A DNA stretch of 4,463 nucleotides from IMG/VR virus record IMGVR_UViG_2695420579_000010; one strand, 5' to 3'. Made by a program: the position numbers and the translations under genes. Shown one piece after another: positions 1 through 4,463 of the stretch. Within the stretch, counting starts at the first letter, position 1, and the number at the start of each line of letters is the position of its first letter. The notes under the pieces were generated by a model that was not told where the DNA came from, ran no database searches, and saw nothing but the letters and a program-made list of their open reading frames with translations. Origin of the DNA: a virus. Taxonomy: Duplodnaviria > Heunggongvirae > Uroviricota > Caudoviricetes.

Positions 1-109
1 AGGGATTTCTGCACCCTCAAATCATCAGGAGACCACCCGAAAGGGCGGGGAGCAGTCACACATCTGTTTCCGATAGCCCCGTTCTAATGCTACACTCTTT
101 GATATTTTT

Positions 110-796
110 ATGACCCCAATAAACATATTTATGACAGTTGCTGATTTCAAACGGCCCAAATTGGAGCTCCCAAACGGGGCAAACAAACTACTACTGCACT
201 CTTGCTGTGCTCCATGTTCCGGTGAGGTGATGGAGGCGCTTCAGGCCTCGGGAATCGACTACACCATCTTTTTCTACAACCCGAACATTCATCCTCAGAA
301 AGAGTATTTAATTCGTAAGGATGAGAATATTCGCTTTGCTGAACAACACGGCGTGCCGTTTATTGATGCTGATTACGACACAGACAACTGGTTTGAACGA
401 GCCAAAGGAATGGAATGGGAGCCCGAACGAGGGATCCGTTGCACCATGTGTTTTGACATGCGTTTTGAGCGGACAGCGCTGTACGCCGCTGAAAATGGTT
501 TCAGTGTGATCAGCAGTTCACTGGGCATTTCACGCTGGAAAAATATGCAGCAGGTTAACGACTGTGGGCGGCGAGCCGTCGCGCATTATCCGGGCATGGT
601 GTACTGGGATTATAACTGGCGCAAGCAGGGCGGCTCGTCCCGTATGATTGAAATCAGCAAGCGCGAAAAATTCTATCAGCAGGAATATTGTGGCTGTGTG
701 TATTCTCTGCGCGATACCAATCTACACCGCAAATCTCAGGGACGCCCTCTTATCAAAATTGGTCAACTCCACTACGGTAAAGAAGAGAAGGAGTGA
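110..796 (+). CDS. queH: Epoxyqueuosine reductase QueH-like protein (DUF208 family)
   Basis: 228-aa ORF with the motifs I associate with QueH/DUF208 Fe-S enzymes: N-terminal [21 protein letters not shown], central RCTMCFDMR and C-terminal QEYCGCVYS. Stop TGA 794-796. Start is uncertain (ATG 110 or ATG 131); neither has a clear Shine-Dalgarno. Confidence 0.75.
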
Positions 797-817
797 TTTT
801 ATGGGGCACCTTTCTGA

Positions 818-847
818 TTGATTTCATATTGGCGAGGTAAGTAGAAT
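818..847 (+). promoter_or_regulatory. Candidate sigma70 promoter of the hok/mok transcript
   Basis: -35 TTGATT (818-823), 18-bp spacer, -10 TAGAAT (842-847). Predicted start near 852-855 coincides with the beginning of the 5' element that is complementary to the 3' UTR. Confidence 0.4.
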
Positions 848-851
848 GACT

Positions 852-902
852 GCGGGTGCTTGAGGCTATCTGCTTCAGGCATGAACACCAAAAGGCAGAT
901 AG
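852..902 (+). promoter_or_regulatory. hok mRNA 5' leader elements (tac-like 5' end plus stem-loop)
   Basis: GCGGGTGCTTGAGG (852-865) is the reverse complement of 1236-1251 apart from one bulged base. An 8-bp inverted repeat CTATCTGC (867-874) / GCAGATAG (895-902) follows. The layout resembles plasmid R1 hok mRNA as I recall it. Confidence 0.55.
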
Positions 903-904
903 AG

Positions 905-975
905 AAAAGCCCCAGTTAACATTACGCGTCCGGCAAGACGCTTAACATTAATCTGAGGCCAATTTCATGCTTTGC
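905..975 (-). ncRNA. sok: Candidate Sok-like antisense RNA (inferred, boundaries approximate)
   Basis: Inference only. Minus-strand -35 TTGCCT (reverse complement of 1005-1010), 17-bp spacer, weak -10 TAACCT (reverse complement of 982-987) would start an antisense transcript near 975 that covers the mok start codon at 967-969. A 5-bp hairpin lies at 926-941 on the minus strand, but there is no clean U-tract terminator. Confidence 0.25.
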
Positions 976-1179
976 ACATGTAGGTTAGCCTCTTACATGC
1001 CGAAAGGCAAGGAGAAGCAGGCTATGAAGCAGCAAAAGGCGATGTTAATCGCCCTGATCGTCATCTGTTTAACCGTCATAGTGACGGCACTGGTAACGAG
1101 GAAAGACCTCTGTGAGGTACGAATCCGAACCGGCCAGACGGAGGTCGCTGTCTTCGTAGACTACGAATCCAGGAAGTAA
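967..1179 (+). CDS. mok: Mok-like reading frame (in-frame N-terminal extension of Hok)
   Basis: 70-codon ORF beginning MLCTCR, 19 codons upstream of and in frame with hok. This is the same arrangement, with a similar N-terminus, as E. coli mokC/hokC as I recall them. Confidence 0.5.
   Translation: MLCTCRLASYMPKGKEKQAMKQQKAMLIALIVICLTVIVTALVTRKDLCEVRIRTGQTEVAVFVDYESRK
1024..1179 (+). CDS. hok: Hok/Gef family type I toxin (HokD/HokC-like)
   Basis: 51 aa, MKQQKAMLIALIVICLTVIVTALVTRKDLCEVRIRTGQTEVAVFVDYESRK: one hydrophobic transmembrane helix followed by the conserved LCE..R.G..EVA tail of Hok proteins. AAGGAG at 1009-1014 lies 9 nt before the ATG. Stop TAA 1177-1179. Confidence 0.9.
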   Translation: MKQQKAMLIALIVICLTVIVTALVTRKDLCEVRIRTGQTEVAVFVDYESRK

Positions 1180-1187
1180 GAGTGACC

Positions 1188-1215
1188 GGGCGGGGAGCTG
1201 ATCCCATCCCCGCCC
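1188..1215 (+). promoter_or_regulatory. Perfect 9-bp hairpin in the hok 3' UTR
   Basis: GGGCGGGGA (1188-1196) pairs with TCCCCGCCC (1207-1215) around a 10-nt loop. No U-tract follows, so it is a structural element rather than a terminator. Confidence 0.5.
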
Positions 1216-1235
1216 ACCTCTGATGTGTCAGGCAT

Positions 1236-1251
1236 CCTCAACGCACCCGCA
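1236..1251 (+). promoter_or_regulatory. fbi-like 3' element complementary to the hok mRNA 5' end
   Basis: CCTCAACGCACCCGCA (1236-1251) pairs with 852-865 as 6 bp plus 8 bp with a single bulged C, the long-range 5'/3' pairing described for hok mRNAs. Confidence 0.55.
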
Positions 1252-1256
1252 CTTAA

Positions 1257-1311
1257 CCCGCCCATCGCTGTGATCTCTCAGCGTTTCGGCGGGTTTTTTG
1301 TTGTTTATTTC
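1257..1311 (+). terminator. Rho-independent terminator of the hok transcript
   Basis: CCCGCC (1257-1262) pairs with GGCGGG (1288-1293), with an inner CGCTG (1266-1270) / CAGCG (1279-1283) stem, followed by TTTTTTGTTGTTTATTT. Confidence 0.65.
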
Positions 1312-1319
1312 CGGTGAAT

Positions 1320-1347
1320 TTGATTCGCGCACCTTCGCAGATAGAAT
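1320..1347 (+). promoter_or_regulatory. Candidate sigma70 promoter of the X1 unit
   Basis: -35 TTGATT (1320-1325), 16-bp spacer, -10 TAGAAT (1342-1347), immediately after the hok terminator. The same TAGAAT precedes repeat copy B at 2146-2151, where the -35 would fall inside the N gap. Confidence 0.4.
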
Positions 1348-1353
1348 CGACTC

Positions 1354-1516
1354 ACTTAAGTAGCGCGCAGGGAGAAGAGGGATGGACCCCGAACAGGGGA
1401 GAGCTATTTATCTGGAAGGATTCTGAAGATGAAAATCGAAGAATTGCGTGAAATTTTTAGTGAAAATGGCCTCTATGCTGTGCGCGTTGAGAATGGAGCG
1501 ATTGTCAGCCATTGCC
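1354..1516. repeat. Direct repeat copy A (leader, upstream small ORF, RBS and first 29 codons of X)
   Basis: Aligns without indels to 2159-2321 at an offset of 805 nt, with about 9 mismatches by eye. Begins with the palindrome ACTTAAGT (1354-1361). Confidence 0.9.
1382..1426 (+). CDS. Possible 14-codon leader ORF upstream of X1
   Basis: ATG 1382 preceded by GGAG (1371-1374) at 7-nt spacing; encodes MDPEQGRAIYLEGF; TGA 1424-1426 lies 2 nt before the X1 ATG. Speculative. Confidence 0.25.
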   Translation: MDPEQGRAIYLEGF

Positions 1517-1716
1517 GCATTAGATGTTTGCAATCTCAACAAAGGAAGAGCGGTGCTGTGTTATTTTATTTTTGTAATGGACTTCTGACGGACGGTTTTA
1601 TTTTGCGTGAGGACGAATTTGTCACATCATTACGGGTTTTGAAAGAGATTGGTTTTAAGGCTGGTTTTCTGCTTTTGCTGAAGAATAAACTCATCTACAA
1701 TCTTGAGCAGGATTGA
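1429..1716 (+). CDS. Hypothetical small protein X1 (N-terminus shared with X2, copy-specific T-rich C-terminal part)
   Basis: 95 aa; ATG 1429 with GGAAGGA (1414-1420) 8 nt upstream. Between the two repeat copies the first 29 codons differ by 4 synonymous and 2 conservative replacements, which supports this frame as coding. I do not recognise the family. Confidence 0.55.
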   Translation: MKIEELREIFSENGLYAVRVENGAIVSHCRIRCLQSQQRKSGAVLFYFCNGLLTDGFILREDEFVTSLRVLKEIGFKAGFLLLLKNKLIYNLEQD

Positions 1717-1754
1717 ACTCCTGCTGTGTAACACCGTGCCACCGGAGAAAGCCG

Positions 1755-2061
1755 ATGGCACATATACAACTGGTCAAACAAACCTCTTCCGGATTACTTC
1801 TCCCGGCGACGCCGGAGAGTTGCGATTTTCTGCATCAAATCAAAATAGGTGAGTGGATACACGCAGACTTTAAGCGTGTGTGTAACTACGCATTCCACAA
1901 GCGTTTTTTCAAACTCCTGCAACTGGGATTCGATTACTGGACTCCGGTCGGTGGGGCGATCACGCCTCGCGAACGAAAACTGGTGTCCGGTTTCGTTGAT
2001 TACCTGTGTGAATCAGTAGGCCGGGAACATACGCCAGCTCTGAGCGAAGCCGCAGAGCAAT
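1755..2061 (+). CDS. Conserved lambdoid-prophage protein, DUF1367-like (5' part only; 3' end lost in the N gap)
   Basis: ATG 1755 with GGAG (1744-1747) 7 nt upstream. Translation MAHIQLVKQTSSGLLLPATPESCDFLHQIKIGEWIHADFKRVCNYAFHKRFFKLLQLGFDYWTP resembles the DUF1367 proteins found near ninB in lambdoid phages; the family name is from memory and unverified. The ORF track starts it at TTG 1713, which I think is too early. Confidence 0.5.
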
Positions 2062-2137
2062 NNNNNNNNNNNNNNNNNNNNNNNNNNNNNNNNNNNNNNN
2101 NNNNNNNNNNNNNNNNNNNNNNNNNNNNNNNNNNNNN
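2062..2137. other. Run of 76 N (assembly gap or masked bases)
   Basis: Seen directly. True length and content are unknown, and it truncates the DUF1367-like gene. Confidence 0.95.
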
Positions 2138-2158
2138 TGCCGGAATAGAATCAAAAAT

Positions 2159-2321
2159 ACTTAAGTAGCGCGCAGGGAGAAGAGGGATGGACCCCGAACA
2201 GGGGAGTGCTATTTATCTGGAAGGATTCTGTTGATGAAAATCGAAGAATTACGTGAAATTTTTAGTGAAGATGGCCTCTATACTGTGCGCGTTGAGAATG
2301 GCGCTATTGTCAGCCACTGCC
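2159..2321. repeat. Direct repeat copy B
   Basis: Roughly 95 percent identical to 1354-1516. Starts 22 nt after the N gap and carries the same ACTTAAGT palindrome (2159-2166). Confidence 0.9.
2187..2234 (+). CDS. Possible 15-codon leader ORF upstream of X2
   Basis: ATG 2187; encodes MDPEQGSAIYLEGFC; stop TGA 2232-2234 overlaps the X2 ATG at 2234 (TGATG). Speculative. Confidence 0.25.
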   Translation: MDPEQGSAIYLEGFC

Positions 2322-2515
2322 TTCCAGACTACACAATTCTGATAATTCAGCCGTCTTTGCCAGCAGGCACGGGCGGCGCTCTCACGCATTTAAATCTGAT
2401 TGGTACCAGCATCCCCCATGCACTGAAGAACAGGCCGAATGGCTCATTCAGTGTTACCGCAGGCGCGGATGCGAGGTTAAAAAAGCCCTTAGCCTCGACT
2501 ACCGTCACTGGATAA
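2234..2515 (+). CDS. Hypothetical small protein X2 (shared N-terminus; C-terminal frame uncertain)
   Basis: ATG 2234 with GGAAGGA 8 nt upstream; 93 aa to TAA 2513-2515. After codon 29 the product is low-complexity (P/S/T/G/A-rich), and the -1 frame is also open through to 2589, so the true C-terminus may differ. Confidence 0.4.
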   Translation: MKIEELREIFSEDGLYTVRVENGAIVSHCLPDYTILIIQPSLPAGTGGALTHLNLIGTSIPHALKNRPNGSFSVTAGADARLKKPLASTTVTG

Positions 2516-2590
2516 TCTCCGTCAGGCTCCCTTACTCCGAACGGCCAACGCGTCCGTCCCGCACATTCCAGCAACGGATCTGGAGGTAAT

Positions 2591-3649
2591 GTGCGGGTAT
2601 TACTTCGACCTGTTCTGGTACCGGAACTCGGTCTGGTTATCGTTAAGCCAGGCCGTGAATCAATGTCAGCATTCCATAACGGCAGAATACTGGTGGAGCC
2701 GGAACCAAAAAGCATGCGTAATCTGCCGTCCGGGGTCGTTCCTGCCGCTCGCCAGCCGCTGGTGGAAGACAAAACATTGCTGCCGTTTTTCAGTAACGCA
2801 CGGGTGATTCGTGCTGCTGGTGGTGCTGGTGCATTGTCTGACTGGCTGTTGCGCCATATTAAATCCTGCCAGTGGCCACACGGCGATTATCATCACAGCG
2901 AAACCGTCATTCACCGTTATGGTACCGGCGCAATGGTGTTGTGCTGGCACTGCGACAACCAGCTGCGTGACCAGACATCCGAATCACTCGAGCAACTTGC
3001 TCATCAAAACCTGTCAGCATGGATGATTGACGTCATCGGTCACGCAATAAGCGGTACGCAGGAGCGTGAATTATCTCTGGCTGAATTATCCTGGTGGGCG
3101 GTCCGCAATCAGGTGGCGGACGCGCTACCGGAAGCGGTATTACGTCGTTCGCTGGGGTTGCGTGCGGAAAAAATTCGCTCTGTGTACAGTGAAAGCGACA
3201 TCATACCGGGAGAGCAGACAGCCACCAGCATACTGAAGCAGCGCACAAAAAATATTGCGTTACTGCCTCACGTCCACCAGCAACAGAACCCACCACAGGA
3301 AAAGACGGTGGTCAGCATTGCCGTTGATCCGGAGTCACCGGCTCAGTATCTCCAGCGCCAGAAATCACAACGGGAAGAGATGCCTGTATACACGCGCTGG
3401 GTAAAAACGCAGAAATGCATGACGTGTGGCAATCAGGCAGATGATCCGCATCACATCATTGGTCATGGACTGGGAGGGATGGGAACAAAGGCTGATGATT
3501 TGTTTGTTATTCCGTTATGCCGTAAATGCCGTAACGAACTACATGCCGGAGTAAAAGATTTTGAAGAGAAACACGGCAGTCAGCTGTTGTTGCTGATTCG
3601 TTTTTTAATGCACGCGAGAAATTCGGGTGTTCTGAAGTGGAAAGCATAA
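2591..3649 (+). CDS. DUF968 / YdfU-like prophage protein with Cys/His-rich modules
   Basis: 352-aa ORF from GTG 2591 with GGAGG (2582-2586) 4 nt upstream; alternative ATG at 2663. The translation resembles Qin prophage YdfU as I recall it. Contains CWHC and a C-terminal CMTCGN..HHIIGHG..CRKCRNELH motif. Stop TAA 3647-3649 abuts the rusA ATG. Confidence 0.8.
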   Translation: MRVLLRPVLVPELGLVIVKPGRESMSAFHNGRILVEPEPKSMRNLPSGVVPAARQPLVEDKTLLPFFSNARVIRAAGGAGALSDWLLRHIKSCQWPHGDYHHSETVIHRYGTGAMVLCWHCDNQLRDQTSESLEQLAHQNLSAWMIDVIGHAISGTQERELSLAELSWWAVRNQVADALPEAVLRRSLGLRAEKIRSVYSESDIIPGEQTATSILKQRTKNIALLPHVHQQQNPPQEKTVVSIAVDPESPAQYLQRQKSQREEMPVYTRWVKTQKCMTCGNQADDPHHIIGHGLGGMGTKADDLFVIPLCRKCRNELHAGVKDFEEKHGSQLLLLIRFLMHARNSGVLKWKA

Positions 3650-4030
3650 ATGACCGAGCGCATAGAATTTGTTTTACCTTACCCGCCGACGGTGAACACT
3701 TACTGGCGTCGTCGTGGCAGCACATATTTTGTATCAAAAGCCGGGGAGCGTTATCGCCGGGCAGTGGCGCTTATTGTTCGCCAGCAGCGGCTGAAATTAA
3801 GCCTGTCCGGAAGGTTGGCAATAAAAATTATTGCAGAACCACCGGATAAGCGCCGCCGTGACCTGGACAATATTCTGAAAGCGCCGCTGGATGCGCTGAC
3901 GCATGCGGGGTTGCTAATGGACGATGAGCAGTTTGATGAAATCAATATCGTTCGTGGTCAGCCAGTATCTGGTGGACGTCTGGGGGTGAAGATTTACCCC
4001 ATAATGCATGAAGAGCAGGTCAAAAAATGA
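3650..4030 (+). CDS. rusA: Crossover junction endodeoxyribonuclease RusA (Holliday junction resolvase)
   Basis: 126 aa with RusA hallmarks: N-terminal LPYPPTVNTYW, the acidic catalytic region RRRDLDNILKA..DAL..AGLLMDDEQ. Its stop overlaps the Q start (ATGA at 4027-4030). Confidence 0.9.
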   Translation: MTERIEFVLPYPPTVNTYWRRRGSTYFVSKAGERYRRAVALIVRQQRLKLSLSGRLAIKIIAEPPDKRRRDLDNILKAPLDALTHAGLLMDDEQFDEINIVRGQPVSGGRLGVKIYPIMHEEQVKK

Positions 4031-4463
4031 AACTGGAAGATTTACCGAAATACTACTCCCCAAAATCCCCCGGCCTGACTGATGCATCGGCCTCAACGTC
4101 GAAAGATGCGCTGAGTATCACTGATGTGATGGCCGCGCAGGGCATGACACAGAATCGGGCTGAGATGGGGGTTTCTGCGTTCCTTGGGAAAATGGGCATT
4201 AGTATGAATGACAGAGAGCGGGCAACAGAATTGCTGACAGAATATGCACTCAGTCGGTGTGATCGCGTGGCGGCGTTAAGAAAACTCCCGGCAGAAATAA
4301 AACCGGCAGTGATGCGTATTATGGCTTCGTATGCGTTTGAAGATTATGCCCGTAGCGCGGCGAGCAAAAAACAGTGCCCCTGCTGTCACGGAAAAAAATT
4401 TATTGAAAGCGAGGTTTTTACAAACAAGATCCAGTATCCGGATGGTAAGCCGCCGGTATGGGC
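4027..4463 (+). CDS. Antitermination protein Q (partial; 3' end beyond the window)
   Basis: Open frame from ATG 4027 to the window end, not in the ORF track because it has no stop. Translation starts MKLEDLPKYYSPKSPGLTDASAS and reaches a CPCCHGKKF zinc-finger-like motif. Sits in the canonical position after rusA in lambdoid late-regulatory regions. Confidence 0.8.
   Translation, partial: MKLEDLPKYYSPKSPGLTDASASTSKDALSITDVMAAQGMTQNRAEMGVSAFLGKMGISMNDRERATELLTEYALSRCDRVAALRKLPAEIKPAVMRIMASYAFEDYARSAASKKQCPCCHGKKFIESEVFTNKIQYPDGKPPVW

Follow-up and report, generated by a model that had tools for sequence, protein, structure and literature searches.

Queuosine (Q) in tRNA is completed by either of two unrelated enzymes. 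QueA makes epoxyqueuosine (oQ) on tRNA-Asp, tRNA-Asn, tRNA-His and tRNA-Tyr, and oQ is converted to Q by QueG, which uses B12 and two [4Fe-4S] clusters, or by QueH, which belongs to a different fold and family (PMC4646009, PMC10570037, PMC9508795). The QueH cofactors are a [4Fe-4S] cluster and an adjacent iron (PMC10570037, PMC9508795 and PDB entry titles). In E. coli, QueG (yjeS) is among four cobamide-dependent enzymes (PMC11841063), and the cobamide dependence of its step is traced to earlier work (Frey et al. 1988, as cited in PMC4646009). The QueH of Thermotoga maritima (DUF208, PF02677, IPR003828; PDB 7LC5, 7LC7) is encoded by a chromosomal gene, whereas the queH described here is carried by a temperate phage. 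Both the enzyme family and the type of vehicle are known, and carriage of queH by phages appears to be undescribed. A full-text literature search for prophage or phage QueH retrieved no paper on the subject; passing mention in Zallot 2017 and Li 2021 is possible. PGAP and RefSeq already name the E. coli protein 'epoxyqueuosine reductase QueH'. In PHROGs v4 the protein is phrog_3217, 'unknown function', and HannyBb, the only isolated phage with queH, annotates the product as hypothetical.

The window, by which we mean the whole 4,463 nt stretch of DNA that was analyzed, reads from its ORFs and Pfam matches as the early-right/nin region of a lambdoid prophage. Its features are as follows.

110/131-796, plus strand: queH, the first gene of the window
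~818-1305, plus strand: hok/sok locus, after queH
1429-1716: ORF of 95 aa, after hok/sok
1755-2061: N-terminal half of a DUF1367 protein
2062-2137: run of N
3' of the run of N: diverged second copy of the start of the 95-aa ORF
2591-3649: DUF968/HNH protein
3650-4030: RusA
4027 onward: antiterminator Q, start only

The initial annotation of this DNA, made from the letters of the window, proposed a QueH with the cysteine motifs of the DUF208 family, and the family assignment was upheld. The protein matched Pfam PF02677 (QueH) with E=1.9e-65 and 220.6 bits against a curated cut-off of 23.5 bits, over profile positions 1-174 of 175, and its sequence matched the T. maritima QueH structure 7lc5 with E=5e-22. 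EYCGC is among the QueH motifs present in the ORF. When residues are numbered from the Met at position 131 (221-aa protein), the seven cysteines C25, C26, C29, C104, C107, C187 and C189 are invariant in an alignment of 19 proteobacterial sequences, so that all family cysteines are kept; six of them are also invariant across the QueH proteins of Thermotoga, Bacillus, Monoglobus, Ligilactobacillus and Acinetobacter. C29 (in CCAPC) falls at the position of T. maritima D13 and is Cys in 7 of the 8 diverse QueH proteins aligned. The CCAPC form is thus the norm of the family, and T. maritima, with Asp at the third position, is the exception. T. maritima D13 is also the residue mutated in PDB 9dco (D13N). 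A scan of NCBIfam returned no model matching the protein, even though PGAP names it QueH.

A predicted structure pointed to the same family. The AF2 model was built from a shallow alignment and is of moderate confidence (mean pLDDT 68, pTM 0.68), and a Foldseek search of the PDB with it returned 7lc5, 7lc7, 9d86, 9deu and 9dco as its top five matches, all of them T. maritima QueH (E ~1e-8, target-normalized TM 0.70-0.75). The next matches were to LarE, TtuA and TilS, which are PP-loop-type enzymes, and were four orders of magnitude weaker. The prophage protein therefore shares with T. maritima QueH the full-length domain, the cysteine framework (CC..., CxxC, CGC) and the predicted fold, at ~30% identity and with Cys in place of D13. 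By profile and alignment the ORF product is a full-length QueH, and by analogy with the T. maritima enzyme it would be expected to carry out the same reaction, oQ-tRNA to Q-tRNA without cobalamin.

To place the gene in its genomic setting, we compared the window with complete genomes and phage records. E. coli FDAARGOS_944 has a region 99.9% identical to window 1-1320, in which queH is inside a complete prophage that adjoins ybhA and extends from integrase through tail genes. The order there is replication genes and DUF977 (Ren-like, phrog_142), queH, and then hokD-DUF1367-DUF1364-Q. An ST131 bloodstream isolate has the same queH-hok block in a different prophage, which adjoins ompW and has other head genes; these are two distinct queH prophages at distinct chromosomal sites (ybhA and ompW). 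The isolated phage HannyBb carries queH as well. We then assembled 83 Escherichia loci, consisting of the best 80 of 189 queH-encoding IMG/VR viral contigs together with L001, HannyBb and E. albertii, and in all 83 the gene before queH is DUF977/Ren-like or a small hypothetical one, and hok or nin genes follow. Because phage genes stand on either side of queH in lambdoid prophages, the possibility that queH belongs to the chromosomal core and that the prophage boundary falls at 796-818 is ruled out, and the accessory distribution described below agrees with this. Carriage in a lambdoid prophage, as first annotated, is thus established. Two further leads were set aside. A tblastn search of 50,697 phage records gave 25 matches, and all but HannyBb were unannotated faecal contigs or 280-380 kb 'phage' records that we judged to be host DNA. 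A compositional anomaly of queH was also rejected, as its GC content (0.47-0.50) is similar to that of the flanking phage DNA.

We identified queH in 1046 of 5426 complete E. coli genomes (~19%), with a match spanning at least 80% of the gene in 985 of the 1046. Almost all of these matches are single-copy and chromosomal. The carriers include the ST131 bloodstream isolate, APEC O1 and IHE3034, and extraintestinal strains of ST131 and ST95 type are represented. Conversely, queG is present in all 5426 genomes, in keeping with the initial statement that E. coli normally uses QueG for this step. In E. coli, queH is accessory and queG is core, and wherever both occur, two enzymes for the same pathway step are present in the same cells. 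Within Escherichia, queH was found only in lambdoid prophages, one case being on a plasmid-deposited record with the same prophage gene block. A possible second mobile lineage on E. coli plasmids (~73% nucleotide identity; 57 records in the 60-80% band) was not retained; the pO103 copy, the one that was inspected, is a pseudogene fragment of 156 nt.

Outside Escherichia, the proteins nearest to prophage QueH are those encoded on the chromosomes of Scandinavium, Kluyvera and Enterobacter (89-92% amino acid identity), followed by those of Erwinia, Pantoea, Serratia, Photorhabdus and Providencia (79-86%). Because identity is 75-80% even to other Proteobacteria (Sphingomonas, Stenotrophomonas and Pseudomonas), this is an unusually conserved orthologous group under tight constraint. 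Across the 8 genera of Enterobacterales from Scandinavium to Providencia, the chromosomal proteins have the same length as the prophage protein. Their genes have housekeeping neighbors, such as icd, rluE and nudJ in Enterobacter and tonB in Serratia, in contrast to the prophage neighbors of Escherichia queH, and no such phage gene lies within 8 kb of any of 79 orthologues in other genera. The question of whether the gene is restricted to prophages, raised with the initial annotation, therefore has a divided answer: it is so in Escherichia, where 83 of 83 loci occupy the phage slot, but other Enterobacterales carry queH on the chromosome. A neighbor-joining tree groups the prophage alleles, those of HannyBb and E. 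albertii among them, tightly in a single clade whose sister group is Scandinavium, Kluyvera and Enterobacter; a copy from a Klebsiella IncF plasmid branches nearby. Because the prophage alleles are monophyletic and have this sister group, the simplest reading is that the gene was captured once from the chromosome of a member of the Enterobacteriaceae and was then disseminated by phage mosaicism.

Alignment of the loci delimits what was likely captured. The features of the cassette are as follows.

57-130, plus strand: leader ahead of queH in the cassette; prophage contexts that are otherwise unrelated become homologous from ~57
88-96, plus strand: putative extended -10 element TGCTACACT, proposed from cross-species conservation
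110-130, plus strand: in-frame upstream ATG extension, probably not translated (RefSeq start, orthologue starts, insertion in allele L064)
131-796, plus strand: queH coding sequence, 221 aa, epoxyqueuosine reductase QueH (PF02677/DUF208), from profile, structure and orthologue alignment

The 83 loci contain 18 distinct upstream sequences, and in alignment these converge at about window position 57; the majority of E. coli matches to window 1-1320 begin at query position 60. On the other side, the similarity of queH-less phages (mEp460, Evi, Tritos, 933W and others) to the window does not begin until 799-834, at least 3 nt past the queH stop codon. From this convergence and this resumption after the stop, queH is delimited as a single-gene cassette at ~57-798 (~740 bp), made up of a leader of ~75 nt and the ORF, between a Ren-like gene and the hok/sok promoter.

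An intact ORF at 110-796 had been reported initially. The frame is indeed uninterrupted over 110-796 on the plus strand, and the 221-codon queH ORF is intact at 83 of 83 loci, but the start needed correction. Translation almost certainly starts at ATG 131 (221 aa) and not at ATG 110. RefSeq annotates ATG 131 as the start in the genome that matches window 1-1320 at 99.9% identity, and the Met of this codon is where the orthologues from 18 other sequences begin to align. In prophage allele L064, a single nucleotide inserted between the two ATGs leaves ATG 110 out of frame. We did not detect a Shine-Dalgarno sequence ahead of ATG 131.

The leader contains a candidate promoter. The sequence at 88-96 appears to have the form of an extended -10 promoter (TGn plus TAnnnT), with a predicted transcription start near 103, and TGCTACACT is invariant in 18 of 18 prophage upstream variants. 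The chromosomal queH genes of Scandinavium, Kluyvera and E. quasihormaechei have TGCTACAAT or TGCTACACT 43-44 nt ahead of the ATG, and that of Enterobacter ECC-175 has CGCTACAAT at the corresponding place. The TGCTACA(C/A)T element is thus common to prophage and chromosomal queH at the same spacing, while the surrounding bases do not align, and it occurs once in the window against 0.04 occurrences expected. This conservation suggests autonomous transcription of queH. A generic sigma-70 scan (at least 9 of 12 consensus matches) called no promoter upstream of queH and there is no recognizable -35; the scan missed TGCTACACT because it needs a -35 and no good one is present. Because that scan found nothing upstream, the argument for a promoter is one from cross-species conservation. 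The leader is AU-rich and unstructured, and we rejected a structured leader RNA or riboswitch: 97-170 folds no better than shuffled sequences (z=0.18), and the Rfam scan yielded sok only.

Downstream of queH, the window has all features of a hok/sok type I toxin-antitoxin locus, namely a Hok/Gef ORF, an overlapping mok frame and a sok antisense region. The hok module that had been noted directly after queH is therefore real, and its features are as follows.

818-847, plus strand: promoter-like site of the mok/hok transcript, TTGATT-18-TAGAAT, from a pattern scan
854-1029, plus strand: hok mRNA 5' region and sok antisense region, Rfam RF01794
967-1179, plus strand: mok reading frame, Pfam Hok_Gef (PF01848) E=9.8e-23
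1024-1179, plus strand: hok, 51 aa, nested in mok; RefSeq annotates hokD at the equivalent position
1255-1305, plus strand: stem-loop and U-run, hok transcript terminator (-24.7 kcal/mol, z=-5.9)

The RF01794 match covers the full-length model (117 bits against a threshold of 59, E=3.9e-27) and is the sole Rfam match in the window. The terminator at 1255-1305 is the first one 3' of queH. A pattern scan of 1-1450 called no terminator, and there is none between the queH stop (796) and the hok promoter. Because no terminator separates queH from hok, queH is not a fully insulated transcription unit.

This arrangement bears on when queH is expressed. One alternative is that queH is a lytic-cycle gene, transcribed after induction or infection and only from pR within the early-right/nin operon, that tunes host tRNA from oQ to Q for late-gene translation. 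The gene is co-oriented with the early-right genes and is separated by no terminator from the replication/Ren-like genes ahead of it, the -35 region is weak with no promoter called by the consensus scan, and queH is kept in HannyBb, a plaque-forming or inducible phage. However, the -10 element is inherited from the chromosome and strictly conserved in all prophage variants, which would be needless if pR read-through sufficed. Remodeling a stable tRNA pool within one lytic cycle also seems to offer little gain, and many carriers may be non-inducible by now, yet the gene has a dN/dS of 0.03. We consider an exclusively lytic role unlikely. A lytic-cycle role and a lysogenic-conversion role are not mutually exclusive.

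To determine whether queH is maintained, we compared substitution rates across its neighborhood. The 18-19 nucleotide alleles at the 83 loci encode only 6 protein alleles, every one of the 83 Escherichia copies has an intact 221-codon ORF, and 45 polymorphic codons are synonymous only, as against 8 with a residue change. Mean pairwise dS for queH is 0.10 and mean dN is 0.003, which gives the dN/dS of 0.03. By the same method dN/dS is 0.10 for the ydaV-like replication gene, 0.11 for DUF1367, 0.15 for RusA, 0.30 for DUF977 and 0.62 for hok. queH is the most constrained of the genes compared and is under strong purifying selection; because its dN/dS is the lowest nearby, a decaying passenger is ruled out. 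Together with the high identity of the protein to its housekeeping orthologues, the strong constraint argues that the enzymatic role has not changed.

The same data weigh on a second alternative, in which queH is functionless in E. coli and is carried along neutrally through its linkage to the hok/sok addiction module. queH and hok occur as one block in 741 genomes, and QueG covers the same reaction in every E. coli. A hitch-hiker would be expected to accumulate nonsynonymous changes and frameshifts; instead no copy is broken and dN/dS is ~20-fold below that of hok. The dS of ~0.1-0.17 between alleles argues against reading the low dN/dS as an artefact of recent clonal spread. In addition, at some loci a Dcm and NgoMIV restriction-modification pair replaces hok and queH stays. 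We find neutral hitch-hiking hardly credible.

We therefore favor a reading in which queH is a functional, captured, cobalamin-independent QueH that is expressed in the lysogen and aids Q formation under B12 scarcity, and as a whole we regard this as quite likely. In this model, 131-796 would encode a functional QueH that converts oQ34 to Q34 in tRNA-Asp, -Asn, -His and -Tyr independently of cobalamin. A lambdoid phage would have captured the cassette (native promoter region and ORF) once from an Enterobacteriaceae chromosome, and mosaic recombination would then have distributed the cassette among prophages of E. coli and E. albertii. In the lysogen, the cassette's extended -10 promoter probably drives queH transcription; after induction, pR read-through probably adds transcription that ends at the hok terminator. 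The prophage QueH would then let a lysogen finish Q-tRNA when B12 is scarce or its uptake is lost.

E. coli does not synthesize cobalamin de novo. Because QueG is B12-dependent and E. coli makes no B12, K-12 tRNA should remain in the epoxy-Q form without corrinoid; a lysogen should complete Q-tRNA without B12 through QueH, since QueG, the sole chromosomal oQ reductase, needs cobalamin. We infer that the prophage QueH reduces oQ, that it is expressed in the lysogen and that it is of benefit under B12 limitation. Purifying selection shows that a benefit exists. Its nature is conjecture because, to our knowledge, no phenotypic or decoding difference between oQ- and Q-containing tRNA has been established. 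The effect on decoding of NAU/NAC codons that was raised with the initial annotation is conjecture for the same reason. It is possible, and we suggest it only tentatively, that prophage queH acts in lysogenic conversion by making the completion of Q-tRNA independent of B12 supply, and that it gives full Q where QueG is idle.

If this is true, lysogens, the ST131 and ST95-type carriers included, would have full Q in host niches poor in B12, or where phage or colicin pressure has led to loss of the BtuB receptor. Whether E. coli tRNA carries Q or oQ would then be a strain-dependent trait set by phage, and this would be the first documented temperate phage to supply a tRNA anticodon-modification enzyme of the Q pathway. 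Should the prophage QueH be active, a phage gene would free about one in five E. coli genomes from B12 dependence, and for tRNA-modification specialists the need of E. coli for B12 in Q synthesis would become strain-specific and phage-set. This bears on the interpretation of tRNA-modification data across strains, and the gene offers a natural genetic means of asking if oQ and Q are functionally different. The annotations of phrog_3217 and of the HannyBb product can also be corrected.

Phages are known to use enzymes of the queuosine-pathway repertoire in 7-deazaguanine (preQ0/archaeosine) DNA-modification clusters, and this raises a third alternative, that QueH was recruited to a non-tRNA substrate such as a 7-deazaguanine derivative in phage DNA, or to defence or counter-defence chemistry. 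Use of preQ0-pathway enzymes in phage DNA modification (PMC6884629), the action of QueC-family proteins in defence systems (PMC13639016), and the addiction or defence cargo in the slot beside queH (hok/sok or the restriction-modification pair) are consistent with such a role. However, the known clusters contain FolE, QueD, QueE and QueC with DpdA and act on DNA, and those genes are absent here: we did not identify a DpdA/TGT-like transglycosylase or preQ0 synthesis gene in two fully annotated queH prophages, among 25 L001 proteins or among 3 window proteins. A scan of PADLOC defence profiles gave no family matching QueH, and Hutinet et al. (2019) found no QueA, QueG or QueH homologues in the deazaguanine-modifying viruses that they analyzed (PMC6884629). 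Identity of 79-92% to housekeeping QueH, with all invariant residues kept, leaves little room for a new specificity. We consider recruitment to a non-tRNA substrate very improbable.

Prophage queH also resembles two other known systems. Like the chromosomal queH of Scandinavium, Kluyvera and Enterobacter, prophage queH has a -10-like element at the same spacing. Like lambdoid morons and lysogenic-conversion genes (bor, lom, hok/sok), it is a single extra gene between otherwise adjacent genes, with its own promoter-like element and a likely benefit to the host. The gene had initially been called a moron, and its presence or absence as a cassette and its sharp boundaries fit that description, whereas the lack of its own terminator does not; the conserved -10-like element is a candidate for a promoter of its own. 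The morons described carry surface, virulence or exclusion cargo; queH differs in that its cargo is a tRNA-modification enzyme, which would add a translation-related enzyme to the repertoire of lysogenic conversion.

The slot directly downstream of queH exchanges addiction and defence modules while queH is retained, as the locus L070 illustrates. In this queH-bearing locus the 5' region of hok is conserved, after which the hok ORF just 3' of queH has been replaced by a type II restriction-modification pair, and the same layout was found in 13 IMG/VR loci (among the best 80 of 189 queH-encoding viral contigs). The pair lies within L070 8845-10861 and comprises:

C5 cytosine methylase (PF00145, E=4e-54)
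NgoMIV-family endonuclease (PF09015, E=1e-126)

tRNA genes were located downstream of the antiterminator in both of the queH prophages L001 and L171, and none of them encodes a queuosine-modified tRNA species:

L001 23385-23695 and L171 25430-25682, one prophage with tRNA genes for Ile, Arg, Thr and Gly, the other with tRNA genes for Ile and Arg

Within the window, three elements border the queH cassette or the ORFs that follow it:

34-50, GC-rich hairpin (CCACCC-GAAA-GGGCGG, GAAA forming the loop), directly upstream of the cassette boundary
818-847, promoter-like hexamer pair TTGATT ... TAGAAT, ahead of the hok transcript
1320-1347, the same promoter-like hexamer pair as at hok, ahead of the 95-aa ORF

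The stem of the hairpin is perfect in some alleles (CCGCCC/GGGCGG). Because no U-run was found 3' of this stem, the hairpin is not a canonical terminator. The 95-aa ORF belongs to phrog_340, which is listed as of 'unknown function', and a second copy of its promoter region is present at approximately 2125-2160, bordering a run of N (76 nt, window 2062-2137).

This N run is flanked on both sides by a direct repeat of 163 nt (window 1354-1516 and 2159-2321, 94% identical) that spans the 95-aa ORF's promoter region and 5' end. On the left side of the gap, genes are arranged as in the E. coli genome FDAARGOS_944 (the 95-aa ORF, DUF1367); on the right side, they are arranged as in a distinct nin region (DUF968, RusA, Q), which is matched best by a different strain (97.7%). 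The window looks like a scaffold in which two prophage nin regions were joined at a common repeat. Because of this apparent join, gene order across the gap is not trustworthy.

A conserved long hairpin just 5' of the queH start codon is common to three Stenotrophomonas chromosomal queH genes and L148 (example sequence, GGACCCCATCGCCGCCGTTGCCGGCGGTGGGGTC). The L148 contig is labelled Bacillus subtilis, and probably either this label is wrong or the contig is contaminated.

L141, L143, L148 and L152, long hairpin located approximately 20-55 nt ahead of the start of queH

It could act in regulation, or it could be the terminator of the gene upstream.

The protein encoded at window 131-796 is matched over residues 34-221 by phrog_3217 (PHROGs v4, 'unknown function'; E=1.7e-138), so that this family can be annotated as QueH. 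Since the profile (188 positions) starts 33 residues into QueH, it does not include the N-terminus with its CCAPC motif.

Matches to QueH were also obtained in plasmids:

L165 7001-7669, queH copy on the K. pneumoniae IncFIB/IncFII plasmid NZ_AP024573.1
L164 6003-6158, QueH pseudogene fragment of 156 nt on the EHEC plasmid pO103, NC_013354.1

The pO103 fragment has a nucleotide identity of approximately 73%, and this fragment probably explains most of the E. coli plasmid matches to queH. Klebsiella accounts for 99 plasmid records, in which full-length copies share approximately 90% amino acid identity with QueH among the matches listed. On NZ_AP024573.1, queH sits in an IS-flanked mosaic alongside dgt, a NACHT protein and a ThiF/Mov34 pair. 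The Klebsiella plasmid queH is a second, independent mobilisation of this gene.

Follow-up and report, generated by a model that had tools for sequence, protein, structure and literature searches.

A hok-like toxin gene in a phage-derived sequence poses the question of whether it stands on its own, with the RNA elements that hok regulation requires, or is the last gene of a relBE operon as in the Qin prophage of E. coli K-12, and of whether such a copy might still be live. The stretch analyzed here (4463 bp; hereafter the window) represents part of a lambdoid prophage, according to its ORF list and Pfam annotation, with the following gene order:

110–796: QueH, the gene directly upstream of the hok locus
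818–1311: the hok locus
1429–1716: a Rem homologue
2062–2137: a run of N interrupting a DUF1367 gene
between the DUF1367 gene and DUF968 in gene order: a truncated second copy of rem
2591–3649: DUF968
3650–4030: RusA
4027 onward: the Q antiterminator

The hok module lies in the nin region of this prophage, and we consider it very likely that positions 818–1311 constitute a complete hok/mok/sok type I toxin–antitoxin module of the hokW/hokD subgroup. Positions 1–2061 are 99.8% identical to a single prophage in "E. coli" FDAARGOS_943, whose complete genome matches the hok region (800–1330) at 100%, and Shigella flexneri SFBU1023 carries a copy of the hok region at 99.6%. Because of this high identity to both copies, the window probably derives from S. 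flexneri or a close relative, that is, from an S. flexneri-type prophage.

The same neighborhood could suggest an ordinary relBE-hokD (relBEF) arrangement, with hok as the distal gene of a relBE operon as in K-12 Qin: PGAP names the window gene hokD, and the downstream rem homologue, followed past the gap by DUF968, RusA, and Q, resembles Qin. However, the gene upstream is QueH and not relE, both in the window and in the 100%-matching complete genome, and hok is preceded here by a full leader of ~170 nt that the K-12 hokD lacks. The preliminary description of this locus, made from the sequence by itself, had drawn the same contrast with K-12 and had pointed to an upstream relBE pair as the mark of the ordinary arrangement; homology with K-12 indeed starts only at the hok Shine–Dalgarno (SD) sequence, the leader being replaced there by the 3′ end of relE. 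We therefore rejected the relBEF reading, to which we assign almost no probability, and retained that of a complete hok/mok/sok module.

The coding part of the module comprises three elements:

955–958, + strand: mok SD (GAGG), 8 nt before the mok ATG
967–1179, + strand: mok frame of 70 codons, sharing the reading frame and the stop codon of hok (ORF list)
1024–1179, + strand: hok toxin ORF of 51 amino acids, with its SD (GGAG) at 1011–1014

The Hok protein matches the Pfam family HOK_GEF (PF01848) over profile positions 1–42 of 42 (79.9 bits for a cut-off of 22; 9.8e-23). It is identical to HokW at 50 of 51 positions, the single difference being Glu50 of HokW, which is Arg in the window copy, and to K-12 HokD at 46 of 51. 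Against the NCBIfam Hok models it reached 55 bits, below the curated cut-off of 73; we count this score against our explanation and, because of the Pfam and Rfam scores, do not read it as evidence against membership. In Rfam, the family RF01794 ("sok") was found at 117 bits (gathering score 59), its full model (1–157) aligning to 854–1029 on the + strand. As this match begins with GGGUGCUUGAGG and stops at the hok AUG, RF01794 in practice models the hok mRNA leader and not the antisense RNA. Together with the complete leader, the two family matches bear out the initial reading of a stand-alone hok/mok locus. Another Rfam match in the window, to the snoRNA sR55 (2979–3040, 23.9 bits for a threshold of 35), was dismissed as a chance hit.

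Regulation of hok depends on the folding of its mRNA, for which the window holds these elements:

854–865, + strand: tac, the predicted 5′ end of the hok mRNA (GGGUGCUUGAGG); position 1 of the RF01794 model falls on 854
872–882, + strand: partner of tac in the metastable 5′ hairpin, pairing with 856–866 in the nascent or truncated RNA
866–902, + strand: 5′ stem-loop, seen in the minimum free energy (MFE) fold and formed in the full-length RNA when fbi holds tac
906–913, + strand: ucb, or anti-SD box (AAAGCCCC), pairing with the mok SD in the full-length fold
1236–1250, + strand: fbi (CCUCAA-C-GCACCC, plus GC), pairing with tac in both the MFE fold and RNAduplex

Read from the sequence, 852–859 (GCGGGUGC) pairs with 1243–1250 (GCACCCGC) and 860–865 (UUGAGG) with 1236–1241 (CCUCAA), leaving C1242 bulged; these are the same pairs that had been described as 6 + 8 bp with one bulge. 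The elements at the mRNA 5′ end were thus correctly located, but its placement at 852 was not retained: phylogenetic conservation places the 5′ end at G854, where the Rfam model also starts, and the two G-C pairs at 852–853 would exist in the RNA only if transcription began further upstream.

RNAduplex gave −26.9 kcal/mol for the 5′/3′ duplex, where 5000 dinucleotide-preserving shuffles of the 3′ UTR gave −15.5 ± 2.2 and paired as well only once. No rival site for the 5′ end came close elsewhere in the window, the next best reaching −19.3 by RNAduplex. The MFE and centroid fold of 854–1300 (−189.6 kcal/mol, z = −8.5) contains the tac/fbi pairing that the preliminary description had proposed to check by folding, and the MFE also holds the 866–902 stem-loop, the 1188–1215 hairpin, and the terminator, as well as a helix of 909–913 with 955–959 that sets the ucb box against the mok SD, which is sequestered in a hairpin. 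When fbi is absent, as in RNAs 854–905 and 854–1228, the MFE fold is instead the metastable hairpin 856–866/872–882. The tac/ucb stem of the R1 model was not found in the MFE folds of these truncated RNAs. Nevertheless, ucb (AAAGCCCC) is complementary to tac (GGG.GCUU) and invariant at alignment columns 53–59 in the 32 loci described below; this complementarity and invariance, together with the R1 model (PMC9841398), suggest that tac and ucb may pair in the truncated RNA, in a helix where tac position 4 would be bulged.

To place these pairings in an evolutionary frame, we scanned one genome per species, which gave 47 loci, and aligned 32 loci with a leader from the transcription start to fbi: the window, 29 of the 47 scanned loci, phage 933W, and an additional copy from E. 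coli. They belong to Escherichia, Shigella, Kluyvera, Photorhabdus, Pantoea, and Citrobacter. Loci without a homologous leader (L010, L038, L043) and one with a disrupted 5′ end (L009) were left out, while L018, whose 3′ end is disrupted, was retained and counted as one failure. A 5′/3′ duplex of 11–14 bp, sought with RNAduplex free of register, is kept in 31 of the 32 loci across the six genera, the sole exception being L018, a hokC copy with a non-homologous 3′ region.

In tac, G1–3, G5, C6, U7, and U8 are invariant, while position 4 varies with its fbi partner (pair 4/409: UA in 18 loci, CG in 11, UG in 2, and unpaired in 1). The metastable hairpin is 96.3% paired over the 32 loci, and there the same position varies with another partner (pair 4/28: UA 19, CG 12, UG 1). 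Tac position 4 therefore covaries with two mutually exclusive partners, the hallmark of the hok folding pathway; such "coupled covariation" was reportedly described by Gultyaev, Franch and Gerdes in 1997. The Photorhabdus loci at first seemed to pair poorly in the distal part of tac/fbi (12–13 "other" cells in the alignment). This was a register artefact, arising because these loci lack the bulged C, and RNAduplex finds 12 continuous bp in them.

The 5′ stem-loop, which had also been described beforehand and is present in the full-length MFE, is conserved as well: helix 2 (866–902) is 92.2% paired across the 32 loci, with double changes at three pairs. For the whole projected MFE, 83.9% of the cells are paired, compared with ~40% when the partners are slid, and 35 pairs show double changes compared with 24.5 ± 2.3 in shuffles, a control that overstates significance because the aligned sequences are related. 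The weight of the covariation argument was accordingly placed on the slide control and on the specific compensatory pairs.

One might still suppose that the 5′/3′ complementarity is a chance match devoid of structural role, the sequence being G+C-rich and bulged 14-nt matches being able to arise by chance. That a single shuffle in 5000 did as well, that 31 of 32 loci keep the duplex with compensatory change, and that the pairing is part of the MFE together refute this supposition, which we consider extremely improbable, and the complementarity first noted between the two ends is best taken as the long-range tac/fbi pairing of a hok mRNA.

The leader would also govern how hok is translated. ATG 967 opens the 70-codon in-frame ORF that had been described as a Mok-like extension, a layout identical to that of the annotated mokW of 933W, and the mok SD is invariant in the 32 loci (columns 102–105). 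An in-frame mok ATG located 57 nt upstream of hok is the majority state (24/32 loci), with mok in another frame in 4/32. Translational coupling from mok to hok is predicted by analogy with known systems.

The antisense component is encoded on the opposite strand:

905–975, − strand: Sok antisense RNA of ~71 nt, running from 975 to 905, with coordinates taken over from the sokW annotation of 933W
982–1010, − strand: Sok promoter, with a −35 TTGCCT (1010 to 1005), a 17-nt spacer, and a −10 TAACCT (987 to 982)

The Sok coordinates were carried over through a gap-free alignment with 933W, and hokW-sokW has the same two promoter hexamers. The Sok promoter, a 7/12 match, escaped the promoter scan and was placed through the sokW homology; the R1 Sok promoter is an about equally poor match to the consensus. 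A "pro-less" mutant of sokW alters exactly this −10 (primer YO-421, CCGGCTCG, for the wild-type TAGGTTAG), and in this promoter-less mutant of Takada et al. protection against HokW was lost (PMC8621323). In its predicted fold (−30.4 kcal/mol, z = −4.8), Sok is single-stranded at the 5′ end, continues into a long hairpin, and closes with a GGGGCUUUUCU tail. At the level of sequence, then, the locus carries a putative cis-encoded antisense Sok with its own promoter and terminator hairpin. The metastable 5′ hairpin, the ucb anti-SD box, and the antisense Sok gene with its promoter are all present here and had been absent from the elements listed in the preliminary description.

Downstream of hok, two structures complete the transcript:

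1188–1215, + strand: perfect 9-bp 3′ hairpin (stem 1188–1196/1207–1215) with a 10-nt loop
1255–1300, + strand: intrinsic terminator with an outer stem of 8 bp (1255–1262/1288–1295), an inner stem of 5 bp (1266–1270/1279–1283), and a T-run

Both had been noticed from the sequence, and folding agrees. The 3′ hairpin reaches −20.9 kcal/mol (z = −4.2), and a GGCGGGG...CCCCGCC hairpin occurs in 32/32 loci; by analogy with the R1 model of processing, it is likely the stop for 3′ exonucleolytic trimming. The terminator folds at −22.8 kcal/mol (z = −6.7) and is followed by a run of six T's at 1294–1299, the first two of which close the stem, leaving UUUU at 1296–1299. A consensus terminator scan of 700–1450 gave no match, because the scanner allows loops of up to 8 nt and the loop here is longer; direct folding shows the hairpin. 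In this loop, a 23-nt insertion (1262–1284) with its own 5-bp stem stands where the relatives have a TTCG tetraloop. Seen in comparison with K-12 and with a close relative (L002), it is common only to the Shigella-type copies L001, L005, and L006. The insertion lengthens the terminator and hence the 3′ tail to be trimmed before activation, and we count it against our explanation.

A predicted promoter of the locus's own, as initially claimed, was found just upstream of the leader:

818–847, + strand: predicted hok promoter, with a −35 TTGATT (818–823), an 18-nt spacer, and a −10 TAGAAT (842–847)

It makes 9/12 consensus matches in the promoter scan and is supported as a consensus match only. 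The position of the −10 is kept across the relatives (TAGAAT/TATAAT/TACAAT/TATATT). Compared with L002, however, the window copy lacks 10 bp (TAACGGTAGT) of the stretch that runs from the relatives' −35 (TTGGCG, with a spacer of 17 nt) to the −10. Because of this spacer deletion, the hok −35 is not homologous to that of the relatives; a TTGATT 18 nt from the −10 now occupies its position. The replaced −35 is also counted against our explanation.

The displaced −35 is what one could expect of a structurally intact but silent relic whose hok mRNA is unexpressed, like most K-12 chromosomal hok loci. The prophage of the 100%-matching genome, with its many IS1, IS600, and IS2 elements and truncated genes, points the same way: the carrier prophage is probably defective, a dead phage may be the present home of the hok module, and we count this IS load against our explanation. 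So we do a passage of a preprint reporting that the chromosomal hokA/B/C loci tested earlier were inactive in post-segregational killing (bioRxiv 10.1101/2025.08.07.668861). We nevertheless find silence unlikely. A substitute −35 is available within a 9/12 promoter match, and the R1 hok promoter is itself naturally weak. Moreover, tac, fbi, ucb, the mok SD and ATG, the hok ORF, and the Sok promoter are all intact and conserved, and Sok is retained next to an intact hok, as would be necessary if the toxin were live. The window copy is a probable live toxin–antitoxin module of the hokW type.

The 10-bp spacer deletion and the 23-nt terminator-loop insertion are the only oddities of the window copy, and we regard them as minor variants. 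It is rather doubtful that they retune the timing of Hok release, through less mRNA and slower processing, or that the gene is instead expressed by read-through of the phage early-right operon upon induction. If retuning did occur, this copy would represent a naturally altered hok "timer"; if the nin-region copy were read through, toxin release would be tied to the lytic programme.

The elements found here, their predicted folds, their conservation and covariation, and the near-identity to a tested locus fit a mechanism that we propose by homology with hok/sok of plasmid R1 and hokW-sokW of phage Sp5. A weak promoter would yield an mRNA of ~445 nt, from 854 to ~1299, in which tac would be held during synthesis in the metastable hairpin (856–866 with 872–882). 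Once the 3′ end is complete, tac would pair with fbi (1236–1248), which would lock the mok SD (955–958) against ucb (906–913), so that the full-length RNA could be neither translated nor bound by Sok. Slow 3′ trimming to the 1188–1215 hairpin would then remove fbi, and the 5′ end would refold to expose the mok translation start and the Sok target. As long as it is being made, the presumably short-lived Sok (975 to 905) would bind this RNA, and the duplex would be destroyed. If Sok were no longer made, because the element is lost, transcription is shut off, or the prophage is induced, mok and then hok would be translated, and the 51-aa Hok peptide would damage the inner membrane.

As for the biological role, the hokW-sokW locus was shown in 2021 to be a functional type I toxin–antitoxin system, in which HokW is toxic and is neutralized by sokW with partial dependence on RNase III and Hfq (PMC8621323). 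By analogy, the window Hok, identical to HokW at all but one position, would be toxic and neutralized by its Sok. In the same study, Sok disappeared after mitomycin C treatment, HokW was made in a RecA-dependent manner, and deletion of hokW-sokW halved phage release (PMC8621323). The preliminary description had named post-segregational killing or phage defence as plausible roles; this study, the only experimental work on a near-identical locus, points to help with lysis and phage release after prophage induction.

The main role might alternatively be abortive-infection defence against other phages, and not prophage maintenance or assistance in lysis. A passage of the hokW-sokW study mentions that R1 hok/sok on a high-copy plasmid lowers T4 plating (PMC8621323), and hok genes are ~4-fold enriched in prophages (bioRxiv 10.1101/2025.08.07.668861). 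In contrast, hok is not enriched near defence systems (bioRxiv 10.1101/2025.08.07.668861), and hokW-sokW raised the release of its own phage and did not block phage (PMC8621323). For the window itself, PADLOC found no family at E ≤ 0.01 for any of six proteins (Hok and its neighbors). Overall, defence as the main role seems rather unlikely.

The feature is already known: it belongs to a well-described family, is annotated in public records, and is near-identical to an experimentally characterized locus. Of 5426 complete E. coli genomes, 4713 have a Megablast match, and in 3361 of the 5426 a match spans 80% or more of the 531-nt query, an extent that is reached only if the leader is included; all of these are annotated hokD. 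A further 110 phage records, many of them of Stx phages, have a match. The view of the window copy as a stand-alone locus with its own leader was upheld, but not that of a special arrangement, this being the common state in E. coli and one annotated in 933W. Prophage genes called "hokD" are of two kinds: most belong to a full hok/mok/sok module, whereas others, like that of K-12, are leaderless and fused to relE, and automatic annotation names both alike. The importance of the window lies mainly in correct annotation, and work on Shigella or STEC prophages should treat this copy as a probable live hokW-type module. It also displays all RNA elements of the textbook hok folding pathway in one place, and the 32-locus comparison re-derives the coupled covariation behind that pathway.

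Among known systems, the closest is hokW/mokW/sokW of 933W and Sp5 (VT2-Sakai), whose HokW is 44% identical to R1 Hok (PMC8621323). It shares 91% nucleotide identity with window positions 831–1258, the same in-frame 70-codon mok (mokW of 933W), identical tac and fbi, and a lambdoid phage as carrier. The nin-region position of the window locus, with the replication genes/QueH on one side and rem...Q on the other, differs however from that of the 933W locus, which is flanked by ea22-like genes and a YgiW-like gene. The two also differ in the sequence variant of the 3′ hairpin, and 933W diverges directly after fbi and lacks the window's terminator. The promoter-spacer deletion and the terminator-loop insertion are likewise found in the window copy and not in hokW.

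The K-12 Qin hokD (relF) shows identity to the window from the hok SD (AGGAGAAGCAGGCTATG) onward, across the ORF, 3′ hairpin, and fbi to the terminator; the two have the same hok SD, fbi, terminator stem, and 3′ hairpin type, and the same downstream neighborhood (rem, DUF968/ydfU, Q). Yet the K-12 hokD has lost the promoter, tac, ucb, the mok start, and sok, and the 3′ end of relE stands 5′ of its hok SD; a now-pointless fbi is still kept. Such a leaderless relE fusion was also found in one Kluyvera genome (L038).

In the prototype of plasmid R1 (parB), mok is read in a frame other than that of hok, where the window mok is in frame. R1 hok/mok/sok otherwise possesses the same elements (tac/fbi, the metastable hairpin, the ucb anti-SD box, mok–hok coupling, and a cis-antisense Sok), and the folding pathway and 3′ processing predicted for the window are those of R1 (PMC9841398). 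The R1 locus is carried on a plasmid and the window locus on a chromosome, in a prophage, and the 3′ tail that needs to be removed is longer in the window copy.

Finally, hokC/mokC (gef) and the Photorhabdus hok loci can be aligned with the window over the whole mRNA at 70–80% nucleotide identity and share both the tac/fbi and the metastable pairings, with an in-frame mok in most copies. The Photorhabdus loci differ in their C at tac position 4, for which a G compensates in each of the two partners, and in their tac/fbi helix, which has 12 bp and no bulge.

Besides the hok locus, the window contains the following features:

110-796, gene for QueH (epoxyqueuosine reductase; Pfam match of 220 bits)
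1320-1347, second promoter-like site (TTGATT, 16-nt spacer, TAGAAT)
2062-2137, gap of 76 N, parting 1-2061 from 2138-4463

The part before the gap matched one prophage of the complete 'E. coli' genome FDAARGOS_943 at 99.8%; in this genome, the DUF1367 gene is followed by DUF1364, DUF1133, and IS1. The part after the gap resembles the gene order of the cryptic K-12 prophage Qin, with the spacer found downstream of hokD, then rem, ydfU/DUF968, and Q. The pieces on either side of the 76 N probably originate from different prophages, which scaffolding appears to have joined over repeated prophage sequence.

A direct repeat of 163 bp (1354-1516 and 2159-2321, 94.5% identical) was found in the window, spanning a conserved leader (CTTAAGTAGCGCGCAGGGAGAAGAGGGATGGACCCCGAACAGGGGAG...) together with codons 1-29 of a Rem homologue. 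Of the two copies, the first belongs to a complete Rem-like ORF of 95 aa, and the ORF of the second (2234-2515) diverges from it past 29 aa; this second rem copy looks like a deletion derivative. The promoter-like site at 1320-1347, whose hexamers are exactly those of the hok promoter, comes directly after the hok terminator and precedes the rem homologue with its conserved leader (~80 nt). On the upstream side, hok is adjoined by the QueH gene, which serves tRNA modification and is phage cargo within the nin region of the prophage.

The Rfam model RF01794 ('sok') matched the plus strand at 854-1029, from the 5' end of the hok mRNA to the hok AUG, and no minus-strand match to this model was reported in the window. 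RF01794 is in effect a model of the hok leader, not of the antisense RNA, and this can misdirect strand annotation.

The motif for A-to-I editing by TadA is UACG. The Tyr47 codon of hok lies within TACGAA (1162-1167), which is invariant in the aligned leader-bearing loci (32/32). Editing has been reported to recode Tyr to Cys in hokB, with a similar event in hokC/D/E (bioRxiv 10.1101/2025.08.07.668861), and full toxicity of the window copy may require it.

Only one of these 32 loci, the hokC-type L018 of E. coli ECDA1023, lacks the 5'/3' duplex, its 3' UTR diverging directly past the 3' hairpin. This fits the disruption of K-12 hokC by a downstream IS186 insertion. Upstream of hok, the compared loci L010 and L038 lack a homologous leader. 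L038, from Kluyvera sp. CHPC 1.2972, carries the leaderless relE-hok fusion with the same junction sequence as K-12 Qin; the fusion is therefore not peculiar to K-12.

Follow-up and report, generated by a model that had tools for sequence, protein, structure and literature searches.

The closest described counterpart of the gene considered here is rem of the Qin prophage of Escherichia coli K-12 (b1561; PF27490), where the gene order is hokD-rem-ydfU(DUF968)-Q. Rem is an antirepressor that inactivates the prophage repressor DicA, as was shown for the K-12 protein (Ragunathan et al., J Bacteriol 2023, PMC10448788). The production of Rem raised the transcription from dicBp, a promoter repressed by DicA, by 165-fold and caused filamentation dependent on DicB/DicF, which identified the protein as an antirepressor of DicA (PMC10448788). 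Rem was discovered by iterated searches starting from the Gifsy/Fels antirepressors of Salmonella, GfoA and FsoA (Lemire et al. 2011, as cited in PMC10448788), which are small proteins inactivating short, non-cleavable, DicA-like repressors. Rem and the Gifsy/Fels proteins are thus alike as small proteins directed against DicA-like repressors.

The stretch of DNA analysed here, of 4,463 nt and referred to as the window, contains two small open reading frames (ORFs) that begin within the two copies of a direct repeat, and both proved to be rem, which encodes the antirepressor in prophages of the DicA type. A run of N separates the window into a left contig, with copy A of the repeat and genes of a prophage called A, and a right contig, with copy B and genes of a prophage called B (Table 1). 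As in K-12 Qin, rem is located downstream of hokD and upstream of the genes of the DUF968/Q region, and the leader and first codons of K-12 rem are homologous to those in the window. The three genes differ in their remaining parts: copy A has four extra internal residues and a frameshifted, longer C-terminal tail relative to K-12 Rem, and is followed by DUF1367 instead of the 92-aa ORF and DUF968, while copy B keeps only 29 of the rem codons.

Table 1. Features of the window, with the sequence family or the type of evidence by which each was recognized
Feature	Positions	Strand	Basis or remark
QueH (epoxyqueuosine reductase) gene, prophage A early region	110–796	+	PF02677, E 1.9e-65; QueH annotation in FDAARGOS_944
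hok/sok regulatory region of the hokD-type toxin locus	854–1029	+	Rfam RF01794 (sok), 117 bits, E 3.9e-27
mok-like ORF overlapping hokD	starts at 967	+	
hokD-type toxin gene, 51 aa	1024–1179	+	HOK_GEF, E 4.3e-23; hokD annotation in relatives
Promoter-like site of rem copy A: TTGATT, 16-nt spacer, TAGAAT	1320–1347	+	Consensus scan
Repeat copy A: rem 5′ UTR (1354–1428) and codons 1–29	1354–1516	+	
rem copy A, full-length Rem-family antirepressor gene, 95 aa	1429–1716	+	Similarity to K-12 Rem; PF27490
DUF1367 gene, first 102 codons	1755–2061	+	PF07105 positions 1–101 of 198, E 1.7e-46
Scaffold gap, 76 N; the contigs on its two sides lie apart in contiguous assemblies	2062–2137	.	
Tail of the prophage B hok-rem spacer, with conserved TAGAAT at 2146–2151	2138–2158	+	
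Repeat copy B: rem 5′ UTR (2159–2233) and codons 1–29	2159–2321	+	
Fusion ORF, 93 aa: 29 rem codons and 64 out-of-frame codons of the next gene's remnant	2234–2515	+	
Deletion junction, 250 bp missing relative to L002	2321/2322	+	BLAST, alignment
Remnant of a conserved 92-aa ORF, native frame	2323–2589	+	Without its first 4 codons and without a start codon
DUF968/HNH-like gene (YdfU-like)	2591–3649	+	PF06147, E 2.6e-62; PF16784, E 1.9e-6
RusA Holliday-junction resolvase gene	3650–4030	+	PF05866, E 2.1e-16
Q-type antiterminator gene, 5′ part, runs off the window	4027–4463	+	PF03589, E 6.6e-23

The direct repeat

The repeat search revealed one direct-repeat family in the window, with two copies of 163 nt each that are 94% identical and start 805 nt apart. 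The BLAST E-value of the pair is about 7e-68, so that the similarity is not due to chance. The alignment of both copies contains nine mismatches and no indels. Three of the mismatches are in the leader (positions 1402, 1426, and 1427 of copy A), and the other six are in codons (1446, 1465, 1477, 1497, 1500, and 1512). With the ATG at 1429 as start codon, four of the coding differences fall in third positions and are synonymous, and the two others are first-position changes that give N13D and A17T. Both copies include ACTTAAGT, a short upstream ORF, and the ribosome-binding site GGAAGGA, and the similarity between them ends at 1516/2321. In each copy the repeat consists of the 75-nt 5′ UTR of rem followed by the first 29 codons.

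The first-pass annotation, made from the sequence alone, had described this repeat with the same length, offset, and absence of indels and with about nine mismatches, and the repeat search and the alignment bear this out. Its count of four synonymous changes among six, its abrupt end of homology, and the presence of the palindrome ACTTAAGT, the upstream ORF, and the ribosome-binding site in both copies were all recovered as well, and its view of the 29 codons as a real coding sequence under purifying selection was judged correct. The names that it gave to the downstream genes, DUF1367-like and DUF968, agree with the Pfam matches in Table 1. Because the offset of 805 nt spans the 76 N of the gap, it reflects an estimate by the scaffolder and not a measurement.

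Copy A and the Rem family

The protein of copy A presents 68% identity with K-12 Rem over 80 aa (E 2e-34) and 69% with a Rem protein annotated by PGAP. A protein identical to that of copy A carries a precomputed match to PF27490, and the same Rem family was found on all 77 homologues retrieved from a large protein collection. The annotation of complete E. coli genomes names the small ORF beside hokD "protein Rem". Local scans with Pfam and NCBIfam assigned no family to either of the small ORFs, and the family name used here comes from the precomputed matches and the PGAP annotation; the local copy of Pfam presumably lacked the recent PF27490 model.

The position of the gene is consistent with this assignment, as the window, K-12, and the first 104 loci fetched all have rem in a lambdoid prophage with hokD on one side and nin-region genes on the other. 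The gene order of prophage A is QueH-hokD-rem-DUF1367. Prophage A of FDAARGOS_944, the prophage with a 99.8% match to the left contig (L001), encodes a repressor of 135 aa with 62% identity to DicA, so that a DicA-like repressor accompanies rem there as in Qin; the corresponding gene is located beyond the limits of the window.

Except for a frameshifted tail, copy A is complete and represents an ordinary rem of full length. In the alignments, a 1-nt deletion carries the reading frame beyond the usual stop and accounts for the last 15 or so residues; the "T-rich C-terminus" ascribed earlier to this copy is in part the result of that deletion. Copy A is presumably a working antirepressor. About 4,500 blocks of the assembly collection contain exactly this protein, with Shigella sonnei and S. 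flexneri among the named sources.

The complete Rem domain comprises about 80 residues, with a beta-sheet and a C-terminal helix, and was modelled with AlphaFold (mean pLDDT 75, built on a 10-sequence alignment). A Foldseek search of this model against the PDB returned nothing below E 0.07, and the matches listed are chance beta-sheet similarities. Upstream of copy A, the consensus scan found one promoter-like site where 1.0 was expected, which is weak when taken alone.

The deletion in copy B

The right contig was compared with L002, a related locus with the complete gene. Window positions 2138–2321 are 100% identical to positions 3001–3184 of L002, and the BLAST match resumes at L002 position 3435. 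The 250 bp that are lost in copy B begin at codon 30 of rem and include the rest of that gene with its stop codon, the spacer, and 11 nt at the start of the 92-aa ORF that comes next. The translation of window positions 2323–2589 in the native frame corresponds to the 92-aa protein of L002 from residue 5 on; no start codon is left in this frame, which was absent from the list of ORFs. In turn, copy A aligns with rem of L002, L004, and K-12 through the whole gene and spacer, as far as the ribosome-binding site and ATG that they share for the next gene, with identities to L002 of 76% to 96% segment by segment. The abrupt end of similarity at 1516/2321 is thus the endpoint of the 250-bp deletion.

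The Rem domain of copy B is incomplete, with 29 Rem codons remaining. The 93-aa fusion ORF is best read as a pseudogene that is open by chance, and copy B would be inactive as an antirepressor. The assembly collection has the exact fusion protein in about 965 blocks, some of them on contigs of about 4.8 Mb, and in 10 of 10 places among the matches listed a Hok gene is located about 220 bp upstream of it. The gene order of prophage B is hokD-rem-(92-aa ORF)-DUF968-RusA-Q.

The first-pass annotation had favoured a cassette-style module, in which 29 constant N-terminal residues serve as a handle for various functional C-termini and partner genes. The 5′ block is in fact 93–97% identical among alleles that are more divergent downstream, including a short form of 57 aa, and either DUF1367 or the 92-aa ORF with DUF968 can come after rem. 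Nevertheless, such a system is extremely improbable, since copy A is an ordinary rem and copy B a deletion fusion. What had been called the GC-rich C-terminus of copy B is the neighbouring gene, hit by the 250-bp deletion and read in the wrong frame, with no domain. The suggested survey of the N-terminus on other C-termini was carried out on the 77 homologues, and it yielded two intact forms that are homologous to each other, one long (82–95 aa) and one short (57 aa), the latter without about 30 internal residues but with the homologous C-terminal helix kept. The other C-termini are wreckage, namely frameshifts, IS1 read-through, and the copy B fusion. In addition, the downstream gene sets are exchanged outside rem, at the start codon of the gene that follows it, and the AlphaFold model places residues 1–29, with moderate confidence, in strands of the one small sheet, which suggests a single domain.

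Lambdoid phages exchange modules in a mosaic manner, with conserved linker sequences at the gene boundaries. The rem region follows this pattern in that the change between the DUF1367-DUF1364-DUF1133 set and the 92aa-DUF968-RusA-Q set occurs exactly where the gene after rem begins, at a ribosome-binding site and start codon common to both. The boundary at 1516/2321 is different, being the endpoint of a deletion and not a module boundary.

The scaffold gap

In the assembly GCA_040189005.1, a single contig of 4.8 Mb (JBEAAA010000004.1) presents copy A near 3.66 Mb (locus L018) and, 1.23 Mb away and in the same orientation, copy B near 2.43 Mb. Window positions 1–2061 match this contig at 99.95%. 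Directly after base 2061, IS600 begins in L018 and in five other loci (L019, L022, L026, L031, and L033), so the end of the left contig coincides to the base with the IS600 insertion site inside DUF1367 in related assemblies. In three of these six loci the IS600 is followed by an integrase fragment, and the annotated genes beyond it in L018 and L019 include the mod operon. One of the six, L022, continues from IS600 into another replication module; it was considered as a path to copy B and rejected, as it has no match to the copy B prophage.

The right contig also has a different natural neighbour. The deletion junction was present in 16 contiguous loci, and in each of them the base corresponding to window position 2138 directly follows the hok terminator and copy B is preceded by its own hokD; one of these loci (L110) is 100% identical to window positions 2138–4463. 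The left flank of the copy B locus differs among L006–L011, and IS600-rich genomes rearrange here.

The arrangement of the window was also searched for directly. The unique parts of copies A and B were adjacent in none of 5,426 complete E. coli genomes, and the layout rem-DUF1367-rem was absent from these genomes and from 110 fetched related loci. The first 104 loci fetched always present the order Hok-rem-(DUF1367 or 92aa-DUF968). The junction pattern of A and B had no match in the assembly-contig collection, no record of the ORF spanning the gap was found, and a scan of the fetched loci showed no run of 76 N. In none of the relatives examined were both copies on one molecule at the spacing of the window. 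Two copies in one genome are in themselves normal, as hok-rem occupies a median of two places per E. coli genome and up to 10.

A link between the contigs mediated by IS600 was considered and rejected. An IS600 is located 1.3 kb upstream of copy B, and it turns towards B the same end that the copy A IS600 turns towards A; consequently, a single IS600 cannot bridge A to B in direct orientation. Moreover, IS600 has 1.26 kb and the natural upstream sequence of the right contig is a hok region of more than 1.3 kb, which makes a gap of 76 nt impossible as written.

These results bear on the possibility that the scaffold order is correct, that is, that a rearrangement truly placed the copy B module downstream of the truncated DUF1367, with the repeated rem 5′ parts a few kb apart and only the gap size wrong. 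Some evidence available to the scaffolder did link both contigs, the region is rich in IS600 and IS1 with flanks that vary between strains, and the draft contig L005 holds two Hok-Rem-DUF968-RusA modules 4.8 kb apart. We regard this as improbable, given the lengths of IS600 and of the hok region, the IS600 orientations, and the absence of the layout from contiguous assemblies among the 110 related loci and the 5,426 E. coli genomes. The L005 contig itself contains N positions and was not accepted as a secure real tandem. Even if the order were true, the repeat would still consist of two prophage rem genes and not of a module system.

Thus, it is highly probable, judging from close relatives, that the window is a chimeric join of two lambdoid prophage remnants of one Shigella-type genome. 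The first-pass annotation had offered a join of related prophages across the N gap as its alternative, and this alternative is the one supported by the distance of 1.23 Mb, the hok sequences upstream of copy B in 16 of 16 loci, and the lack of adjacency in 5,426 genomes. The source isolate would then have the same layout as the contiguous related assemblies. The window also resembles known short-read scaffold mis-joins, in which one contig ends at the edge of an IS, here IS600, another starts in a multi-copy sequence, here the hok-rem spacer, and N fill the space between them.

According to this explanation, the scaffold would have joined fragments of two prophage remnants, each with its own rem. 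The fragment of prophage A carries a full-length rem, and its contig stops where IS600 sits inside DUF1367 in relatives. In prophage B, a 250-bp deletion removed rem from codon 30 onward together with the start of the 92-aa ORF, leaving an out-of-frame fusion that happens to be open. The genes are already known, and the layout is most probably an assembly artefact.

Conservation of the rem leader

Within the rem gene region, conservation is highest in the 163-nt repeat. In a comparison of 54 distinct alleles, nucleotide diversity was 0.074 in the rem 5′ UTR but reached 0.41 upstream of it and 0.30 in the next gene, and third-position diversity was 0.10 in codons 1–29, against 0.18–0.20 further on in rem; the leader and the first codons were the most conserved part of the region across these alleles. 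Of 36 distinct rem alleles compared, 35 have the motif TAGAAT 6–8 nt upstream of the conserved block, although their upstream sequence otherwise differs. The leader also contains a hairpin of the type CCCC-loop-GGGG, the pairing of which is kept through G-U changes.

It is possible, though less likely than not, and compatible with the chimeric join, that the leader of rem is near-invariant because it acts as a cis-regulatory element that times the production of the antirepressor. The low diversity of the 5′ UTR and of the third positions in codons 1–29, the TAGAAT motif, and the preserved hairpin pairing are in its favour, and the signal that induces Rem is still to be found (PMC10448788). On the other hand, the Rfam scan of the window detected no leader family, with sok as the only RNA found (sR55 at 2979–3040 is a sub-threshold chance match), and single-sequence folds of the leader RNA were no better than those of shuffled sequence (z −0.2 to −1.5). 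The palindrome ACTTAAGT is not conserved in every allele compared. The upstream ORF was not accepted as coding, since its frame is altered by indels and ends after three codons in the K-12-type allele. Besides, the sample of alleles is biased to close relatives, and recent recombination could yield the same pattern.

Gifsy antirepressor genes are under LexA control. In this they differ from rem of the window, as no LexA box (CTGT-N8-ACAG) was found near either copy; with one mismatch allowed, the sole match in the window is at 3180–3195, inside DUF968, and is at chance level. A block of about 140 nt is common to all rem alleles (1364–1503 in copy A), comprising the 5′ UTR and about the first 25 codons; that this block is more than a residue of recombination and acts as an operator at the transcription start or as an mRNA element is rather unlikely.

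Implications

The appearance of a constant N-terminus with variable C-termini arose here, most probably, from a scaffold gap that joined two prophages and from a deletion that left a fusion ORF open by chance, and this recommends caution with similar patterns. For the biology of these prophages, one Shigella-type lineage presents one intact-looking copy of rem and one presumably dead copy. The unusually conserved leader of rem is the one mild curiosity. If the leader is indeed a regulatory element, it would set the timing of Rem production and hence of the derepression of DicA-type prophages.

Conservation of the rem leader

The conservation peak of the hok-rem region, as measured across 54 distinct alleles, comprises the 5′ untranslated region and about the first 25 codons of rem, the DicA antirepressor gene (window 1364-1503 in copy A and the counterpart 2169-2308 in copy B). 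Among these alleles, the 5′ untranslated region has a diversity of 0.074, compared with values of 0.3-0.4 for the flanks; in codons 1-29, diversity at synonymous sites is cut by half. The motif TAGAAT is located directly 5′ of the conserved block in almost every allele. The leader presented no match to a known RNA family and no significant predicted fold, and a search for a LexA box at the conserved block found none.

Length and tail variants of Rem

Beyond the common 5′ block, Rem occurs in several forms. Copy A carries a 1-nt deletion (GGCTGG-TTTT; window 1670-1716), through which the frame runs beyond the usual stop and appends the tail LLLLKNKLIYNLEQD; a similar tail is found in the alleles P0044 and P0045. 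In E. coli TUM10008 (locus L003, 4098-4271), a short Rem of 57 aa shares the 5′ block and diverges afterwards; it is an intact ORF, although the reference annotation describes a truncated pseudogene, and this form (P0067) is present on at least 1,000 contigs. In the homologues P0056 and P0075, from other strains, the Rem sequence is interrupted and followed by the tail GNDSNLLIVFYVQIMPDD[LF]VMQLHRF, which we take to be read-through into the end of IS1. If this identity holds, these tails suggest IS1 insertions in rem.

Gene modules flanking rem

Downstream of rem comes one of two alternative gene sets: either DUF1367, or DUF968 together with the 92-aa ORF. The changeover, at window 1717-1757, coincides exactly with a ribosome-binding site and ATG that both sets share (CACCGGAGAAAGCCGATGGC). 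Such a switch between rem and the next gene is a textbook module boundary of lambdoid phages.

IS600 is inserted at the same base of DUF1367 (window 2061) in six independent loci. In two of these, L018 and L019, an integrase fragment and the mod operon lie beyond IS600; therefore, the remainder of prophage A, that of the left contig, is lost in this lineage. On the side of the other gene set, an apparently intact homologue of the 92-aa ORF lies between rem and ydfU in E. coli K-12 MG1655. It has no annotation in the RefSeq record, and the family has no Pfam assignment.

Coordinates of IS600 and of the K-12 homologue of the 92-aa ORF
Feature	Location	Strand	Remarks
IS600 in DUF1367	L018 6634-7900		inserted at window 2061
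K-12 92-aa ORF homologue	L111 4310-4585 (MG1655 about 1,644,309-1,644,584)	minus	78% identity, all 92 residues

A single draft contig (GCA_900160055.1; L005 1151-8230) carries the Hok-Rem-92aa-DUF968-RusA module twice, at a distance of 4.8 kb. This tandem, too, may be a scaffolding product, because the contig contains N at 3477 and 9274-9290.

Upstream, the gene for QueH (epoxyqueuosine reductase; window 110-796) is located in the prophage early region, immediately 5′ of hokD; of the first 104 loci retrieved, 29 carry it. In TUM10008, the interval between hokD and rem (L003 2206-3940) holds two additional genes, which encode a product of 216 aa and a helix-turn-helix protein of 367 aa. The hokD-rem spacer may be a site at which cargo genes are picked up.

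Follow-up and report, generated by a model that had tools for sequence, protein, structure and literature searches.

Translation of the antirepressor of phages P1 and P7 reportedly depends on an upstream open reading frame (ORF), icd, and control is said to be exerted at the ribosome-binding site of this upstream ORF. The leader of the rem antirepressor gene analyzed here resembles the icd-ant arrangement in that an antirepressor would be translated through an upstream ORF, which in the case of rem is a proposal only. The two systems differ in several respects. Whereas icd has 73 codons and a function of its own, the upstream ORFs found in front of rem have 3–25 codons and no conserved product. 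P1 and P7 make use of a phage-encoded antisense RNA, c4, and of Rho-dependent polarity, whereas no antisense partner of the rem leader was found in a complete phage genome. Finally, the geometry that would couple the upstream ORF to rem is not conserved.

Other described systems share single traits with this locus. GfoA and GfhA of Salmonella Gifsy and Tum of coliphage 186 have the same protein role as Rem, but these antirepressors are controlled by LexA, whereas the rem promoter has no LexA box and a Rem-controlled promoter is not induced by mitomycin C. Moreover, the conserved element is a transcribed leader at rem and an operator overlapping the promoter in Gifsy and 186. The ant gene of P22 is similar to rem in that it encodes an antirepressor, has its own strong promoter, and is silenced in the lysogen, in part after transcription. 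It relies, however, on Arc and Mnt operators and on the sar antisense RNA, whereas neither palindromic operators nor a convergent antisense promoter was found at rem. The hairpin of the rem leader, with its short G/C stem and purine-rich loop of 4–5 nt, recalls boxB of lambda, and its variants CCCU-GAAA-AGGG and CCCU-GAGA-AGGG come close to the lambda sequence GCCCU-GAAAA-AGGGC. In contrast to lambda nut sites, however, no boxA is visible by eye upstream of the rem hairpin, the loop is not conserved (UUAA, AUAA, UCA, AAACA, and others) and is GNRA-like in a subset only, and the hairpin, which belongs to the nin region, is located within a short ORF downstream of a promoter of its own. The CsrA-repressed leaders of glgC, pgaA, and cstA have in common with that of rem that A(N)GGA occurs several times in single-stranded sequence, once at a start codon and once in the main Shine-Dalgarno (SD) sequence, but the GGA motifs of rem do not lie in hairpin loops of the dominant fold, so that the resemblance is one of motifs only.

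The rem gene and the two leader copies

The window, that is, the whole stretch of 4,463 nucleotides that was analyzed, is a scaffold of the nin region of Escherichia coli lambdoid prophages. It contains queH (110–796), followed by a hok/sok locus (sok, an Rfam match, at 854–1029 and hokD at 1024–1179), rem (1429–1716, plus strand), and a DUF1367 gene, the next one after rem, starting at 1755; apart from sok, the only Rfam match in the window is a sub-threshold snoRNA. A run of N (2062–2137) marks a scaffold gap between two different prophage contigs and is followed by a second copy of the leader with a shortened rem, a DUF968 gene, rusA, and the start of the Q antiterminator gene.

Several observations identify the gene called X in the preliminary description. 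By its sequence it is rem, a predicted antirepressor of DicA-type prophage repressors. Its product of 95 amino acids belongs to the Rem family and aligns with K-12 Rem (b1561) at 65% identity, homologs carry PF27490, and the matching gene is annotated as rem in phage records. Within its lambdoid prophage, the gene has hokD on one side and the DUF1367/DUF968-Q genes on the other; K-12 Qin has the order hokD-rem-ydfU(DUF968)-Q, as at this locus, and this gene order is common to K-12 Qin, O145, Rac, and mEp460. The ribosome-binding site (1414–1431) consists of the SD sequence GGAAGGA (1414–1420) and the ATG at 1429–1431. Antirepressor activity of the allele in the window would be expected from its homology to K-12 Rem, which was itself found by PSI-BLAST starting from the Gifsy antirepressor GfoA (Ragunathan et al., PMC10448788). 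In the same study, Rem inactivated the short, non-cleavable repressor of the DicA/Gifsy type, and the DicA-controlled promoter dicBp was derepressed 165-fold by K-12 Rem; native rem was silent in K-12 in all tested conditions, its inducing condition was stated as unknown, the induction of dicBp by heat and urea was independent of Rem, and mitomycin C did not induce the Rem-controlled promoter in K-12 (PMC10448788). A literature search on b1561 returned unrelated papers only.

The first leader (copy A) and the second one (copy B, 2159–2236, plus strand) belong to a direct repeat, 1354–1516 versus 2159–2321, that aligns without gaps at 94% identity. In copy B, the start-proximal octamer is at 2159–2166, the purine-rich 5' block at 2167–2190, and the hairpin at 2192–2204; the −10 element TAGAAT (2146–2151) is retained while the −35 element is lost in the N gap. 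Comparison by blastn with the O145 and K-12 loci showed that rem of copy B (2234–2515, plus strand) is truncated by an internal deletion of 250 bp, with a junction at about 2321/2322 that joins the first ~29 codons to sequence normally found downstream of rem. A complete genome that is 100% identical to the window over 1180–1760 contains copy A followed by DUF1367-DUF1364-DUF1133 and tRNA genes, with no copy B near copy A. The two copies are therefore paralogous loci from two prophages, joined across an assembly gap. A tandem duplication of the leader is ruled out by this genome and by the scaffold gap.

Conservation of the promoter and leader cassette in related loci

Taken singly, the palindrome, the hairpin, and the ORF of the leader are each at chance level. 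The window contains 13 perfect palindromes of 8 bp, for about 17 expected, and 101 perfect 4-bp stems with loops of 3–7 nt, nine of which are all G/C. A closed ATG ORF of at least 14 codons is found in 18% of shuffled leaders, and, since ATGA contains TGA, no ORF in this frame can extend beyond the rem start. Finally, the leader folds no better than shuffled sequences (z = −1.3 to −1.9, and positive z in leaders of the 55-aa family described below). Because no single feature is unusual and the fold is no better than shuffled, the case rests on the comparison of related loci.

We assembled about 400 related loci in four sets, which overlap, so that the counts below are not independent. The first comprises 249 usable leaders, 78 of them distinct, obtained by retrieving Rem proteins from IMG/VR and metagenomes, together with loci already in hand. 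The second consists of 117 usable IMG/VR loci retrieved by a DNA pattern for the 5' block, the third of 21 loci retrieved with a divergent, Rem-like protein of 55 aa, and the fourth of four annotated phage or prophage records; a scan of genome contigs with a single protein gave three loci. All compared sequences come from Escherichia, Shigella, or E. albertii, and part of their conservation reflects recent common ancestry, given how closely related they are. Rem-like genes are present also in Shiga-toxin prophage backgrounds.

A consensus scan placed a promoter of the sigma-70 type on the plus strand at 1320–1347 (TTGATT, a 16-nt spacer, and TAGAAT, the −10 element, at 1342–1347), with a predicted transcription start at about 1353–1355. 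The claim that the leader begins at a predicted transcription start is borne out by this promoter, which is conserved in related loci. Although the sequence of the −35/−10 spacer is not conserved, a TTG lies 16 or 18 nt from the invariant TAGAAT in 40 of 42 distinct spacer contexts, which represent about ten unrelated spacer families, and TAGAAT is the point at which homology between unrelated upstream contexts begins. The 5' block always starts 15 or 16 nt after it. These comparisons give strong support to a dedicated rem promoter with the predicted start given above. In the region near 1300–1440, no match to the LexA box CTG-N10-CAG was found, which rules out control of rem by LexA through such a box at its promoter; the nearest look-alike is CTT-N10-CAG with a G+C-rich center. 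The promoter scan revealed no convergent promoter for an antisense RNA.

Downstream of this point, conservation extends over a cassette made of TAGAAT, 15–16 nt, GCGCGCAGGGA-N-AAGA-N-GGATGG, and then a hairpin. In copy A it covers 1342–1400, i.e., the promoter −10 element and the first two thirds of the leader. The cassette is kept in all but two of the 249 loci retrieved through Rem proteins and in 21/21 loci of the divergent 55-aa family, which were also retrieved through the protein. It precedes three types of genes: long Rem proteins of 83–95 aa, a 57-aa form with a different C-terminus, and the 55-aa protein (MNDKELIAALS...), which has only an N-terminal pattern in common with Rem. In the 55-aa family, the leaders 3' of the hairpin are unrelated to rem leaders, and the gene is unrelated to rem at the DNA level. 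The cassette is thus combined with some ten upstream contexts and, on the downstream side, with three types of genes; like its 5' block, it occurs once per phage genome, and it is carried by heteroimmune prophages spanning at least four immunity types. The best-supported reading of these sequence comparisons is that 1342–1400 represents a portable expression-control cassette for antirepressor genes.

One part of the leader does not follow this pattern. The gapless repeat begins with the octamer ACTTAAGT (plus strand, 1354–1361 in copy A and 2159–2166 in copy B), which had been described as a palindrome at the transcription start and a candidate operator. The sequence of both copies agrees with the palindrome and with its location at the predicted +1, whereas its proposed role as an operator finds no support. 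At this position, orthologous cassettes carry TCTTAAGT, ACTTAGTT, GCTTAGTT, TTTTGAGT, GCTTGATT, or ACTTGATT, and one recombinant cassette carries CGACGAGT; most of these variant types are not palindromic. Identity among variants amounts to 5–8 positions out of 8 in the octamer, versus 22–24 out of 24 in the bases that follow. The octamer was in addition set against the operators lying between the repressor gene and cro in the same prophages. An identical ACTTAAGT was found together with at least four operator types (CCTTAGG-N5-CTAAGG, GTTAG-N6-CTAAC, GTTAGTCATAACTAAC, and TTGAGAAAACTCAA), which rules it out as the operator of the cognate repressor. In addition to its chance frequency and its variation among orthologs, it shows no co-variation with the immunity operators.

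The upstream start site, its reading frame, and the hairpin

The near-invariant part of the leader is a purine-rich 5' block, AGCGCGCAGGGAGAAGAGGGATGG (1362–1385, plus strand), which contains an SD sequence, GGGAG (1370–1374), and the upstream AUG (1382–1384 in copy A, 2187–2189 in copy B), with 7 nt between GGAG (1371–1374) and the ATG. In all compared variants 22–24 of its 24 positions are identical, whereas the first 42 nt of the coding sequence are identical at only 29–31 positions (~70%) in the Rac and SA53 types, and the upstream AUG is invariant in all retrieved cassettes. Pairing of the upstream SD with the 16S rRNA tail, as calculated with duplexfold, reaches −8.2 kcal/mol at a 6-nt spacing; it is weaker where G1374 is replaced by T or C. 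The SD of rem itself pairs less well (−5.5 kcal/mol, 8-nt spacing), and the main-gene SD is poor in the Rac type (−3.3 kcal/mol) and in the 55-aa family (−4.8 kcal/mol), with bad spacing. The leader thus contains an upstream start site with an invariant AUG and an SD stronger than that of rem.

The block is predicted to be single-stranded and contains three ANGGA motifs (1369–1373, 1378–1382, and 1382–1386), a further AAGGA being found inside the rem SD. Its two variable columns are the N of the second ANGGA and the position directly after the first one, and the K-12 and SA53 types have GGU or GGC in place of the third GGA. At the DNA level the block comprises GCGCGC and the direct repeat AGGGA-N4-AGGGA, and it lacks dyad symmetry. 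The possibility that it is a repeated operator is ruled out by its single occurrence per phage. In the 45.9-kb genome of mEp460, no run of at least 11 nt is complementary to the cassette, and 10-nt matches are at chance level. A phage-encoded antisense or small-RNA partner was rejected on the basis of this genome, and no convergent promoter was found either. A literature search for the peptide or block sequence gave no match.

The ORF that starts at the upstream AUG had been described as GGAG-led, 14 or 15 codons long, and ending 2 nt before the main start in copy A or overlapping it as TGATG in copy B, and these coordinates were confirmed in both copies. In copy A, it runs from 1382 to 1426 on the plus strand, with 14 codons (MDPEQGRAIYLEGF) and a TGA at 1424–1426, 2 nt upstream of the rem ATG. 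In copy B, it has 15 codons (...GFC), and its TGA (2232–2234) overlaps the ATG at 2234–2236. Beyond the window, however, the length, frame, and sequence of the ORF are not conserved, and control by a leader peptide, as proposed in the preliminary description, is not compatible with this finding. Lengths of 3, 4, 8, 11, 12, 14, 15, 18, and 22–25 codons were observed, as well as fusions to rem. Among 153 distinct contexts, the 3-codon form, with a stop 34–39 nt upstream of rem, accounts for 61, the 14–15-codon form for 59, the 8-codon form for 12, the 22–25-codon form for 8, and in-frame fusion to rem for another 8, the remaining 5 having other lengths.

At least eight different truncating or frame-shifting events underlie this variation. 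K-12 Qin and the functional phage mEp460 have a 1-nt deletion leading to AUG GUC CCU UAA, and the Rac type has lost 2 nt. Further events are two distinct forms of CCC UGA, a CAG to TAG change, a G insertion that brings the upstream ORF into the rem frame, 1-nt deletions that extend it beyond the rem ATG, and a TGA created within the rem SD. In alleles that kept the frame, a by-eye tally of peptide variants gave about 12 types of non-synonymous change versus about four synonymous ones. On this comparison, a sequence-specific role of a leader peptide is excluded. The idea of translational coupling to the main start fared better in part. Coupling is plausible at the two alleles of the window, but a stop next to the start is found in 59 of the 153 distinct contexts, and such coupling would be allele-specific rather than conserved. 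Indeed, the commonest allele, that of K-12 Qin and mEp460, has a 3-codon ORF ending 34 nt before rem and yet keeps the whole cassette, so that coupling to the main start is not the universal function of the cassette.

The G/C hairpin, CCCC-GAACA-GGGG (plus strand, 1387–1399 in copy A and 2192–2204 in copy B), occupies codons 2–6 of the upstream ORF and has a predicted energy of −7.6 kcal/mol. It was rightly noticed in the preliminary description: it is present in both copies, and a C/G stem of 3–5 bp with a loop of 3–6 nt is kept in 36/36 distinct variants. The 18 nt that follow GGATGG are nevertheless the most variable part of the leader (11–15 of 18 positions identical), with more than 20 different loop sequences and with insertions and deletions in the loop only; 99% of cells are paired. 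The stem substitutions replace C by U in the 5' arm, the sole exception being one doubtful CG-to-UA change in locus L224. Such C-to-U changes leave G.U pairs in the RNA of the plus strand and would create A.C mismatches in that of the other strand. These wobble changes and the variation of the loop, rather than clean double compensations, constitute good evidence for a selected RNA hairpin in the predicted rem transcript.

Other predicted structures are less general. With RNAalifold, the U-rich strand UUUAUCU (1407–1413, plus strand), present in rem-type leaders only, pairs with GGAUGG (1380–1385) in a helix that would bury the upstream AUG. In this helix 97–98% of cells are paired versus 41–72% in slid controls, and one compensatory change from AU to UA, a single event, was found in the K-12 type. 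The helix is not general because the 3' part of the leader is unrelated in the 55-aa family, in which the main AUG is predicted to lie inside an 8-bp hairpin (GUUCAUGG/UUAUGAAC) and the upstream ORF either enters the 5' arm of this hairpin or stops beside it. The weak, G.U-rich helix over the upstream AUG suggested an RNA thermometer, a possibility discarded on the grounds that heat induction of dicBp is Rem-independent. The minimum-energy fold of a 131-nt RNA is dominated by pairing of GCGCGCAG (1363–1370) with CUGUGCGC (1478–1485) in the rem coding sequence. Conservation of this pairing was rejected, as the leader strand never varies while the coding strand shows five disruptive versus three compatible types of change, some of the changes in CUGUGCGC being free synonymous ones. 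Rfam covariance models gave no match in 1300–1500 at E-values up to 1.

Possible roles of the cassette in antirepressor expression

We infer that ribosomes start at the upstream AUG and that the translation of rem is gated by these starts. In this scheme, to which we give a probability of roughly 0.4, the upstream AUG and the hairpin would form a translational gate. The leader (1354–1431) would be transcribed from its own sigma-70 promoter (1320–1347), and ribosomes would load at the upstream AUG and then have to melt the hairpin. A short ORF of irrelevant content would carry them towards the weakly served main start and thereby set its usage. At the alleles of the window, this could occur by termination and reinitiation, at UGA-AG-AUG in copy A and at UGAUG in copy B, and to that extent the earlier idea of coupling holds. 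In the 55-aa family, translation of the upstream ORF would instead unfold the hairpin that buries the main AUG. The net outcome would be a low and conditional output of antirepressor. The stronger conservation of the 5' block than of the coding sequence, the presence of the cassette in nearly all loci retrieved by protein, an upstream SD stronger than that of the main gene, the retention of the hairpin stem, and the consensus fold that pairs the upstream AUG with UUUAUCU all speak for a gate, and the silence of rem in K-12 fits tight control. On the other hand, the near-full invariance of the 24-base block exceeds what an SD and an AUG need, the helix over the upstream AUG is absent in the 55-aa family, the leader shows no better folding than shuffled sequences, and the commonest allele retains the cassette with an upstream ORF that stops well before rem.

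This excess of conservation is the starting point of the main rival explanation, possible though in our view doubtful, in which the purine block, with or without the hairpin, is an mRNA platform for a host post-transcriptional regulator, either CsrA or Hfq with a host small RNA, that would prevent or allow translation depending on a signal from the host. A host factor binding to the purine block would explain the 3-codon allele, the invariance of the block, and the sharing of the cassette by heteroimmune prophages. Indeed, with the cassette present in at least four immunity types, a common regulator would have to be host-encoded, and the whole 24-nt block, near-invariant beyond the needs of SD and AUG, is unpaired in the predicted fold. 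The ANGGA motifs of the block and the AAGGA of the rem SD make CsrA the most obvious candidate, and AGGGAUGG resembles the CsrA SELEX core ARGGAUGU. However, rem, a poorly expressed gene, is absent among the entries listed in the supplements of CsrA CLIP and ribosome-profiling studies, the third GGA is replaced by GGU or GGC in K-12 and SA53 types, and no complementary partner of at least 11 bases exists in the complete phage genome.

The conserved block could alternatively act as DNA: at +9 to +45, it would be a promoter-proximal operator through which a host transcription factor silences the rem promoter. An antirepressor gene with a near-consensus promoter needs some means of silencing, the lack of conservation of the −35/−10 spacer means that a shared operator is only possible downstream, and GCGCGC and the AGGGA-N4-AGGGA direct repeat offer candidate sequences. 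We nevertheless regard this as very unlikely. Dyad symmetry is lacking in the block, of which the phage has a single copy; a LexA box is absent, and the promoter targeted by Rem is not induced by mitomycin C. The sole inverted repeat, CCCC/GGGG, tolerates spacers of 3–6 nt, a tolerance more in keeping with an RNA stem than with the binding site of a protein dimer, and its one-arm C-to-T changes preserve pairing in the plus-strand RNA only; it is this variable spacing, together with the strand-specific wobble changes, that makes an operator at the DNA level less likely. The more specific model of the preliminary description, in which ACTTAAGT is an operator of the prophage repressor and MDPEQG[R/S]AIYLEGF[C] a leader peptide, accounts for a palindrome at the predicted +1 in both copies and for an ORF with a good SD, but is hardly tenable: palindromes of 8 bp occur at chance frequency, the octamer varies among orthologs and is shared unchanged by prophages whose operator half-sites differ, and most lineages have a truncated, frame-shifted, or fused peptide, with non-synonymous changes (about 12 types) outnumbering synonymous ones (about four). 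Finally, the cassette may have no dedicated role and be a recent, often exchanged mosaic joint that includes the promoter, with the upstream AUG and the hairpin as passengers. All sequences come from very similar Escherichia and Shigella prophages, the cassette is found on about ten upstream contexts and in front of three gene types, and the covariation of pairs is thin and mostly wobble, all of which would be expected from such a joint. Yet the block is identical at 22–24 of 24 positions while the adjoining coding sequence has diverged to ~70%, the 3' leader and gene of the 55-aa family are unrelated at the DNA level, and the hairpin region, although the most variable one, keeps its stem in 36/36 variants, with insertions and deletions confined to the loop. 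The contrast between the block and its flanks makes conservation by recent exchange alone unlikely, and we consider this explanation improbable.

A translational gate at the upstream AUG and hairpin thus remains our preferred reading. More speculatively, and with considerable reserve, the cassette at 1342–1400 might be a previously undescribed cis-regulatory RNA through which a non-SOS host signal switches on Rem-family antirepressors and leads to the joint induction of DicA-type prophages of different immunities. The signal might be sensed through a global RNA-binding protein, a small RNA, or the state of the translation machinery. Should the cassette instead be an ordinary leader with a short upstream ORF, the comparison would still correct the view that the leader holds a palindromic operator and encodes a leader peptide. 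No antirepressor of DicA other than K-12 Rem is known, its expression turns on the cell-division inhibitors of dicBF, and Rem-like genes occur in most sequenced E. coli, with matches to this region in 4397 of 5426 complete genomes. A sharply delimited cassette common to several immunity types would thus provide a concrete handle on the inducer of SOS-independent prophages.

Neighbouring genes and the scaffold gap

Upstream of rem, which encodes a Rem-family antirepressor of DicA-type prophage repressors (copy A coding sequence 1429-1716), lies a complete hok/sok-type locus (854-1300), scoring 117 bits with the Rfam sok model and including hokD at 1024-1179. By eye, the sequence at its 5' end, GGGUGCUUGAGG (854-865), could base-pair with CCUCAACGCACCC (about 1238-1250), much as in the fold-back element of hok mRNAs; a GC hairpin with a T run follows at about 1259-1298. 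The hok (818-847) and rem (1320-1347) promoters have the hexamers TTGATT and TAGAAT in common, separated by 18 and 16 nt, respectively. Directly upstream of hok is queH (110-796), the epoxyqueuosine reductase gene, which is cargo of the prophage nin region.

The N run at 2062-2137, which separates the two copies of the rem leader and gene (copy A from 1354, copy B from 2159), is a scaffold gap joining contigs of two different prophages. Because the copy A locus of one complete genome continues into DUF1367, DUF1364, DUF1133 (Q) and tRNA genes with no copy B alongside, the repeat may have led the assembly to scaffold the two contigs wrongly.

Alternative pairings in the rem leader

Two leader segments can pair with sequences within rem codons 14-19: GCGCGCAG (1363-1370) with CUGUGCGC (1478-1485), and AGAGG (1376-1380) with CCUCU (1470-1474). 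Combined, these pairings would enclose a domain of about 120 nt surrounding the rem start. Energy prediction makes them near-certain, but sequence variation gives them no support, and we did not retain this long-range structure. At a shorter range, GGG-AUGGA-CCC (1379-1389) could form an alternative 3-bp hairpin with the upstream AUG/GGA in its loop, which would rival the CCCC/GGGG hairpin (1387-1399) for the same C run; its upstream G run, found as GGG, UGG or AGG, is incompletely conserved.

Genes behind the promoter-leader cassette

The cassette formed by the rem promoter -10, the purine-rich block and the CCCC/GGGG hairpin also precedes a family of 55-aa proteins (MNDKELIAALSIPGNYEVIVLENGEF...) in the IMG/VR loci L253, L274, L282, L298 and L371-L391. 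This family may represent a further antirepressor class; an 8-bp hairpin, GUUCAUGG/UUAUGAAC, encloses its start codon. In another IMG/VR locus, L382, a 21-nt tandem duplication within the cassette (GAGGGATGGCCCCCATAA twice) creates two upstream ATGs.

A Rem form of 57-58 aa, found at L254, L259, L290, L351 and L087 (Rac-SA53), has the first ~24 residues in common with the longer form but an unrelated C-terminal half (..GGITYTALIPDDHVVLSVEAFIEYLERLGFKVVRE), which suggests that specificity domains can be exchanged behind a shared N-terminal module. Copy B rem is a chimeric ORF of 93 aa (2234-2515), in which an internal deletion of 250 bp fuses the first ~29 codons of rem to sequence normally downstream of it (junction about 2321/2322). 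The protein database contains many fusions of this kind (P0065, P0072).

Operators of Rem-carrying prophages

In prophages that carry Rem, the intergenic regions between repressor and cro (L001, 1604-1679; L003, 7852-7934; L250, 31190-31266) represent at least four operator types, which are built on the related half-sites CTTAG, GTTAG and TTGAG. This is consistent with a family of heteroimmune DicA-like repressors.

What the first reader, a model, noticed from the sequence alone, without database searches (positions are those of the whole stretch)
2296..2593. Two reading frames stay open upstream of DUF968, with an A_AAA_AAG heptamer in the X2 frame
The X2 frame runs to TAA 2513-2515. The -1 frame is open for 98 codons (2296-2589) with no ATG, GTG or TTG anywhere in it, and ends at a TAA that abuts the DUF968 start. 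In the X2 frame, codons 82-84 read TTA AAA AAG, giving the dnaX-type -1 slippery heptamer at 2479-2485 with GAGG just upstream; only a weak bulged hairpin (2492-2499 with 2521-2527) lies 6 nt downstream. A -1 shift there would replace the last 10 residues with a 36-residue tail. Separately, the X2 frame is the same frame as DUF968, interrupted only by the single TAA at 2513-2515. Candidate explanations are programmed frameshifting, a frameshift mutation or sequencing indel in X2, an ancestral X-DUF968 fusion split by a nonsense codon, or coincidence in GC-rich DNA.
Basis: seen in the sequence. Interest (0 to 1): 0.45.

Follow-up and report, generated by a model that had tools for sequence, protein, structure and literature searches.

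The report
Deletion scar fusing two prophage genes
The two overlapping open frames are the scar of a 250-base deletion that joined the start of one small prophage gene, out of frame, to the body of the next, so this is ordinary gene decay in a Shigella sonnei-type cryptic prophage and not a programmed ribosomal frameshift.

Summary
Intact homologues carry two separate genes between hokD and DUF968. One is a Rem-like gene (86 aa). The other, here called Y, is a 92-aa gene of family phrog_1212 whose stop lies 1 nt before the DUF968 GTG. The window lacks exactly 250 bp between 2321 and 2322. That removes rem codons 30-86, the spacer with Y's ribosome-binding site, and Y's first 11 nt. The start-less "-1 frame" is therefore the last 88 codons of Y. 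The tail of X2 is Y read in its +1 frame.

Across 33 distinct intact Y sequences, the Y frame is under purifying selection (pN/pS 0.22) and the X2 frame is not (1.81). The A_AAA_AAG heptamer is simply Lys-Lys-Ala (AAA AAA Gcc) in Y. It is present in only 13 of 33 sequences and is usually broken by a synonymous AAA-to-AAG change. No significant structure lies downstream (z = +0.38), and GAGG lies only 2 nt upstream of the heptamer.

The TAA at 2513 sits inside invariant Trp-Ile-Ile codons of Y, so no X-DUF968 fusion ever existed. The same junction occurs in S. sonnei Ss046 and many other assemblies, so the deletion is real and not a sequencing error. Interest is low.

The parts
2159..2230 (+). 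Conserved leader upstream of the rem-like gene. It is one arm of the 163-nt direct repeat shared with 1354-1516.
   Evidence: the repeat finder gives 94% identity. The leader is also conserved in intact homologues and in K-12 Qin.
2231..2321 (+). 5' remnant of a Rem-family gene: the TTG 2231 / ATG 2234 start plus the first 29 codons and the first base of codon 30.
   Evidence: This stretch matches the intact 86-aa genes of L001, L085 and L090 up to base 2321. Those genes match phrog_340, and public records tag the product PF27490 Rem.
2321..2322 (.). Deletion junction. Exactly 250 bp present in intact alleles are missing here. The join is blunt, with no microhomology.
   Evidence: Shown by alignments A1 and A3. 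L090 has 100% identical flanks and 250 extra bases. The same 26-mer junction is found in L008, L009, L086-L089 and L091-L095.
2322..2589 (+). 3' remnant of gene Y (phrog_1212 family): the third base of codon 4, codons 5-92, and stop TAA 2587-2589. There is no start codon and no ribosome-binding site.
   Evidence: Translation. The intact 92-aa ORF is seen in L001, K-12 and 81 other loci. phrog_1212 match at E = 7e-34. pN/pS is 0.22 in this frame.
2322..2515 (+). Out-of-frame read-through: X2 codons 30-93 are Y read in its +1 frame, ending at TAA 2513-2515.
   Evidence: Translation. pN/pS is 1.81 in this frame across homologues. In intact loci this frame is only an internal 52-aa ORF.
2479..2485 (+). 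The A_AAA_AAG heptamer. In the Y frame it is Lys57-Lys58 plus the first base of Ala59 (AAA AAA Gcc).
   Evidence: Present in 13 of 33 unique Y sequences. The other 20 read AAG AAA, AGG AAA or CAG AAA. K-12 has AAG AAA. It occurs at chance frequency in the window.
2513..2515 (+). TAA that ends X2 and separates it from the DUF968 frame. It is embedded in Y codons Trp-Ile-Ile (TGG ATA ATC).
   Evidence: Invariant in 33 of 33 unique homologues.
2582..2593 (+). The Y-stop / DUF968-start junction GGAGG TAA t GTG, a translational-coupling arrangement.
   Evidence: GGAGGTAA(C/T)GTG is present in all 81 intact loci.
2591..3649 (+). Intact DUF968 / YdfU-family gene immediately downstream.
   Evidence: Pfam PF06147 at E = 2.6e-62. 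An identical protein is on record in 3132 blocks of public assemblies.
2062..2137 (.). Scaffold gap (76 N) that separates this locus from an unrelated prophage piece to the left.
   Evidence: Sequence. The contexts of the left and right halves in complete genomes differ.

Best explanation
The region is a pseudogenised pair of small lambdoid-prophage genes.

In the intact arrangement the gene order is hokD, rem-like X (86 aa), a 66-69-nt spacer, Y (92 aa, phrog_1212), then DUF968, with Y's stop 1 nt before the DUF968 GTG. A single 250-bp deletion with blunt ends removed three things. These are rem codons 30-86, the spacer carrying Y's ribosome-binding site, and the first 11 nt of Y including its ATG. 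Because 250 is not a multiple of three, the rem start now reads into Y one base out of register.

Shown: ribosomes starting at 2231/2234 would make 29 Rem residues followed by 64 residues of meaningless +1-frame sequence, and would stop at TAA 2513. The true Y frame (2322-2589) stays open only because it was a working gene until recently, and it has no start codon because the start was deleted. The heptamer is the accidental +1-frame reading of Y's Lys-Lys-Ala codons.

Inferred: neither Rem nor Y is made. DUF968 still initiates from its own GGAGG-GTG but has lost coupling to Y translation. Any -1 slippage at A_AAA_AAG is unselected noise that would yield a non-functional chimera.

The allele is the one carried by Shigella sonnei Ss046 and many related assemblies.
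For: Deletion:
- Two intact E. coli loci (L001, L085) and one locus with identical flanks (L090) each have exactly 250 extra bases between window 2321 and 2322. They are annotated with two separate CDS of 86-87 and 92 aa.

Y is a real gene:
- phrog_1212 match at E = 7e-34.
- 155 clusters of 90-92-aa proteins and 56 representatives at 50% identity, including 66-aa core-only relatives.
- 81 loci carry an intact 92-codon ORF.
- Variable sites by codon position are 27/26/62. pN/pS is 0.22 in the Y frame, 1.81 in the X2 frame and 1.07 in the third frame.

Heptamer and stimulators:
- The heptamer is present in only 13 of 33 unique sequences and occurs at chance frequency in the window.
- The downstream fold has z = +0.38.

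TAA 2513:
- Invariant in all 33 unique sequences.

The deletion is real:
- The junction 26-mer is found in L008 and L009, which are 100% identical to window 2138-3786.
- It is found in 9 of 10 places carrying the identical DUF968, including CP000038.1, which is S. sonnei Ss046 (PMC5447701).
- The X2 93-aa product is on record in 965 blocks.
Against: In this deleted allele the heptamer really is in the translated (X2) frame, and a -1 shift there really would enter the Y frame. Some incidental slippage therefore cannot be excluded by sequence analysis.

Some public annotations call a 90-aa ORF in the Y frame starting at CTG 2317, so residual translation of the Y remnant is formally possible.

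No expression data were available. The deletion mechanism is unknown, since the junction shows no microhomology.
Confidence: 0.93

Rival explanations
1. Programmed -1 ribosomal frameshifting of the dnaX type at A_AAA_AAG 2479-2485. It would produce both a 93-aa product and a longer transframe product carrying the Y C-terminus.
For: The heptamer is in register in the X2 frame and the -1 frame is open to 2589. From general knowledge, A_AAA_AAG is an efficient slippery motif in E. coli even without stimulators.
Against: The two-frame arrangement exists only because of a recent 250-bp deletion. In the intact locus the X2 frame over Y is untranslated and evolves as non-coding sequence (pN/pS 1.81). 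The heptamer is absent from 20 of 33 distinct homologues. There is no significant downstream structure. GAGG ends 2 nt before the heptamer, whereas from general knowledge of dnaX the stimulatory Shine-Dalgarno sequence lies about 10-14 nt upstream. The transframe product would carry only Y residues 59-92. It would lack strand 1, the helix and the start of strand 2 of the predicted Y fold.
Confidence: 0.02
2. Sequencing or assembly artefact: the missing bases are an error in this draft assembly, which also contains an N gap nearby.
For: The window is a scaffold with 76 N at 2062-2137, and a 163-nt repeat flanks the gap. No complete E. coli genome carries the junction, and neither does any GTDB species representative.
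Against: The identical junction is found in two IMG/VR contigs from different genome projects. It is also in 9 of 10 independent assemblies carrying the same DUF968 allele, among them finished chromosomes such as S. sonnei Ss046 CP000038.1. The resulting 93-aa product is on record in 965 blocks of public assemblies. The junction shares no k-mer between its two sides that could mislead an assembler.
Confidence: 0.01
3. An ancestral X-DUF968 fusion protein was split by a nonsense mutation at 2513-2515.
For: X2 and DUF968 share a frame with a single TAA between them.
Against: The TAA is invariant in 33 of 33 unique homologues because it lies inside Y's TGG ATA ATC codons, and 24 of 33 have a second stop in that frame at the position equivalent to 2444. 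That frame shows no coding constraint. All 81 intact loci have Y's own stop and a GGAGG-spaced GTG for DUF968.
Confidence: 0.01
4. The Y remnant is still expressed as an N-terminally trimmed protein. Translation would start at a non-canonical codon (CTG 2317, as some annotations assume) or by reinitiation, so Y is not a pseudogene.
For: The whole 66-aa conserved core of the family (Y residues 27-92) is retained. Several public records call a 90-aa CDS from CTG 2317.
Against: The frame has no ATG, GTG or TTG. The sequence before CTG 2317 lacks a Shine-Dalgarno-like motif. CTG lies inside the translated X2 frame. Gene callers disagree on this stretch, which points to a forced call and not to evidence of expression.
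Confidence: 0.05

Closest known systems
Rem and the downstream 92-aa ORF of the E. coli K-12 Qin cryptic prophage (hokD-rem-[ORF]-ydfU)
   Same: The gene order and sequences are the same. X2's first 29 residues align with Rem. The -1 frame aligns with the 92-aa ORF between rem and ydfU. The same GGAGGTAAnGTG junction leads into YdfU/DUF968.
   Different: K-12 and most E. coli loci keep both genes intact and separate. The window has lost 250 bp spanning the end of rem, the spacer and the start of Y. In K-12 the heptamer reads AAG AAA.
dnaX-type programmed -1 frameshift site (A_AAA_AAG with an upstream Shine-Dalgarno sequence and a downstream stem-loop)
   Same: The heptamer sequence is identical and in register with the translated frame, and the -1 frame is open.
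   Different: There is no correctly spaced upstream Shine-Dalgarno sequence and no significant downstream structure. The heptamer is not conserved, and the zero frame shows no constraint among homologues. The arrangement was created by a recent deletion.
Deletion and IS-driven pseudogenes typical of Shigella genome decay
   Same: This is a lineage-restricted inactivating deletion in a cryptic prophage of a Shigella sonnei-type genome, flanked by IS elements in complete genomes. An intact counterpart with identical flanks exists (L090).
   Different: Nothing material differs. The only curiosity is that the fusion happens to place a slippery heptamer in frame.

Membership tests
Programmed -1 ribosomal frameshift site (dnaX / IS-element type) | X_XXY_YYZ slippery heptamer in register with the translated zero frame | tested here: met
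   TTA AAA AAG lies in the X2 frame at 2477-2485. This holds only in the deletion allele. In intact loci that frame is not translated.
Programmed -1 ribosomal frameshift site (dnaX / IS-element type) | Stimulatory downstream stem-loop or pseudoknot about 5-9 nt after the heptamer | tested here: not met
   The 75 nt downstream fold at -12.6 kcal/mol, z = +0.38, and 122 of 200 shuffles fold at least as well.
Programmed -1 ribosomal frameshift site (dnaX / IS-element type) | Upstream Shine-Dalgarno-like element at stimulatory spacing (about 10-14 nt; general knowledge of dnaX) | tested here: not met
   GAGG is at 2473-2476 and ends 2 nt before the heptamer. No other SD-like element lies at 10-14 nt.
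Programmed -1 ribosomal frameshift site (dnaX / IS-element type) | The heptamer and both reading frames are conserved among homologues | tested here: not met
   The heptamer is present in 13 of 33 unique sequences. pN/pS in the zero (X2) frame is 1.81. The fused arrangement is absent from 81 intact loci.
phrog_1212 small phage protein family (gene Y) | Significant match to the family profile over its whole length | tested here: met
   The intact homologue scores E = 6.9e-34 over profile positions 1-66 of 66. The window's own 88-residue remnant finds 56 family representatives.
phrog_1212 small phage protein family (gene Y) | A complete ORF with a start codon and ribosome-binding site, i.e. a functional gene | tested here: not met
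   The frame 2296-2589 contains no ATG, GTG or TTG. The ATG and the upstream spacer lie inside the deleted 250 bp.
Rem family (PF27490 / phrog_340; gene X) | Match to the family over most of its length | tested here: not met
   Only residues 1-29 of X2 are Rem-like. The phrog_340 best stretch covers residues 32-85 of the intact protein, which is the deleted part. Public records nevertheless tag the 93-aa product PF27490. The local Pfam copy gave no hit for the intact protein.
Deletion-generated pseudogene | An intact homologous allele is colinear on both sides, the extra segment contains essential gene parts, and the lesion is reproduced in independent assemblies | tested here: met
   L090 flanks are 100% and 99.8% identical with 250 extra bases. 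The junction is found in 11 other fetched loci, including S. sonnei Ss046.

The most novel reading that the evidence does not exclude
In the Shigella sonnei deletion allele, the accidental in-frame A_AAA_AAG might let a few percent of ribosomes slip into the Y frame. That would make a Rem(1-29)-linker-Y(59-92) chimera with some retained or new activity, and would be a snapshot of a recoding site born by deletion.
Probability: 0.02. Interest if true: 0.4.

Novelty: already known. Interest (0 to 1): 0.07.

Why it matters
It matters mainly as a caution. A long start-less open frame next to a slippery heptamer looks like recoding, but comparison with one intact homologue shows it to be a deletion scar.

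There are two practical consequences. First, this S. sonnei locus should be annotated as two pseudogene fragments (rem 5' and Y 3'). Public records currently give it as a 93-aa "Rem" protein or as a 90-aa CTG-initiated ORF, and they disagree with one another. Second, the Y family is a conserved but largely unannotated partner of DUF968/YdfU. It is even unannotated in E. coli K-12 Qin, and may deserve a gene name.

Tried and rejected
Junction searches:
- An exact junction 26-mer search in GTDB species representatives gave 0 hits. This is uninformative if the species representative is an E. coli genome without this allele, which I did not check.
- The first look-up of the X2 product used the TTG-start 94-aa form and found nothing. 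The ATG-start 93-aa form is on record in 965 blocks.
- A 120-nt junction query in complete E. coli genomes returned only two-piece matches spanning 370 bp. A 44-nt junction query returned nothing.

Function of X and Y:
- Pfam, NCBIfam and PADLOC gave no family for X or Y.
- An AlphaFold2 model of Y has a beta-alpha-beta-beta core with pLDDT above 90. It gave no significant PDB match: best E = 0.2 and TM below 0.4. Y's function remains unknown.
- A literature search for rem/ydfU/hokD and for the label "toxin to Rem" found nothing relevant.

Other checks:
- The promoter/terminator scan of 2138-2700 found nothing notable.
- CP064376.1, the record with the intact allele, could not be identified to organism with these tools.
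- Rejected as explanations: programmed frameshift, assembly artefact, and a nonsense-split fusion (see the rival explanations).

Full report
**Observation.** The window reads as E. coli/Shigella lambdoid-prophage DNA. Its features are:
- queH (110-796)
- sok RNA (854-1029; Rfam RF01794, 117 bits)
- hokD (1024-1179)
- a rem-like gene X1 (1429-1716)
- the 5' part of a DUF1367 gene (from 1755)
- a run of 76 N (2062-2137)
- X2 (2231/2234-2515)
- DUF968 (2591-3649; PF06147, E = 2.6e-62)
- rusA (3650-4030; PF05866)
- the start of an antiterminator Q gene

- X2 ends at TAA 2513-2515.
- The frame from 2296 is open for 98 codons to TAA 2587-2589 and has no ATG, GTG or TTG.
- AAAAAAG is at 2479-2485, in register with X2, with GAGG at 2473-2476.
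- X2 and DUF968 share a frame broken only by that TAA.

As recoding signals these features are not beyond chance. AAAAAAG occurs once against 1.10 expected. The 75 nt downstream fold no better than shuffles (z = +0.38).

**What it is.** A megablast of 2138-2700 against 5,426 complete E. coli genomes gave full-length matches. In every listed record the match came in two pieces spanning 812 bp instead of 562.

In the annotated homologue L001 (NZ_CP027388.1) the interval between hokD and DUF968 holds two separate CDS. One is 86 aa. The other is 92 aa and ends 1 nt before the DUF968 GTG. Pairwise alignment shows that the window lacks exactly 250 bp between 2321 and 2322. The same is seen against E. 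coli UMNF18 (L085). There the 60 nt on either side of the junction are 100% identical to the window.

A third locus, L090 (CP064376.1), encodes a DUF968 protein identical to the window's. Its flanks are 100% and 99.8% identical to the window, and it carries the 250 extra bases.

The deleted segment comprises rem codons 30-86, the 66-69-nt spacer, and the first 11 nt of the second gene, including its ATG. The join is blunt, with no microhomology.

This explains each element of the finding:
- The first 29 codons of X2 are Rem.
- X2 codons 30-93 are the second gene (Y) read in its +1 frame.

**Y is a real, conserved gene and the X2 frame is not coding.**
- The intact Y matches PHROG family phrog_1212 over the full 66-position profile (E = 6.9e-34). 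X matches phrog_340.
- A search of 5.8 billion proteins found 155 clusters, nearly all 90-92 aa. Those that carry a source name are from Escherichia or Shigella.
- An exhaustive HMMER search with the window's own 88-residue remnant found 56 representatives at 50% identity. They include many 66-aa proteins at 35-46% identity that correspond to Y residues 27-92.
- An IMG/VR scan kept the best 80 loci of at least 591 that encode a relative. Together with the reference loci, 81 carry an intact 92-codon ORF, and these give 33 distinct nucleotide sequences.

Across those 33 sequences, variable sites fall 27/26/62 on codon positions 1/2/3 of the Y frame. Pooled pN/pS is 0.22 in the Y frame, 1.81 in the X2 frame and 1.07 in the third frame.

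K-12 Qin carries the same pair. Rem is annotated there. The 92-aa Y ORF (NC_000913.3 1644306-1644584, complement) is intact but not annotated.

**The heptamer and the TAA.** In the Y frame the heptamer is Lys57-Lys58-Ala59 (AAA AAA Gcc). Only 13 of 33 distinct homologues (29 of 81 loci) have AAAAAAG. The rest read AAG AAA (synonymous), AGG AAA or CAG AAA, and K-12 reads AAG AAA.

GAGG ends 2 nt before the heptamer. From general knowledge of dnaX, stimulation of -1 shifting needs a spacing of about 10-14 nt.

The TAA at 2513-2515 lies within Y's TGG ATA ATC (Trp-Ile-Ile) and is invariant in 33 of 33 homologues. In 24 of 33 there is a second stop in that frame, at the position equivalent to 2444. 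All 81 intact loci have GGAGGTAA(C/T)GTG at the Y/DUF968 boundary. There was therefore never an X-DUF968 fusion. The shared frame is a coincidence of a stop-poor alternative frame.

**Real deletion, not an artefact.**
- The junction 26-mer is absent from GTDB species representatives.
- A 44-nt junction probe finds nothing in complete E. coli genomes.
- Two IMG/VR contigs from different genome projects (L008, L009) carry the junction and are 100% identical to window 2138-3786.
- Looking up the window's exact DUF968 protein returned 10 places. Nine carry the junction, among them CP000038.1, which is Shigella sonnei Ss046 (PMC5447701).
- The 93-aa X2 product is on record in 965 blocks of public assemblies.

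The allele is thus a lineage marker of S. sonnei-type genomes, and its absence from the E. coli-only collection is as expected. An intact allele with identical flanks exists (L090), so the deletion is evolutionarily recent. That is why the orphaned Y frame has not yet acquired stops.

**Mechanism and consequences.**

Shown:
- The deletion removes Y's start and ribosome-binding site and shifts rem into Y's +1 frame.
- The only ATG-, GTG- or TTG-initiated product of this stretch is a 93/94-aa chimera of 29 Rem residues plus 64 unconstrained residues.

Inferred:
- Both Rem and Y functions are lost.
- DUF968 keeps its own strong GGAGG-4 nt-GTG start. However, ribosomes now terminate 76 nt upstream at 2513 instead of 1 nt upstream, so termination-reinitiation coupling with Y is lost.
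- A bare A_AAA_AAG may allow a low level of incidental -1 slippage. The product would carry only Y residues 59-92, and so would lack strand 1, the helix and the start of strand 2 of the predicted beta-alpha-beta-beta fold (AlphaFold2, mean pLDDT 79, core above 90). It is very unlikely to be functional or selected.

**Function of the lost genes.** This remains unknown. Pfam, NCBIfam and PADLOC give nothing for X or Y. Foldseek against the PDB gives no match better than E = 0.2. A few phage records label Y "toxin to Rem", but no literature supports this. X is optional: it is present upstream of Y in about 25 of 76 loci with enough flank. The Y-DUF968 pair, by contrast, is constant.

**Comparison with known systems.** The site shares only the heptamer with dnaX-type programmed frameshift sites. 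It fails the tests for a downstream structure, for Shine-Dalgarno spacing and for conservation. It fits ordinary deletion-type pseudogenisation of a cryptic prophage, which is a hallmark of Shigella genome decay. IS elements flank the locus in complete genomes.

**Verdict.** The frameshifting, fusion and artefact interpretations are rejected. Novelty: already known in kind. Interest: low, about 0.07. The most novel reading that remains is a nascent, accidental recoding site producing a chimera, with a probability of about 2%.

Noticed in passing
window 2062-2137 (N gap) and both flanks: The scaffold gap joins two different prophage pieces. In complete genomes the left block (queH-hokD-rem X1-DUF1367) continues into YbcO/DUF1133, or is cut by an IS element about 43 nt beyond window 2061 (L100-L104). 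In S. sonnei Ss046-type genomes the right block is preceded directly by its own hokD copy (L008, L086-L095). The adjacency shown in the window is therefore probably a scaffolding artefact, or it hides much sequence.
   Followed up: partly
L003 1307-1585, minus strand (NC_000913.3 1644306-1644584): E. coli K-12 MG1655 has an intact 92-aa ORF of the Y / phrog_1212 family in the 346-bp 'intergenic' gap between rem and ydfU. The ORF ends 1 nt before the ydfU start. It is not annotated in the RefSeq record.
   Followed up: partly
window 2582-2593; 81 related loci: Y's stop and the DUF968 start are always arranged as GGAGG-TAA-N-GTG. This suggests obligatory translational coupling of a conserved Y-DUF968 gene pair of unknown function. 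The rem-like gene upstream is optional, present in about one third of loci.
   Followed up: partly
window 2234-2589; L086-L099: Public annotations of this identical S. sonnei DNA disagree. Some call a 93-aa 'Rem' (PF27490) product with a gene range of 356 nt running from the X2 ATG to the Y stop. Others call a 90-aa ORF starting at CTG (window 2317). Neither marks it as a pseudogene.
   Followed up: partly
window 1354-1428 and 2159-2230: A leader of about 75 nt (CTTAAGTAGCGCGCAGGGAGAAGAGGGATGGACCCCGAACAGGGGAG...GGAAGGATTCTG) is conserved upstream of every rem-like gene, including K-12 rem. It contains a CCCC-GAACA-GGGG hairpin. It might be the 3' end of the hok mRNA or a regulatory leader.
   Followed up: no
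window 854-1029: A strong match to the sok antisense RNA family (RF01794, 117 bits against a gathering score of 59) lies upstream of and overlapping the hokD reading frame, as expected for a hok/sok type I toxin-antitoxin locus.
   Followed up: no
L004 2501-2779 (ON470612.1) and similar phage records: Some deposited phage genomes label the Y homologue 'toxin to Rem'. No paper in the searchable library supports a toxin-antitoxin relationship between Y and Rem.
   Followed up: partly

Follow-up and report, generated by a model that had tools for sequence, protein, structure and literature searches.

The locus described here raises the question of whether a gene of the DUF968 family, set directly before the gene for a Holliday-junction resolvase, encodes a nuclease that acts together with that resolvase. 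It lies in a 4,463-nucleotide stretch of viral DNA (Caudoviricetes; hereafter the window) in which a DUF968 gene (2591–3649), rusA (3650–4030), and an incomplete antiterminator gene Q (4027 to the end) follow one another on the plus strand. Recombination genes of the nin region shape phage mosaicism and prophage-driven change of E. coli genomes, including those of Shiga-toxin phages. RusA and Rap have been studied in depth; the RusA-adjacent HNH proteins YbcO and YdfU occur in thousands of genomes, and our literature search found no experimental report on either one.

These genes, in the order (rem remnant)–YdfU-type DUF968–RusA–Q, close the early-right (nin) operon of an Escherichia prophage of the lambdoid, Qin/Rac-like type. 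On balance, we favor a reading in which the DUF968 gene at this end of the operon encodes a putative recombination-associated, metal-dependent nickase that sits beside RusA and is impaired in this copy. The nuclease reading of the family is already published, and the locus does not represent a new kind of system. The HNH assignment of DUF968 proteins and their RusA/Q neighborhood have been reported (PMC5714182; PMC4118853), PHROG 96 carries the name 'HNH endonuclease', and the DUF968/HNHc_6 relative Gp16 of Staphylococcus phage phiNM1 was shown in 2026 to be a nickase that RecA stimulates (PMC12817073). The original prediction's description of DUF968 as uncharacterized is thus only partly true. 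Our analysis adds a domain map with two predicted zinc sites and sharpens a testable question.

Organization of the nin-operon end

The DUF968 gene begins with a GTG codon (2591–2593) preceded by the Shine-Dalgarno sequence GGAGG (2582–2586) and by the TAA stop (2587–2589) of an upstream rem-like frame (2296–2589, plus strand). This junction, GGAGGTAAxGTG, is identical in the E. coli relatives L001 and L002, whose RefSeq coding sequences run 1059 nt from the same start. Translation of the rem-like frame and its alignment with the intact counterparts in L001 and L002 reveal that it lacks a start codon of its own; it is the remnant of an upstream gene, and its stop overlaps the ribosome-binding site of DUF968. 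Rem-like genes are also found upstream of DUF968 in Escherichia loci.

All three gene assignments of the original prediction were borne out. The DUF968 profile (PF06147) matches residues 160–344 of the first protein with an E-value of 2.6e-62 (210.3 bits against a cutoff of 27.8). The second gene encodes a 126-residue, apparently intact RusA (PF05866, 2.1e-16, 61.1 bits against 22.8; PHROG 34, 3.5e-57) in which the equivalents of D70, D72, K76, and D91 (K-12 numbering) are invariant in an alignment with K-12 RusA. The third gene (4027–4463, plus strand) is the 5' part of Q (Antiterm, PF03589, 6.6e-23, 81.1 bits against 26.7; PHROG 25523, 4.4e-100); 145 of about 273 codons precede the window edge, and the full gene measures 822 nt in L001 and L002.

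The two internal junctions are exactly as first described. The DUF968 stop (TAA, 3647–3649) is followed with 0 nt between by the rusA start (ATG, 3650–3652), and rusA overlaps Q through ATGA at 4027–4030. The E. coli clade conserves both: among 71 viral contigs in which RusA follows DUF968, 53 share the 0-nt gap and 48 the ATGA overlap between RusA and the next gene. The original prediction took such contacts to imply co-translation; they do not speak for a specific partnership. In 46 of 80 species-diverse loci, the upstream gene overlaps the DUF968 start through ATGA whatever product it encodes, be it an antirepressor, a methylase, or RusA. The stop-to-start geometry of translational coupling is present and conserved here, yet it is also seen with unrelated neighbors. 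DUF968, RusA, and Q are probably packed in this manner because the whole operon is. A search for promoters and terminators inside the three-gene block yielded none convincing above chance. A defense-system reading was also rejected: PADLOC returned no match for the DUF968 protein, RusA, or QueH.

Domain map of the DUF968 protein

The DUF968 gene (2591–3649, plus strand) encodes a 352-residue, two-module zinc/His-Me finger protein. It matches PHROG 96 (1e-162) and, for profile positions 113–184 of 204 only, HNHc_6 (PF16784, 1.9e-6, 28.0 bits against a cutoff of 26.6); its AlphaFold2 (AF2) model has a pLDDT of 86. Proteins about 90% identical are present in thousands of E. coli genomes. Our first protein search yielded no relative below 89% identity, and diversity came from a representative search; the conservation counts below refer to 119 non-redundant relatives and to a close set of 118 E. 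coli clusters with a readable motif. Against its relatives, the gene has a dN/dS of 0.11–0.19.

The N-terminal module (residues 1–190; 2591–3160, plus strand) contains a predicted zinc site formed by C93, H101, C118, and C121. The site is conserved in the family as C93, H/C101, C118, and C/H121, and residues 105–125 form a β-hairpin and helix. The CWHC motif singled out by the original prediction is present (C118-W-H-C121) and belongs to this second zinc site, but as a CxxC it is not conserved, the consensus of the family being C-W-H-[C/H]-D-N. The module resembles the HNH fold weakly and has no canonical catalytic histidine. A flexible linker follows (residues 191–260; 3161–3370, plus strand; pLDDT 48–77), which has the highest dN/dS within the gene (0.2–0.34) and ends with a conserved motif, VDPE..(F/Y)(M/L)xR(P/Q)K (residues 244–258). 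D246, P257, and K258 are nearly invariant across the family; the window protein has Q257.

The C-terminal module (residues 261–352; 3371–3646, plus strand) is a zinc-stabilized HNH (His-Me finger) domain homologous to the entire YbcO protein (DUF1364). It has the ββα-metal fold of HNH nucleases, and hhalign aligns it with YbcO at 91.5% probability (E 8.6e-7), in agreement with the HNH-like region that had been proposed from its Cys/His motifs. CMTCGN (C276..C279) and HHIIGHG (H287-H288..H292) were quoted correctly; CRKCRNELH (C310..C313-R314..H318) is indeed what the window encodes, but it is a mutated form of CRKCHNELH. All four predicted zinc ligands (C276, C279, C310, C313) are present in the window protein, and the pattern C/C/C/[H or C] recurs in 105 of the 119 relatives. 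Of these relatives, 109 of 119 retain the whole active-site set H287/H288/D303/H314/H318 (HHDHH), and within the gene dN/dS is lowest in the HNH domain, indicating strong purifying selection. About 10 of the 119 have lost several active-site residues while remaining full length.

Sequence searches of PDB chains with the full protein, its N-terminal half, or the family profile produced nothing significant, and the C-terminal domain by itself retrieved only YbcO (E 0.8). These searches were uninformative, so that fold comparison and hhalign were needed. By fold comparison, the solved structure nearest to the C-terminal domain is the RecA-dependent HNH nuclease Ref of phage P1 (PDB 3plw), a published functional analogue (PMC3973344; PMC4330346). 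The link to Ref is structural only: the window protein does not match RecA_dep_nuc (PF16786), and the N-terminal part of Ref is a disordered basic tail, in contrast to the folded zinc module of the window protein. In some database proteins, the N-terminal module appeared fused to tail-fiber, capsid, or portal domains and the C-terminal module to truncated methylases; we rejected these fusions as probable prophage-deletion chimeras or assembly artifacts.

Among known proteins, YdfU of the E. coli K-12 prophage Qin (DUF968; His-Me finger group 7 in the classification of Jablonska et al. 2017, PMC5714182) belongs to the same family, has the same length, and is likewise encoded upstream of Q. Unlike the window, Qin contains ydfU without a rusA gene between it and Q. 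YbcO (DLP12 and phage 82; PDB 3g27) has 96 residues, with no counterpart of the 260 residues that make up the N-terminal module and linker. The HNH core of phiNM1 Gp16 is 37% identical to that of the window protein (E 2e-7), including CxxC, His, and CxxH-H...H, and both profiles, HNHc_6 and DUF968, score above cutoff on Gp16. In phiNM1, rusA is located about 3 kb downstream of the Gp16 gene. The N-terminal domain of Gp16 is NinB/Orf-like, whereas neither the N-terminal module of the window protein nor its model gave a hit to NinB (1PC6); the window protein is thus not an Orf–HNH fusion of the HNHc_6 type, which joins a NinB/Orf-like N-terminus to an HNH C-terminus. NinG/Rap of λ, a His-Me finger protein of group 24 (PMC5714182) and a branch-specific recombination endonuclease, likewise has its gene in the nin region just before Q. 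It belongs to another Pfam family (PF05766), whose profile the window protein does not match, and λ has no RusA.

The window protein departs from its family at one critical position. Codon CGT (3530–3532, plus strand) specifies Arg314 in place of the metal-binding histidine that forms the third residue of H-N-H. His314 is found in 110 of the 119 non-redundant relatives, among which the window protein is the only one with arginine, and in all 118 close E. coli clusters, none of which has arginine; K-12 YdfU also differs from the window copy in this respect. H314R recurs in two IMG/VR contigs (L083 and L084). The active-site set accordingly reads HHDRH instead of HHDHH. As judged from sequence, loss of this histidine probably leaves the nuclease of this copy weakened or dead, with RusA apparently intact. 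Position 314 aligns with H185 of Gp16, and the H185A mutation relieved Gp16 toxicity only partly, so that H314R need not abolish activity. H314R is a natural active-site variant and can be used as a ready-made control.

Genomic neighborhood and role of DUF968 proteins

RusA is enriched near DUF968: in 55 of 80 species (69%), its gene lies within 4 kb and has the same orientation, and it is usually located upstream. The other 25 loci lack RusA within this distance, and neither the order of the genes nor their adjacency is constant. The order seen in the window, DUF968 and then RusA, does not generalize, being confined to 3 of 80 species (Escherichia and Shigella only). In contigs anchored on Q, 47 carried both DUF968 and RusA, 6 carried DUF968 only, none carried RusA only, and 6 carried neither; these counts were not corrected for kinship, the set was seeded from Q genes already beside DUF968, and the six DUF968-negative contigs may be mutually related. 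Co-location of DUF968 and RusA may only reflect their shared residence in the nin region.

The last point leads to an alternative that we regard as possible but doubtful: the HNH protein and RusA are independent modules, the former a host-takeover or host-toxic nuclease like Gp16, and their adjacency results from mosaic packing upstream of Q. Indeed, the constant neighbor of DUF968 is Q, which is the next gene downstream in about 77 of 80 species and comes from four unrelated Pfam families. The genes upstream are mostly antirepressor-like or methylases, and the ATGA overlaps form irrespective of the partner. Gp16, a toxic protein that works with RecA, introduces nicks into host DNA and stops host replication (PMC12817073). 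Against independence stand the frequency of RusA within 4 kb and its absence from all six DUF968-negative Q-anchored contigs. Moreover, a YbcO-like gene, the homologous short form, abuts K-12-type RusA in 52 of 67 contigs (78%), as it does in DLP12 itself. No separate YbcO gene was present in any of the 80 DUF968 loci, and an iterative search seeded with λ NinG found no NinG in any of them; that NinG never occurs alongside suggests that the DUF968 gene fills a recombination slot. Uncorrected for phage kinship, the co-occurrence counts point to group 7 HNH genes traveling with rusA and to exclusion of NinG.

The near-constant place directly upstream of Q could also be taken to mean that the family, or at least the H314R copy, is a non-catalytic DNA-binding or regulatory protein whose zinc modules attach it to DNA or to a partner with no cleavage; an accessory role in late-gene switching would be one example. 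The replacement of His314 in the window and the full-length relatives that lack several active-site residues are consistent with this idea, and a group 7 member of Arsenophonus nasoniae has been called a phage transcriptional regulator (PMC5714182). We consider it quite improbable: the prevalence of a complete HHDHH set and the low dN/dS of the HNH domain are the pattern expected of an enzyme, and a specific partnership with Q is unlikely because the four Q families are unrelated. Phage HNH genes are often selfish homing endonucleases or terminase-associated proteins that aid cos cleavage (reviewed in PMC12817073). Either role is disfavored for DUF968, and we give it very little credence, given its fixed position upstream of Q across 80 species and the purifying selection on the gene. 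In phage L002, the terminase genes lie far away, about 6.5 kb downstream, and are adjoined by a separate gene annotated 'homing endonuclease'.

In the reading that we favor, DUF968 proteins would be metal-dependent DNA nickases that act, in the course of lytic growth, on intermediates of recombination or replication, in the slot held by NinG/Rap or YbcO in other lambdoid phages. RusA, encoded alongside, would then resolve Holliday junctions. The N-terminal module may recognize the substrate or a partner, and the stop-to-start packing would permit translational coupling. It is tempting to speculate further, although we think it rather unlikely, that group 7 proteins (long YdfU and short YbcO) are dedicated RusA partners. 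A RecA- or D-loop-directed nickase would create or prepare branched intermediates for RusA to resolve, the pair would replace the single enzyme Rap/NinG, and the degenerate second HNH-like zinc module of the long form would have been taken over to recognize junctions or a partner.

The C-terminal HNH domain and its H314R variant

The DUF968 gene (2591–3649) encodes a YdfU-type protein of 352 amino acids, and several lines of evidence agree that its C-terminal part has an HNH nuclease fold. The Pfam family HNHc_6 matches the protein above its cutoff, PHROG 96 (already labelled 'HNH endonuclease') matches it end to end, and an AlphaFold2 model built from 30 diverse homologues has a mean pLDDT of 86. 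Hhalign matched YbcO to the C-terminal alignment with 91.5% probability (E 8.6e-7, 81 columns), which indicates that the last ~90 residues constitute a full YbcO/DUF1364 homologue. The refuting outcome named in the original prediction, a structure lacking a nuclease-like fold, was not observed.

Conservation was assessed in a non-redundant set of 119 full-length relatives, drawn from 80 species of the genome collection and from representatives at 50% identity. The zinc ligand pattern C276/C279/C310/[C or H]313 is kept in 105 of these and the complete active-site set H287/H288/D303/H314/H318 in 109, which bears out the conservation anticipated for the C-terminal Cys and His residues. With a dN/dS of 0.02–0.10, compared with 0.11–0.19 for the whole gene, the HNH domain is its most constrained part.

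All Cys/His motifs quoted in the original prediction are found in the protein, but one of them, CRKCRNELH, is a mutated form of the family's CRKCHNELH, which is present in 118/118 readable close E. coli clusters. Among the 119 relatives, Arg at position 314 (codon CGT, 3530–3532) occurs in the window only. An identical protein, Arg314 included, occurs in two IMG/VR contigs, so the substitution is genuine and not a sequencing error. In HNH enzymes, the third residue of the H-N-H signature is a metal ligand. Position 314 is this residue and aligns with H185 of Gp16, the HNHc_6 protein of Staphylococcus phage phiNM1; because the change strikes such a position in an otherwise most constrained domain, the window copy is, judging from its sequence, probably catalytically impaired. 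This lesion is new here.

The N-terminal, putatively zinc-binding module

The CWHC motif does not represent a conserved CxxC; the family consensus is instead C-W-H-[C/H]-D-N. In the alignment of relatives, C93 and C118 are near-invariant, and only Cys or His occurs at positions 101 and 121 (H/C in 81, C/H in 21, H/H in 15, and C/C in none). This swapping of ligands between positions 101 and 121 offers good evidence, at the sequence level, for a second structural zinc site, in which C93, residue 101, and the CWHC residues would provide four ligands. This site, newly proposed here, accounts for CWHC. Modelled separately (residues 1–195; pLDDT 92.5), the N-terminal module contains a β-hairpin and helix at residues 105–125 that bear C118–C121. 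A Foldseek search with this model returned no match, hhalign saw no similarity between the N- and C-terminal domains, and the module has no conserved histidine at a catalytic-type position. In view of the low scores and the missing histidine, we treat this part as a zinc-binding module whose ancestry is uncertain; it may be a degenerate second His-Me finger. The NinB/Orf-like domain reported in Gram-positive DUF968/HNHc_6 proteins (PMC4118853) is a different one. The linker (residues 191–260) is modelled with low confidence and ends in a conserved VDPE...RPK motif.

Several related proteins (P0146, P0174, P0176, P0160, P0127) join the N-terminal 150–300 residues of YdfU in frame to a tail-tip, tail-fibre, capsid, or portal domain. 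Most likely, such fusions are chimeras created by deletions as prophages decay, and not genuine architectures.

Genomic neighborhood and possible function

The DUF968-RusA-Q arrangement is real but ordinary: the family is populous, has been classified before, and sits where it is usually found. The idea of an HNH-like protein adjoining RusA is already published. DUF968 (YdfU) and DUF1364 (YbcO, 3g27) have been united as His-Me finger group 7, with RusA, Q, and antirepressors named as neighbors and a recombination role akin to NinG and RecA-dependent nucleases proposed (Jablonska et al. 2017, PMC5714182). A zinc-finger HNH motif in DUF968 and fusions to Erf, Rad52, and RusA were also described (Curtis et al. 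2014, PMC4118853). New here are the equivalence between the C-terminal domain and YbcO, the placement of both beside RusA, and the RusA/NinG co-occurrence counts.

The junctions between DUF968, RusA (3650–4030, 126 aa), and the Q antiterminator (4027 to the end, first 145 codons only) are TAA-ATG at 3647–3652 and ATGA at 4027–4030, exactly as given in the original prediction. Within E. coli-clade contigs the zero-gap DUF968/RusA junction is kept in 53 of 71 and the ATGA junction in 48; a scan of the three-gene block for internal promoters and terminators gave nothing convincing. However, 46 of 80 upstream genes, whatever their kind, overlap the DUF968 start through ATGA. The overlap is a property of a densely packed operon, compatible with translational coupling but no evidence for a specific partnership. 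The DUF968 start codon is GTG, preceded by a GGAGG that overlaps the stop of the upstream frame, as in annotated relatives.

Among 80 species-diverse loci (L003–L082), an antiterminator immediately follows DUF968 in ~77. These belong to four unrelated Pfam families (Phage_antitermQ 42, DUF1133 18, Phage_antiter_Q 13, Antiterm 12) lying 10–21 nt away in different species, so a mosaic recombination boundary seems to lie right behind the DUF968 stop codon. Only E. coli, Shigella, and E. albertii have RusA as the immediate downstream gene. Upstream genes encode antirepressor-like proteins (ANT/Rha 26, KilA-N 8), RusA (19), or DNA methylases (~12).

The co-occurrence with rusA rather than ninG/rap was borne out in part. 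A same-strand RusA-like ORF lies within 4 kb in 55 of the 80 loci, mostly upstream, and NinG/Rap, a separate YbcO, and NinB occur in none; but gene order varies and the two genes need not occur together. In Q-anchored contigs with at least 3 kb upstream, both genes are present in 47, DUF968 alone in 6, RusA alone in 0, and neither in 6 (Fisher p 2e-5), but these contigs are interrelated and the Q seed was drawn from DUF968 loci. A YbcO-like gene abuts the upstream side of RusA in 52 of 67 contigs anchored on K-12-type RusA, one of which contains NinG. DLP12 has the overlapping genes ybcN-ninE-ybcO-rusA-ylcG-quuD; the window's long form occupies exactly the position of YbcO. K-12 Qin reads hokD-rem-ydfU-Q, without rusA. 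From these counts and the DLP12 order, group 7 HNH genes and rusA tend to travel together, excluding NinG. In phiNM1 (L163), one early region contains both Gp16 (3052–3723) and, ~3 kb away, a RusA gene (6706–7113); co-residence therefore reaches beyond enterobacterial phages.

Gp16 was shown in 2026 to be a RecA-interacting nickase required for efficient phage replication (PMC12817073). In our searches the protein hit HNHc_6 (4.9e-117) and, above cutoff, DUF968; it aligned with the HNH core of the window protein at E 2e-7. By analogy with Gp16, Ref (the RecA-dependent HNH nuclease of phage P1), and Rap (NinG of lambda), and from co-location with RusA, we infer that the DUF968 protein may be a metal-dependent nickase acting on recombination or replication intermediates during the lytic cycle. 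The N-terminal module would recognize substrate or partner, the window copy would be weakened, and a functional partnership with RusA is hypothesized. The protein could alternatively be a toxic nuclease aimed at the host, with no relation to RusA. A very strong Rho-dependent terminator precedes K-12 ydfU, and the paper describing it calls such terminators essential for suppressing toxic prophage genes (PMC9160355). A further rival is a DNA-binding protein without catalysis; the active-site set is complete in most relatives. A homing or terminase-associated HNH is disfavored by the fixed position, purifying selection, and distant terminase genes. Membership in a known defense system was unsupported. 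Our literature search found no experiment on YdfU or YbcO themselves.

Composition of the window

The 4463-base window shares ~90–93% identity with lambdoid (Qin/Rac-like) prophage DNA that occurs in thousands of E. coli genomes and in several induced E. coli phages. ORF listing and Pfam identified QueH, an epoxyqueuosine reductase (110–796; 1.9e-65), and a complete type I hok/sok toxin-antitoxin locus (854–1179) comprising sok RNA (854–1029; Rfam RF01794, 117 bits) and a HokD-like toxin (1024–1179; HOK_GEF 4.3e-23). A NinB-like DUF1367 gene (1755–2061) is interrupted by a scaffold gap of 76 N (2062–2137). Sequence to the right of the gap (2138–4463) is 99.8% identical to IMG/VR contigs L083 and L084; identity to these contigs across 831–1516 is no more than ~85%. 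Scaffolding may have joined parts of two different prophages here.

A rem-like frame (2296–2589) stays open until a TAA overlapping the DUF968 ribosome-binding site. It lacks the 5' end and start codon of its relatives, in whose place stands a repeated MKIEEL.. segment in another frame; a recombination scar or a pseudogene is the probable reading. On either side of the gap lies one copy of a 163-nt direct repeat (1354–1516 and 2159–2321; 94% identity). The repeat includes the start of an ORF that opens with MKIEELREIFSE, so this ORF is present twice (1429–1716 and 2234–2515); neither copy matched Pfam. The QueH gene constitutes tRNA-modification cargo within the prophage early region and is also found in an E. 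coli relative (L001).
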